Shown: piece by piece, positions 1 to 64,000 of the stretch
Position numbering within the stretch: position 1 is the stretch's first letter
Layout of the letters: each line of letters opens with the position of its first letter
DNA from: Octopus vulgaris
Taxonomy: Eukaryota
Assembly: GCA_951406725.2 (NCBI GenBank)
Contig: OX597839.1
Span: 37,138,001 to 37,202,000 of the forward strand
Direction: 5' to 3'
DNA length: 64,000 bases
Notes under the pieces: model-generated
Database searches by the model: none
Told to the model about the DNA's origin: nothing
What the model saw: the letters and a program-made list of their open reading frames with translations, nothing else
Program-made: the position numbers and the translations under genes

Positions 1-125
1 AAGCTAGTGTTAGGAATATAAATTGTGACTAAGGTTTGGTGAAAGATTTTAATTTAGAACTTATGTAAACAAGACATTTGTACAAGAGAGCCAGAGGCGA
101 GCCGGGTTGGTATTGAAAGGTTTAA
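1..125 (+). mobile_element. Right part of piggyBac-type MITE (family M1), cut by window edge
   Basis: Matches the right half of the element at 171-391 and ends ...TTGAAAGGTTTAA. Confidence 0.75.
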
Positions 126-151
126 TATGAATACTCAGGTTTTAAGCCATT

Positions 152-600
152 AAGCTGGTAGAATCATTAACCCTTTCGTTACTGTATTTATTTTGAGATG
201 CTCTGTGTTTCTTTCAATTACTTTAAATATAACAAAGAATTTAGTAAAATAACTTAGTTATCATTAAGCTAGTGTTAGGAACATAAATTGTGACTAAGGT
301 TTAGTGGAAGATTTTAATTAAAAACTTATGAAAACAAAACATTTGTACCTCAGAGCCAGAGCTGGTTTCAGCTGGGTTGGTAACGAAAGGGTTAAGCACA
401 GCAGGCAAAATACTTAGTGGCATTTTATTTGTCTTTATGTTGAGCTCAAATTCAGCTGAGTCTGAATTTGCCTTTCATCTTTAGAGGATTGATAAAATAA
501 GTACCAGTTGTACACTGGGATCGATGTAATCAATTTCTCCTTCCTTTGAAATTGCTGGACTTGTGTGAAAATTTGAAACCAGTAGGAATACTAAGGTGCA
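152..600 (+). mobile_element. SINE family B, split by MITE
   Basis: Shares GAGCTCAAATTC...TTTGCCTTTCATC...GATAAAATAAGTACCAG with copies at 4823, 10495, 32474, 59971. Confidence 0.7.
171..391 (+). mobile_element. piggyBac-type MITE (family M1) inserted in a SINE B copy
   Basis: TIRs CCCTTTCGTTAC/GTAACGAAAGGG with TTAA at 167-170 and 392-395; SINE B head (AGCTGGTAGAATC) on the left continues (GCACAGCAGGC) on the right. Confidence 0.85.
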
Positions 601-632
601 AGCTGGCAGAATGATTAGTACATTCTCTCTCT

Positions 633-1041
633 CTTTTACTCTTTTACTTGTTTCAGTCATTTGACTGTGGCCATGCTGGAGCACTGCCTTTAGTCGAGCA
701 AATCGACCCCGGGACTTATTCTTTGTAAGCCCAGTACTTATTCTATCGGTCTCTTTTGCCGAACCGCTAAGTAACGGGGACGTAAACACACCAGCATCAG
801 TTGTCAAGCAATGCTAGGGGGACAAACACAGACACACAAACATACACGCACACATATATACATATATATACATATATACGACGGGCTTCTTTCAGTTTCC
901 GTCTGCCAAATCCACTCACAAGGCATTGGTCGGCCCGGGGCTATAGCAGAAGACACTTGCTCAAGATGCCATGCAGTGGGACTGAACCCGGAACCATGTG
1001 GTTAGTTAGCAAGCTACTTACCACACAGCCACTCCTGCACC
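633..1041 (-). mobile_element. tRNA-derived SINE family A, full length
   Basis: Reverse complement of the copies at 31584, 43562, 54801; A-box-like TGGCTGTGTGG, B-box-like GGTTCAGTCCC, internal TA/TG microsatellite, (GTAAAAGA)n tail. Confidence 0.9.
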
Positions 1042-1044
1042 TAT

Positions 1045-1215
1045 GGGGGAAATGGTTAGTAGTATTTCATCCGTCTTTTTACATTCTGAGTTTAAATTTC
1101 ACCAAAGTCAACTTTGCTTTTCATCCTCTTGGGGTTGATGAAACCAATCGAGTACTTGACTTTTCCCCTCCCCTTAAAAACTGCTGGCACTGGGACAAAA
1201 TTTGAAACCAATATT
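1045..1215 (+). mobile_element. Diverged SINE family B fragment
   Basis: TTCTGAGTTTAAATTTCACC...TTTGCTTTTCATCC motif. Confidence 0.6.
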
Positions 1216-1450
1216 AACATGAATGCTAATTATTCAAATTACTTCATATTAATCGTATTATGAAATGTTCACCGTCGTAACAACAACAAAACACTAACAA
1301 CCACAACAACAACAGCAATAATAAAAATTACATTGATAATGATAGTAATTATCGTTGTTGTTATTGTGAAATAACGATTTCCTTTGATTTCCCTGGCTAT
1401 TGATTTCTTTGGCCAGAAAATATTAATATCAAAAACAAATAACACCAGAA

Positions 1451-1499
<49 letters not shown>

Positions 1500-2324
1500 G
1501 TCTCCTTCTTCTTTGGATGTCTGTCGTATGGAGGTTGATGACAGTGACTTCCTTTCTTTGGAATTCGTTTATGATTGTCCTCAGATGTGATTTCCATCAA
1601 TATAAAATGTTTTTTAACGAGAGAGAGGGAGAGAGAGAAATGGGAGAGGGAGAGATCTGAAATGACCAGAGGACTTCAAGGCAAGGAAACAAACACGGGG
1701 TCCCTCTCTAACCTTCCACTTCCATCTCCCTTCCTTCATCTCCTTCCTTTCTACTTTGTAATTGTGTTTGTTTAAGAGAAAAAAATGGGGGGGGGGAGAA
1801 AGGGGATAAAAGGGAGAGAGGAAAAGAAAGAAAGAGAGGTGGGTGAGAGAAAGAGGGAGAAGATAATGTGGGTGATAGTGTGGGTTACTAGTTAGTCATC
1901 GATAGAGGGTGTTTGATGCACAGGGTTGTGAACTGTTTCTTCAGTGACCCCCAACGACAGCTGCTTCCACACTCATTATTCCTACCATGACCACCACCAC
2001 CATTCAATTGTACTCTTCTGTATTCTTACATATAAGGGGAAAAAAGTTCTTTGATTCCTTCATATTGCTTTATTACACTTAACAGTTTTTTTTGCTTGCC
2101 CCTGATGTTTACTTAGACCCACTGTTGTTACTTCATAGTAGTTATCTATTCATATCAGCCCCTGTCCTTCCCTATGTGCAGGGTAGGTACGTTATCTGTA
2201 TCAGTTTGAATGGTGACCTGGGAATGTTGTTAGTAGTTTCCTCATAGTTAATCTGTTGAAGCTCTTCGATTCACTCGACTTTGAGCATGGAAAAAGAAGG
2301 ATGTTAAATGATGACAATAATGCA

Positions 2325-2377
<53 letters not shown>

Positions 2378-3278
2378 GTGTTCTCTTTTTAACTATTTGA
2401 AATCTTCCTCTGAAGAAGGAGCTGGTTTCTAACAAAGATAGAAAACGTCACCATTGCAATGTAAATAACAAAAACAAATTCACATTTTAAACTTGAGAAA
2501 AGTCTGGCATATTTTTACTGTTCCACTTACTGATTGTATTGTACAAATTCCTTTTCTGGAAAGCCTAGCTTATCCAGATTGTCACTAGGCATCTACTTTT
2601 TATATAACATATTGTTTATAAACAATCACCCATAGTGTCCCAACATAAAATTTCCTCTGTATTAACATCTTAGGTTTCTTAGCGTATTTCCCCTTTAACT
2701 GGTAATTAACATCATGATTCAAAGTCTTCCCCTACCTGCCCCTTTTTATAGACAGTTACTTATATCCAACTGACAACTTCTAATGTCTTATTTCCTCCCA
2801 GTGGGGGAAAAGGGATATATATGATAATATTTATGACCATACCTAACCATGAGCTGTCAACTCACTCTTGCCCTTTATTCAAAATAGACACAGTCTTCTA
2901 GTCTTAGAACACTCACAACACTATGACTACAAACAGGCTTCATGTGATTCTTGAAAGTGTAGTCTATTCTTAGCTACAATTGCAACAACATGAATTTCTT
3001 CCATCTTCTTGCTCTGTTAAAGTATTTGAGAAAAATTATATGAATGTGTCCTACTTGTTAAAATTCTATTTATTTTTTTGTGCAGTTGATGATAGCACTA
3101 CATTTAAATTGATGTAACGATTGCATTGTTCAATTAAATAGAGTCACTTGAAACGCATCACATCTTGATATCCTGTTGCTTATTTTGATTTTATTCACTT
3201 TACTTTGAGCTGTGCAGATAATACTGGACTGACTTGCTGCTTCAACCTAAGTACCTAATCCAACTGATCTCAATTATT

Positions 3279-3317
<39 letters not shown>

Positions 3318-3332
3318 AATGTGCAAATTATT

Positions 3333-3363
<31 letters not shown>

Positions 3364-3948
3364 TAATTTGCACACACACACACATATATATAGACACACC
3401 GCTGAAAAGTGGAGAGATTTCATTTATAAAAATATCCTTGGAGATCAACTGGCAGTAGACATCAAGCAATCAATGTCAAATTAATTGAATGAATACCTGT
3501 ATTTATTTTATCTATATTATATTTATTTTATATATATATATGACTCTAACTCATTTGATAACAGCCTCCATAATTTTCTTCTCTTAGATTAATTATTTGT
3601 CAAATGCTATTTGAGCTGAACTTTCTCATTAACTCGACCACAAGACATTAACCCAACATAACCCCAAACAGGGTGAAGTCAGCAGACCAATTTTGGACAA
3701 TACTATACGTATATCAAACAGAACATTTCACTAATGTTATAGATAAATATGAATGCTTGAATCAAATGGTTGAGATCAATAAAAAAAAATAACAAAACCA
3801 TCAAAAAATATTCAGGCTTTTATTCACTGGGTTCAATATCTGTGGTTCTCAAAGGAAATTCCTTCTAAAAGCATCTCAGTATTTTGATTCTTCAATTAAA
3901 TTGTACTGAGTTCTTTCTGTCTAAATATAACTTAGTATTTTATAGCTA

Positions 3949-3983
<35 letters not shown>

Positions 3984-3993
3984 TCATTCATCC

Positions 3994-4024
<31 letters not shown>

Positions 4025-4081
4025 TGTATGTGTGTGTGTGTGTGTGTGTGTATGAATGCATGCATATATGTATGTAAGCAC

Positions 4082-4320
4082 ATAAATGCAAGACAACGTG
4101 GGAAAATAATAGTACTCAAAAATCGGAGGTAGAGTAATATACTTTTTTTTTTTTATTAAAGCTGAAAAAAACATGACAAAAAGAAACTGTTACTCAGAGT
4201 TTCACATTTCCATTCGTCAGACAGTTGTGATCAAGTCTTGATCACAAGTATCCAACAAACAGCAATGTGAAACTCTGAGTAACAGTTTTTTTTGTCATGT
4301 TTTTGCAGCTTTACTAAAAA
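4082..4320. mobile_element. Penelope-like pseudo-LTR-derived fold-back element (family P4)
   Basis: Inverted arms (CTGTTACTCAGAGTTTCACATT / AATGTGAAACTCTGAGTAACAG) around palindromic TTGTGATCAAGTCTTGATCACAA; relatives at 46153-46300 and 18198-18240; Penelope origin inferred from hammerhead plus inverted layout. Confidence 0.65.
4187..4224 (-). ncRNA. Minimal type I hammerhead ribozyme motif
   Basis: Minus strand CTGT-CTGACGA-ATG-GAAA-TGT-GAAA-CTC-T-GAG-TA-ACAG: stem I CTGT/ACAG, intact core, wobble stem II, palindromic stem III, GUA site. Confidence 0.75.
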
Positions 4321-4336
4321 GTGTGTGTGTGTGTAT

Positions 4337-4427
<91 letters not shown>

Positions 4428-4529
4428 AAAGTGTGTGTGTGTATATATATATGTATGTGTGTGTATATATACATATGTGCATGTAATATATATTTGTGTA
4501 TGTAAATATGCATATATCATCATGACCAT

Positions 4530-4820
4530 CATTATCATTTAATGTCTGTTTTCCATGCTGGTATGGGTCGGACAGTTTGACAGGAGCTGCCTAGACAGAA
4601 AACTGCACCAGGCTTCAGTGTCTGTTTTGGCATGGTTTTTACAGCCAGACGCCCTTCCAAACACCAACCACTTTACTGTGTGGGCTGGATGCTTTTTATG
4701 TGGCACCAGCACTGGCAGGGTCACCAAGTAACTTGCAAGACAAAGATCCTTTGAATGAGGAGGGAGCATTGGGGGAGTCAACCTTGTGTCAGGTGATGAA
4801 AGGTTAGAGTGTGACAGAAA
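4530..4820 (-). mobile_element. RTE-tail short retroposon (family E), diverged
   Basis: (CAT)n-TTTAATGTCTGTTTTCCATGCTGG...GACGCCCTTCC...CCAACCAC as at 22601 and 58610. Confidence 0.7.
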
Positions 4821-4822
4821 TA

Positions 4823-5060
4823 GCGAGCTGGCAGAAACGTTAGCACACTGGACGAAATATTTATCGGCATTTCGTCTGTCTTTACACTCTGAGTTCAAAT
4901 TCCACCGAGGTTGACTTTGCCTTTCAACCTTTCGAGGTCGATTAAATAAGTACCAGTTACACACTGGGGTCGATATAATCAACTTAATCCCTTTGTCGGT
5001 CCTTGTTTGTCCCCTCTATGTTTAGCCCCTGGTGGGTAATAAAGAAATAAGAAATAAGAA
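4823..5060 (+). mobile_element. SINE family B, full length, nested in family E copy
   Basis: GCGAGCTGGCAGAAACGTTAGC head, B-box GAGTTCAAATTCC, (AAGAAAT)n tail. Confidence 0.85.
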
Positions 5061-5368
5061 ACAGGTACCTTGCTGTAGAGGAGATATATAGTTATTCGCT
5101 CAGAAAGAGAGAATGAGCGATAATGAGGACAGAAACAGGTGTGTTGCTGGAGAGAAAATACATGGTTACCCAGGTATCTTCAGTCAGAGGGAGAGAGCAA
5201 GAGAAAGAGAGACAGGGTGGAAGAGAGTGAGAGTGCAAGAGAAAGCAGGAGAGAGATGGTGACAAGGTACCAAGACATACTCACAAGTAACGGAGATCAG
5301 AATACAAAAAATGGTAGGGTATGGCCAAAGGTGCATGAGTAAGGAGTAGGGACTTCACATGAACTTAA

Positions 5369-5588
5369 CCCTTTAGTATTTAAACCGGCCATGTCCGGCC
5401 AAAATAGTTAATCTGTTTTATGTTCAAACTGACCAGATCCAGGCCCTCACACCTACCCTACAATGTTATTCTACATTAAGTAATTACACCATCAAGATCT
5501 TTGAAGATATGAGATAATGCATGATTAATTCAAATCAATGGGAATCAATAAGCATTATGCTTGATAGAATAATCTGAACACTAAAGGG
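5369..5588 (+). mobile_element. piggyBac-type MITE (family M2)
   Basis: CCCTTTAGT...ACTAAAGGG termini with TTAA at both ends; homologous to 50622-50842. Confidence 0.85.
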
Positions 5589-5910
5589 TTAAAGAGTGTT
5601 GGGGTGGGGAATGCAATGACTGGTGAAATCTTAGTACATAGAGAGGGTGCAGGACAACAAGCTAACAATGATACAGTGAGCAGGGCAGTGAGGACAGGAT
5701 TGGGGAGCGAGAGATGTGTGTGCAACAAGTAAACAGGAGTGATGCAAGGTGATTACATAACTCCCATTCTCTTGTCATTCATTAATTTATATTACTCTCT
5801 TTACTTGCATAACACTTTACTCTAAAGTATATATAACTGTGTTCTAACAACTGGTTACCAATATTGTTATGCTTAAGCAAAACCATAAGATATATATATA
5901 TACATATATA

Positions 5911-6068
5911 GGGTAAGTTTACGAAAAAAACAAAAGATGAAGACAGGTGGTGTACAAAACAAACAGATGTATTAGTATAACGCTCAGGAATAGAAAAAGT
6001 CTTTTACATTTCGAGCCTATGCTCTTCTACAGAAAGGGACACAGAAAAAACAAGGAGAGAAAAAATGT
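5911..6068 (-). mobile_element. Hammerhead-bearing short element (family P2) in (TA)n
   Basis: Homologous to 27178, 28776, 36555, 54350; TA repeats on both sides. Confidence 0.7.
6001..6036 (-). ncRNA. Hammerhead-like motif with non-canonical core (CUGUAGA)
   Basis: Minus strand CTTT-CTGTAGA-A-GAGC-ATAG-GCTC-GAAA-TGTA-AAAG. Confidence 0.55.
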
Positions 6069-6069
6069 A

Positions 6070-6105
<36 letters not shown>

Positions 6106-6126
6106 CATACATACATACATACATAC

Positions 6127-6162
<36 letters not shown>

Positions 6163-6273
6163 CAATAATACAAAGGGATACAGACAGTAACTGCTCGATA
6201 ACATAAGGGACTAAAGCCATCTGAATATGGCTAGGGACAGGGCAGGGTGGTGATGTTGCATAGCCAGGAACAT

Positions 6274-6318
<45 letters not shown>

Positions 6319-6884
6319 AACCTACATATATATTGACCACGGTGGAATTTGAACTCAGAACGTAGTAGCGGATGAAATGTTGCCAAGCATTTCGCCTGGT
6401 GTGTGAAATATTCTGCCAGTTCACCGCCTTAAGAAGAATATTAATAATAAAACCGTTTGTCTCTATCTCTCCACCCCAGCCCCCCCCCCTCACCAACCCC
6501 TGTTGAAACAGAAGCCAATCAATTATAGCCATAGTTTCCACTCACCAATACAGTTATTGATCAGTGTCATATTTATTGATGAAACAATGGCTTTGGAATA
6601 TAATTTCAACTTAACACTGCATATTGTCACTTAACAAAATAAATTTAACTCCACCTTCGCCGCTGCCACAATCACCACCACCACCACCACCATCTCCAAC
6701 ACCACCACCTGACCATGACATTTACCACTTCCACAATGACACTTTCTTTCCAACCTCACTCCACCCCAATTCCATGCCCACCTCCACTTTTGACATCGCC
6801 AACACCATGACAACGCCCCTACCACAACACTCGCCACAACCACCACCGTGACACTCACCACATCATCCCCAACTAACAACCACC

Positions 6885-7195
6885 ACTACCGCAATACCAC
6901 CGCGATGACAACACCTCCACCATAACACCACCACCCTAACCATGACACTCTCCACCACCTCCACAACAACCCCCCCCACTTCACTCACCACCACAATACC
7001 ACCGCGACGACAACACCTCCACCACAACACCACCACCCTAACCATGACACTCCCCACCACCTCCACAACACCCCCCCCACTTCACTCACCACCACAATAC
7101 CACCGCGACGACAACACCTCCACCACAACACCACCACCCTAACCATGACACTCCCCACCACCTCCACAACAAACCCCCACTTCACCCTCCACCAC
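6885..7195. repeat. C/A-rich tandem repeat, ~100 bp x3
   Basis: CAATACCACCGCGA...CCCTAACCATGACACTC...CACTTCAC recurs three times. Confidence 0.85.
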
Positions 7196-7523
7196 CAACG
7201 GCTTTACAATATTTACTATATTTTAAATTAAATTGTAACATCTTTTTTATTGTTGCCTAAGTTTATTTTTATAATTTCATTTTGTTTTTATTTATCGTGT
7301 TTACATGTTTTATTTATATATTTATGTACCTTTTTTGTCTTGTGTTTAATTTTTGTGGTTTTGTGTATTTATCTAAGTTTATATCGAACTTCTTTATTTG
7401 TGTATTTTGTTTTAAAGTTAGTGTTTGGAGTTAATTTATTTCTATGTTGTTTGAGTGTTTTTTTTTAGTATATGTGTGTTTGTCCGTGTGTGTATATATA
7501 TATATATATTGACTTATTGAAGT

Positions 7524-7566
7524 CCACCTGAAGATTGTCGATCAAGACAAGAAACGATTGTAGTGG
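7524..7566 (+). ncRNA. Minimal type I hammerhead ribozyme, canonical core (family P5)
   Basis: CCAC-CTGAAGA-TTGTC-GATCAA-GACAA-GAAA-CGATTG-TA-GTGG: stem I CCAC/GTGG, stem II TTGTC/GACAA, near-palindromic stem III ACGATTGT, GUA site; inside a ~150 bp insert between (TA)n runs. Confidence 0.85.
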
Positions 7567-7789
7567 CGTTTTTTTTTACTATTTATTAAAATTTTATGTA
7601 TTGATTAAGTCTTTCCTTGTTTGTTTTGCAAAATAGTGGTTTTGTCTCTAATAATATTTTATATATATATATATATATATATACATAAACACACACACAA
7701 ATATATATATATTTTATCGACCCCAAAAGATGTGTATGCATATATACATATGTGTATGTATATGCATATGTGTATAAGTGTGTGTGTGT

Positions 7790-8090
7790 GTGTGTGTAAG
7801 TGTTGTAAGAGACTTCTTGAGTGTTGTGTGTGTATGTGAATGTATATAGTTGCATATGTTATGTGTGTATATATGTATATGTGTGTATGTATATGTGTGT
7901 GTATGTATATGTGTGTGTATGTGTGTGTGTGTATATGTATGTGTGTGTATGTGTGTGTGTATATGTATATGTGTGTGTATATGTATATGTGTGTGTATGT
8001 GTGTGTGTGTAAGTGTTGTAAGAGTGTTCCTGAGTGTTGTGTGTGTATGTGAATGTATATAGTTGCATATATTATGTGTATATATATGTA
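7790..8090. repeat. Local direct duplication within TG/TA microsatellite
   Basis: GTAAGTGTTGTAAGAG...TGAGTGTTGTGTGTGTATGTGAATGTATATAGTTGCATAT at ~7796 and ~8009. Confidence 0.8.
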
Positions 8091-9279
8091 TATGTATGTG
8101 TGTGTATATTTGTGTGTATAGGTTTTAAAACTTCACATATCATCAGTAAGACAGTTGTCATTACTGTTTAGGTTGTTGTTGTTATTGTTGTTGTCATTGT
8201 TATTGTTTTCATGAGGTTTCTGTCGTTTTTCCTCTGCGACATTTTCCCACTTGTTGTCGTTGTTGTTGTTATTCTCTGCTGTTACAGCTGTTGTTACTGT
8301 TTCTCCGTTTGTTTTCGTATTTTCTTCTTCCTTGTGGGACATTGTGCGTGTGGCTGTTGTTGTCTTTGTTATTGATTGTTATTACTCTCATGGTTGTGTG
8401 TTGCTGTTGAAGCTGTTGTTGTTGTTGTTGTTGTTGTTGCCGTTCCCCCCCCCCTGCCACTAACTCAAAATTAGATTTCAATGTAAATTAAATCATCCTT
8501 GCTGAATAATTCTTCAAACTTTATCCCCGTCGTCTAATCGATCCATATAAATCATCCAAGCAATGCAATCAAACAAAAACACTCGTCATTCACGTAGAAC
8601 TCCCACCGGCTACCTGCAGTCAAGTCATCCATTGAGTCATTGTGCCACAAGCAAGGAGGACAATGTAGAAGGAAGAAGCAGTCTCCAGATTAAATGCTTC
8701 TGTGAAAGAATACTAAGTGATGGCATCTCCATCGGCTTTGGCAAGGAGCCTTCACCTGTACAATCAACAGGATCCCTGCTTGTGAAAGTTAGCATGAGCC
8801 CTTAGAATTATTGGGTTGGTATCTAGCATGCTGGGAAGACCATTGGGAGTGAGGCACCCCTTAGCTTTTGTTAAAGCATGTCTCTTGAACCCACTTCAAA
8901 CCCAGGCTGTGTCTGCTCTGATTATAATCATCAGTGACTTGGTCAGTAAATCATCTGCTTTGGTTGACAATTTGTGGGATGAGATGAGCTGGAATGAAAG
9001 GGCTGTGATGTCAATGGTCAAAGGGGACCTGACCAGAACAGGAAAGGAAATGAATGTCAATTGAATAAGCTAGAGGGATTGATAGTAGCAGCTGCTAACA
9101 TTAGGTACAAGAGTGGGATGCGTGTTTTGGACTTAGTACAGCTAGACAACCGACAACAAGGAGGTAGGTCAACCATATCTTATTCCCCCACATTACGGTT
9201 CCCTTGTACAACAAGCTATTTCAGCAGTCACTTCTCATGTATAAATATATTACTCCCTTATTGTTGTTCCTTCCACAAT

Positions 9280-9498
9280 ATGGCAGCAAAGATAAGGATA
9301 GGCAGTGATACCATCAGATCTTTCCATAACGGAGATGTTGGGGTCTGAATCTGTAAGATCAAGGTAGGGCCAGGCTACAAGGCATCAACGATATAGTTGG
9401 TCTCATGGCCCTATACTTGGAGGGAAGCACGCTAGCACTCAAGAGAGATGAGGAAGACCAACTGAGCATGAAAAAGATTGAGCAGCGCTTGAGGGAAG
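9280..9498 (+). pseudogene. Decayed Ty3/gypsy-like gag N-terminus
   Basis: Across a stop and frameshifts: MAAKIRIGSDTIRSFHNGDVGV*ICKIKV / ARLQGINDIVGLMALYLEGSTLAL / DEEDQLSMKKIEQRLRE; resembles (from recall) invertebrate gypsy gag GDV..W..K...VARLQ...PLYLEG.AL. Confidence 0.65.
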
Positions 9499-9504
9499 AT
9501 ATAT

Positions 9505-9730
9505 GGCTCATGATTGTAAGATCGTGAGTTCAACTCCCAGCAGGGTATTGTGTCCTTGAGCAAGACTCTTTATTTAACACTGCTCCAGTCTACTCAGCTG
9601 GCAAAAATGAGTAACGCTGCGATGGACTGGCGTCCCGTCCAGCTGGGGAACACATACGCCATTGAAACCGGGAATTCGGGCCCATGAGTCTGGTCAGGCT
9701 TTAAAAAGGTGCATTTATTTTTTATTTATT
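9505..9730 (+). mobile_element. SINE family D (CORE-like body, tail shared with family C)
   Basis: GAGTTCAACTCCC B-box, GTGTCCTTGAGCAAGAC core-like motif, GCGATGGACTGGCGTCCCGTCCAGC tail as at 22015. Confidence 0.75.
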
Positions 9731-10494
9731 ATTCCATGGAAAACATGTCTGGTCATGGGAAATATTACCTTGCTTAGAAAACAAATGAGGCTTGAAGGCA
9801 TCTAGCCATAGAAAATCTACCTCAACAAATTCCATCCAACTCATGAAAGCATAGAAAAGTGAATGTTAAACAAACACGATGAATGATGATGATGATAATA
9901 TCTATATAGATATATATATCTTGGTCCTGCCATAATATTGACTTTTGTCTCTTATATTAATGCCTTCTCCATTGTTTCCATAACATTGCAATTTGTGTAT
10001 TTTGAAAGTTATTGGAAATTTCATGATTATTACTGGCTAGGAATTATTCTTCGTTTCTATTAATTATTCGAACAGCTGCTTCATTTATATTAAACAGTTT
10101 CCATTGAAACATATTCATTATGAAGTTGGTTTAATAATTTTAATTGTTATTTCTAGGAAAATCGATTTTCTTGACATTTGGAAACTGTTATTCGATATCG
10201 TTAATATTTGACTAAGAAAATAAAATAAAGATAAATAACATTTAACATTATGATAAATAATTATATAACAATTATGCGATAATAGCTATATGATATACTT
10301 ATCATATAATAATTAAATAATAATTATTTGATATAATAATAAATAATGTTTTTGTCATTTGTATTAAAGAACAATCTAGAAGTTGATTTGCCTCCATATC
10401 TCTTCATTACATGTCACAGGATATTAAGATCACTACAAAAGTTAATTAATCAAAAATATTAGCAGTAGTAGTAGTAGATGGTGGTGGTGGTGGT

Positions 10495-10660
10495 GGTGAG
10501 CTGGCAGAATCGCTAGCACACTGAACAATAATACTTAGTGGCATTTCATCTGTCTGTACGTTCTGAGCTCAAATCCTGCCGGAGTCGACTTTGCCCTTTC
10601 ATCCTTTCAAGGTCGATAAAATAAGTATCAGTTGAATACTGGGGTCGATTCATTGACTTA
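10495..10660 (+). mobile_element. SINE family B, 3'-truncated
   Basis: GAGCTGGCAGAATCG head through GGGGTCGAT. Confidence 0.75.
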
Positions 10661-10845
10661 GCCCCAGCTGGACGGGACGCCAGTCCATCGCAGCGTTACT
10701 CATTTTTGCCAGCTGAGTGGACTGGAGCAACGTGAAATGAAGTGTTTTGCTCAAGAACACAACACGTCGCCTGGTCCAAGAATCGAAACCACAATTTTAA
10801 GATCATGATGCTGACACCCTAACCACTAAACCACGCACCTCCACA
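10661..10845 (-). mobile_element. SINE family D
   Basis: Reverse complement of 9505-9650. Confidence 0.75.
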
Positions 10846-10932
10846 TATAAAAATATATAAAGTTATAAAAATAGATATTGTCATAAATTAATAAATTAAT
10901 AAACAGCAATATTATTAATGCAGACATACCCA

Positions 10933-10975
<43 letters not shown>

Positions 10976-11334
10976 CACTAGCAGGCATGGCATGTGCTAC
11001 CAGTGAATCGCATGTGTTACCAGCAATTGGTTCCACATTAAACTCCTTTGTCCTGCACGCTATGAGTTCAATCAATACAGCAGAGAATCGACAAAAGTGC
11101 AGAGTCTGAGATACATTATATAAGAAATGAAGAAAGCATTATTCTTTAACATATGCATGCTTCAAAGAGCAGCAGCAAGCTCGCTCAATATTTCAGCAAA
11201 ATATGCTGAGGAAATTAGGATCGTTGAACTATGTACTTCAAAGCATAGCAATACCAGAAAGTGTTTTCAGCATCTCTTGTGTTTATACAGAAAGATACAG
11301 AGACATAGAGAGATAGGAAGAATACACATCTTTT

Positions 11335-11535
11335 TTTCTTTACTTGTTTCAGTCATTAGACTGTGGCCAAGCTGGGGCACCACCTTGAAGAATTTTAGCC
11401 AAACAAATCAACCACAGTACTAGCACTTATTCTATCAGTCTCTTTTGCCAAATTACTAAGTTATGGGGCGGTAAACACCCCCCCACTGGTTGTCAAGCGG
11501 TGATGGGGGACAAACAGCCGCAAACACACACACAT

Positions 11536-11581
<46 letters not shown>

Positions 11582-11965
11582 TCAAAATGTGACCGCATGT
11601 GTACCGTTGGCGATTTTTTTTCCTCTGTCTTCCCTTCTCTGGATCTTTCCTTCTCCTATATTTCCAATGAAAAGCTCCACTCGAAACGTTAAACCCTCCT
11701 TCTTTCCTTAGCGTCCAATAATACTATATTTGTTCCACGTCCTCACGTTGTGTTTTTTTGTGCTTTCTTGTTTGGATTAACTATATATATATATATATAT
11801 ATGACCAATTCTTTCAGTTTCTGTCTACCAAATCCACTCATAAGGCTTTGGTCAGCCCGAGACTATAGTAGAAGACACTTGCCCAAGGTGACACACAGTG
11901 AGACTGAACCCAGAACCTGGAATCATGTGGTTAGGAAGTAAGCATCTTACCACACAGCCATGCCT
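11335..11965 (-). mobile_element. SINE family A interrupted by a P1 element
   Basis: Tail half 11335-11560 and head half ~11800-11965 separated by insert in the internal microsatellite. Confidence 0.8.
11581..11782 (+). mobile_element. Hammerhead-bearing short element (family P1), decayed core
   Basis: Reverse complement of 35738-35965; ATTT-CCAATGA-AAAGCTCCACTC-GAAACGTT-AAAC at 11660-11694; (TA)n both sides. Confidence 0.7.
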
Positions 11966-12033
11966 AAAATATATATACTCTATTTCTTCTTTCCCTTTTT
12001 ACCTGTTCTCTTTCTCTCTCCTGCTCGATATAT

Positions 12034-12570
<537 letters not shown>

Positions 12571-12844
12571 ACTTCTATATTTAACATTCTTCTCGTTCTT
12601 TTTCCCTCTCTCTCTCTCTCTCTCTCTTTTCCTCCCCTCTTTGATATGTTGGCCTGCACAAACTCATCCCATTCTCCTGTCATTTCCAGTGAAACATTAA
12701 ATACAATCCCCGCCCCCCACACACACATTTATCTACCGCTTACATTCATTACTCTCAATCATCTGTCCATTGATCATCAGCTGCTAATTGACCAAATTAC
12801 AGAAATTACTAAAGAACATTCCAAAACACACAGTTGCACACACA

Positions 12845-13005
12845 TATGCACACACACACACACACTGAAGCATACATACACACATGCATAAATATATTTA
12901 TACATACATACATACATACATTCATATACACACACATTCATGCATACCTACACACACACACACACACACTGAAGCATACATACACACACGCATAAATATA
13001 TTTAT

Positions 13006-13037
<32 letters not shown>

Positions 13038-13720
13038 TGAAGCATACATACACACACGCATAAATATATTTATACATACATACATATACACACACACACA
13101 CACACACTGAAGCATACATACACACACGCATAAATATATTTATACATACATACATACATATACACAGACACACACTGAAGCATACATACACACACGCATA
13201 AATATATTTATACATACATACCTACACACACACACACACACACACACACTGAAGCATACATACGCACAAGCATAAATATATTTATACATACATACATACA
13301 TACATACATTCATATACACACACATTCACGCATACCTACACACACACACTGAAGCATACATACACACAAGCATAAATATATTTATACATACATGCATACA
13401 TACATACATACATTCATATACACACACATTCACGCATACCTACACACACACACTGAAGCATACATACACACATGCACAAATATATTTATACATACATACA
13501 TACATACATATACACACACATTCACGCATACCTACACACACACACTGAAGCATACATACACACATGCACAAATATATTTATACATACATACATACATACA
13601 TATACACACACATTCACGCATACCTACACACACACACACACTGAAGCATACATACACACATGCACAAATATATTTATACATACATACATTCATAGACACA
13701 CACATTCACGCATACACACA
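12845..13720. repeat. Microsatellite-derived minisatellite, ~60-100 bp units
   Basis: CACACTGAAGCATACATACAC...GCA(T/C)AAATATATTTATACATAC recurs about ten times. Confidence 0.9.
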
Positions 13721-14320
13721 CACACCTATGCACACCATCTCAAACTATTTGTCTAATTAGACAGGCAGGCAGGCAGACTGGTAGATAGGTATGTTAATTG
13801 AGACAGCACTGGCAGCGGTTGTAGTAGCAATGGTCTTAAATAAGGAACATCTCTGTATTGCCTGCCCTACCATCACCACCATCATCCCAGCAATCTTCAC
13901 TACCACCACCACCACCACCACAACCATCACCATCATCCCAATCCCCTTCTGTTACCTATTAACGACTCTCACCTACAGCTTCTTATCTTCTCTCTCTCAC
14001 CTCTCTCATTCACATGTCAAAAATGATGTTCATGTTTGAAATGAGAAGTTGATTGCCACTACCAGTGGAAGAGACGTGATTCTCACTTTGATTTCAAGCC
14101 ACAATTACTTGAAATTAGAAAATCAAAACAAATTTTAATTATTTCATTACACGAAAAAAAAAAAAAAAATTTTTTTAAAAACAGTGAGCTGGGTGATTTG
14201 CTAAAATGCTGGAAAAATACTTTAGTCATTCCAGCTCCTTACATTCTGGTTTCAAATCCTGCTCAGGGCCAACTTTACCTTTCATTTGATAAAATAAAGT
14301 CCCAGTAAATGCACCTGCAC

Positions 14321-14530
14321 TAATGGTTAGGGTGTTGCAGTCAGGCGAGGAAGATCATGGTTTCAATTCCCAGACCAGGAGGCATATTGTGTTCTTGAGC
14401 AAAACACTTCATTTCATGTTGCTCCAGTCCACTCAACTGTAAATGAGTGACCCTGCAATGGACTGGCATCTCATTCAGAAGGCATATTGTCACCTCAGTC
14501 ACTTATATGCCATGAATACTGGATAACCAG
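14321..14530 (+). mobile_element. SINE family D, diverged
   Basis: TGGTTAGGG...GGTTTCAATTCCC...GTGTTCTTGAGCAAAACAC...GCAATGGACTGGC. Confidence 0.7.
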
Positions 14531-14544
14531 CATTATATATAAAT

Positions 14545-15210
14545 AAATAAAATAATGAAATTATTGTATACAGTGCTCAGGTGCACCACAACTTGTCAGA
14601 AAGTGCGTATAAAGTACATGCAGTAATGTACAAATGTCTGAAAAGCGAACAATGTATGAGTCAGATAGATGCTTGCGTGTGTATGGAGGGGAGGAAATCA
14701 GGTGTAGTGTTGGCGAATCTCAGGAAGCATGGAAGTTTTGAAGGATGCAGTGCTCCGACAACTAACAACTGATGCCGGCAATTTGTTCCATGCTTCAGCG
14801 TGTGTATGGAGGGGAAGAGAAGATCAGGTGTAGTGTTGGCGAATCTCAGGAAGCATGGAAGTTTTGAAGGATTCAGTGCTCCGACAACTAACAACTGATG
14901 CCAGCAGTTTGTTCCATGCTTCAGCGTGTGTATGGAGGGGAGAAAATCAGGTGTAGTGTTGGCGAATCTTAGAAAGCATGGAAGTTTTGAAGGATGCAGT
15001 GCTCCGACAACTAACAACTGATGCCGGCAGTTTGTTCCATGCTTCAGCAACTCTCAGCGTGAAAAAATGTTTCCTAAAGTCATGGGAGCTGTGCTGTTTT
15101 CTGACTTTGTAAATATGTCCACGGGCGTTAGACGGGTGGAGTTCAAAAAGGTGCTCAGAGTTATTGCATGTAAGATGGTTGATAATTTTATGGGTGTCTG
15201 CCATATGAGT
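14545..15210 (-). mobile_element. 5'-truncated CR1-clade LINE 3' end
   Basis: ORF 14947-15204 reads ARGHIYKVRKQHSSHDFRKHFFTLRVAEAWNKLPASVVSCRSTASFK, the typical CR1 ORF2 C-terminus (RGH..K...RK.FF..RV...WN.LP..VV...S...FK), followed by a 3'UTR and AT-rich tail. Confidence 0.85.
14675..15046. repeat. Tandem triplication (123/126/123 bp) of the CR1 stop-codon region
   Basis: Units start GCGTGTGTATGGAGGGG at 14675, 14798, 14924. Confidence 0.9.
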
Positions 15211-15791
15211 CCAGTATGTAAGGAAAACGTGTGTTTATTTGTGTTTCCTTGTCTTGACGTTGTGTGGTCGTTGTAAATGAATGTTATTCTAATATTTACA
15301 TTTCCAAACATGTCTGGTCATGAACAATTATCAACTTGTTTAGAAACTGCTGAGAATTGGCAACAGGAATAGCATCCAGTTGTAGAAAATCTTCTTCAAC
15401 AAAATCTGTATGACTCATGATAGCCTGGAGAAGTGAATGGTAAATGATGATTGTGATAATAGCTATTCTTGCATAAAGCTGTCTTTTCCTCCATATTTTT
15501 CTGTATGATAAAGATGCTCACCAGCGTGGGGGAAAATGGAGAAAAAGTAGAAGAAGAAGAAGAAGAAAAAAGTGTCTCTGAAATTGTCATTCGTGATGAG
15601 AAAGCCAAATCAAGAGTATTAAAGAGATGTAATTATTATGAATGGCAATTTTTTTTTAAACCTCTCTTGGAAATCTTCAACATACGATATCACTGTAAAA
15701 CATTGAGTTCAGCAAGAAATATTGCTGAGATAACAATTAATCCTCTTTCGGATGTGATTGACTGAATTTCTGAGTGTTTGGATGTCTGTGC

Positions 15792-15837
<46 letters not shown>

Positions 15838-16009
15838 GATTATCTAATCAGATTATAATAATTCATTAAGCGAACGGTATTAGTGTGACTAGAACACCTG
15901 GAAATGATAGCCAAGAATTAAAACACAACAAATATGGAATGGAATAAAATGAATGCATCACTGCTTAATGGACTTTCATTATGGAAATACGTGCAGCAGC
16001 AAGCTTTCG

Positions 16010-16670
16010 AAGCTTCTTCATTTTCTTCACCTCCTTCTTCATCATACTCCCCTTCTTCATATTATTCTGCTCATTCTTCTTCAACATATTCTATTACTTC
16101 TTCTTCTTCTTCTTCAATTTTTTCTTCTTCTACAGGTTCTTCTTCTTCTTCTTCAATTTTTTCTTCTTCTACAAGTTCTTCTTCTTCTTCTTCAATTTTT
16201 TCTTCTTCTACAGGTTCTTCTTCTTCTTCTTCTTCTACATCATCGTCTTCTTCTTCTTCTTCTTCTACATCGTCTTCTTCTTCTTCTTCTTCTTCTTCTT
16301 CTTCTACATCGTCTTCTTCTTCTTCAATTTTTTCTTCTTCTACAGGTTCTTCTTCTTCTTCTTCTTCTACATCGTCTTCTTCTTCTTCTACATCGTCTTC
16401 TTCTTCTTCTTCTTCTTCTTCTTCTCGTCTTCTTTTTCCTCTTCTTCTTCTTCTGCATCTTCTTCTACATCTTATCATTCTTATTCTTCTACAGGTTCTT
16501 CTTCATCTTCTTTTTCTTCTTCTTCAAATTTTTTTCTTCTTCTTTTTTCCTCAACTTTTTCTTCTTCTTCTTTAACTTTTTCTTCTTTTTCTTCTTCTCT
16601 TGTTCTTCTTCCTTTATAACCTCCTCTCCCTCCTCCTCCTCCTACTACTACTACTACATCTTCTTCTTCC
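16010..16670. repeat. (TCT)n repeat with higher-order units
   Basis: TCAATTTTTTCTTCTTCTACAGGT and TCTACATCG variants repeated within TCT array. Confidence 0.9.
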
Positions 16671-17159
16671 CGTTCTTGTTGTTATATTCCAATTTTGGCT
16701 CATGTGTTCCCAGATTGTTAAATATTAATCCAAAAGTCTTTTTCTATTTTCTTTCTTTTTTCCCTTTAACTTCCTTTCTCCTCAACATGAAGCTACACAC
16801 AACCGAAAATATATTCATTAAAAACAAAAACAACACAATATATATAACACAGAAAAAACAAAACCAATAAAAAAAAAAACACCTAGTTTACAGGGGGAAA
16901 ATACCAAACAAAAACGAAATGGACAAAAACAAACAAACAAATCTTTGAATTCGTTTAAATCTGGACATCAAAAGAAAAAAGCCATCATTAGTTTTATTTT
17001 ATTTCAGTCAGCAGATGAAACATTTTTTTTTTTCCCCAATATGGTGGACATTAATCAAAACAAAATGACGAGTGAGCGACAAACCAACTGCACCTCCTGT
17101 GTCCCCCCTTCACCTTGTTTCCTACTCCTACTTCCACTCTCTCTCTCTCTTTCTCCCTC

Positions 17160-17535
<376 letters not shown>

Positions 17536-17781
17536 AGCTATAAAAGTCACTGGAATAATATTTCAAAAGATGGTCACTTATTTATTTCTGGTGTAAGTAA
17601 GGAGATGGGGAGGTGAAGAAAATGGCTTATTCCATAAAAATCACCAACTCCATGTTGCATATAATTAGAGGTGTATTTTTTAGTTATATACACACACATA
17701 AATACATAAATACATGTATGCAAATATACATGCACACCAACACACATATATATGTACAAGTACAAATAACCATACACATAC

Positions 17782-17861
<80 letters not shown>

Positions 17862-17898
17862 TGTGTGTATAAGGATGAAAAGGAACACATGAGTTGAT

Positions 17899-18005
17899 AT
17901 ATATGAAAAAACAAGTCAAGATAGAAAATGCTAAAATAATTTTATAAAGAATCTTTATAAAAATTATTTTAGCATTTTCTATCTTGACTTGTTTTTTCAT
18001 ATATG
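17899..18005. repeat. Near-perfect ~105 bp palindrome
   Basis: ATGAAAAAACAAGTCAAGATAGAAAATGCTAAAATAAT... mirrored about position 17951 with a 1-nt length difference in a T/A run. Confidence 0.9.
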
Positions 18006-18016
18006 TATATATATAT

Positions 18017-18157
18017 TTCTGTAAATGTAATATGTGACAATTATTCAGTAGCAATTATAAAACTTATAGTTTCGGATGTCAGGGTGGAAATCCATGCCGC
18101 CATCTCTTCAGTTATCTAGCCGTCGGCAAAAATCCGATGTTGTCTTACCATTTCTAT

Positions 18158-18160
<3 letters not shown>
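18017..18160 (-). mobile_element. Hammerhead-bearing short element (family P3)
   Basis: Reverse-complement homology to 33569-33772; flanked by TA repeats. Confidence 0.7.
18057..18115 (-). ncRNA. Type I hammerhead ribozyme motif, canonical core
   Basis: Minus strand ATAA-CTGAAGA-GATG-(22 nt)-CATC-C-GAAA-CT-ATA-AG-TT-TTAT: stem I ATAA/TTAT, GUU site. Confidence 0.7.
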
Positions 18161-18199
<39 letters not shown>

Positions 18200-18659
18200 T
18201 TTATTAATAAAACTGCAAAGACATCACAAAAACTGTTAGCCTCTTGCAGAAGAAAAATGCTGATGTGACATCTGCAACTTTGTGTGCATCTAATGATGCA
18301 GACTAGTTCTTCTTTAGTGGCGATTTCATACAATATTCAGGGAACAGGATCAGCCCAATGTAAGGTATTTCTTCACTTAAAGAAATATCAAATGTTTTCT
18401 AACATTTCTGTTATATGCCACCTGCCATGGTTGGCCATAGCCAAAAAAAAGGCAAAACACTCAATGACTAGTTTTATGATGGAATTAAAGCAGGTTTCAA
18501 CATGGGTGGCAAGCTCCCTCAACACTTACAGCAAGAGGCACTCATTGTTGCCATATGAGTGCAGCTCATGTTTAAGAGAATGATCAAGTGATAGCATTGC
18601 TTGGAATCAAGTTGCAGTCATTATGTGTGTCCTGTGTGTGTGTATGCATACATATCTTT

Positions 18660-18870
18660 TATCTTTTACTAGTTTTAGTCACTGGACTGTGGCCATGCTG
18701 GGGCATTGCCTTGAAGTATTTTAGTCTAGCGAATCAACTCCAGTACTTAAGCCTGGTACTTATTCTATCGGTCTCTTTTGCCAACCTGTTAAGTCATGGG
18801 GATGTAAACACACCAATATCAGTTGTCAAGTGGTGGTAAGGAACAAACATAAGCACAAAAACATACATAC
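18660..18870 (-). mobile_element. SINE family A 3' half
   Basis: CTGTGGCCATGCTGGGGC...TATTCTATCGGTCTCTTTTGCC. Confidence 0.75.
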
Positions 18871-19965
18871 AAATATATATGTGTATATATATATATACAT
18901 TATGTATGTATGTATGTATGTATGTATGTATGTATGTATGTATGTATGTATGTATAGGGAGGTGCATCAGTGTATCTTTCTCAAACATTGACCAATTCTT
19001 TCTGCAATTATATGTATCCATTGCTTTCAAATCCCAGGCATATTGAAATTATGAGGCTGTGTTTTGTTTGCAACTATTTCTGGGGGAATCTATGTGATGG
19101 ATACATCTACTCTTAAAAGTATTTATGGTAAGGCTAATATGATGTTTTTACATAGCCATCTTTGGATGCCTTTGTGATAAGCCAGATGTGCTTTTACAGC
19201 AGTTGTAATATTTCTGTATGTAGACTTGTAGCAGTAGTAATATTTGAGATAAAGCAGTAGGTCACAATGATATCAATTTATAATGAAGAATTTGTTACAA
19301 GGATGATTGTGTGGGAACTGTTTGTGTATACTTAAGAGAAAACTTACAGTTATATTCATGACACATTGAAATAGAAAATAAGTTAAACCAAACAATTTTT
19401 CAGTTTCAGCATTTTCATCCTTGTTTTCCTTTAAATACACTGTTTGTCTGCATCATTTTGTAAGGGGATTTTCTTTCAGAAGATATGATTTATAACCATG
19501 TATTAATGTTACTGACTAAATTTTTTACAAATCTGTGATGGATAGTTAGGATATAAATGTAATATAAGTTTACATTAGGTTTTAGTTTAAGTGGTATTTT
19601 CTCTGTCTTCGTGTATAGAGTTATGTGTATAAAGTTTACAACAGTTATATCAGCCTTAATGGCAAACTTTATATCAAATAGTTTGAAAGTTTTTATTAAA
19701 TATTTTCTAATGGCAATGCCCTGGCATGGACTCAGATATTGGCTGAAACTCATAATAGAATAATAGAAGAGTCTGATGAAATAATGTTATATCATCATAA
19801 TTGTTACTTTACATCCACTTTTCCATATACATGTGAGGGAAAGTGTGTGTGTATTCGTGTATGCATGTATGTGTATACACACACACATAAACTCATATGT
19901 ATGTATGTATGTTTGTATGTATGTACGTATATGTATGTATGTATGTACATATATGTATGTATGTA

Positions 19966-20028
<63 letters not shown>

Positions 20029-20066
20029 ATATTTCGGAATGGTCATATTGCACAACAAATATTTAA

Positions 20067-20108
<42 letters not shown>

Positions 20109-20384
20109 TAATGTTTGTTTTTATGTTCAGCTATGATAAAAATAATTTTACATTAATTTGATGGGTTACTCTATACTTTTGTAGAACATAAATATATTAT
20201 TCTTTAACAAAAATAGTATTGACAGTGACTTCAAAGTATCAGTCAGCTAAGCCATCATTGGACTATATATGTGTGTGGGTGTGGGTGTGTGTGTATTCAT
20301 ATATATATATATATGTCTGTACATATATATATATAAATATGTATGTATGTATGTGTACACACACACACACATATATTATGTATA

Positions 20385-20725
20385 TCTTTTATCTTTTGTT
20401 TCAGTCATTAAACTGCAGCCATGCTGGAGCACCGCAGTGAAAACATTTTAGTTGAATGAATCAACACCAGGACTTAATTTTGCCTGGTACATATTCTTTC
20501 AGCCTGTTTTTCAGAGATGTAAACACATCAGCACTGGGTGACAAGTGGTGGTGGAGACACACGCACACACAATGGGCTTCTTTCAGTTTCCATCTACCAA
20601 CTCCACTCACAAGGCTTTGGCCGAACCAAGGCTATAGTAGAAAATACTTGCCCAAAGTGACACAGAGCAGGACTGAACATGGAACCATGTGGTTGGGGAG
20701 CAACCTTCTTACCATACAGCCACAC
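20385..20725 (-). mobile_element. SINE family A, diverged
   Basis: Colinear with 633-1041. Confidence 0.75.
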
Positions 20726-20879
20726 AAATTATTTAGAACTTTGTAGATAGTGCCCATGTCTTTGAGGCATACAACCCACATATACCCCTGGTTGTGTTTT
20801 CACAACGCAAAACCTGCCCCTACTTGCTTGGACATGAGCTCGTTGGGAAGAATCTGTCTGAGCATACAAAGTGTTCAGT

Positions 20880-20943
20880 AGGGATGTAAACACACCAGCA
20901 TCGGTTGTCAAGCAATGTTGGGAGGACAAATACAGGCACACAC

Positions 20944-20978
<35 letters not shown>

Positions 20979-21250
20979 TGGAGGCGCAATGGCCCAGTGG
21001 TTAGGGCAGCGGACTCGCGGTTTCGATTCCCAGACCAGGCGTTGTGTGTGTTTATTGAGCACAAACACCTAAAGCTCCATGAGGCTCCGGCAGGGGTGGC
21101 GAACCCTGCTGTACTCTTTCGCCACAACTTTCTCTCACTCTTTCTTCTGTTGGCCTGCTCACTTAGCCAGTGGGGTGGCGTTATTTGAAGGCTAAAACAA
21201 TACGAAGCGCATTGTGACCAGCAATGTGTAGCAGCATCTGATAGCCTGAT

Positions 21251-21288
<38 letters not shown>

Positions 21289-21447
21289 GACAGGCTTCTT
21301 TCAGTTTCTGTCTACCAAATCCACTCACAAGGCTTTGGTTGTGCCGAGGCTATAGTAGAAGACACTTGCCCAAGGTTCCACACAGTGGGACTGAACCTGG
21401 AACCATGTAGTTCGTAAGCAAGCTATTTACCACACAGCCACTCCTAT
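20880..21447 (-). mobile_element. SINE family A interrupted by SINE C
   Basis: GATGTAAACACACCAGCATCGG at 20883 and head at 21290-21447. Confidence 0.8.
20980..21258 (+). mobile_element. tRNA-derived SINE family C, tail type 2
   Basis: GGAGGCGCAATGGCCCAGTGGTTAGGGCAGCGGACTCGCGG head, GTTTCGATTCCC B-box, ends ATCACGTGAT; matches 56158-56468. Confidence 0.85.
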
Positions 21448-21627
21448 GCTTACCATAACAGTTAATCTAAATACAGTGAAATTTTTAAGACTTCATTTTT
21501 TTGTATGGTCACATATGGCTAACTATTAAACCAGATGTTTAAAATATTTGTCAATATGTTGCAAGCTGACAGTGCTGTCATTACTTTAGGGGTAAGAAAA
21601 TCTTTTTCTCAGCTCATCCTGTAATAT

Positions 21628-22125
21628 GTGGGGGTGCAATGGCCCAGTGGTTAGGGCAGCGGACTCGCGGTTTCAATTCCCAGACCGGGTGTTGTGTGTG
21701 TTTATTGAGTGAAAACACCTAAAAGCTCCAAGAGGCTCTGGCAGGGCGTGGTGGCGACCCCTGTTGTTCTCTTTCAATTTCTGTATCTCTAGATCTACAT
21801 AGAGATGCAATGGCCCAGTAGTTAGGGCAGCAGACTCATGGTCAGAGGATCGTGATTCGCGATTTCAATTCCCAGACCAGGCATTTTGTGTGTTTATTGA
21901 GCAAAGACACCTAAAGCTCCACAAGGCTCTGGCAGGGGGTGGTGGCAACCCCTATTGTACTCTTTCGCCCCCAACTTACTCTCACTCTCTCTTCCTGTTT
22001 CTTGAGTATCGTTGCGATGGACTGGCGTCCTGTCCAGCTGGGGGGAACACATACGCCACAGAAACCGGGAAACCGGGCCCATGAGCCTGACTAGGCTTGA
22101 AAAGGGTGCATAAATAAATAAATAA
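21628..22125 (+). mobile_element. Composite SINE family C (two heads, tail type 1)
   Basis: Bounded by TSD ATCCTGTAATAT (21616-21627, 22126-22137). Confidence 0.85.
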
Positions 22126-22433
22126 ATCCTGTAATATACCCAGTTCTTTACAGTCATCTCTTGAGTTTAGTGTGATAATTATGGTTCAAAGTCTATCTTG
22201 AGAAACACATTCAACACTAAGAGATATTCATGTGACTTTCCCCCTCATCTCAGAAACAGAGGAAGAACAATGTAGAGTACAATTTGTTCAGTTATCATCA
22301 TCATTTCATCTTTAAGACCCATGTTCATCAGTTGGGCGGAATCCTAAGTTCTCTTATCCAGATGTCATTTCCAGAGGTTTCAGATAGAAAATGTATGATC
22401 ATGTCATCATCATCATTTTAATGTCTACAGATA

Positions 22434-23512
22434 GGCGCAGGAGTGGCTGTGTGGTAAGTAGCTTGTTTACCAACCACATGGTTCCGGGTTCAGTCCCACT
22501 GCGTGGCACCTTGAGCAAGTGTCTTCTACTATAGCCTCGGGCCGACCAAAGCCCTGTGAGTGGATTTGGTAGACGGAAACTGAAAGAAGCCCGTCGTATA
22601 TCATCATCATCATCATCATCATCATCGTTTAACGTCCGCTTTCCATGCTAGCATGGGTTGGACGGTTCAACTGGGGTCTGGCAAGCCCGAAGGCTGCACC
22701 AGGCCAGTCAGATCTGGCAGTGTTTCTACAGCTGGATGCCCTTCCTAACGCCAACCACTCCGAGAGTGTAGTGGGTGATTTTATGTGCCACCGACACAGG
22801 TGCCAGACGAGGCTGGCAGACGGCCACGCTCGGATGGTGTTTTTTATGTGCCACCGACACAGGTGCCAGACGAGGCTGGCTGACGGCCACGCTCGGATGG
22901 TGTTTTTATGTGCCACCGACACAGGTGCCAGACGAGGCTGGTGGACGGCCACGCTCGGATGGTGTTTGTTACATGCCCTCAGCACGGAGGCCAGTCATTG
23001 CGGTACTGGCTATGGTCACGTTCGGATGGTTTTCTTATGTGCCACCGGCACTGGTACCACAAGGATACAAATTCCATTGATGTTCATCTATTTTGATTTG
23101 GTTCGATTTGATTTGATTTGATTCGATTCTCACTTGCCTCAACAGGTCTTCACAAGTGTCACAAGAAGGAAGGTATGCACAGGTGGACTGACTACGTCCC
23201 AGGTAGGGGCCACGGATTATGGCTTCACTAGTCTTGCCGGGTCTTCTCACGCACAGCATACTTCCATAGGTCTCGGTCTCTAGAGTGTGTGTGTGTCTGT
23301 GTTTGTCCCCCTAGCATTGCTTGACAACCGAAGCTGGTGTGTTTATGTCCCCGTTACTTAGCGGTTCGGCAAAAGAGACCGATAGAATAAGTTCTGGGCT
23401 TACAAAGAATAAGCCCCGGGGTCGATTTGCTCGACTAGAGGCGGTGCTCCAGCATGGCCGCAGTCAAATGACTGAAACAAGTAAAAGAGTAAAAGAGTAA
23501 AAAGAGTAAAGA
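22434..23512 (+). mobile_element. SINE family A interrupted by RTE 3' end
   Basis: Head 22434-22600, tail half 23285-23512. Confidence 0.85.
22601..23284 (-). mobile_element. 5'-truncated RTE-like LINE 3' end (source of family E tail)
   Basis: Minus strand starts ...RDRDLWKYAVREKTRQD* (RTE-type DR..W C-terminus), then 3'UTR with ~61 bp tandem repeats and (GAT)n tail. Confidence 0.75.
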
Positions 23513-24060
23513 GATAGATCAAAAGACAGACAGGCAGGCAGATGACAGACAGACAGACAGAGATTAAGTGATGGCAGACATTTCCTTTCAGTTATCTATA
23601 TTAGCAGTATTGTTAATATTATCATTGCCTTTGTTATTATTATTATTATTATTGTTATTGTTATTATCTTCTTTGCTGCTGTTGTTATTATTATTATTAT
23701 TATCATCATTGATGTTGCCTTTGTCATTGTTATTGATTTCTTTGTTTTTTGTTGTTGTTGTTGTTATCAACATTGTTGTTATTGGTTTCTGATATGTATT
23801 TATATAATTACTTACTTAGTTCGCTAGAATTAATTGTAAGATCTTTCCTGCCTAATTAAATAACATTGGAAAGTCGATATTTTGCATTACTGTACATTCC
23901 AGCACCAAATGAGGTAGAAAACAAAAAATTAACAAGCGCAATTAACAGAATTAAGAAAAAGCGACAACAACAACAACAACAACAACAACAAAAAGCAACA
24001 ACTAAGTACAGTGACTCAAACACACAAACATACACAAATAGATACACACACTTACAGACA

Positions 24061-24147
<87 letters not shown>

Positions 24148-24290
24148 ACACCTGTACATATTCCCAGTCTTCAGCTTAAACATATTTGGAATTATAACTC
24201 CTGGACAAATTACAGGGATTTGAAACTCAAAATATCAAGGTTTCGACCTTGTTAGGACTTGTTCAATTTCTGTATCTCTAGATCTACATA

Positions 24291-24590
24291 GAGATGCAAT
24301 GGCCCAGTGGTTAGGGCAGCAGACTCATGGTCGGAGGATCGCAATTTCAATTCCCAGACCAGGCATTTTGTGTGTTTATTGAGCGAAAGCTCCACAAGGC
24401 TCTGGCAGGGGGTGGTGGCAACCCCTGTTGTACTCTTTCACCCCAACCTTCTCTCACTCTCTTTTCCTGTTTCTTGAGTAACGCTGTGATGAACTGGAGT
24501 CCCGTCTAGCGGGGGAAACACATACGCCACAGAAACCAGGAAACTGGGCCCATGAGCCTGGCTAGGCTTGAAAAGGGCGTAGAAGAAGAA
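24291..24590 (+). mobile_element. SINE family C, tail type 1
   Basis: TSD AGATCTACATA at 24280-24290 and 24591-24601. Confidence 0.85.
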
Positions 24591-25171
24591 AGATCTACAT
24601 AGTTCTAGTCTAGTCAGTTTCTACATCACTAGATCTGTATAGCAGGGGCCAATACAGATCCTATATCGCAAAGACCACAAGGGTAAGTAGGGGAGAGAAA
24701 TAAATATATTGCAGGCAACTAGAAAGTGAGACAAGTAGTCAGGCTAGCAGACAGAGGAATATAGACAAGAATGAAAGATTGTTAATGGGGAAAATGACAT
24801 GTATTAGAGAGGAGAGGTGGAAAGAAAAAAAAGAGCTCTACAACAGAGAAGATAAAGCAATCAGAGAGGTTGTGTTATAGTCTAATGGGACAGATACATA
24901 GGAGTAGTATTACTAGTGGTGGTGGTGGTAGTGAGTAGTAGCAGCAGCAGCAGTAGTAGTAGTAGTAGCAGTAGTAATGGTGGTAGTGGTACTGCTGCAA
25001 GACAAGAAACAAACATAAAACAGAAGCAGAAGTTGAAGTAAAAAGAAGAATAACTGAAAGAAGACAAAACAAAACAAAAGAAGAAAATGGAACAAGGCTT
25101 ACAACAGAATGATCAAGAATTGCAGAAAGGAAGCAGAAATAAACTCCATCATTTTTGATGGGCACTACATG

Positions 25172-25203
<32 letters not shown>

Positions 25204-25234
25204 ATGTATATATATATATATATGTGTGTGTGTG

Positions 25235-25280
<46 letters not shown>

Positions 25281-25337
25281 TATACACACACATACATACA
25301 ATAACATTATCATAAACTGCTTTCATGTTTAAAAGTA

Positions 25338-25371
<34 letters not shown>

Positions 25372-25807
25372 AGGGGTAGGGTGTGGATACGTGTGTGTGT
25401 GTACTGATGTGCATATATGTGTGTATATAACACACAGACAAGTGTACATTTGTGTGTGCATATATTTGTGCATGAGTGTGTATGTTTATGAATATACATG
25501 TGTGCATATATATATAAATATAAATATATATATATAATAATAATAATATAAATAATACATATATATATATGCATATATACATACATATATGTACATACCT
25601 ACATATATATATATGTATATATACATGCATATATGGGATACAGGACATCAAAAACACGTTGAACACAATGAGAAATGAAAACATAAAAACAAAAACATAG
25701 AAACGAACTTTTTTTCGAACAACAAAAAAAACAGAGAACCGAGACATACAACATAAAGAATATTCCACTTCTTCAGTTGTCCCTGTTTCATATACTCCAC
25801 GTTTCAC

Positions 25808-25858
<51 letters not shown>

Positions 25859-25947
25859 CATATATACATACATACATATATACATACATACATCCATATA
25901 CATACATACATATATACATACATATATATATACATACATATATATAC

Positions 25948-25992
<45 letters not shown>

Positions 25993-26069
25993 CATATACA
26001 TACATATATACATACATATATACATATATATACATATATACATATATATACACATATATACATATATAT

Positions 26070-26133
<64 letters not shown>

Positions 26134-26142
26134 GATAGATAT

Positions 26143-26186
<44 letters not shown>

Positions 26187-26559
26187 ATAAACACACATAT
26201 ATATATATATATATCGCTTAGCTGAAAAGGAAGACAAAAGAGGTCATCCCATCTTTCATTTTCTGACCTAAATCAACTCTGAAATCGATGATTTAGCCTC
26301 AACCAACATTCCTCTTTGACAGATAGCTCTATGCAACTGCCCTCTTGTGTTGAGAAAAGATAACCTCTATCAGATGTGTGGAGCCGGTCACTTAGCTCTG
26401 CACCAACACTTCAGATACTACAAAGTACAACAATAACAACAATAATAATGATAATGTCATTCATGTGGTGGTGAAGGTGTACTAGCATGGTGTTATACTT
26501 TGGTGTGGTGACAAAAATTACACTTGGAACTTGACAAATATATATATATATATATATAT

Positions 26560-26736
26560 ATCTATACAATATGTTACATTACTCGGTAGTCAAGATAAAA
26601 CTCTGAGTTTCAGCGGCATCTGAAACTCAGAGTTTTATCTTGACTACCGAGTAATGTAACATATTGTATAGATAAATTTCCTCTATTTACATAATATTGA
26701 GGTCTCTTTCTTTCTTTTGTTATCTTACCGTTTTAT

Positions 26737-26740
<4 letters not shown>
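26560..26740. mobile_element. Family P3-related fold-back element
   Basis: Perfect ~50 bp arms TATACAATATGTTACATTACTCGGTAGTCAAGATAAAACTCTGAGTTTCAG / CTGAAACTCAGAGTTTTATC...; right part is the reverse complement of 33569-33645. Confidence 0.75.
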
Positions 26741-26770
<30 letters not shown>

Positions 26771-26773
<3 letters not shown>

Positions 26774-27682
26774 TAAACATACTGACATCTGCTCTGCTCA
26801 TAAACAGACACATACATATTATCATCATTATTTTAATGTCCACTTTTTTCGTGGTTGCGTGGGTCAGACAGAATTCATTGAGGTAGATTTTTCTGAGGCT
26901 GGATGTCCTTCCTGTTGCCAACCTTCACCTGTTTCTGTTTCCAAGCAAGACTATTTCCCCTTGGCCAAATATGTTTTCCCCAAAAATCTGGAAACAAAGA
27001 TCACCACTTGTATGACATTGATACTCATGTACAACCATCAGTGATGTCTAGACAATAATGCTCATATATGCATATACTACTATATATATATATATACATG
27101 TATATATACATGTACTCATATATATATATACATACATGTACACATATATATATAAAGATATATACATACATATATCTAAAATTTACAAAAAAAACCCAAA
27201 AGACGAAGACACGTGTATAAACAAGCAGGTGTATTAGTTTGACGCTCTGGAAAGTGAGAAAGTCCTTTATGTTTTGAGCCTACGCTCTTCAACAGAAAGG
27301 AACACAAGGAAACAGAGAGAATTAAAAAAACTTGTGGATTTAGCAGTCAATACACACACACACACACACACACATACACATATACACAATACACATTAGA
27401 TGGGCCTCTCAGTTTCTGCCTTCCAGATTTACTCAGAAGGTTTTGGTCAACCTGTGACTATTGTAGAAAACACCTGCACAAGGTGCTGCCCAGTGAGAGT
27501 GAACCTGAAATCACATGGTTGAGAAGCCAGCTTCTCAACCACTCATACACCTGCACCAATTTCTTCTCTTGTTATTGGTAAAATATTCTATATAATATGT
27601 TTTATTATGTTTTGGTTTTTCATAACATCATCATCATCCTCATCATCACCATTTAACGTCCAGTTTCCATTCTGGCATGAGT
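26771..27682 (+). repeat. Direct duplication copy 1 (~0.9 kb)
   Basis: Colinear with 28289-29278, including E, P2 and SINE A fragments. Confidence 0.92.
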
Positions 27683-28228
27683 CGAAATCGAATCGAACCA
27701 GCCAGGTTCCCTGGTCTGGTGGTACGTAAAAAGCACTATCCGACTCATGGCCGATGCCAGTGCCGCCTCCACTGGCTTCCGTGCCGGTGACACGTAAAAT
27801 ACACCAATCTGACCGTACAACAGGCACCCATGCCAACCCCCTTGCTTGCGAAGACATGTTGGGGCAAGCGAAATTGAAATCGAATTGAACCAGCCAGGAT
27901 CCCTGGTCTGGTGGTACGTAAAGCACCATCCGACTCGTGGCCGATGCCAGCACCGCCTCGTCTGGCTTCCGTGCCGGTGGCACATAAAATACACCAATCC
28001 GACCGTGGCCGTTGCCAGCCTCGCCTGGCACCTGTGCAGGTGGCACGTAAAAAGCACCCACTACACTCACGGAGTGGTTGGCATTAGGAAGGGCATCCAG
28101 CTGTAGAAACACTGCCAGATAAGACTGGAGCCTGGTGCAGCCTTCTGTCTTCCCAGATCCCCGGTCGAACCGTCCAACCCATGCTAGCATGGAGAACGGA
28201 CGTTAAACGACGATGATGATGATGATGA

Positions 28229-28230
<2 letters not shown>
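27683..28230 (+). mobile_element. RTE 3'UTR/family E insertion
   Basis: Internal GGTGGCACGTAAAAAGCACC-type repeats, GGTTGGCATTAGGAAGGGCATCCAGC, ends GGACGTTAAAC-(GAT)n running into (AT)n. Confidence 0.85.
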
Positions 28231-28288
<58 letters not shown>

Positions 28289-28291
<3 letters not shown>

Positions 28292-28307
28292 TAAACATAC
28301 TGACATC

Positions 28308-28350
<43 letters not shown>

Positions 28351-28644
28351 GCTCATCTGCTCTGCTATGAACAGACACATACATATTATCATCATTATTT
28401 TAATGTCCAATTTTTCATGGTGCATGGGTCAGACAGAATTCATTGAGGTAGATTTTCTGAGGCTGGATGTCCTTCCTGTTGCCAACCTTCACCTGTTTCT
28501 GTTTCCAAGTTCCAAGCAAGATTATTTCCCCTTGGCCAAACATGTTTTCCCCAAGAATCTGGAAACAAACCACTTGTATGACATTGATACTCATGTACAA
28601 CCATCAGTGATGTCTAGACAAGAATGCTCACATATGCATATACT

Positions 28645-28683
<39 letters not shown>

Positions 28684-28946
28684 GTACATATACATGCACA
28701 CACACACATATATATATATATATACATACATGTACACATATATATATATAAAGATATATACATACATATATCTAAAATTTACAAAAAAAACCCAAAAGAC
28801 GAAGACATGTGTATAAACAAGCAGGTGTATTAGTTTGACGCTCTGGAAAGTGAGAAAGTCCTTTATGTTTTGAGCCTACGCTCTTCAACAGAAAGGAACA
28901 CAAGGAAACAGAGAGAATTAAAAAAAACTTGTGGATTTAGCAGTCA

Positions 28947-28989
<43 letters not shown>

Positions 28990-29278
28990 TTAGATGGGCC
29001 TCTCAGTTTCTGCCTTCCAGATTTACTCAGAAGGTTTTGGTCAACCTGTGACTATTGTAGAAAACATCTGCACAAGGTGCTGCCCAGTGAGAGTGAACCT
29101 GAAATCACATGGTTGAGAAGCCAGCTTCTCAACCACTCACCCACACCTGCACCAATTTCTTCTCTTGTTATTGGTAAAATATTCTATATAATATGTTTTA
29201 TTATGTTTTGGTTTTTCATAACATCATCATCATCCTCATCATCACCATTTAACGTCCAGTTTCCATTCTAGCATGAGT
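28289..29278 (+). repeat. Direct duplication copy 2 (~1.0 kb)
   Basis: Colinear with 26771-27682; differs mostly by microsatellite lengths and small indels. Confidence 0.92.
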
Positions 29279-29519
29279 TGGACAGTTCAACAAGAGACGG
29301 TAAGCCAGAGAGCAACTCCAGGCTCTAATTATCTGTCTTGGCATGGTTTCTATGGCTGCATGCCCTTCATGACTCCAACCCCTTTACAAAGTTTACTGTG
29401 CCTTTTTACTTGTAAAAAACACCCCTTTACTGAGTGCTTCATGGCACCAGCACACAGGTCAAGCAATCCAACATGATATGACCATCCTAACTTATTCAGT
29501 ATCAGGACCCCACAAATAA

Positions 29520-30090
29520 TTAATATGAACTGATATCATAAAAAGAGAAAAGGTTGGTAAAAAAAGCCAGACTTGCTATCTTCCGTATGTTTTTCATGCC
29601 TATTCTCACCTTTGGTCATGAATGTAAGACACTGGCCAAAAGTATACGATTGTAAATATGAGTAACCATACTGGAGTTTGTCTGAAGGATCTGTGGAGTA
29701 ATGTTGCTCAACAGGGTAAGGTCAGGGATCAAGGAATCTCTCCAGATTGAGCCACTGCTTCTCTGTATTGAGAGGTCACAGCTCCAGTACTCTGGATATG
29801 TGATTAGAATCGCATGGACGAAAATTGCAAGACGAATTCTTCAAGCCAAGCTCTCTGACAGGAAACCTAAGGGTAGATCAAGAATGCGATGGTTGGATAA
29901 TATCCATAGTCTCAGTTAGTTATGCTTGAGAATCCAGTTGGAAAATGCCCTTTCTCCATAGGGTCTCATCAGAAGCAGGTTGCTTCTGATAGGACCCTAT
30001 GGATGAAGTGCCTGAGGACTCTACACGAACAACTCTCCCAAGAATAGTGGGTGTAAAAAATGGATGGATGGATGGATGGATGGATGGATG
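29520..30090 (+). mobile_element. Decayed RTE-clade (Rex3/Expander-like) LINE 3' fragment
   Basis: ILTFGHE...IKESLQIEPLLLCIERSQLQYSGYVIRI...RKPKGRSRMRWLDNI, then (TGGA)n tail at 30061. Confidence 0.8.
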
Positions 30091-30834
30091 TCATCAAGGA
30101 GACAAAATAAACAACAAAAAAACATGATAATGTAATCAACAGACATTGATTCCCACATTTTAAATTTAAGCTATAAGAAATCACATTTCCCTAATGAGAC
30201 CATTTCCATCCTGTACATGGCACTACATTTGCACTAAATTACTGCGGAATTATTTTCTTCCAATAAAAGCACAAAAACTAAAAACACTATAAACCGAACG
30301 ACAGATGCTCCGTGATGAAATTAGTAATGTAGTCACCAGACATTCACAAGAACAAAAAATTTCAACACTTTCCTTGACTTGTGATAGTTTTTGTCATATC
30401 ATCAGATTTTTTGAGGGTGGGATTTAGTAGTTGTCGGTAATGGTTTAGCAGAGGTAACAGAGATTCTAGTTAATTTCATATAGTATCCATGTCTTCTATC
30501 ATAGTTAGCATCAAAAAACTTTTATAATTATTGCCTGAATTCAAAATTATCTTGCAATCTTCCTTTCATCACAAGCTGGAACAATCTATTCGACACATAT
30601 ATATTAAATTATATTTTCATATATGACATAGGTAAAAAAATATATACATATTTATATAAATATGTATATAAATATATATTACATACATAATATATACACA
30701 CACTCACACACACACATATACATATGCATATATACATATATATATATATATATATGTGCGTGTGTGTTATATAGCAAATCCTGTGTGTACAGTTAAATGT
30801 ATGATTGCTGTTATATATTATATTAAATATGTAC

Positions 30835-31192
30835 TATGTATGTATGTATGTATGTATGTATGTATGTGTGTGTGTATGTATGTATGTATGTATGTATGTA
30901 TGTTTGTATGTATGTATGTTTGTATGTATGTATGTATGTATGTATGTATGCATGTATGCGTATGTATGTAAGTATATATGTATGTATGTATGTATGCATG
31001 TATGCGTATGTATGTATGTATGTATGTGTGTGTATGTATGTATGGATGTGTGTGTGTATGTATGTATGTGTGTGTGTATGTATGTGTGTATGTGAGTATG
31101 TATGTATGTATGTATGTATGTATGTATGTATGTATGTATGTATGTATGTATGTATGTATGTATGTATGTATGTGTGTGTGTGTATGTATGTA
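30835..31192. repeat. (TATG)n microsatellite
   Basis: Direct inspection. Confidence 0.95.
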
Positions 31193-31355
31193 TTATATGC
31201 TTCTTAATATCATTAGTATAGTTTCATAGCCGAACATGTGTGGCAGATGAGCTAATCAGAGACCAAGTTTTGAAACTGATACAATTAATGGTGAAAGAGT
31301 CATGACAGCCATTTACAAAACATATCCACACACATACATTTATATTCACTTTTGT

Positions 31356-31398
<43 letters not shown>

Positions 31399-31583
31399 TT
31401 TATTATGTGATGCCAAATTCTACCTTCAAACATCTGCAACATGCTCAGTGTATTCCACATGCTGCATAATAGAGTTTACAAAGACCAGGTCCTAAAAGGA
31501 CAGCAAGAATCTTTGATATTTCATATTGTTTGATACTGTCAAATGATACTAACAATACAAAATTGAAGTAAAAGATTAATATA

Positions 31584-31992
31584 GGCGCAGGAGTGGCTGT
31601 GTGGTAAGTAGCTTGCTAACCAACCACATGGTTCCGGGTTCAGTCCCACTGCGTGGCATCTTGGGCAAGTGTCTTCTGCTATAGCCCCGGGCCGACCAAT
31701 GCCTTGTGAGTGGATTTGGTAGACGGAAACTGAAAGAAGCCTGTCGTATATATGTATATATATATAAGTGTGTGTGTATATGTTTGTGTGTCTGTGTTTG
31801 TCCCCCTAGCATTGCTTGACAACCGATGCTGGTGTGTTTACGTCCCCGTCACTTAGCGGTTCGGCAAAAGAGACCGATAGAATAAGTACTGGGCTTACAG
31901 AGAATAAGTCCCGAGGTCGATTTGCTCGACTAAAGGCGGTGCTCCAGCATGGCCTCAGTCAAATGACTGAAACGAGTAAAAGAGTAAAGAGT

Positions 31993-31999
<7 letters not shown>
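31584..31999 (+). mobile_element. SINE family A, full length, young
   Basis: Nearly identical to 43562-43960 and 54801-55190. Confidence 0.92.
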
Positions 32000-32064
<65 letters not shown>

Positions 32065-32473
32065 GAAATGGCTAGCAGGAATATACCATACTGCTGCATA
32101 TGATATCGTAAATCCCACATCTTCTCTCTTTATCTTTCTTTATGTATGTATGTATGAATCTTCTGAATAATTACCAAATAGCAATTGAGACCAGCTGCAT
32201 AATTCTTCATAGTTGACATGGCATTAAGAAAAAGTACTAGTTTACTGTATGAAGAAAAGAGGGTAGTTACGGACATGTGCTTCTACTTCAATAAGTGTCA
32301 TAAGCACAACCACCGTTTAGCCTTATTTACAGTCACCAAGGGACTTAGGCATATAAAAAAAAAAGAGTAGAAAACATCTATGGCCTGGTTAATTTGCATA
32401 ATTTAAAATGAGTAAAGGAAAATTACTCGGAGTGGCCAGTGACATGTTTTTGAACAATACAGACAAATACAAG

Positions 32474-32710
32474 GGTAGTGAGCTGGCAGAATCGTTAGCA
32501 TGCTGGGCAAAATACTTAGTGGTATTTTGTCTGCCGTTATGTTCTGAGTTCAAACTCCGCCGAGGTTGACTTTGTCTTTCATCCTTTCGGGGTTGATGAA
32601 ATAAGTACCAGTTACGCACTGGGGTTGATGTAATCAACGTAATCCTTTTGTCTGTCCTTGTTTGCCCCCTCTATGTTTAGCCCCCTGTGGGCAATAAAGA
32701 GATAAATATA
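32474..32710 (+). mobile_element. SINE family B, full length
   Basis: Colinear with 4823-5060. Confidence 0.85.
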
Positions 32711-33024
32711 GGCAAATACAGGCTTATTATGTGCCATAATTGTGCTGCAGATAAAGCACCCTGTACAATTTTCCTTGTGACCGGTGTTCAGAAGGACATC
32801 CCACCATAGAAACTATGCTAAGGCAGACATTTGAACCCAGTGTGAACCTCTGGTCAGTCCAACCCATGACTGCATGGAAAACAGGTATTAAACAATGATG
32901 ATGATGATGATATTCATATTTAGATGTGTATATATATATATGTATTTGTGTGTGTGTGTGTAGATATATATGTATGCACAAACATATAGGAATACATGTT
33001 CTTCATTCATTGTATACACATACA

Positions 33025-33188
33025 GGCGTAGGAGTGGCTGTGTGGTAAGTAGCTTGCTTACCAACCACCACATGGTTCTGGGTTCAGTCCCACTGCATGG
33101 CACCTTGGGCAAGTGTCTTCTACTTTAGCCTCGGGCTGACCAAAGCCTTGTGCGTGGATTTGGTAGATGGAAACTGAAAGAAGCCCAT

Positions 33189-33243
<55 letters not shown>

Positions 33244-33470
33244 TAGTGTGTATATATGTTTGTGTGTCTGTGTTTGTCCCCCCAGCATCGCTTGACAACT
33301 GATGCTGGTGTGTTTACGTCCCCGTAACTTAGAGGTTCAGCAAAAGAGACCGATAGTATAAGTACAAGGCTTACAAAGAATAAGTCCTGGGGTCGATATG
33401 CTCGACTAAAGGCAGTACTCCAGCATGGCCACAGTCAAATGACTGACATATGTAAAAGAGTAAAAGAACA
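33025..33470 (+). mobile_element. SINE family A, full length
   Basis: Colinear with 31584-31999. Confidence 0.9.
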
Positions 33471-33568
33471 AAAGAAATATATGTGTGTGTGTGAGTGTAT
33501 GTGTGTATACGTATATATATATATGTGTGTGTGTGCGTATATATATACATACATACATATATGTATAT

Positions 33569-33769
33569 ATTGATAGAAATGGCAAGACAACAAAAGAATG
33601 AAAGAGACCTCGGTATTATGTAAATGGAGGAATTTATCTGTAAATGTAATATGCGACAATAATTTGATGGCCCAATAACTGAAGAGATGCTGGCGTGGGT
33701 TTCCACCCCGACATCCGACACTCGGAGTTTTATCATGGCTACCGAATAATTGTCACATATTATATTTAC

Positions 33770-33772
<3 letters not shown>
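33569..33772 (+). mobile_element. Family P3 element with mutated hammerhead (33675-33733)
   Basis: ATAA-CTGAAGA-GATG...CATC-C-GACA-CTCGGAG-TT-TTAT (GAAA changed to GACA) between imperfect inverted arms. Confidence 0.7.
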
Positions 33773-33814
<42 letters not shown>

Positions 33815-33928
33815 TGTATGTATGTATGTATGTATGCATATATGCATATGTGTGTATGTTTGTTCTTATGTTCAGCCACGACAGCTTCACTGGCCGAAAC
33901 TTCGAAGCCATTCTCAATAATATCTTTG

Positions 33929-33986
<58 letters not shown>

Positions 33987-33987
33987 G

Positions 33988-34018
<31 letters not shown>

Positions 34019-34023
34019 GTATA

Positions 34024-34084
<61 letters not shown>

Positions 34085-34115
34085 GTATATATGTATATAT
34101 ATATATATATATATA

Positions 34116-34298
34116 CACACCATGCATACAATGCAGAACTGCAGAACATACATATTGGTGGGGAGAAACATGGCAGCAACCTTCAGAAGTGATTTTGATT
34201 AATATGTAAATGGCGGAAGTTTATCAATAATGTAAGAACAATTGATTATTTCTCCTCTTCTTCCTTCTGATATATAAATGTGAGGGTGTGTGTGTGTT

Positions 34299-34329
<31 letters not shown>

Positions 34330-34481
34330 TTGTGTGTGTGTGTACATGATGATGATACACATACACACATATACATATCAACACACACACACATAATGGT
34401 GAACACACGCATGCAGAATATATGCATGCTTATTGTTTTTTCTCTATGTGTTTGCAACTGTACATACTGTGCACATGTATA

Positions 34482-34519
<38 letters not shown>

Positions 34520-34923
34520 TAATTATATTCCTACATCCATGTCTATACATATTATAATACAAATTCAGATGTCTACATATGAATCTATATATGTACACAC
34601 ATACATATGCTACACATTTACACAGACATACATATATACATAGGCATATATACATATAAATACACATGCACACACAAACGTGTGTATATATATATATATA
34701 TATATATAAACATACAAACATATATATACATAAATATATATATATATTCATACATATATATTATGTATATATATATATTCATACATATATATATGTATAT
34801 ATATATATACATACATATATATATGTATATATATATATACATACATATATTCATACATATATATATGTATATATATATACATATGTATATATATATATAC
34901 ATATATACATACACATATATATG

Positions 34924-34967
<44 letters not shown>

Positions 34968-35016
34968 TACATACACATATATATGTGTGTGTATATATAT
35001 ATATATATACACACAC

Positions 35017-35048
<32 letters not shown>

Positions 35049-35544
35049 GTGTGTGTATATATATATATATATACATATACATATACATATATATATATAT
35101 ATACATATATACATGCAAATATATATGATAATATATATATATAATCCCATGTTTTCTCTCATACATACGATAGGGATGTATTGGAGCTGGTGGGTGGTGT
35201 GAATAAGTAGCAGAAGTAATGTTTGCAGGAAGAATGGTGCCAATTTCATGTAATTCCATATATTATTAACGACACACAGACAAAAACGAATCTAATAGAA
35301 AAGTTGCCAACTCTGAAGAAATCATGCAATGACCTAAGTTCTGTCAAACCGTTTCTTCTTTCGAGAATTCCTCTCGAGATGAGAAGCAAAGATACAGCAT
35401 CGTGTTTTAGAATATATAGCACCGATAATATAAGGAACGGTAATATTATTTTATGCAAAATATAATGAAATAGATATATGCTCACATACAGAATACATAC
35501 ACTGACACACACAAACATTGATGTTCACACATGTAAATACATAC

Positions 35545-35610
<66 letters not shown>

Positions 35611-36092
35611 ATATACATATACATACATATACATATATACATATATATACATATACATATATATATATACATATATACATATACATATATATATATACAT
35701 ATATACATATACATATATATATATACATATATATACATAGTTAATCCAAACAAGAAAACACAATAAAACACAACAACGCGAGGACGTGGAACAAATATAG
35801 TATTATTGGACGCTCAGGAAGGAAGGAAAGAAGGAGGGTTTAACGTTTCGAGCGGAGCTCTTCATCGGAAACATAGGAGAAGGAAAGATCCAGAGAAGGG
35901 AAGACAGAGGAAAAAAAAAAAAAAAAAAAAATCGCCAACGGTACACACGAGGTCACACTTTGAAATATACACACACATTCATACATATACATACATCTAC
36001 ACACACATATATAAACATGCACATACACACACACACATACACATACATAATACACCAATATATAAGTTCTGCAGTTCTGCATTGTATGCATG

Positions 36093-36097
<5 letters not shown>
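34116..36097. repeat. 45 bp inverted repeat pair bracketing ~1.9 kb
   Basis: CACACCATGCATACAATGCAGAACTGCAGAACATACATATTGGTG at 34116-34160; reverse complement with 2 mismatches at 36053-36097. Confidence 0.8.
35738..35965 (-). mobile_element. Family P1 element with hammerhead-like motif (35838-35872)
   Basis: Minus strand GTTT-CCGATGA-A-GAGC-TCC-GCTC-GAAA-CGTT-AAAC. Confidence 0.7.
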
Positions 36098-36166
<69 letters not shown>

Positions 36167-36554
36167 ACATACATAAATGTGTGTGTGTGTATTCTTTATC
36201 TGTTAATTCTTTTGTTGTGTGTTTTGCATAGGATACAACACATACACACACACATTCTTACAAAGTAATGACAATGTCAAAATATATCTAAGAGTGATAA
36301 AAGTAATACGCACAAATAATATATTCATAATATATTCATAATCATGGATGAAGATAAATATATTGGAAAATAATTAACAGTTTATTCAATGACAAAAACA
36401 AATTTATAAGGATTCAGAAAGATAATACCTGCCAACCAATTAAATTGTTAGATTTAATAAACAAATTACAATGATAAACACACTAACAATATGTTCATTG
36501 CTTTCTCCACACTGAAGTAGGATTCATCCCACCTACACACACACACCTACACAG

Positions 36555-36790
36555 GGAGAATTCACAAAAAAACAAAAGACGAAGACAGCTGGTGTAGACA
36601 ACAAACAGATGTATTAGTATAAAGCTCGGGAAGTGAAAAAGTCTTTAATGTTTCGAGCCTACGCTCTTCCACAGAAAGGAACACAGAAAGAAACAAGGAG
36701 AGAAAATAAAGAATATGTATGGCTAGCGATCTATCATGGTGAATGCTGAACAGAAGGGTCACACAGGAGAGCTAGGGAGAAGGGGCACAC
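36555..36790 (-). mobile_element. Family P2 element with hammerhead-like motif (36643-36678)
   Basis: Minus strand CTTT-CTGTGGA-A-GAGC-GTAG-GCTC-GAAA-CATT-AAAG. Confidence 0.7.
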
Positions 36791-37729
36791 ATATATATAT
36801 ATACATACAAAATTTTGTATGTAAAAATATTTTAATCTTCGGATTTTTTTAATATGCTGGGCCACTGGTTTTAATTGATTAATATCAATTTCTACCCTTA
36901 TTAAATTTTATATATATACATACATACATACATATATACATGCATATATATAGACACATATATATACACATATATATATTTATGTATGTGTGTATATATA
37001 TATACATACATGTATATATATAAAAACACACATACACACACATATATATATACAAATATATAGATATATATACAGATACAAACACACACACACACTACAA
37101 AAGGAAAAGTTTACCTTGTACATTTTTTGCATTATTCCAGCTTTACACAGCAAATCTCTTTAAAGTTACACCACACAATATTTCACCAAAACTATGCCAT
37201 TTTTATTTATATGTGAAACAGTAGAAATTTGCAGCCAACCTACCTATCCAACCAGCCATCCTGAATTCTCTGTATCTCTTCTCTCTTTATCCACCCTGTT
37301 GAACCTTGAGCAGATACCCTGCAACCTTAGCTCCACCATCCTTTCTCCCTGTCCTGCTGGAGTATCCATGTATCACCTCAACAGCCAGTTACCGGTTCCT
37401 GTGCCTTCATCACACTGCCCCCAATTCTGTCTTGTGACTGAATCTTATGATTTACTTGGTGACCCCACTGGTGCTGGTACCATGTTAAAATAGTACCCAG
37501 TACTCTGGGAAGGGTACTCAGCCATAGAAACCATACAAAAGCAATGGAACCCAGCACAGTCCTCTGGATCATTGACTCCTATCGGACTATCCAATCCATG
37601 CCAGCATGGTAGGCAGATGTTAAATGATGATGATGTTGATGATAGTGATGATGAACTCATCCTCCTCCACCTCATAATACTTAAGTAAATACACTAACAG
37701 CAATATTTGTCAGTTAATTAGAAAACCTA

Positions 37730-38300
37730 TCAAACAATACACACCAAACAGACACAGTTTAAGATCATCAGAAGACATCCTTGAGATCCTAGAAGAAACT
37801 GAAGAAATAGGCAACAGCTCCACCTAAGATGGAGAAAGTTTGTTTCCTAATGTTCCAGTTTTAAAAGCAATAAAATAAAATATATTAATTTTATACATGC
37901 CTCGGAATAAAGTCATTCATAATAACCACAAAGAAATATCTATGTACAGTACAACAGAAGTAACCTTTTGCTGTCCATGAGGTACATTGTATAGACAAAA
38001 AATGAAGCAGCCATGGGTTCTTTATTAGTACTCACATTAGCAATGTTGTATTTGGCCACAATAGAAAAAAAAACTGAGACCAAGATATAACATACAATGT
38101 ATCAGTCATACAGATGATATACTCACTATCATCTCTATATTAAAGACATTACAATATAAAACTTGTAGCAGCGCAATGTCTGCATTTCTTGACATAAAAC
38201 ATTCAGATAGAAAACAACAGATTCATCACATCTGCTTACATTGAAGAAACCAAACGTTCATAATTAGAAGACATTGAATGTTCACATAGATCCAGAGTGT
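37730..38300 (+). pseudogene. Decayed Penelope-like reverse transcriptase
   Basis: Frameshifted motifs in correct order: DGESLFPNVPV (cf. DV.SLFTNVP), LYRQ..AMGSLL (cf. Q..G.AMGSPL), TDDIL (cf. YVDD), AFLDI (cf. PFLD). Confidence 0.7.
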
Positions 38301-38548
38301 CAAGAGAGAGGAGCAGTTTTACTTAGAAGTACATGTTGATCACCATGACAACTTTCTTTGTTGTGGTCAATGTGACGATCACATGCTGCACACCTTCCTT
38401 CCAAGCACTGCTGTAGACAACAGAAGTGAGCTTGAATGTTAAAACATAGTACGCATACACAGCAGAGCTTAAGGTCAATCTTTGTGTGTTTTAGCTTTGT
38501 TACTATGGCAACAGTCCGGATAAATATTGATCAGGCTTCGTGAACACT

Positions 38549-39167
38549 ACTCTTTTACTCTTTTACTTATTTCACTCATTTGACTGCGGCCACACTGGAG
38601 CACTGCCTTTAGTTGAGCAAATCAACACCCAGGACATATTCTTTATAAGCCTTGTACTTATTCTATCGGTCTCTTTTGCTGAACCGCTAGGTTACGGAGA
38701 CATAAACACACCAGCATCAGTTGTCAAGTGATGTTGGGTGGACAAACACAGACCCACAAATATATACACACACATACATATATATATATTTTGGCACCTG
38801 TGCAGGTGGCATGTAAAAAGCACCCACTACACTCACGGAGTGGTTGGCGTTAGGAAGGGCATCCAGCCGTCGAAACACTGCCAGATCTGACTGGGCCTGA
38901 TGAAGCCTTCCGGCTTCACAGACCCCAGTTGAACCGTACAACCCATGCTAGCATGGAAAACGGAAGCTAAATGATGATGATGATGATGATGATGATGATA
39001 TATATATATATATACACATATATATGACGGGCTTCTTTCAGTTTCCATCTACCAAATTCACTCACAAGGCTTTGGTCGGCCTGAGGCTATAGTAGAAGAC
39101 ACTTACCCAAGTGGGACTGAACCCGGAACCGTGTGCTTGGTAAGCAAGCTACATACCACACAGCCAC
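38549..39167 (-). mobile_element. SINE family A interrupted by family E insertion (38792-38999, +)
   Basis: Both halves present; insert ends in (GAT)n within the SINE microsatellite. Confidence 0.85.
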
Positions 39168-39629
39168 AAATGCAAAATAGACACTTGATAGGGCAGAACA
39201 GATTATATTATATAGTCCTAGATATGCTTAGACAAACTAAAAACAAAAAAAAAAGAGGTGGTCACAGTTAGAAGACTTTTGACCAAATTTCAGCTTCATC
39301 GAATTTAACTGGGAACTAAATAACAACAGTGAAAACAGCATCAACATCTTTCATCCACTTGTTACAGCAAGAATCCGTATCAGGAAAAATAATTAACCTT
39401 AAAATATTTATGAAAGTTGAATTATGAACAAACGGAGCACAAAGCTAGATTAATGAAGGAAAAATTCGCCCCAAAACACGTCTGGATATGGAAGAAAACA
39501 AGTTAGTTAATTGTAAAACAAAATTTAATATCCAACTTTGCTTTTTGATCGTTAATTATAATCTGCAGTCTAACTAAAATATTCTTTGTAATTTACAAAG
39601 AGAAAATGTAAATATATACACACATATAT

Positions 39630-39860
39630 ATATATATGTGTGTGTATGTGTCTGTATGATGTGCATACATGTATGTATGTATGTATGTATGTATGTATGT
39701 ATGTATGTATGTATGTATGTATGTATGTATGTACGTATATGTATGTATGTACGTATATGTATGTATGTATGTACGTATATGTATGTATGTATGTATGTAC
39801 ATACATACGTATGTATGTATGTATGTACGTGTATGTATGTATGTATGTATGTATGTATGT
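39630..39860. repeat. (TATG)n microsatellite
   Basis: Direct inspection. Confidence 0.9.
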
Positions 39861-39927
39861 ACAACAATGGAGCTCTGCATATACACAATAGAACAATACA
39901 TCAGGTTGAGAGAGGGAAGTGGAGAAG

Positions 39928-39971
<44 letters not shown>

Positions 39972-40536
39972 TACCTACATAGAAAATGTAGAGGAATAGT
40001 ATTATTTATATAAGCTGAAAACGTCTACACACATACACACACATACGTGTGTGTATGTGTATAGTATGTATGTTGTTTATATCTGTGTATGTCTACATGT
40101 GCATATATACTTGTATGATCCTATGAACATATATGTACATGTGTGTGTGTCTGTGTTTGTATATGTGTGTAAATAGATATATTTGCATGCATCCATGTAT
40201 GTGTGTGTATGTGTGCGTGTGCATGTATCTGACAATATAACTGTGTATATGAATATGCATGTATTTATATCTGCATTTGTACACACATATATACACACAC
40301 ATACACACACACATATATATATATATGCACTAATGCATACATACAAATAGACACATATGTCTGTAAATTCATACAGACACACAAATATAAGCACACACAA
40401 ACACACACACACATATATACATACATACAAGCATACACACACACACATACATACACACACATACATACATGCATACACACACATACATACATACATACAT
40501 ACATACGTACATACATACATACATACATACATACAT

Positions 40537-40567
<31 letters not shown>

Positions 40568-41365
40568 TACATACATACATACATACATCCATACATACAA
40601 AGTACCAGACAATAACTTAACTAAAATCTAATGGAGAATATATAAGACTACAAAGAAGCAAAAGATATTTTGTGCCATAAATAGTCTCTTTGAGCCTCTG
40701 TCGATTTGTTCATTATTGAATGAATCCTCAAGAGTATTCAGTTCTGGCCATCTTTTCTACAAAAGTTTCCTTCAATTTCTACCAGATCTTAACAATATGC
40801 CTTCTGTATTTCAGCATTTCTGCCTCCAACCCTCTCACGTTGCCATTAAGATGGCATCTTTCATTTCTCGTTCTAAAATATTTGTTGCATTTTGTCGCTT
40901 TTTCTTTCAATGAATTATTGAATATACGTGGATGTTTGTATATAACAATGTGCATATGTGTGTGTGTGTGTATGTATATATTTTGATTGTATATATGAGT
41001 ATGGACATATGAATGTTTTTTTTTATATATGTGTAAGTATGTATGCAATTGTGTATATATTTTTGAATGTATTTATACATGTATGTATGATTGCATCTGT
41101 GCGCCTGTGTTTGTAAACATGTGTGCCCAAGTGTATAAGTGTTGTATGAATGTGTGTCAACATGAGTGTACACAGGAATATATATATATGCGCTAATATA
41201 TAAATAATGAACGTAAGCATATATATATGTGCATCTGTGTGTATGTATACAATATATATACAGATAGACAGATAGATTAATATAGCTGTGTATATGTATA
41301 CATACATATATACATTTTAGAGCTATGTGTATGTACACCCACACATATATATTCTATGTCACATG

Positions 41366-41407
<42 letters not shown>

Positions 41408-41760
41408 CACATATACAAAGTTAAATTCAAATGTCTACACAAACATCCATATGCAAAAACAGCAGACAAACACATGCATATATATATATACATTACACAC
41501 ATATACACAGACACATATGTATGCCTATATGTATATACATACATGCCAGAAACAAAGTAGGATAATATCATACTTTTTCCTTGTCAGCCATTGAAACCAC
41601 CACATTTCACAAACAACAATATATTTTGCAGCTCTTTTCACAAACGAATTCAAATTATATTTGTATGTGTGTATATACACTATATACACACACACACATA
41701 CATATATGTATGTGTGTGTATGTATGCATATGTATGAATGTATGTCAACGTGTATGTGCA

Positions 41761-41840
<80 letters not shown>

Positions 41841-42418
41841 TGTATGTATACACACATATAAACCACGCATGCATGTGCATGCACATTGCACAACCACATT
41901 CACCAACAGCCGTAACACTCTTTTCTCAAACCCATTCAAATTGCATTCGTTTACTCTATTTCATTTAAACTATTTTATACATCCACTTTATTTGACTATT
42001 TTATACACCTGTCTTATACAACTTATTTTATACACCTATTTTATACAAATTTTCTACACTTATTTTGAGTATCTATACTATTATAAATTATTTTCTTTTC
42101 TAGCATTCCGTTTATATAATCTTGCTCTTAATCAAATTGTCAGCTAAATTCCTCTATTGAAATTCTATGTCACTGGATTAAACTAACAGTTATTACATAT
42201 AGATATATATATACACATACATATATATCTACATACACAAATACATGTGCTTCTGAAACCTTATATACTTCTTCAAGCAAATACACTAACATCATCACAT
42301 ACACTCATATATATACATATGAACATATGCATACATACATACACATACATGCGCTTCTGAAGTCATGTACAAACACTTTTGTTCAACGATTTCTGAAACA
42401 CACAAACACACACTCCAT

Positions 42419-42466
<48 letters not shown>

Positions 42467-42469
42467 CAT

Positions 42470-42543
<74 letters not shown>

Positions 42544-43231
42544 CTACTCAGTTAAACTAAATATATACACACCATACACTTCTCGGCTGTAAATAACAAA
42601 CACACTGACACACAGAGTAAAACGCATACATGCACACACGTGCACGCACACCCACACACACCTACACACACTTCTCTATAATGATTTATCTTTCTATCAT
42701 CTTTTTCTTGTTTCGGTCCAATTTGGACTGAGGCCATGCTGGAGCTTCACTTTCAAGGGGTTTTTAGTTGAATGAATTAATCTTATTCAACAGATCTTTT
42801 TCTGTCAAACCATTATGCTACAGGGACATAAACAAACACTAGCTGCTGAGCAGGAGGGAAAGGTGGGGGGGGAGGCAAACACAAACTCAAAGACACACAG
42901 AGATAGATATGCAAGCTTTAGGTTAATTGAAATAGACTTGTGACATATTGCAACTTCTATAGGCAAATTCACTGCAGTTTCCATGGAGAAAAAAAATTTC
43001 TCTCTCATGGTAAAAAGGTGTAAAAGCATCGTATTTGCCCAGTGCTGCTCCCTCTCAGATTCCCAGATGTGTTTCTAGCTCTTTAGCCATTATCAATGAG
43101 CAATACCAAAGAGAAGTAACTTTGAGCAGATTTTAAAGCTGTAGCTTTAACTAAAACACAGTCAACAACATTGATATATATAGGTTTGGTGTTGCAGACA
43201 GGAAAAATAGAATTTACAACATGAGTATGTG

Positions 43232-43362
43232 TATTTAACAGAAGCAATAGAGTGACTCAAAGGCTGAGAGTTTCATGTGTTAGCACTTATCACTTGGTGT
43301 TTGATAAGTGCTAACACATGAAATTCTCGGTCTTTGAGTCACTCTGTTGCTTCTGCTAAATA
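43232..43362. repeat. Fold-back with ~60 bp arms and 9 nt loop, containing decayed hammerhead-like halves
   Basis: ...AGAGTGACTCAAAGGCTGAGAGTTTCATGTGTTAGCACTTATCA-cttggtgtt-TGATAAGTGCTAACACATGAAATTCTCGGTCTTTGAGTCACTCT... Confidence 0.8.
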
Positions 43363-43561
43363 TTAATAAACACACACACAACAAGCCTCCACACATTTTT
43401 TTTTTTGTCTACCAAATTCACTCACAAAGCATTGGTCAGCCTGGGGACATAGTAGAAGACACGGTGCCACTCACTGGGACTGAACCCAAAATCTTATGAT
43501 TGCAAGGCAAGCTTCTTAGCCACACAGACATGCATACCCCATATTTTCTGTGTATATAATA

Positions 43562-43732
43562 GGCGCAGGAGTGGCTGTGTGGTAAGTAGCTTGCTAACCA
43601 ACCACATGGTTCCGGGTTCAGTCCCACTGCGTGGCATCTTGGGCAAGTGTCTTCTGCTATAGCCCCGGGCCGACCAATGCCTTGTGAGTGGATTTGGTAG
43701 ACGGAAACTGAAAGAAGCCTGTCGTTTATATG

Positions 43733-43765
<33 letters not shown>

Positions 43766-43960
43766 CTGTGTTTGTCCCTCTAGCATTGCTTGACAACTGA
43801 TGCTGGTGTGTTTACGTCCCCGTCACTTAGCGGTTCGGCAAAACAGACCGATAGAATAAGTACTGGGCTTACAAAGAATAAGTCCCGGGGTTGATTTGCT
43901 CAACTAAAGGCGGTGCTCCGGCATGGCCGCAGTCAAATGACTGAAACAAGTAAAAAGAAA
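43562..43960 (+). mobile_element. SINE family A, full length, young
   Basis: Nearly identical to 31584-31999; an older inverted head lies at ~43405-43530. Confidence 0.92.
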
Positions 43961-44278
43961 TACTAACACATGGTGTGTTACTTTGGGCAAGGGTCATTTT
44001 CTACAATCTTCAGTTTACCAGAACTTTGTGAATGAAATTGGATAATGGAAATTGTATAAAAACTCATATGGGTTGTACTTGTAATTCAAAGGTCCAGTCC
44101 TTTCATACACTTTGTCCCATTGATTCCACCTCATAATTACATTAAGAATGTATGTATCTGTGGAATACTCAACCACTTTAACATTAAGTCAAGGGCACAT
44201 TAAATCAAGGATAGGTAAACTGAACATTTATGACCAATATCAAACATAATTTCTTATCACCATTCAACAACTGTCAAT

Positions 44279-44485
44279 CACTGGGGTCGATATAATCGAC
44301 TTAATCCGTTTGTATGTCCTTGTTTGTCCCCTCTGTGTGTAACCCCTTGTACTCATTTAATCAACCCCGAAAGGATGAAAGGCAAAGTGGACCTCGGCAG
44401 AATTTGAACTCAGAATGTGAAGACAGATGAAATACCGCTAAGCATTTCGCCTGGCGTGCTGACGTTTCTGCCAGCTTGCTGCCTT
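44279..44485 (-). mobile_element. SINE family B with inverted 3' segment
   Basis: 44350-44485 is the head half on minus; 44279-44349 is the 3' part on plus. Confidence 0.75.
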
Positions 44486-44587
44486 TGTTGTCACGTCAGC
44501 ACACAGCACAATGGTGAGCAATGAATCTTAAAGGAGACAGAAACACTGCTGTATAGGCTTTCAAGTTTCAAAAGACAAAGCACATAC

Positions 44588-44637
<50 letters not shown>

Positions 44638-44740
44638 TGCATGCGCACACGCAAAGGCACGTGCAGGAGTTTTCAATGAAATGAACATATTCTGTTGTTT
44701 CGTGAAAATAATAGCACGACTTTGCCCATTGCTAAACAGC

Positions 44741-45077
<337 letters not shown>

Positions 45078-45206
45078 TATGTACATACACGCACACCTTT
45101 ACACACATACCTATATGTGTATGTATGCATGCATTTAAATGTGGACATACACACACTTGTATGTATTTTTATATATACAAATGAATGAACGTGTGTGTGT
45201 GTGTGT

Positions 45207-45252
<46 letters not shown>

Positions 45253-45817
45253 GTATGTATATATATATACGTATGTATTTGCATATGTTTTTCCTGGCTC
45301 TGTATTCTTTGAATACTTGAAATAACCAACAAAGATCAAAATTCCTTTTCATATCTAATTTCTTTTTGATTTTTACGATATAATTTTATTTTTTTCAAAT
45401 AGTATTTTGCACCTAATTAGTAATAATACAATCAGAATCATCAATACATTTCTTTAATAAATGATTAATTACCTACATGGAAACGTTAATGATATCCTAG
45501 TGGAGGAAATGAGAAAGCTCAAAGAAACTTCTCTTTCATTCTTCTACTTTCTTTTCTCTTTAACTGTGAGTTGGTGTTTGATTAGTAATAACACTTCACT
45601 TTAGAGACACTTGTCTTCATTTGCAAAAGACTGTTAGCAACAGCTGGTTCACAACACCAGTAGATTGTCTGTATGTATGTTTATGTGCTGAATGTGTGTA
45701 TATGATATATGTATATATGTATCTTCCAATTTTCCTGAGCATCAATCTAATACATCCTGTTTGTTTTTTTACCTCATTTTTGTGTCTTTAATTTTGTGCC
45801 ACACACATATATATATG

Positions 45818-45824
<7 letters not shown>

Positions 45825-45862
<38 letters not shown>

Positions 45863-45943
45863 TAATATATCATATATATATATATCATATATATATATAT
45901 ATCATAATATATCATATATATATATATATATCATAATATATCG

Positions 45944-45974
<31 letters not shown>

Positions 45975-46140
45975 TAATATATCGTATATATATATATATA
46001 TATATATCAATCATAATATATCATATATATATATATATCATAATATATCATATATATATATATATCATAATATATCATATATATGTATGTATATATATAT
46101 ATATGTATATATATATCAATCATAATATATATAATATATA
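45825..46140. repeat. (TA)n-derived satellite with TCATAATATATC unit
   Basis: Unit recurs about eight times. Confidence 0.85.
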
Positions 46141-46469
46141 ATTTTGTACCACATAAATGCGAAACAAGGTGGAAAAAATAGTACTGGAATACCAGAGGTA
46201 GAGTAATATGCTTTATTGAAAATAAAAAAATATCACAAATCTGTTACTAATGAGAACAAGAAACTCTGAGTAACAGTTTTTGTGATATTTTTGCTGCTTT
46301 GGAGCCTGGTGCAGCCTTCTGGCTCACCAGTCCTCAGTCAAGCCATCCAACCCATACCAGCAGGGAAAGCAGACGTTAAACGAGGACGATGATGATGACG
46401 ATATATATATATATATATATTTATATATGGATGTGTGTGTGTTTATGCATAGATATATTAAGGCATATA

Positions 46470-47716
46470 TTAGGTTTGTAAAAATTCCTGTTGCATTTTT
46501 CACACAGTCACGTTGATGGCACTTTTTTCTATACTGGTTGTAAAATAAGCTTTAACTTTTCCATTCTAACATTTTCTCTCTTTCTTTGCAAATTACTTTA
46601 TACCATGGTGGTTAAAACTGTACAGATTTTACCCTTTTAAAATGAGTTTAGATCAGAACCATATCAGACACTGCATGCTACATAAATTCGAAAGGAGTTT
46701 TTCAGGAATGGAAGTGGCAAGAAATATTCGTTCTGACTGTGGAAATGAAACTTTAAGTGTCTGAATATGCCAACAATGGTTTGACCAGTTTTGGGAAATT
46801 TATTTCTTGCAGAATGCCCTCAATCTGGATGACTAAGTTCTGTCAATACTGACCTTCTGAAAACTCAAAGCAAACTGCACAAGAATTAGCAAAACAGTTA
46901 AATTCAAGTCACACTTTAATCATAAAACAGCTTCATGATTTAAGAAATGTGTCCTGATTTGGTCAGTAGTTCTCTCATCATCTCACTGCTTTGCAGGTTA
47001 ATCAAATAATCACCCTCAGCTCATCATTGAAGACTGACTATCAAACCATTCCTGGGTAGAATCCTCACAGTGATGTAAAAGTGGATTCTCTATGAATATA
47101 TCCAATGAAAATGACAATGTCTAACACCCAGTGAAAAAGGGGAATCCATTCCCAAACCAAACTACACTCAGAAAAACATTTATACTCTGCATTTGGTGGG
47201 ATATGAATGGTGTTATCTATCATGAAGTCTCAAAACAAAAACAAAAAAACAGTTAATATGGAGAAGTATTGGCATTAATTAGCATTAAGTATTGTACAAA
47301 AAATTTGCAGAAAATCACTCATCATTGATCAATTATAAAAAGGTGTTTTTCTAATATGATAAATGCAAGACAGCTTATTGCCCAAGTCACTTGGGAAAAG
47401 ATTATAGTTCTAAATATGAAAGTTTTGCCTCATCCTCATTAATCTCTTGACTTTGCTCCATCTAACTATCATCTTTTCATTTCATTGCAACATTATTTTA
47501 TTATTTTGAGAGAAAACAATTTATAAGTGGTTTAAAATGATATTGAGTGTTTCTTTGCTTCAAAATGTGAAGAATTTTATGCCCGAAGGATCAACAATTT
47601 GCCAAAGAGATGGGATTATGCCATCAAAAAGTGAAGAGGAATGATATATTGATTAAGTGTTTGTTTCTTTCGCATCTTGAAACGCAACAAGTCTTTCTTT
47701 CCAACCAAACAGTAAT
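46470..47716 (+). mobile_element. Near full-length decayed mariner element; transposase pseudogene 46642-47656
   Basis: HIRHCML..F....EVARNI (HTH), GDEKW-like, LCIWWDMNGVIYHE, DNAR, VLPHPH*SLDFAPSNYHLF (cf. HPPYSPDLAPSDYHLF), INNLPKRW; degenerate TIRs; ~1.25 kb. Confidence 0.88.
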
Positions 47717-47798
47717 ATACTGAAAGAATATACAGTTGATATGTATATGTCTATATGCATGTATGTATGCATGGGTGTATACTCACACACACACACTC

Positions 47799-47829
<31 letters not shown>

Positions 47830-47842
47830 CACACACACAAAC

Positions 47843-47881
<39 letters not shown>

Positions 47882-47983
47882 TTCTTTAAATATTGACTTT
47901 TGTCTTATATTTGAGGTGTGCCTGTATGTATATATGTATAATACATACATATATACACATGCACACGTATACATATGTATGTG

Positions 47984-48043
<60 letters not shown>

Positions 48044-48498
48044 CATATATACACATGCATACATATGTATATTTGTATGACATATACACACACATCCATA
48101 CACACACACATACATAAAACTTCAATTAGTGGCTGACAACCCCTGTGGGGTATATAATTTACCAAATTAGGATTTAATTGCGTAACTCTGTTTTTTTTTT
48201 TTTTTTGCTTTTGTTATAAACTTCATTAAGTGCTCAAACAGCATGTGCATAACAACAACTACAACAGCAACAACAACCTCAACCACAAACATTACTTCGG
48301 TAAATGTTATATAACCTGAGTGACGATGTACAGCTCAAACAATTTAATTATTTCTCACCTTGTTGCAAATTTAATTGCAAATCTTTTTTAATTGCTAACA
48401 ATTTTCAGGGAAGTACAGAAATAAACGAAGACAATTGTAATTTTGAAAAGACAAGTTACCTTGACACGCTACCTTTTGTTGTGTAATAATTGTCTTAC

Positions 48499-48534
<36 letters not shown>

Positions 48535-49364
48535 GTATGTTCATGTACGTATGTGTATATGTAGGTGCATGCAGGTACTATGTAATTATATATACATATG
48601 TATGTATATGTACATTGTTTTATACACACATACACACACACATTACATACACACACCACACACACACACAGTGATGTATATATGTGTGCATATATATACA
48701 GAGAGAGAGAGAGAGAGAGAGAGTGATATGTATGTGTGCATGTATGTATTTATGTCATATATGTATGTGTGAGTATATGTATATATGTATACACACACAC
48801 ACACATTACATACACACACACACACACACACAGTGATGTGTATATGTGTGCGTATATATATATATCTACAGAGAGAGAGAGAGCAATGTGTATGTGTGCA
48901 AGTATGTATTTATATATGTCATATATGTATGTATGTGGGAGTGTAAGTATATATGTACAAACACACACACACAAACACACAAACACACACACACACACAC
49001 ACACACAGAGAAACATGTTTAGTTATAAAACTTGAGTAATTTGTCAAATCAAAAGTTTAGTCAACCTGTTTATTTAATCAGCAGAAAATCAATTATAATT
49101 GTTGAGCGTGTTGTCAGTTAAAAATAAAGATTGATTCACTTTCGGAAATTAACACAAAATACATTGATTACTAACGAAGATAACCAATTTAACAGGACGC
49201 AATTTTATTTGTTTTGTCTTTTTTATTTTCACATACTCTATGTTTAAAAATGGGAGGAGATTAGGGAGAGAGAAGAAATAGATCACACAAAAGACATCTT
49301 CCTCATGTGACTTGTAAATGACATTAAGGGTTTGTTCAGTTGGAGACAGTTTTCTTGTTTGCCA

Positions 49365-49730
49365 GGCACAGATATGGCTGTCTGGTTAAGAGGCTTACTT
49401 GGCAACTACGTGGTCTCAGGTTCAATCCCACTGCACAGCATCACCTTGGCAAGTACCTCCTGTCATAGCCTTGGGTCAACCAATACCTTGCAAGTGAATT
49501 TGGCAAATGGAAACTGTGTGGAAGCCTGTTTTGTATGTTTGTGTGTGTGTGTGTGTGTCCCACTACACTTGAAACAGGTGTTGGTTTATGCTTGAACTTA
49601 AAAGTTCAGCAAAAGAGACCGATAGAATAAGGACTAGTATGTACTGAGGTTGATTTGTTTAACTAAACCTTTCAAGGTGGGGCCCCAGCATCACCGCAGT
49701 CCAATGACTGAAACAAGTCATAGATAAAAG
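49365..49730 (+). mobile_element. Old SINE family A-related copy
   Basis: TGGCTGTCTGGTTAAG...GCAAAAGAGACCGATAGAATAAG...AATGACTGAAACAAG. Confidence 0.75.
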
Positions 49731-49744
49731 ACAATGTGTTCAGC

Positions 49745-49920
49745 CCTTTAGTATTCAAATTTCTCTGTCAAATGTAATGCTTATTTATTCCCCACTGTTT
49801 TGAATCAATCTGGCATCATCATAGAGTAGTTTTGAGATTTCAATGATGTGAAATTTTGGGTACGACATAGTAAGGTAGGTGTGAGAGGTCAAATTTGGCC
49901 AGTTTTGAACATAAAACAGG
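49745..49920 (-). mobile_element. Partial MITE family M2
   Basis: CCCTTTAGTATTC terminus and GTAGGTGTGAGAGG...TTTGAACATAAAACAGG internal homology. Confidence 0.65.
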
Positions 49921-50365
49921 TGGCTGTGTGGTAAGAAGCTCGCTGGCGGTTACTAACACACTGCATGTCCCGAAATCCCATCAGTGGGAATTGTGCCACC
50001 GACAGAAGAAACTGTGGCCCCTTCCTATGTGATAGACGAGGAATTTGTAATCTTCTTTGACAAGGGAGGGGTTTTAGAAAACTTTGTAAAGAAGGTGAAA
50101 AAAATGGCCAGTGGGAAGGGGTTCTGTCCTGCACTGAGGACCCTGATTGGCCTCCGCAGGTGGCTGCGGAGGTCATAGGGGAAACTGACTTGTGCAGGAT
50201 AATGAACTCCTTCTCCGGGGATATATTTAAATTTATGCTAAAGTGCCCCAACTTGGCATCGTCCAGGTGCTTGAATGAGGCACTGTGCCTAGTCGGGCAT
50301 GGAAGTAAGAGGCTTTAATGCCTCGAGTTGTAAAAATGGTAAGAGACTTAGTGCCTCATTTTGTA

Positions 50366-51070
50366 ATCCATCCATCCATCCATCCATCCATCCATTCATT
50401 CATTCATTTATCCATTCATCCATCCATTTTCTCTGCTCACTATTCCTGGGAGGTTTATGGTGACAGTCCTCAGGCGCCTCGTCCTTAAGATCTTTTCTGA
50501 AATAACATTCATTACACTTCCTTGCTAGCTTCCCAAGTATGACCAACTGAAACTATGGATATTACCTAACTATTTCATTCATGGTCTAACTCTGGGTCTC
50601 CCACCTGATGGCTTGGCTTAACTCTTTAGTGTTTGCTTTATTCTGCCAAAATTAATGTTTTTTCATCCAAATTGTTTTGAATTAACCATGCATTATCTTG
50701 TAGCTATGAAATTTTGATGAGGTAGCTGTTAATTTTTAAAACGATATTGTAGGGTTGGTGTGAGAGACCAGATCTGGTCAGTTTGAACATAAAACAGGCA
50801 GAATACTTTTGGCTGGATATGGCCGGTTTAAATGCTAAAGGGTTAAAGAATTCGTCTTTCAATTCTTTCTTTTGACATTCTAACCACTTATCCGTAAAGC
50901 CAGAGTTGTGACCTCTCAACACTTGACCCAGAGGGACTTCTTGATCTCTGAGCTATGTACTCTGTTGACTAGTGTTACTCCAGAAATTCTTCTGAGGAAT
51001 CCATTTTGGAAGCTCATATTTGCAAGCAGACTCTTTCGGTCATTACTCAACGTTCATAACCGTTGGTGAT
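50366..51070 (-). mobile_element. Decayed RTE-clade LINE 3' fragment split by MITE M2
   Basis: (TCCA)n tail and reverse-complement similarity to 29520-30090 on both sides of the MITE. Confidence 0.65.
50622..50842 (-). mobile_element. piggyBac-type MITE (family M2)
   Basis: TTAA-CTCTTTAG...CTAAAGGG-TTAA; reverse-complement homology to 5369-5588. Confidence 0.85.
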
Positions 51071-51220
51071 TTTAAATTATTTATTTGTTGCTCCCTGGAA
51101 TTAATTATTAAGTATGACAACATTAATTTAATTAATTACTTTTAATTGCAGGTTCACTGAACTTGGAATGTCTTTGTCGATGACCACTGCAGTTTATCTG
51201 ATTGTCTCCTACAAATGCCG

Positions 51221-51339
51221 GACGTCAGCCAATCGGAAACCTCGATACCGAGTCTTTCAATCGGTCGAAAATGGTGCAGCAACAACAGCAGCAGCAGCAG
51301 AGAGAAACACTGCCACGTGAGCCGTTTGTGTCACATGAC
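51221..51339. promoter_or_regulatory. Candidate cis-regulatory motif cluster
   Basis: GACGTCA (CRE-like), AGCCAATCGG (CCAAT/NF-Y), CACGTG and GTCACATGAC E-boxes in a CpG-retaining non-repeat patch. Confidence 0.3.
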
Positions 51340-53878
51340 AAGAGCATCTTGGACAGCCCTTGTTTTACTTATACATGCACACACACACACACACATGTAT
51401 ATGCATAGATGTACCACGTGCACACAAATACACGTATATTCACACACATGTAAACATCAACTCATATACTTTACAAGTACACACACACACAAGCATACAT
51501 ACAGAGATGTGATTTTGATGGGTGGGGGCAGGTTATTCACACATAATGGGTATAGTCACGTCTGTATGGTTAAGAAGTTTGCTCCATGACCACATGATTT
51601 TCAGGTTCAATCCAACCACACGCTACCCTGGGCAAATTCGTCTTCTACAATGTCATAACTGTGTTCCAAACCAATGTGCCCTTGTCCACTACATTACTGG
51701 ACATTGATGTCAAGTACCTTTTTTTTTTCTTTTGTAGCCCAGTCATTTGCATCTTGCAGTATTTACCACATTTGATGGCATAAAAGAGACACATGGCTAT
51801 ATTAGATGCACCCCATTTTCAGCAGTGCATATTCAGGAAAAAGTTTTAGTCCATTAAAGCATATGATATTTAAATCAATTTAGAATCTGGGATCCAGGGT
51901 GATTTTTTTGCAGACTTTTTTTTTTTTTAGTGAAAAAAAACAAAAAGGTGCCTCTTATATTCCATCAAATATGGTAACTGTTCCTGGGTAACAACTGCTA
52001 TATCAGTGGTGTTGAATTCATTTGGTTTTTGTAAGCTGGAGTGAAACAAAAAAAAGATCTTGCAAGATAGATATGGACAATAATTATACCTAAAATCCCT
52101 ATTCATAATGCTGGCCAAAGTAAATGAACAAAGCAGTCAATATGAATTGTAACAACTTCATAAACAATAAAGAGAGGAAAGAATATGAGGTGTTGACAAA
52201 GTTTGTGTGCAAAGATAGGTGGACAATACTTAACCACATGGTGTATATATATATAGGAATAAAAATTTATATATAAAGAGACGAACACAGAAAACAGACA
52301 GGACATTCAAAGCCTTTAATCTTCAGTCAGAAACCGGATCATCATAGCAAATTTCGGCTGATTAATTCTGATATTTGCTCCAACACAGCCAGCCCCAAGG
52401 AAAAACTAAGCTGTGACCATTAGATTTCTTGGAAAAAGGAACGAATATAAATACAAAAAACGAAAACAAAATTAAAAACAAGAATGGTTAACAGCAGGTA
52501 TATCATAGGCATACATTCCATGGAAGCAAGGGAAGCAATGCTTCCCTTAAAAGTTATAGAAACAAAATTGAAGCTATATTTATTACTTATTTTTCATAAA
52601 ATTGTTCTTCCAATGTCCTGAAAAATTTATGTAAACTTCATGACATCATAGGCTTCAGACTTTTATTGTCGGACTTAGCAGGAGACAACAAGCAGTGGCA
52701 GACAACACAAAAAAAAAAATCTGTGCAAGGGAAGCAACACGAGCTGTTGCATCCTTTTGGGGTGTAATGTTTTAACATTTTTTCCGATAAAAAAGCCACA
52801 AAGACAATTTTTTTCTAGTAAGAGCTGATGACAAATAGTTTTAGATGCTAATAAATACTTATACACTTAGATTAAGTTTCTGTGAATTTGCAATACCTAT
52901 GATATATATAATCTTACAATGTTATGCAACACTTACATAGGAAAAGGGAAGCAAGTTGATATTCTGCTTCCATAAGAAAAATGGTGAAAAGATAATAAGC
53001 ATGTAGTTTTCTGTGTTTATTCAACTAATATTTTATACTTTTCCAAATTACAGAATACCCTTAGTATAAAATGTGATTTTTTTATTTATTTTAAAAGTTG
53101 CTCTATAATATGAACATGTCAATTTGATTCAAATATCTAAGTGAAAAAAAATTTTGGTCATTGCTTCCCCACCCTGAAAGATAACCATACGCTCCTGATA
53201 TATATATATATATATAAAATATATATAATCCTGTTAAGTAAGAGTCCTTTGAGTGAGAACTGAGACAGATTAATGTGCCTAGATTAATGTGAGAAGACCA
53301 ATTCTGAAGAGAAAGCTTTCCCTGTTTCATCTAGAATACATTTCACTATCAATTCTGTCACTAGAATCCATATGGATAATCACTAGAATCCATCTGCATA
53401 ATTTTGCAAAATAAAAACAAAAAACATTTGTTTGGCTCAGCATGTATAGACAAAGTGAAGGGGAAGTAGCTCATATCTTTTAGCATATAGATTCATAAAA
53501 TGTCATTGATTGACATAACAAAAGATTATGGATACTAAACTCTCAGCTTGAAAAGCAATTTTCTAATTAATTGAAATAATTAAAGGTAAGTGAGGAGTGC
53601 CTCATTTGCAATTAAGTTACTTATCATACACACTCCCTAACATATGACTAATTACATCCTGCATGTGAATTCAGTGCAGTGCACACATTGCTTTGGTAGC
53701 TTTTTAGGTGCATTTAGTTATCATTTATTTTGTATTATATTTCTTGACATGCAAGGTCAGTGAGTCTGGTCACTTAAGATTTATATCTATGAATATATAT
53801 ATAGGTTCAGATGTATGGTAAGAAGGTTACTTCTTACCATACACCCACAAGTAAAAGATAAAAAAAACATATAATATA

Positions 53879-53920
<42 letters not shown>

Positions 53921-53921
<1 letters not shown>

Positions 53922-54311
53922 TAGCAGTATCGCCCGGTGTTGCTCGGGTTTGTAAGGGAAATAACTATACAGCATTTTTAGAGAGTTATAGCCAAAAAAT
54001 AGCAAAAAAATGTATTAAAAATGGAAAAAATATGATGGTAAATTTTTTTTTAAATCGTTGACTCATCATAGACATTTTTAGAGAGTTACTTCCCTTTAAA
54101 AAAATATGCATGAAAATGGAAAAAAATGATGGTAAATTATTTTTAAAATCGTAGACTCATCGTAGACGCGTGCTAATACCCAGAAGGGCTCGATATGAAT
54201 CACGACTATAAGATACCCGGTTTTGGTTAAACTGCACCGCAAAATGTGGGAGTAGTTAGGAATCTAAATCGAAGGGGACAGACACTCACACAACTACAGT
54301 TTTATATATAA

Positions 54312-54314
<3 letters not shown>
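53921..54314 (-). mobile_element. Non-autonomous Helitron-type element
   Basis: Minus strand begins A|TC, ends GC-rich hairpin CCCGAGCAACACCGGG then CTAG|T; no TSD; inserted in (TA)n. Confidence 0.8.
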
Positions 54315-54349
<35 letters not shown>

Positions 54350-54530
54350 CAAATTTATAGAAAAACAAAGACCTAGAGAGGTGTAGGAACAACAAGCAAG
54401 TGTATTAGTTTGATGCTTGGGAAAAAGGGAAAAGCCTTTTACATTTTGAGCCTAAGCTCTTTGGCAGAAAGGAATAAGTGGAAATAAACAGAGAGAATGA
54501 TAAAAAAAAAACATGTTGAGTTCAGTGGTC
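54350..54530 (-). mobile_element. Family P2 element, degenerate
   Basis: Homology to 5911-6068; motif at 54436-54471 mutated. Confidence 0.6.
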
Positions 54531-54800
54531 CAGGCATGGCTGTGTGGTCAAGAAGGTTCATGTACCTTGGGCAAATGCCTTCTATACTACAGTCCTGGGC
54601 CTACCAATGCCTTGTGAGTGTATCTGGTTGATGGAAACTGTGTGGAAGCCCATTCTATATATGCATGGATCAGCAAAAAAAACTGTAGAATAAGTACCAA
54701 CCAGACTGAAAAATAAATACTGGAAGTCAACCTTTTTGACTAAAACTCTTCAAGTCTGATCCCATTCTAATGACTGAAATTTATAAAAGATACACACAGA

Positions 54801-55190
54801 GGCGCAGGAGTGGCTGTGTGGTAAGTAGCTTGCTAACCAACCACATGGTTCCGGGTTCAGTCCCACTGCGTGGCATCTTGGGCAAGTGTCTTCTGCTATA
54901 GCCCCGGGCCGACCAATGCCTTGTGAGTGGATTTGGCAGACGGAAACTGAAAGAAGCCCGTCGTATATATGTATATATATATATGTATGTGTGTGTTTGT
55001 CCCTCTAGCATTGCTTGACAACCGATGCTGGTGTGTTTACGCCCCCGTCACTTAGCGGTTCGGCAAAAGAGACTGATAGAATAAGTACTGGGCTTACAAA
55101 GAATAAGTCCTGGGGTCGATTTGCTCGACTAAAGGCGGTGCTCCAGCATAGCCGCAGTCAAATGACTGAAACAAGTAAAAGAATAAAGAG
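54801..55190 (+). mobile_element. SINE family A, full length, young
   Basis: Nearly identical to 31584-31999; preceded by an older copy at ~54530-54785. Confidence 0.92.
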
Positions 55191-55547
55191 TACACACACA
55201 CACAGAGATAAATACACACTTACGTATACAGACATACAATATGGTAATAATAAAATTGGAATTAAAACCTAAGGCCAAATTTATTGCTTTTTGTTTTAGC
55301 TTTTTTTTATTTTTTGCAAAAGCTTCTCCATGAGACACCCCACCCCCAATTTATCTCTAGGCTTAATTGGCCATAACTTATGACCTCAAAACCTTGGGAA
55401 TATCCATCACAAGTACATAATATTTATGACGCTATTATATGCCTTCTGGAACACAAGTGGAATAACCTGGGGTCTCCCTTCATCTAAATCCAGTGCTCTT
55501 TTCGCGCATACTTCAGAGAAAAATTAACAGCATACAAAAAATATTAA

Positions 55548-55765
55548 CCCTTTCATTACCAACCCGGCTGAAAGCAGCTCTGGCTCTGAGTACAAATGTC
55601 TTGTTTTCATAAGTTTTAAATTAAAATCTTCCACCAAACCTTAGTCACAATTTATGTTCCTAAAACTAGCTTAAAGGTAACTAAGTTATTTTACTAAATT
55701 CTTTGTTATATTTAAAATATTTGAAAGAAACAGAGCATCTCAAAATAAATACAGTAATGAAAGGG
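55548..55765 (-). mobile_element. piggyBac-type MITE (family M1)
   Basis: TTAA-CCCTTTCATTAC...GTAATGAAAGGG-TTAA; reverse complement of 171-391. Confidence 0.88.
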
Positions 55766-56157
55766 TTAATGGAAAGATGCTTTTGGTACAGACACAATTT
55801 GATTTGTCACCATCTTCTCTCATAGCCTCAGATTGTCTAAGATCCTTTTTGTGTGTGGGGGGGAGGGCTACTGGCAAAGAAAAACTGTGGAAACTGTATG
55901 AGGGATCATTCCTACACTTCATCGATAGATTTAATATGTCACTTGGTTTAACACTCCTACATCCAGTACCACTGTCACAACAACAACAACCTCAACCACT
56001 TCCAGTGTTTTCAATGCCTTTAATTGAACTTTACATGGTTTTGAGCAATTGGGACTGATCCCTAGGCTCAGAGTAACTGCCTTCTACCAATCTTAGAGCT
56101 CCTAAAAGAGGTCATGGACACTGCACTTTCTCCTCTAATTTTGGATTATATACATAC

Positions 56158-56468
56158 ATCACGTGATCACGTGACCAACCAGGCTATCAGATGTTGCTAC
56201 ACATCACTGGTCACAATGCGCTTCGTATTGATTTTTAGCCTTCAAATGACGCCACCCCGCTGGCTAAGTGAGCAGGCCAACAGAAGAAAGAGTGAGAGAC
56301 AGTTGTGGTGAAAGAGTTCAGCAGGGATCGCCACCAACCTCTGCTGGAGCCGCGTGGAGCTTTGAGTGTTTTCGCTCAATAAACACTCCCAACGCCCAGT
56401 CTGGGAATCAAAACCGCGATCCTACGACCCCGAGTCCGCTGCCCTAACCACTGGGCCATTGCGCCTCC
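56158..56468 (-). mobile_element. SINE family C, tail type 2
   Basis: Reverse complement of 20980-21258. Confidence 0.85.
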
Positions 56469-56509
<41 letters not shown>

Positions 56510-57043
56510 ATTTATCTACCTTTTACTTGTTCCAGTCATTAGACTGGAGAATAAATAAACATTACATCTGTGAATGCTAAAAGGTTGAGGGAGGATGATG
56601 ATGAAGAGGAAGATGTGGAGGAAGAGATATAAAATAAGCATTATATATTTTCACTAATATAAGTTATAAAAAGTTTTGCCTGTTACTTATTTAGTGAGAG
56701 TTTTACAGGCAAGTTTTGCACGGAATCATCAGAGGGAATAGAAGTGGGGGGGGAACTTTCTTTATCTCTTCCCCCCCCCCCCATTTCAAACACATGCACA
56801 CACAAACAGATATAAACACACTAACTGACACACACACACATATATACATACACACACACACACACACACACTAGTACATTAAGTATGTACATACATATTT
56901 AGATAGATAAGTACATAACTAAAAATGTCACTGTACATGAACAAACACACACACACACACACATGCATGGGTTTCTGATGCACATATTTACATGTGTATG
57001 TACATATGTATACATATACATATATAGATACATATATACATGC

Positions 57044-57074
<31 letters not shown>

Positions 57075-57159
57075 CATACATATATACATATATATATACA
57101 TATACATATATACATATACATATATATACGCACACACACACACACATACACATATATAT

Positions 57160-57241
57160 ATACATAGATTTATATAAACATTAATACATATATCTATACA
57201 CACACTTATATACAGATATATATATATATATATAAATGCAT

Positions 57242-57276
<35 letters not shown>

Positions 57277-57324
57277 CATACATAGATTTATATACACATT
57301 AATACATATATCTGTACACACACT

Positions 57325-57369
<45 letters not shown>

Positions 57370-57501
57370 ATATAAACATACATTTATACAAATATATATA
57401 CACACACACATATGTGTATATAAAATGCTAGCTATCGATTTAACAATGTACAAACGTGTATGAAAACACCTAAGGATTGTCTTGAATCGATATGCACGCA
57501 T

Positions 57502-57540
<39 letters not shown>

Positions 57541-57740
57541 CAGATTAATACATATATCTATACACACACATATATACAGATATATATATATATATATATA
57601 AACATACATTTATACAAATATATATACACACACACATACATGTATATAAAACATTAGCTATCGATTTAACAATGCACATACATATATGTATGGAAACACC
57701 TAAGGATTGTCTTGAATTGGTATGCATACATACACACACA
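57160..57740. repeat. Nested local duplications in TA/CA microsatellite
   Basis: TTAATACATATATCT x3; TAGCTATCGATTTAACAATG and AAACACCTAAGGATTGTCTTGAAT x2. Confidence 0.8.
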
Positions 57741-58260
57741 CACACACACACACACGCATGCACACACACACACACACACGTGTGCACACACAAAAGAAGT
57801 GTCTATATAACAAAATGTGGACAGAGAGTTTGTGCTAGAGCTAGAGTTAGGGGGACAATTTTAACAATAATTTACAATTCAGTTTTGCTGTGACGGACGG
57901 AAGCCAAGGTGAAAGGAGGGGGATGGGAAGCGAGGGAAAATTGAGGGGGTTTTTTTTCTTTCTTTTTTTTTTTTTTCGTTACAGAGAAAAATGGAGATTC
58001 TGAGTGTGAAATTTCCGTTGTCTGTGGAACCACTATGGAGCAGTTACGGGGTTGAAAAGATTAGTAATCAATACCAAAAGATAGACTACATCATAATGGA
58101 ATTTCTTCCTATTTTCAAGACATTTCTGTTGTGTTTATCAATTCCACCGTACCAAATATTTTATCTCACCATCTCCAATAATTCCAAAGAGATGCCATAG
58201 ATAACTCGCAGTACTTTCACATCAGCCAATATATTATTAATAATAATAATAATAATAATA

Positions 58261-58292
<32 letters not shown>

Positions 58293-58609
58293 TTTTTATG
58301 GTTTTTAATTTTGTTTTTCAATAACCATCATCACAACAACCATAACAACAACAATAAAAGTAACGATAAAGTTGGTTTATGTCTATATGAAATGACACTT
58401 TTAATTGTTACGAAGTACTTTAAAGAAGTAAATGGCTTTAATAGTACATAGACCCTTTAACAACCAGCCTTTCAAGCGGAAATTCCTTTGACATAGTAAA
58501 TAGCCTTTTTGTTTGATGGCCATGGAAATGTTGCTCAAATTGTGTGTGTAAATTCTTTTCATAGGTTTGAAATAGTTCTCTATTTTTGTCATTGCTTTAC
58601 ACACATGTA

Positions 58610-58830
58610 CATCATCATCATCATCATCATCATCATTTAACGTCCGCTTTCCATGCTGGCATGGGTTGGACGGTTCAACTGGGGTCTGGGAAGCCAGAAG
58701 GCTGCACCAGGCCCAGTCTGTTTTGGCAGGGTTTCTACAGCTGGATGCCCTTCCTAACACCAACCACTTCACAAAAAATACTGGGTGCTTTTTGCATGAC
58801 ACCATCATAGGTACTTTTTACATGACCCCC
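58610..58830 (-). mobile_element. RTE-tail family E
   Basis: (CAT)n-TTAACGTCCGCTTTCCATGCTGGCATGGGTTGGACGG... Confidence 0.85.
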
Positions 58831-59934
58831 GCAATATATATATATATATATATATATATAGATATATATATATATATATTTATATATTTTATCTAGTTTC
58901 AGCTCACGAGCTGTGGCCATGCTGGGGCACCGCCATATAATATATATATATATACGTTTATACATGTGTGTATCAAACAATGACCAAAATGGAAGACATA
59001 AACTACTTCAAGTCTAGGACAAACATGCCAGTCACAGGCAGAATCCCAGGAAGAAATTAACAAAAAATTCTTCATCTGCTGTTAAATGAAATGCCAATAA
59101 ATGTGAAGAGGACGGCTCAAAAGTGAAAGAAATGTCCTAAACTCAAAGGTCACAAAATTAGTGTGTGTATTTGTATTTATTTTGTGTAATTCCTGCAAAT
59201 TATCTGAAACAACTGACTATGGGGGGGAGGGAGTAGGAAATAGAGAAGAAGAAAGAAGGATAAAGAGAGAGGGTGAGAAAGGAGGGAGAAATAGATGGAG
59301 GGTGAGAGAAAAAATAGGTGGGATAGAAGAGGGGAGATAGGGAGAGAGAAAAGGAGGAGAGGGAGAATGTAAGGGGCAGAGAGAAGGAAGAGGAAATAGA
59401 CAAAGAGAAGGGAGACAGACAGAAAGAGAAGGAGAGAAGAAGTAGGGGGGAGCGCTGGAGGGAGAGAGGGGAGCAAGAAAGATGAAGAGGCAAGCAGACG
59501 TGTCTTCCATTATTTTATCTTATTGACTTCAGAACGACGAAAAATAAAGTTGATTGCAGGAATTGAACACAGAACACAGTCCGACTGCATGGCAGACTGA
59601 ACCTGGAACCAAGTGGTTGGGAAGCAAGCTTCTTACCACACCATCTTTGTCTAATGCCTATTTTCCATACTGGCACAGGTTGGACATTTTAACAGGGGCT
59701 GGTGAACCAGAGGGTTGCATGTAGCTCCAATGCCTGGTTCGGTATGGTTTCTATGCCTGGATGCCCTTTCTATTGCCAACTACTAAACAGAGTGTACTGG
59801 GTGCTTATTACACGGCACTGACGAGGCCATCAAGTAACTTGCAAAACAAAAAAAACCCTCAACTGATGTGAGGTGTAGTATTGAGGGAGATGAGGTGTTG
59901 AGGGGCTTAAGTATGACAGAGGGACTGAAATATC

Positions 59935-60590
59935 TATGAGATGGTATCCAAAAGTTCCCAGACAAATTCTTATTTCTTATTTCTTTATTGCCCACAAAGG
60001 GCTAAACATAGAGGGGACAAACAAGGACAAACAAAGGGATTAAATCAATTACATCGACCCCAGTGCATAACTGGTACTTAATTTAACAACCCCGAAAGGA
60101 TGAAAGGCAAAATCAACCTCAGCGGAATTTGAACTCAGAATGTACTGACAGACGATATACCACTAAGCATTTCGGCTAGTGCGCTAATGTTTCTGCCAGC
60201 TCGCTGCCTTAAAAGTTCCCAGACTAATTCTGAAGTGCACCAACAGATGGCAGCACACTGTTGCGTGCACAGTGAGGGCTAGCAGTGACCTTTATGAGGC
60301 AGTCTGCTAAATGACATTGCTGTGTTTACTTTGCAAGTTATGAAATTTGTATTTTTTCCGATCACACGTATGCTGTAGTCTGCGATTTTTTGTGGACAGG
60401 AAGTTGGAACAAAGAACCAACATAAAATTTTGGAAAGTTTGCTACAGAGGTATTGAGCATGCTTCAACAAGCTTACAGTGAGAAAGCAAAGGGTCATATG
60501 CAATGCTTCAAATAGCATAGGCACTTCAAAAATGGAAGAATGTCCTTGGAAAATGATGAGCAATCTGGAAGACCTGCCACGAGTGTCATC
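59935..60590 (+). mobile_element. Mariner 5' fragment (TIR-like end plus HTH region) split by SINE B
   Basis: EQRTNIKF / ATEVLSMLQQAYSEKA...QCFK*HRHFKNGRMSLENDEQSGRPATS at ~60407-60588. Confidence 0.75.
59971..60210 (-). mobile_element. SINE family B, full length, with 21 bp TSD
   Basis: AAAAGTTCCCAGAC(A/T)AATTCT at 59950-59970 and 60211-60231. Confidence 0.9.
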
Positions 60591-60599
60591 CCTAGAATC

Positions 60600-60791
60600 A
60601 TGTCATGCTTATTTATTCACACTGTTTTGAATGTGTCATGCATTATCTCACAGCCCTGAGATTTCGATAATGTGATTGCTTATTTTTAGAATGACATTGT
60701 AAGGTATGTGTGGGAGGCCAGATATAACCAACTTGAATGAAAACACCGAAAATATTTGGGGCCAAATATGGTCAGTTTAAATGTTAAGGGG
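60600..60791 (-). mobile_element. Partial MITE family M2
   Basis: Ends AAATGTTAAGGGG-TTAA; internal homology to 50622-50842. Confidence 0.65.
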
Positions 60792-61127
60792 TTAAAAACA
60801 AAGATTTCTGTCTTAGTTGCAAATTCTGGGAGAAGAAATAGTTGATTATATCAACCCCAGTATTCTACTGGTATTAATTTATTTCAAGTTGATACCCATA
60901 AGATTTGAACCTAAAGCTAAGGTGTAAAACTAAATACGTTCAGATGTCATGTCCATGGCCATTCCTACTGATTCCACCCTTTACAGCAAAGACTTAAATT
61001 TAATAGAATAATTCCTAAGTGATCCAATTGAAACAGAAAATCTATATTTCACGTTATCGATTCTCAAATAATTTCTACTTTGAAACCTTCAATCAAATGT
61101 CGCCTACACAGAGAACGCATCTATGTA

Positions 61128-61158
<31 letters not shown>

Positions 61159-61429
61159 ACAATCAGTTATAGGTTGGTCACCTCACAATTGCCCCGACCA
61201 CCACCACAACCACCAACACCTTTCCACACCGTCACATTCATCACATACTGGGAATATAATAAAAACATTGAAGTTTCCTTTGCGATTAGTTCCTTTGCCT
61301 TACATTGTGCACCACATATTGAAGGAAGATAATTTTGTCTTCCATTTCATCAAATTCTCCTAATTAACTTCTCAGATTCCACAAAACGCTGTATTGATTC
61401 CATCAGCAGTTAATGAAAACCTGGCATTT

Positions 61430-61865
61430 CTTCTCTCTTTTTTCCTTTGCCTTTTTGCTTATTCTTTTTCCTCTCTTACTTTCTCTCCTTACTCTTTATC
61501 TTCTTCTACTTACTCTCTTTCTTCTTCCCCTTTCTCTCCTCTTCTTTTCTCCTTTATCTTCTTCCTCTTCTTTTTCTTTTCTTTTCCTTCTTTTACTTTC
61601 TCTCCTTACTCTTTCTCTTCTTCTACTTACTCTCTTTCTTCTTTCCCTTTCTCTCCTCTTCTGTTCTCCTTTATCTTCTTCCTCTTTTACTTCCTCTTCT
61701 TTTCCTTCATTTACTTTCACTCCTTACTCTTCTTCTTCCTTTACTTACTCTTCTTGCTCATATTTTCTCCCCTTGCTCATCTTCTTCTTCTTCTTCTTCT
61801 TCCTCTTTCACTTTGTCAACTTACCTCTCTCTCTTCTCTTTCTTCTTTTATTTTCTCTCTTTCTT
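61430..61865. repeat. Polypyrimidine low-complexity tract with ~115 bp duplication
   Basis: TACTTTCTCTCCTTACTCTTT...TACTTACTCTCTTTCTTC...CTTTATCTTCTTCCTC twice. Confidence 0.8.
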
Positions 61866-63704
61866 TGTCATTACTCTATTATTTATTTCTCCAGCAGTGA
61901 TCAAACCCATTCTCAGCTATCAATAGCTGTAAAAGTAACAATGGACTTCTTGCTGGTAATTCATCAAAATACCCAACTACCAAATCCCCAAGAGATGTAT
62001 CTCTGCGACGTAGGTTCACCGGTTTTCGTGTCTCTGCAGAGAAAATTCATCGGATAACTTCAATTACCAAATAAAATACAGACAAGAATTTCATCTGCGA
62101 AACGTCACCGCCACTGATTGATTTTTGTTTCCACATCACAATTATTGGATTTTCAAATGGTCAACGCCTCTGGCGTAAGAGATAAAACTTTGACCAGTAG
62201 AATTAATAACACCATTTCAATTCTTGCTTTAAAGCCAATTTAAGCTGAAGAATTGACAGAAGAACCATTAGAGCATCAGACAAAACATTTTACAGTACTC
62301 GATTTAGCTCACCTTTTGTTGTTCTGAGTTCAAATCCCACAGAGGACAAATTTGCTTTTCATCCTTTCAGGGTTGATTTAATCAACACATCCACCACTTC
62401 ATCTCAAGAAACTGGCTTTTCACAACCCTCTATTTTTGGTTGGTCAAGCAAAATCATGGCTGATCATTGAAGTGGGGATCAAAGTCCAACTATTTCCGGT
62501 TCACTTTCAGTGCTTGTTGCAAAGTTTTTGGTCAAAGTGCTGCTGGAAAATGGTATGCGTCTGCTTGGAGTCATAAAGCATGTACTCAATGCGGTCTGTC
62601 AGAGACGAAAATACGGTTCTGTTGCTACACTGTGCTTCTATCACTGGGTCCTATCAAACAATCCCAAGTCATTTTTGACGAGCATTGCTAGCCGAGAAGT
62701 TACAAGACATGGGTCAACTCAAAGCTAAAGAAAATGTATGGGAGTTGCATGATGCAGATCACATAAAAAAGTACCATCTTGCCAGAAGAATTAAACTCAG
62801 GGGTAGGGGCTTCCACATGATCTCAAAATAAGAATGTAAAGAAAGTCCTGGATGATGTGAGGCATAATGTGGATTATATCAACCAAGAAAGAGAAAATGG
62901 AAGTTTGGGGCTGTGTAGATAGACTGACATTAAGGGAAAGGGATAGGAATTGCTGATGTACCACACACCTGCCCACAATTTGGTGTTACAGTACATGGGG
63001 AGGATATAGGGCAGTCACAGACAGAGAAATTAATATTGACCCTTGTTTTGTCATCGCCTTTGGAGAACAATACAAGCAGATACTGAAAACAGAGATGACC
63101 TGCAGCAATATCTGGCCAGGTAGATATCTGCAAAGTACCTAGAACCAGATCACTCCTGTACAGCACAGTGAAGGGTGGGGGCATCAGACTAGTGGTGCAG
63201 GGCAGAAATCTCAGCTTTTGCATGTATGAGAGTACAAACCACACGGGGACCTATTGTCCAGAAAAAAAGAAAAAAACAAAAAGAAAAGTTGGGTGGTGGT
63301 CAACAGTGGCAGACAAGCACAGTGGCTGCTGCTGCTGCTGTAACAGTGTTGATCCAAATTCTGAAGACGGCCATAGTGGAAGTAAAGACAAATAGACCCA
63401 TCTTCAGTTTTACCCAAGGGTCAACAATATAGGGAATAGAGAAAATGAGGTGTCTCCTTTTCCAGCCCAAGACAGGCCAGAGGCTCTGTGTAGCAGTTCT
63501 ACCATCATTTTATTGCATCAGTGAAGAAGAAATGGAAACTGAAGAAAATTGTAAACCATCAAGGAGCAAATTAACAACGTTGAGCAGAAACTGATAGAAA
63601 GTAGGCTGATGAGATTCCTACACAAAGAAGAACTCATTCACCTCCAGCACTGGGGAGAAACTAAACTCCATGGATATCCAAAATGACAACTGTAACCAAA
63701 TGAA

Positions 63705-63945
63705 ACAGGTCATGGACACAGTGAACTATACCACAATGGGGCACCTATATACAGCTAGGTAGACTGGACTGCTGATAGTTCAGAGTGTTGGTCATGGACA
63801 CAATGCAGAGAACTAACTACACTACACCATGATACCTATATACTAAGTAGACTTGACTGTTCACAGTAATGTGTCTTATTCATGAACTCAGTGCAGTGAA
63901 CTTTCTCATGTGGTGGTACCTACCTACGGCTATGTGGACTGGTTT
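63705..63945. repeat. Diverged tandem repeat, ~85 bp x3
   Basis: GGTCATGGACACA..GAACT...ACCTATATAC...GTAGACT(G/T)GACT recurs. Confidence 0.55.
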
Positions 63946-64000
63946 ATGAACTATCACCTCTTTAGGTTTTAAGTATCTCTCTTCTCGAGTTTGTCAGCTG

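What the first reader, a model, noticed from the sequence alone, without database searches (positions are those of the whole stretch)
6001..6036. Family P2 carries a recurrent non-canonical hammerhead core, CUGUNGA (A6 to U)
Seen: copies read CTGTAGA (6001), CTGTTGA (27264, 28861) and CTGTGGA (36643). U at position 6 is constant while position 7, the free position in hammerheads, varies. An extra A precedes stem II GAGC/GCTC and stem III is loopless (inferred consensus ACGT). Each copy has private lesions elsewhere. Known: A6 is highly conserved in hammerheads. Inference: A6U was present in the active master elements, so it may be a functional natural core variant.
Basis: partly seen in the sequence, partly recalled or inferred. 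Interest (0 to 1): 0.7.

Follow-up and report, generated by a model that had tools for sequence, protein, structure and literature searches.

The report
Family-wide U6 minimal hammerhead variant
A very abundant short repeat in this animal genome carries a hammerhead-shaped RNA motif of the kind known from Penelope-like jumping genes, with U in place of the normally fixed core base A6 across the family rather than in stray copies, so it is likely a weakened natural variant whose cutting activity is untested.

Summary
The four listed copies are only three independent insertions (27264 and 28860 lie in one local duplication), and a missed, decayed fifth copy has C6. Contigs from three differently labelled organisms and RNA reads show U6 is family-wide: no alternative at position 6 is listed, and in run X2 A6 is below 2%. 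The extra A and loopless palindromic stem III are published hallmarks of Penelope-type minimal hammerheads (PMC4209133), so only U6 is new. Catalytic G8 and G12 are kept. A natural A6C variant is published as weakly active; I found no A6U report, but the largest survey of these variants was not readable. No reverse-transcriptase gene was linked to this family, and RNA reads show no cleavage pile-up. Verdict: new variant of a known kind, probably an attenuated dimer-cleaving ribozyme; function untested.

The parts
6001..6036 (-). Minimal type I hammerhead motif, copy 1: C3=6032, U6=6029, N7=A, H17=A at 6005 (predicted cut between 6005 and 6004). Stem III segment AUGU, still self-complementary through G.U pairs; the least damaged copy in the window
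5910..6080 (-). Host repeat copy 1 (~170 bp; ends approximate): pyrimidine tract, hammerhead, conserved tail, U-run, then (TA)n
27264..27299 (-). Motif copy 2: U6=27292, N7=U; G12A and G16.2A lesions (predicted dead)
28860..28895 (-). Motif copy 2': duplicate of copy 2 inside a local duplication (about 26739-27682 vs 28311-29278); U6=28888
36643..36678 (-). Motif copy 3: U6=36671, N7=G, H17=U at 36647; G16.2A breaks the stem III palindrome. Reference copy for the read analysis
36552..36790 (-). Host repeat copy 3 (ends approximate), the longest in the window; its extra upstream part recurs as loose ends of contigs in all three DNA runs, so the family continues upstream in some copies
   Evidence: (table 7)
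54436..54471 (-).
35838..35872 (-). Sister-family hammerhead with A6 (and C4); same layout and tail; serves as outgroup; stem I outer pair G-C where the U6 family has C-G
11660..11694 (+). Second, decayed copy of the A6 sister family

Best explanation
This is a minimal type I hammerhead motif in a very high-copy short repeat, likely the 3' end of a Penelope-like retroelement, in which U6 is the family-wide letter and likely weakens but does not abolish dimer-dependent self-cleavage. Shown: the fold (stem I, CUGUNGA, extra A, stem II, GAA, ACGU, U/A17, stem I), the family-wide U6, and intact G8 and G12 in the majority sequence. Inferred from published Penelope hammerheads: two motifs in one tandem transcript pair their ACGU palindromes to form stem III in trans, G12 acts as base and the G8 2'-OH as acid, and the RNA is cut after GUU or GUA. 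Inferred from A6C data: U6 loses the hydrogen bonds and stacking of A6, so the rate would be low and may depend on metal ion or protein help. A6-to-U arose once in a source element, before the subfamilies and the labelled organisms' copies diverged, and was tolerated because these motifs are slow anyway. The solitary genomic copies here are predicted to be inert truncated insertions decaying at CpG sites.
For: Family-wide U6: laid 16,405, 18,671 and 16,502 contigs (organisms A, B, C) and 2,287 RNA reads at 80% likeness or more; none of the 40 rows shown (of 122) is at 36671. In X2 all 4 of 4 places with an A>T difference of 2% or more are shown and lie elsewhere, so A6 is under 2%; both of 2 A>C places are shown too, so G6 and the forbidden G17 are under 2%. 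Variation follows hammerhead rules: N7 has all four letters in all 4 runs, H17 is A in 26-70% and otherwise mostly U; non-CpG variable sites are 1 of 30 constrained positions against 23 of 124 flank positions (Fisher p=0.027). Stems: 48 of 48 cells paired across 6 sequences, with C-G, G-C and A-U at the outer stem I pair. A model built only from 5 A6 motifs finds the four U6 copies at E 1e-6 to 1e-5 and the fifth at 0.02. Layout matches the published consensus 'U-rich, CUGANGAH, G..C, GAAAN palindrome NUH, AU-rich' (PMC4209133 Fig S3). Natural A6C keeps low but detectable activity (PMC3088659; PMC7151607).
Against: No cleavage data; the RNA run shows no place where many reads begin or end (table 6), though fragmented RNA-seq of mostly old embedded copies (92% run on into unlike sequence) is a poor test. 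No reverse-transcriptase ORF in the window (89 frames of 110 aa or more, judged by eye) and no longer copy was obtained, so the Penelope link rests on layout. The Fisher test uses only the 40 shown rows, drops CpG and copy-private sites (with CpG sites it is 4 of 30 against 27 of 124, no contrast) and the low-complexity flanks may inflate their count. For X3, X5 and X23, A6 is bounded only by the apparent display cut-off of about 11%. Minimal hammerheads with a perfect core are already barely active in vitro, so adding A6U may leave nothing. U6 can pair with A15.1 in a rod-like misfold (predicted open-core probability 0.01-0.29 with U6 against 0.00-0.60 with A6). The model is partly circular: its non-window members were found with a pattern taken from this motif.
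Confidence: 0.58

Rival explanations
1. Dead ribozyme carried along: A6U inactivated the motif in a source element, which kept amplifying because cleavage is dispensable; the fold persists by inheritance or as a structural or recognition signal for the reverse transcriptase.
For: Position-6 changes are predicted to break one or two hydrogen bonds and A6C cut the Mg2+ rate to 3.55e-6 per min at 0.3 mM in one ribozyme whose A6 form gave 0.3 per min. [quoted passage not shown] A U4-to-A subfamily reached 11% in organism A on top of U6, which suggests a relaxed core. U6 favours a rod fold in 8 of 8 modelled backgrounds.
Against: Subfamily-level changes fall on N7 and on H17 (U/A, G under 2% in X2) and spare the other core and stem positions, the pattern expected if cleavage, not just a hairpin, is kept; a rod needing U7-A14 would not leave N7 free.
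Confidence: 0.27
2. Fully functional or retuned variant: U6 is compensated (by flanking sequence, the extra A, Mn2+ or the element's protein) and was selected to gate cleavage.
For: U6 is fixed across subfamilies about 80% alike and three labelled organisms; A6C switches metal preference to Mn2+ with rates near 0.2-0.3 per min; a downstream GAGCG that can pair with stem II is conserved in both sister families.
Against: Fixation in a retroelement family needs only one founder; no covarying partner for position 6 was seen between this family and the A6 sister family beyond C4/U4 and loop II; folding gives no stability signal (z-scores -0.8 to +0.5 for 90-100 nt stretches).
Confidence: 0.12
3. 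U6 is a local or chance feature of a few related copies while the family at large has A6.
For: Only 3 independent U6 insertions in the window and one C6 copy.
Against: A6 is under 2% in X2 and not among the listed differences in the other 3 runs; a single-base difference could not exclude A6 copies at 80% likeness.
Confidence: 0.03

Closest known systems
Minimal hammerheads (min-HHRs) of metazoan Penelope-like elements (Cervera and De la Pena 2014, PMC4209133)
   Same: Type I topology, short stem I, one extra base between 9 and 10.1, G10.1-C11.1, palindromic 15.2-16.2 without loop 3, U-rich upstream flank, mostly solitary dispersed copies.
   Different: All 56 of 56 representatives in Fig S3 have A6 (their descriptor required it) and none is a cephalopod; the published core variant there is U3-A8, a compensated pair, whereas U6 has no partner. 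No ORF link shown for this family.
Natural A6C hammerhead of phage Bcep176 (Perreault 2011, PMC3088659; Naghdi 2020, PMC7151607)
   Same: Natural pyrimidine at core position 6; low activity in Mg2+.
   Different: C not U; a single phage intergenic ribozyme with tested activity and Mn2+ preference, not a fixed state of a high-copy animal repeat in a minimal dimer-type scaffold.
Small hammerhead variants of Penelope-like retrotransposons that cleave as dimers (Lunse, Weinberg, Breaker, RNA Biol 14:1499)
   Same: By title and by the summary in PMC6765202: short stem III, dimer cleavage.
   Different: Paper not held; whether it lists a U6 family is unknown.
Hydra-clade and Naiad Penelope-like elements of Octopus (Craig 2021, PMC8557442)
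   Same: (TA)n insertion preference; hammerhead near the 3' end in Hydra-1_oBim.
   Different: Hydra-1_oBim has A6 and a different, longer hammerhead; the 3' ends of Naiad_Obim and Naiad_Ovul shown do not resemble this repeat.

Membership tests
Hammerhead ribozyme (strict consensus) | Core C3 U4 G5 A6 N7 G8 A9 | tested here: not met
   U at position 6 family-wide; other positions match in the majority
Hammerhead ribozyme (strict consensus) | G12 A13 A14, A15.1-U16.1, H17 | tested here: met
   G12A only 4-5% of DNA depth (16% of RNA reads); H17 U or A; G17 under 2% in X2
Hammerhead ribozyme (strict consensus) | Stems I and II | tested here: met
   48 of 48 cells paired, one pair with compensatory changes, 12 of 500 shuffles as high; only 6 related sequences
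Hammerhead ribozyme (strict consensus) | Self-cleavage 3' of H17 | not testable with these tools
   No assay; no read-end pile-up in one RNA run (table 6), a weak test
Hammerhead ribozyme (Rfam families) | Score at a family's gathering threshold | tested here: not met
   0 matches in the window; the A6 sister motif is missed too, so Rfam does not cover this minimal type
Penelope-type minimal hammerhead | Extra nucleotide between 9 and 10.1; G10.1-C11.1 | tested here: met
   Extra A in 5 of 5 window copies; no T>C, T>A or T>G difference of 2% or more there in X2
Penelope-type minimal hammerhead | Palindromic 15.2-16.2, no loop 3 | tested here: met
   ACGU in the majority (G16.2 77-84%, C15.2 about 88-94%)
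Penelope-type minimal hammerhead | Located in the pLTR / 3' end of an element with RT and GIY-YIG ORF | tested here: inconclusive
   No ORF in the window; no longer copy found; sense-strand 3' end abuts (TA)n in 4 of 5 copies, (TG)n-like in one; upstream continuation exists (table 7)
Penelope-type minimal hammerhead | Cleaves as a dimer | not testable with these tools
   Dimer fold is stereochemically nested and scored -9.9 to -10.9 kcal/mol but is not the predicted minimum
Non-LTR retrozyme (tandem 150-300 bp units with canonical type I hammerhead) | Head-to-tail tandem array of hammerhead-bearing units | tested here: not met
   Copies are dispersed; the one close pair is a local duplication including unrelated flanks; only 2 of the 15 joints shown are go-back joints in DNA contigs of any size, at low depth, plus one short RNA joint (table 5)

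The most novel reading that the evidence does not exclude
U6 is a selected, working core variant: a retroelement lineage swapped one of the eleven 'invariant' hammerhead bases and went on to spread to very high copy number in several species while keeping every other catalytic rule, using the change to gate cleavage by metal ion (as A6C does for Mn2+) or by its own protein; an added U4A subfamily would extend this. Large hammerhead families would then be invisible to CUGANGA-based searches.
Probability: 0.15. Interest if true: 0.7.

Novelty: new variant of a known kind. Interest (0 to 1): 0.42.

Why it matters
The in vivo role of Penelope minimal hammerheads is described as still a mystery (PMC7761336). 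A family that fixed a non-compensated change at A6 and still amplified is a natural experiment: activity would widen the tolerated hammerhead core and show that descriptor searches miss whole families; inactivity with a preserved fold would be direct evidence that these motifs do something other than cut. One cheap assay (U6 against A6, Mg2+ against Mn2+) separates the two.

Tried and rejected
Whole genome: none held. Rfam: 0 matches at gathering score; at E up to 1 the 150 listed of 423 matches were microsatellite-driven miRNA models and one viral UTR model, no hammerhead among those listed. Collections: viral contigs gave 13 G+C-rich matches without U16.1/stem I, taken as chance and 0 for a tail motif; prokaryote genomes 0 and 0; metagenomes 4 loci, of which L014 looks like chance and L015-L017 hold A6 minimal hammerheads of the same layout, with no recognisable RT frame in their ORF lists. 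Run search: no RNA holder listed. Alternative registers rejected: shifting by one to make U3-A8 destroys G5; reading U as an insertion would make the four-letter N7 position serve as A6. Naiad identity rejected; motif searches of the PMC8557442 and PMC13282606 supplements gave 0 hits, but line-wrapped or cut sequences can hide matches and the Octopus repeat library is not in that supplement. Folding stability is no evidence either way. Bacterial promoter/terminator scan was irrelevant and empty. Literature for A6U: searches listed no hammerhead A6U report (listings and abstract starts only; one search listed 30 of 56; the one whole-word hit is a twister paper, not opened). Octopus plus hammerhead. 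Earlier findings: none for this genome or sequence.

Full report
Observation. The motif is on the minus strand. Cores: CTGTAGA (C3 at 6032), CTGTTGA (27295, 28891), CTGTGGA (36674), each followed by an extra A, GAGC-loop-GCTC, (G/A)AA, a four-base stem III segment, position 17 and a strand pairing with the bases before C3. The strict motif occurs 4 times against 0.015 in 200 block shuffles. The copies at 27295 and 28891 sit in one local duplication (91.6% over 986 columns; elements 99.2% identical) and count once. A fifth copy at 54436-54471 has C6, C7, A8 and A12. So the window alone gives U6 in 3 of 4 independent insertions, which are 65-82% alike.

Host element. Each motif lies in a 160-240 bp repeat: pyrimidine tract, hammerhead, conserved tail, U-run, then (TA)n in 4 of 5 copies and a TG-rich run in one. 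The window is microsatellite- and repeat-rich animal DNA with no reverse-transcriptase frame among 89 open frames inspected by eye. It resembles an octopus genome from recall; I did not test this. A sister family with the same layout and tail has A6 and C4 (35838-35872 minus, 11660-11694 plus), and three metagenome loci hold same-layout motifs with A6 (L015-L017). A6 is therefore the ancestral state and U6 derived (inference).

Is U6 family-wide? No genome is held, so I laid public data on 36545-36722 at 80% likeness (4 of the 24 runs listed): 16,405, 18,671 and 16,502 contigs from runs labelled organism A, B and C, and 2,287 of 12.9 million RNA records of organism A. Forty of 122 difference rows are shown; none is at position 6 (36671). 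The lowest maximum share among shown rows is about 11%, so hidden rows are probably below that (inference about the ranking). For X2 the bound is tighter: it has 4 places with an A>T difference of 2% or more and all 4 are shown elsewhere, so A6 is under 2%; its 2 A>C places are both shown, so G6 and G17 are under 2%; 1 of its 6 A>G places is hidden, so C6 is not excluded below the cut-off. By contrast N7 carries all four letters in all 4 runs (U 20-42%, C 13-31%, A 4-20%, rest G), position 17 is A in 26-70%, and 16.2 is G in 77-84%, confirming ACGU. G12A (4-5% of DNA depth, 16% of RNA reads), C15.2U and G16.2A are CpG-type decay. A U4A variant makes 11% in organism A and 0.3% in B and C. Depth sums are not copy numbers; window density (4 insertions in 64 kb) and the contig counts only say the family is very large.

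Is the fold constrained? Among shown rows, non-CpG variable sites are 1 of 30 core/stem positions against 23 of 124 flank positions (one-sided Fisher p=0.027); both rule-free core positions (7 and 17) vary. I dropped 4 CpG sites and 1 copy-private site from the flanks and 3 CpG sites from the motif; with CpG sites kept it is 4 of 30 against 27 of 124, and low-complexity flanks can inflate their count, so this is modest support. Across 6 sequences of three families 48 of 48 stem cells pair, with C-G, G-C and A-U at the outer stem I pair (12 of 500 shuffles as high). A model from 5 A6 motifs ranks the four U6 copies at E 1.4e-6 to 1.4e-5 and the fifth at 0.022, next hit 0.3; this is partly circular. 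Rfam finds nothing at gathering score, not even the A6 sister motif.

Mechanism. From structure, G5 and A6 stack after the U-turn while G8 pairs with C3 and donates its 2'-OH (PMC11300833, passages); G12 is the base and the G8 2'-OH the acid (PMC6155905, passages). Both are kept here. A natural A6C variant is expected to lose one or two hydrogen bonds and cleaves at under 0.1 per min (PMC3088659, section 8 and passages); A6C is strongly impaired in Mg2+ but works in Mn2+ (PMC7151607, parts 1-2 of 4). Minimal Penelope hammerheads show no activity as monomers and low activity as dimers (PMC4209133, parts 1-2 of 4). I infer that U6 gives an attenuated, dimer-dependent ribozyme in tandem transcripts of the source element. 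Folding adds a weak negative: with U6 the predicted monomer pairs U6 with A15.1 in 8 of 8 backgrounds (open-core probability 0.01-0.29 against 0.00-0.60 for A6), and the double-hammerhead fold (-9.9 to -10.9 kcal/mol) is never the predicted minimum for any letter at 6. RNA reads lie equally on both strands, 92% run on into unlike sequence and no read-end pile-up is seen: read-through of embedded old copies, uninformative on cleavage.

Comparison with what is known. The extra base between 9 and 10.1, G10.1-C11.1 and the palindromic loopless stem III are listed hallmarks of metazoan Penelope minimal hammerheads, and the layout matches the Fig S3 consensus; 56 of 56 representatives there have A6, as the descriptor required, and none is a cephalopod (supplement parts 1-2 of 3). 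All cores in File S2 of PMC8557442 have A6, including Hydra-1_oBim (passages and supplement parts 1-2 of 59); Octopus Naiad 3' ends differ from this repeat. Naiads lack canonical hammerheads and still amplify strongly, which keeps the dead-motif rival alive. The motif works like, and is laid out as, a Penelope minimal hammerhead; it fails the strict core at position 6; its ORF link and activity are untested. Searches for an A6U report (listings only) found none, but Lunse et al. and Arkhipova et al. 2017 were not held and may cover it. Other papers seen: PMC6765202 (passages, section 11 part 2), PMC7761336 (passages), PMC13282606 (passages and supplement search), PMC8967140 (passages), bioRxiv 2026.07.22.740005 (part 1 of 5).

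Verdict. Real, family-wide and derived; a new core variant of a known kind. Attenuated but active 0.58, dead or structural 0.27, fully functional or retuned 0.12, local artefact 0.03. Interest 0.42.

Noticed in passing
window 35838-35872 (-) and 11660-11694 (+): Sister repeat family whose hammerhead keeps A6 but has C at position 4 in both copies (a U4C core variant); the two elements are about 94% alike over the aligned columns.
   Followed up: partly
window 36673 (reads): U4-to-A on top of U6 in 11% of organism A contig depth and RNA reads but 0.3% in organisms B and C: a possibly species-restricted subfamily with two core changes.
   Followed up: no
window 36624-36628 (-), 5982-5986 (-), 35812-35816 (-): A (C/U)GAGCG segment about 20-30 nt after the cleavage site is conserved in both families and pairs with the 3' strand of stem II in the predicted folds of copy 6032 and the sister family: a possible competing off-state.
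   Followed up: partly
window 7528-7570 (+): A third hammerhead-like motif with canonical CTGAAGA core and a longer stem II, single copy in the window, between (TA)n runs.
   Followed up: no
window 45725-45800 (+): A 3' fragment of the U6 family tail without the hammerhead.
   Followed up: no
window 36679 (reads): C-to-U at stem I position 2.5 (3-22% by run) would add a fifth pair to stem I.
   Followed up: no
L015 1191-1234 (-) and 1386-1429 (+): Two near-identical A6 minimal hammerheads in inverted orientation about 150 bp apart, the inverted arrangement described for Penelope insertions.
   Followed up: no

Follow-up and report, generated by a model that had tools for sequence, protein, structure and literature searches.

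Does a 43-nucleotide segment of the octopus genome, at 7524-7566 on the forward strand, specify a self-cleaving RNA, and what kind of element carried it there? The original prediction described an intact canonical minimal hammerhead ribozyme within a 150-bp (TA)n-flanked insert, linked it to the pseudo-LTRs of Penelope-like elements, considered it potentially active, perhaps as a dimer, and proposed a search with the Rfam hammerhead models. We followed up these claims in the window, meaning the whole 64-kb stretch of DNA that was analyzed, which is AT-rich, dense in microsatellites (184 tandem-repeat rows), devoid of long complex reading frames and animal-like in character.

A hammerhead motif in a (TA)n-flanked insert

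The locus is composed of the following features, with positions counted from the first letter of the window.

7493-7509, no strand: left (TA)n tract, likely one half of the microsatellite that was targeted
7510-7659, + strand: 150-bp insert, a member of a high-copy dispersed repeat; likely a 3' pseudo-LTR piece of a 5'-truncated Penelope-like element, as judged from its setting
7510-7523, + strand: 14 nt 5' of the hammerhead, forming the 5' end of the insert copy
7524-7527, + strand: 5' strand of stem I, four Watson-Crick pairs with 7563-7566 (P about 0.95 in the isolated 43-mer)
7528-7534, + strand: core box C3-A9, CUGAAGA, with no alternative letter at 3% or more in four sequencing runs
7535-7550, + strand: stem-loop II, five Watson-Crick pairs (7535-7539/7546-7550) and a 6-nt loop (7540-7545), with U10.1-A11.1 as the core-side pair
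7551-7554, + strand: G12 A13 A14 A15.1, read from the sequence and the descriptor
7554-7561, + strand: self-complementary 8-mer from 15.1 to 16.1, the predicted intermolecular helix III of a double hammerhead, with two G-U pairs in the insert copy
7561-7562, + strand: U16.1 and H17 (A), giving the triplet GUA; predicted cleavage 3' of 7562
7563-7566, + strand: 3' strand of stem I, pairing with 7524-7527
7567-7659, + strand: 93-nt AU-rich 3' tail between stem I and the right tract
7660-7683, no strand: right (TA)12 tract, flanking the 3' end of the insert

The type I hammerhead motif at 7524-7566(+) is real, and all of its core bases are present. Relative to the type I core definition of Perreault et al. 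(PMC3088659), the segment contains C3 U4 G5 A6 N7 G8 A9, G12 A13 A14 A15.1 and U16.1 H17, together with the three core-adjacent pairs 1.1-2.1, 10.1-11.1 and 15.1-16.1 (C7527-G7563, U7535-A7550 and A7554-U7561) and an open-ended stem I. Using a strict descriptor (Watson-Crick stems I, II and III of at least 4, 5 and 1 pairs), we found 7524-7566 to be the sole match in the 64-kb window, and none of 300 locally shuffled windows contained one; the loose version gave two loci in the window and at least one match in 11 of 300 shuffled windows. Six further CUGA-box matches in the window passed neither the strict nor the loose structure descriptor. The reading of a complete core with stems I and II of 4 and 5 bp, respectively, thus held, as did that of the insert, whose length is exactly 150 bp (7510-7659), bounded by (TA)n at 7493-7509 and 7660-7683.

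The wording "intact canonical", in contrast, was too strong. Stem II closes with U10.1-A11.1 and there is no unpaired base after A9, so that the minimal-hammerhead consensus of G10.1-C11.1 plus an extra base is not matched. A U-A pair at 10.1-11.1 probably lowers the cleavage rate. This position holds the most conserved pair after 15.1-16.1, although a natural U-U occurs there (Perreault et al., PMC3088659), and the G10.1-C11.1 pair with its extra base stands above 80% in the minimal-hammerhead consensus, with published exceptions (PMC4209133). None of the literature passages available measured the effect of U10.1-A11.1. The triplet GUA is natural and intermediate, and it occurs in active natural hammerheads (PMC1636495).

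The proposed Rfam search returned no model at gathering score across the whole window and, among the 30 matches at E<=10 in 7300-7800, no hammerhead, a result that also counts against a canonical motif; Rfam hammerhead models may, however, not cover minimal type I motifs. The predicted fold of the 43-mer is ordinary in stability (z = -0.70 vs shuffles). Pattern scans outside the window yielded eight loci: none and then three in metagenome contigs, one in viral sequence and four in prokaryotic genome contigs. We rejected these as relatives, since blastn aligned none of them to the insert outside the pattern itself, nor to any other part of the window; they are read as chance occurrences, and two of them (L001 and L003) lie visibly in coding DNA.

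Several other repeats were noted in the window. A 101-bp C/A-rich minisatellite (6884-7195; 3.1 copies, 94% identity) lies 300 bp upstream of the insert, and two further minisatellites with complex units are located at 14675-15048 (123 bp, 3.0 copies) and 22774-22971 (62-63 bp, 3.1 copies). Translated stretches at 26676-27581 and 28304-29271, separated by about 1.6 kb, are nearly identical, which points to a local duplication or to a repeat present twice.

Depth and variation of the repeat family

Part of the stretch was present in 20 of the 24 listed sequencing runs, and we aligned the contigs of four of the 24 (X1, X6, X9 and X16) to 7200-7760 at 80% likeness. Seven bins over 7523-7655 were 497-11,400x deeper than the flank 7371-7446 in X1 and 14,860-55,393x deeper in X6, the flank being represented by one contig in each case and the summed contig depths not amounting to a copy number. 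In X9, which comes from a third organism, the insert was covered and the same flank was uncovered. This difference in depth between insert and flank, in runs from three organisms, indicates that the insert belongs to a high-copy dispersed repeat family. Within the 64-kb window there is no second copy of the insert, and the locus holds no tandem. The T-rich segment 7257-7351 upstream of the insert also rose in depth, up to about 8x the flank in X1 and 26x in X6, which possibly reflects low-complexity matches or another repeat of lower copy number.

Repeat masking in the depth analysis took out both ends of the insert and with them its borders and any empty site; because of the mask, the depth drop at 7504-7522 is likewise not readable as a shared 5' end. 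The contigs are about 60 nt long. Under these conditions, with ends masked and no bridging contig, neither an empty site nor an insertion polymorphism was seen, and no joint of any kind, including a 3'-to-5' back-joint, was listed in the four runs. Transcription of the locus itself was not apparent, as X16, a run guessed to be RNA, covers the insert but not the unique flank; runs on record as RNA, all outside the four aligned, contain a share of 0.06 of the stretch.

Within the 43-mer, only two changes at 3% or more were listed in the four runs, and both are compatible with the fold. G7556A accounted for 83, 15, 98 and 37% of the depth in X1, X6, X9 and X16, respectively, and A7562U, which preserves the UH rule, for 8% of the X9 depth in one contig. 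With the common family letter A at 7556, the helix from 15.1 to 16.1 becomes a perfect 8-nt palindrome that is fully Watson-Crick. Just beyond stem I, G at 7569 made up 88-100% of the depth, whereas the insert copy has U. Six substitution rows fell in 7567-7587 and none in 7588-7648; because the latter segment shows as few listed changes as the core, the contig data give the ribozyme no extra conservation over its tail. For stems I and II, the contigs of the four runs list one-sided changes only and no compensatory change on both sides.

Other copies are represented by two loose-end rows, one from X1 (4 contigs) and one from X6 (3 contigs, agreement 0.72). Both retain GACA and GAAA as well as the palindrome and the 3' side of stem I, while their loop II letters differ and position 11.1 is U or G. 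On these thin data, the free loop II would match the expectation under selection on the fold. The row from X1 carries U at 11.1, like 18 of the 26 Hydra-clade rows in File S2 of PMC8557442.

In other loose ends, (CT)n letters precede a copy that begins at 7536, and (TA)n letters precede copies that begin at 7580 and 7583. A head-to-head junction is seen in one X16 contig, where 7570 adjoins a 29-letter piece in inverted orientation; by hand comparison, after reverse complementation, this piece matches 7510-7519 exactly and then continues for 16 letters further 5'. This single contig suggests that the family extends at least 16 nt 5' of the insert copy. Contig depth climbs toward the 3' part of the insert, which fits 5' truncation but may also be caused by sister families sharing the tail. 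In several X1 contigs, recorded over 7603-7614, the tail passes at 7605-7614 into a short sequence that is self-complementary, richer in GC and absent from the window, and other loose-end rows have differing sequence before 7603; sister families may have the last 50 nt of the tail in common.

Predicted folding of single and paired copies

In the isolated 43-mer, stem I was predicted with P = 0.95, stem II with 0.73 and helix III with 0.04, in agreement with the earlier view that stem III is a near-palindrome that folds poorly alone. In the monomer, the sequence allows a pair C7555-G7560 next to A7554-U7561. Inside the 150-nt insert, the predicted probability of stem I falls to about 0.001-0.002, the family letters included. 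We considered whether the 3' tail acts as an evolved lock on the ribozyme and rejected this idea: the long alternative hairpin has a z of only -0.47, and shuffled tails suppress stem I equally in 200 of 300 cases and stem II in 69 of 300. Since two thirds of the shuffled tails match the loss of stem I, this loss within the insert appears generic.

Co-folding of two copies gave a different picture. The minimum-energy structure was a double hammerhead (-21.4 vs -6.5 kcal/mol for one copy), in which an 8-bp helix III is predicted to form between the strands and the stem I strands are exchanged. The intermolecular pair A15.1-U16.1 reached P = 0.90, a value attained by 5 of 180 orders of the six inner letters, with 19 of 180 exceeding 0.5. 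The total energy of the dimer is unremarkable, as 98 of the 180 letter orders fold as low. For the palindrome duplex, we obtained -5.8 kcal/mol with the letters of the insert copy and -6.4 kcal/mol with A7556. The palindromic 15.2-16.2 region that permits dimers, a feature of the minimal hammerheads of metazoan Penelope-like elements, is present, and the predicted structure bears out the earlier suggestion of dimer action.

The same predictions speak against the claim that the copy in place is potentially active: it stands alone in 64 kb, and its helix III and stem I rarely form in the monomer and the insert, respectively. With no partner in the 64 kb and a weaker letter at 7556, the copy at 7524-7566 is likely inert, and by our model in vivo cleavage by it would be improbable. 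The published activity of related motifs is weak. A schistosome minimal hammerhead showed no cleavage as a monomer and low cleavage as a dimer (PMC4209133), and one of nine dimer elements from Xenopus cleaved (bioRxiv 10.64898/2026.07.22.740005). An axolotl motif with two pairs and a tetraloop reached 22% monomer cleavage in an hour (PMC7229834), and by analogy a slight monomer activity of the insert hammerhead is conceivable.

Likely origin, relatives and competing explanations

We consider it likely, on the combined sequence and folding evidence, that the insert is the 3' end of a 5'-truncated Penelope-like retroelement whose hammerhead would cut only as a dimer, the lone copy being probably inert. 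Given a Penelope-like origin, membership in the Hydra clade is probable. Both assignments are likely ones drawn from architecture and context, and to that extent the earlier link to Penelope-like pseudo-LTRs is supported. Full-length Penelope-like elements with an endonuclease encode a telomerase-like reverse transcriptase and a GIY-YIG endonuclease in one open reading frame, around which a partial tandem forms the pseudo-LTRs. Strong 5' truncation, often an inverted 5' piece and a one-ended tail characterize Penelope-like insertions (Craig et al. 2021, PMC8557442); depth and loose ends revealed the same hallmarks here, namely dispersed, 5'-truncated copies and, in one contig, an inverted 5' piece. 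A Pfam scan that covered 300 of the 358 complex frames of the window, the longest ones (at least 45 aa, with 352 low-complexity frames excluded), revealed no reverse transcriptase or GIY-YIG piece, and the contigs of the four runs connect the family to no open reading frame. In a stub left by an early stop, such a piece is expected to be missing. The sole Pfam match above the curated cut-off was a Mos1 mariner transposase helix-turn-helix fragment at 46570-46761(+) (PF17906, E = 7.7e-06).

Families of the Hydra clade carry 3' hammerheads, and almost all insert into (TA)n (PMC8557442); the insert likewise lies in (TA)n, with other copies behind TA letters. The clade itself is defined by reverse transcriptase phylogeny and by protein motifs: RWK, DKT, a CxCX5C linker and the lack of CCHH (PMC8557442). 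This preference is not exclusive, as Neptune and Naiad elements also favor microsatellites, Naiads without canonical hammerheads (PMC8557442). The insert shares with the Hydra clade, as described in that source, the type I form, a short stem I, a self-complementary helix III of the form ac...gt, a position near the 3' end and the (TA)n target. By hand count of the Hydra rows in its File S2, helix III reads ac...gt in 26 of 26. Two further features that the insert has in common with many Hydra rows are rare in the Cervera alignment: H17 is A in 12 of 26 Hydra rows vs 6 of 56 there, two of these being Hydra elements, and stem II reads U-UG...CA in 11 of 26 vs 1 of 56, again a Hydra element (hand counts). 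The 93-nt tail is inside the range of Hydra tails behind stem I (26-351 nt, median 73.5, n = 24 families in File S2, after exclusion of an antisense duplicate row and one family with a 5'-end motif).

The insert also departs from these rows. Position 11.1 is A here and in none of the 26 rows, all of which have a pyrimidine (PMC8557442), and the distance from 15.1 to 16.1 is a loopless 8 nt vs 9-10 nt in 26 of 26. Both oddities have precedent in a Penelope-like element, since PLE-X1_cBra of Chara braunii (PMC8557442 File S2) combines an A just 5' of GAA with a loopless 8-nt palindromic helix III; this element differs in being algal and endonuclease-less, with a GC-rich 6-bp stem II and C at H17, and sequence kinship is not implied. 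Identity with Hydra-1_Obim was rejected because its printed 3' end differs. Identity with the consensus sequences of PMC8557442 was likewise rejected, as four short motifs of the insert or family had no match in the supplement, where line breaks can hide matches.

Compared with the minimal hammerheads of Cervera and De la Pena 2014 (PMC4209133), the motif agrees in its full core, in a helix I of 4 bp with loop 1 undefined, in the palindrome over 15.2-16.2 and in the AU-rich 3' side, and it shares the occurrence mostly as solo copies of truncated elements and the predicted dimer action. It differs in having U10.1-A11.1 in place of the G10.1-C11.1 and the unpaired base after A9 of their consensus, and in spanning 8 nt from 15.1 to 16.1, where theirs mostly span 4 nt.

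A second minimal type I hammerhead, of a family unrelated to the 7510-7659 insert, was observed at 4185-4226(-), within 4075-4325. It has a 6-bp stem I, CUGACGA, a weak 3-bp stem II with a GNRA-type loop, a 9-nt near-palindromic helix III and UA, and dimer pairing was predicted with P = 0.92. The motif sits in one arm of an inverted repeat (4150-4320, 86%), the CUGA box being lost from the other arm, and a further tail of about 75 nt is found on one arm only. Its stem I and helix III letters closely resemble the Hydra-2_aMil and Hydra-2_aJap rows (PMC8557442 File S2). An inverted pair of the same family, likewise tailed on one side but inverted at another point, occurs at 46145-46300, and a short 3' piece adjoins (TA)n at 18198-18238. 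We counted the inverted structure with a tail on one arm in favor of the Penelope-like reading of the insert.

Under the Penelope-like reading, the GIY-YIG endonuclease of the parent element would have nicked the (TA)n tract, and its reverse transcriptase would have begun to copy the RNA at the 3' tail but terminated 14 nt beyond stem I, with the insert as the resulting stub. In a partial-tandem transcript of the parent, the two pseudo-LTR hammerheads would pair via the 8-nt palindrome, swap stem I strands and cleave 3' of A17; the reaction would probably be slow or aided by the element's protein, and it would release the element RNA from the longer transcript. For an anole Penelope-like element in vitro, the endonuclease nicks AT-rich DNA and reverse transcription begins near the RNA 3' tail; its hammerhead shows protein-dependent cleavage and is dispensable for insertion in vitro (PMC11167929).

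The strongest competitor, still an unlikely one, is that the insert is a short non-autonomous element, either SINE-like or a non-LTR retrozyme monomer, which arose from a Penelope pseudo-LTR and is mobilized in trans by a Penelope-like element, and whose hammerhead would process tandem transcripts to unit-length or circular RNA. The very high depth for so short a sequence and the family's lack of a linked open reading frame would suit such an element. Animal non-LTR retrozymes resemble the insert as short, AU-rich, non-coding repeats (150-450 bp) with type I hammerheads (PMC7229834); they are argued to derive from pseudo-LTRs, act with dimer assistance in amphibians and commonly include solo monomers (bioRxiv 10.64898/2026.07.22.740005). 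Retrozymes are, however, defined by tandem arrays and circular RNA, whereas the window holds one solo copy and no tandem, and the four runs show no 3'-to-5' back-joint, a weak argument given the masked ends and short contigs. Copies of the family start at several positions, one of them with a 5' inversion, there is no long target-site duplication, and the minimal-type architecture is kept apart from retrozyme hammerheads in PMC7229834.

We regard two active roles in host RNA as more doubtful still. In the first, which seems highly unlikely, the insert would belong to an undescribed, extremely abundant family whose loopless 8-bp palindromic helix III and exchangeable stem I would allow solo copies to pair in trans across different host transcripts and cleave one another, so that thousands of stubs embedded in microsatellites would be no fossils but form a concentration-dependent RNA-cleavage network. 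In the second, which is very improbable, 7524-7566 would be active as a monomeric ribozyme, cleaving a host transcript 3' of A7562, and would be retained for that effect. The complete Perreault core with its three adjacent pairs (PMC3088659) and a triplet known from natural active hammerheads (PMC1636495) would allow this, a monomer helix III of two pairs and a 4-nt loop has the shape of the axolotl motif that cleaved (PMC7229834), and the putative RNA run X16 covers the insert. That run nevertheless leaves the unique flank uncovered, the Pfam scan recognized no host gene in the window, the monomer and insert folds are as poor as described above, and the weaker G at 7556 and U at 7569 are as in a drifting copy. 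Least probable of all is a chance arrangement in an unrelated repeat, such as a MITE or SINE end, with no ribozyme ancestry: the missing Rfam match, a fold energy not above shuffles, the lack of listed covariation and the eight chance strings in bacterial or viral coding DNA would agree with it, but the strict descriptor matched none of the 300 shuffled windows, none of the eight loci is like the insert beyond the pattern, the palindrome lay outside the descriptor, sister copies retain stem and core with other loop letters, and the fit to the Hydra-clade table (PMC8557442) is close.

As the 3' end of a Penelope-like element, the insert belongs to a kind already well described and adds one family to the minimal hammerheads that mark Penelope-like ends in animals. 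Such hammerheads number in the thousands per animal genome (PMC4209133), and their role in Penelope-like elements is still open (PMC8557442). No paper on this family was among the matches listed for literature on octopus or cephalopod hammerheads, Penelope elements and the Hydra clade; Repbase, Dfam or the library of PMC13282606 may already name it. That 2026 octopus repeat annotation reports 31 recently active Penelope-like families and, in its available part, does not use the word ribozyme. The modest value of the family is as a test piece, as its predicted 8-bp dimer helix is strong and occurs naturally with one letter changed, and position 11.1 varies naturally among A, U and G. Should solo copies prove to cleave in trans or within their flanks, host RNA would be shaped by a very abundant repeat, which would be surprising.
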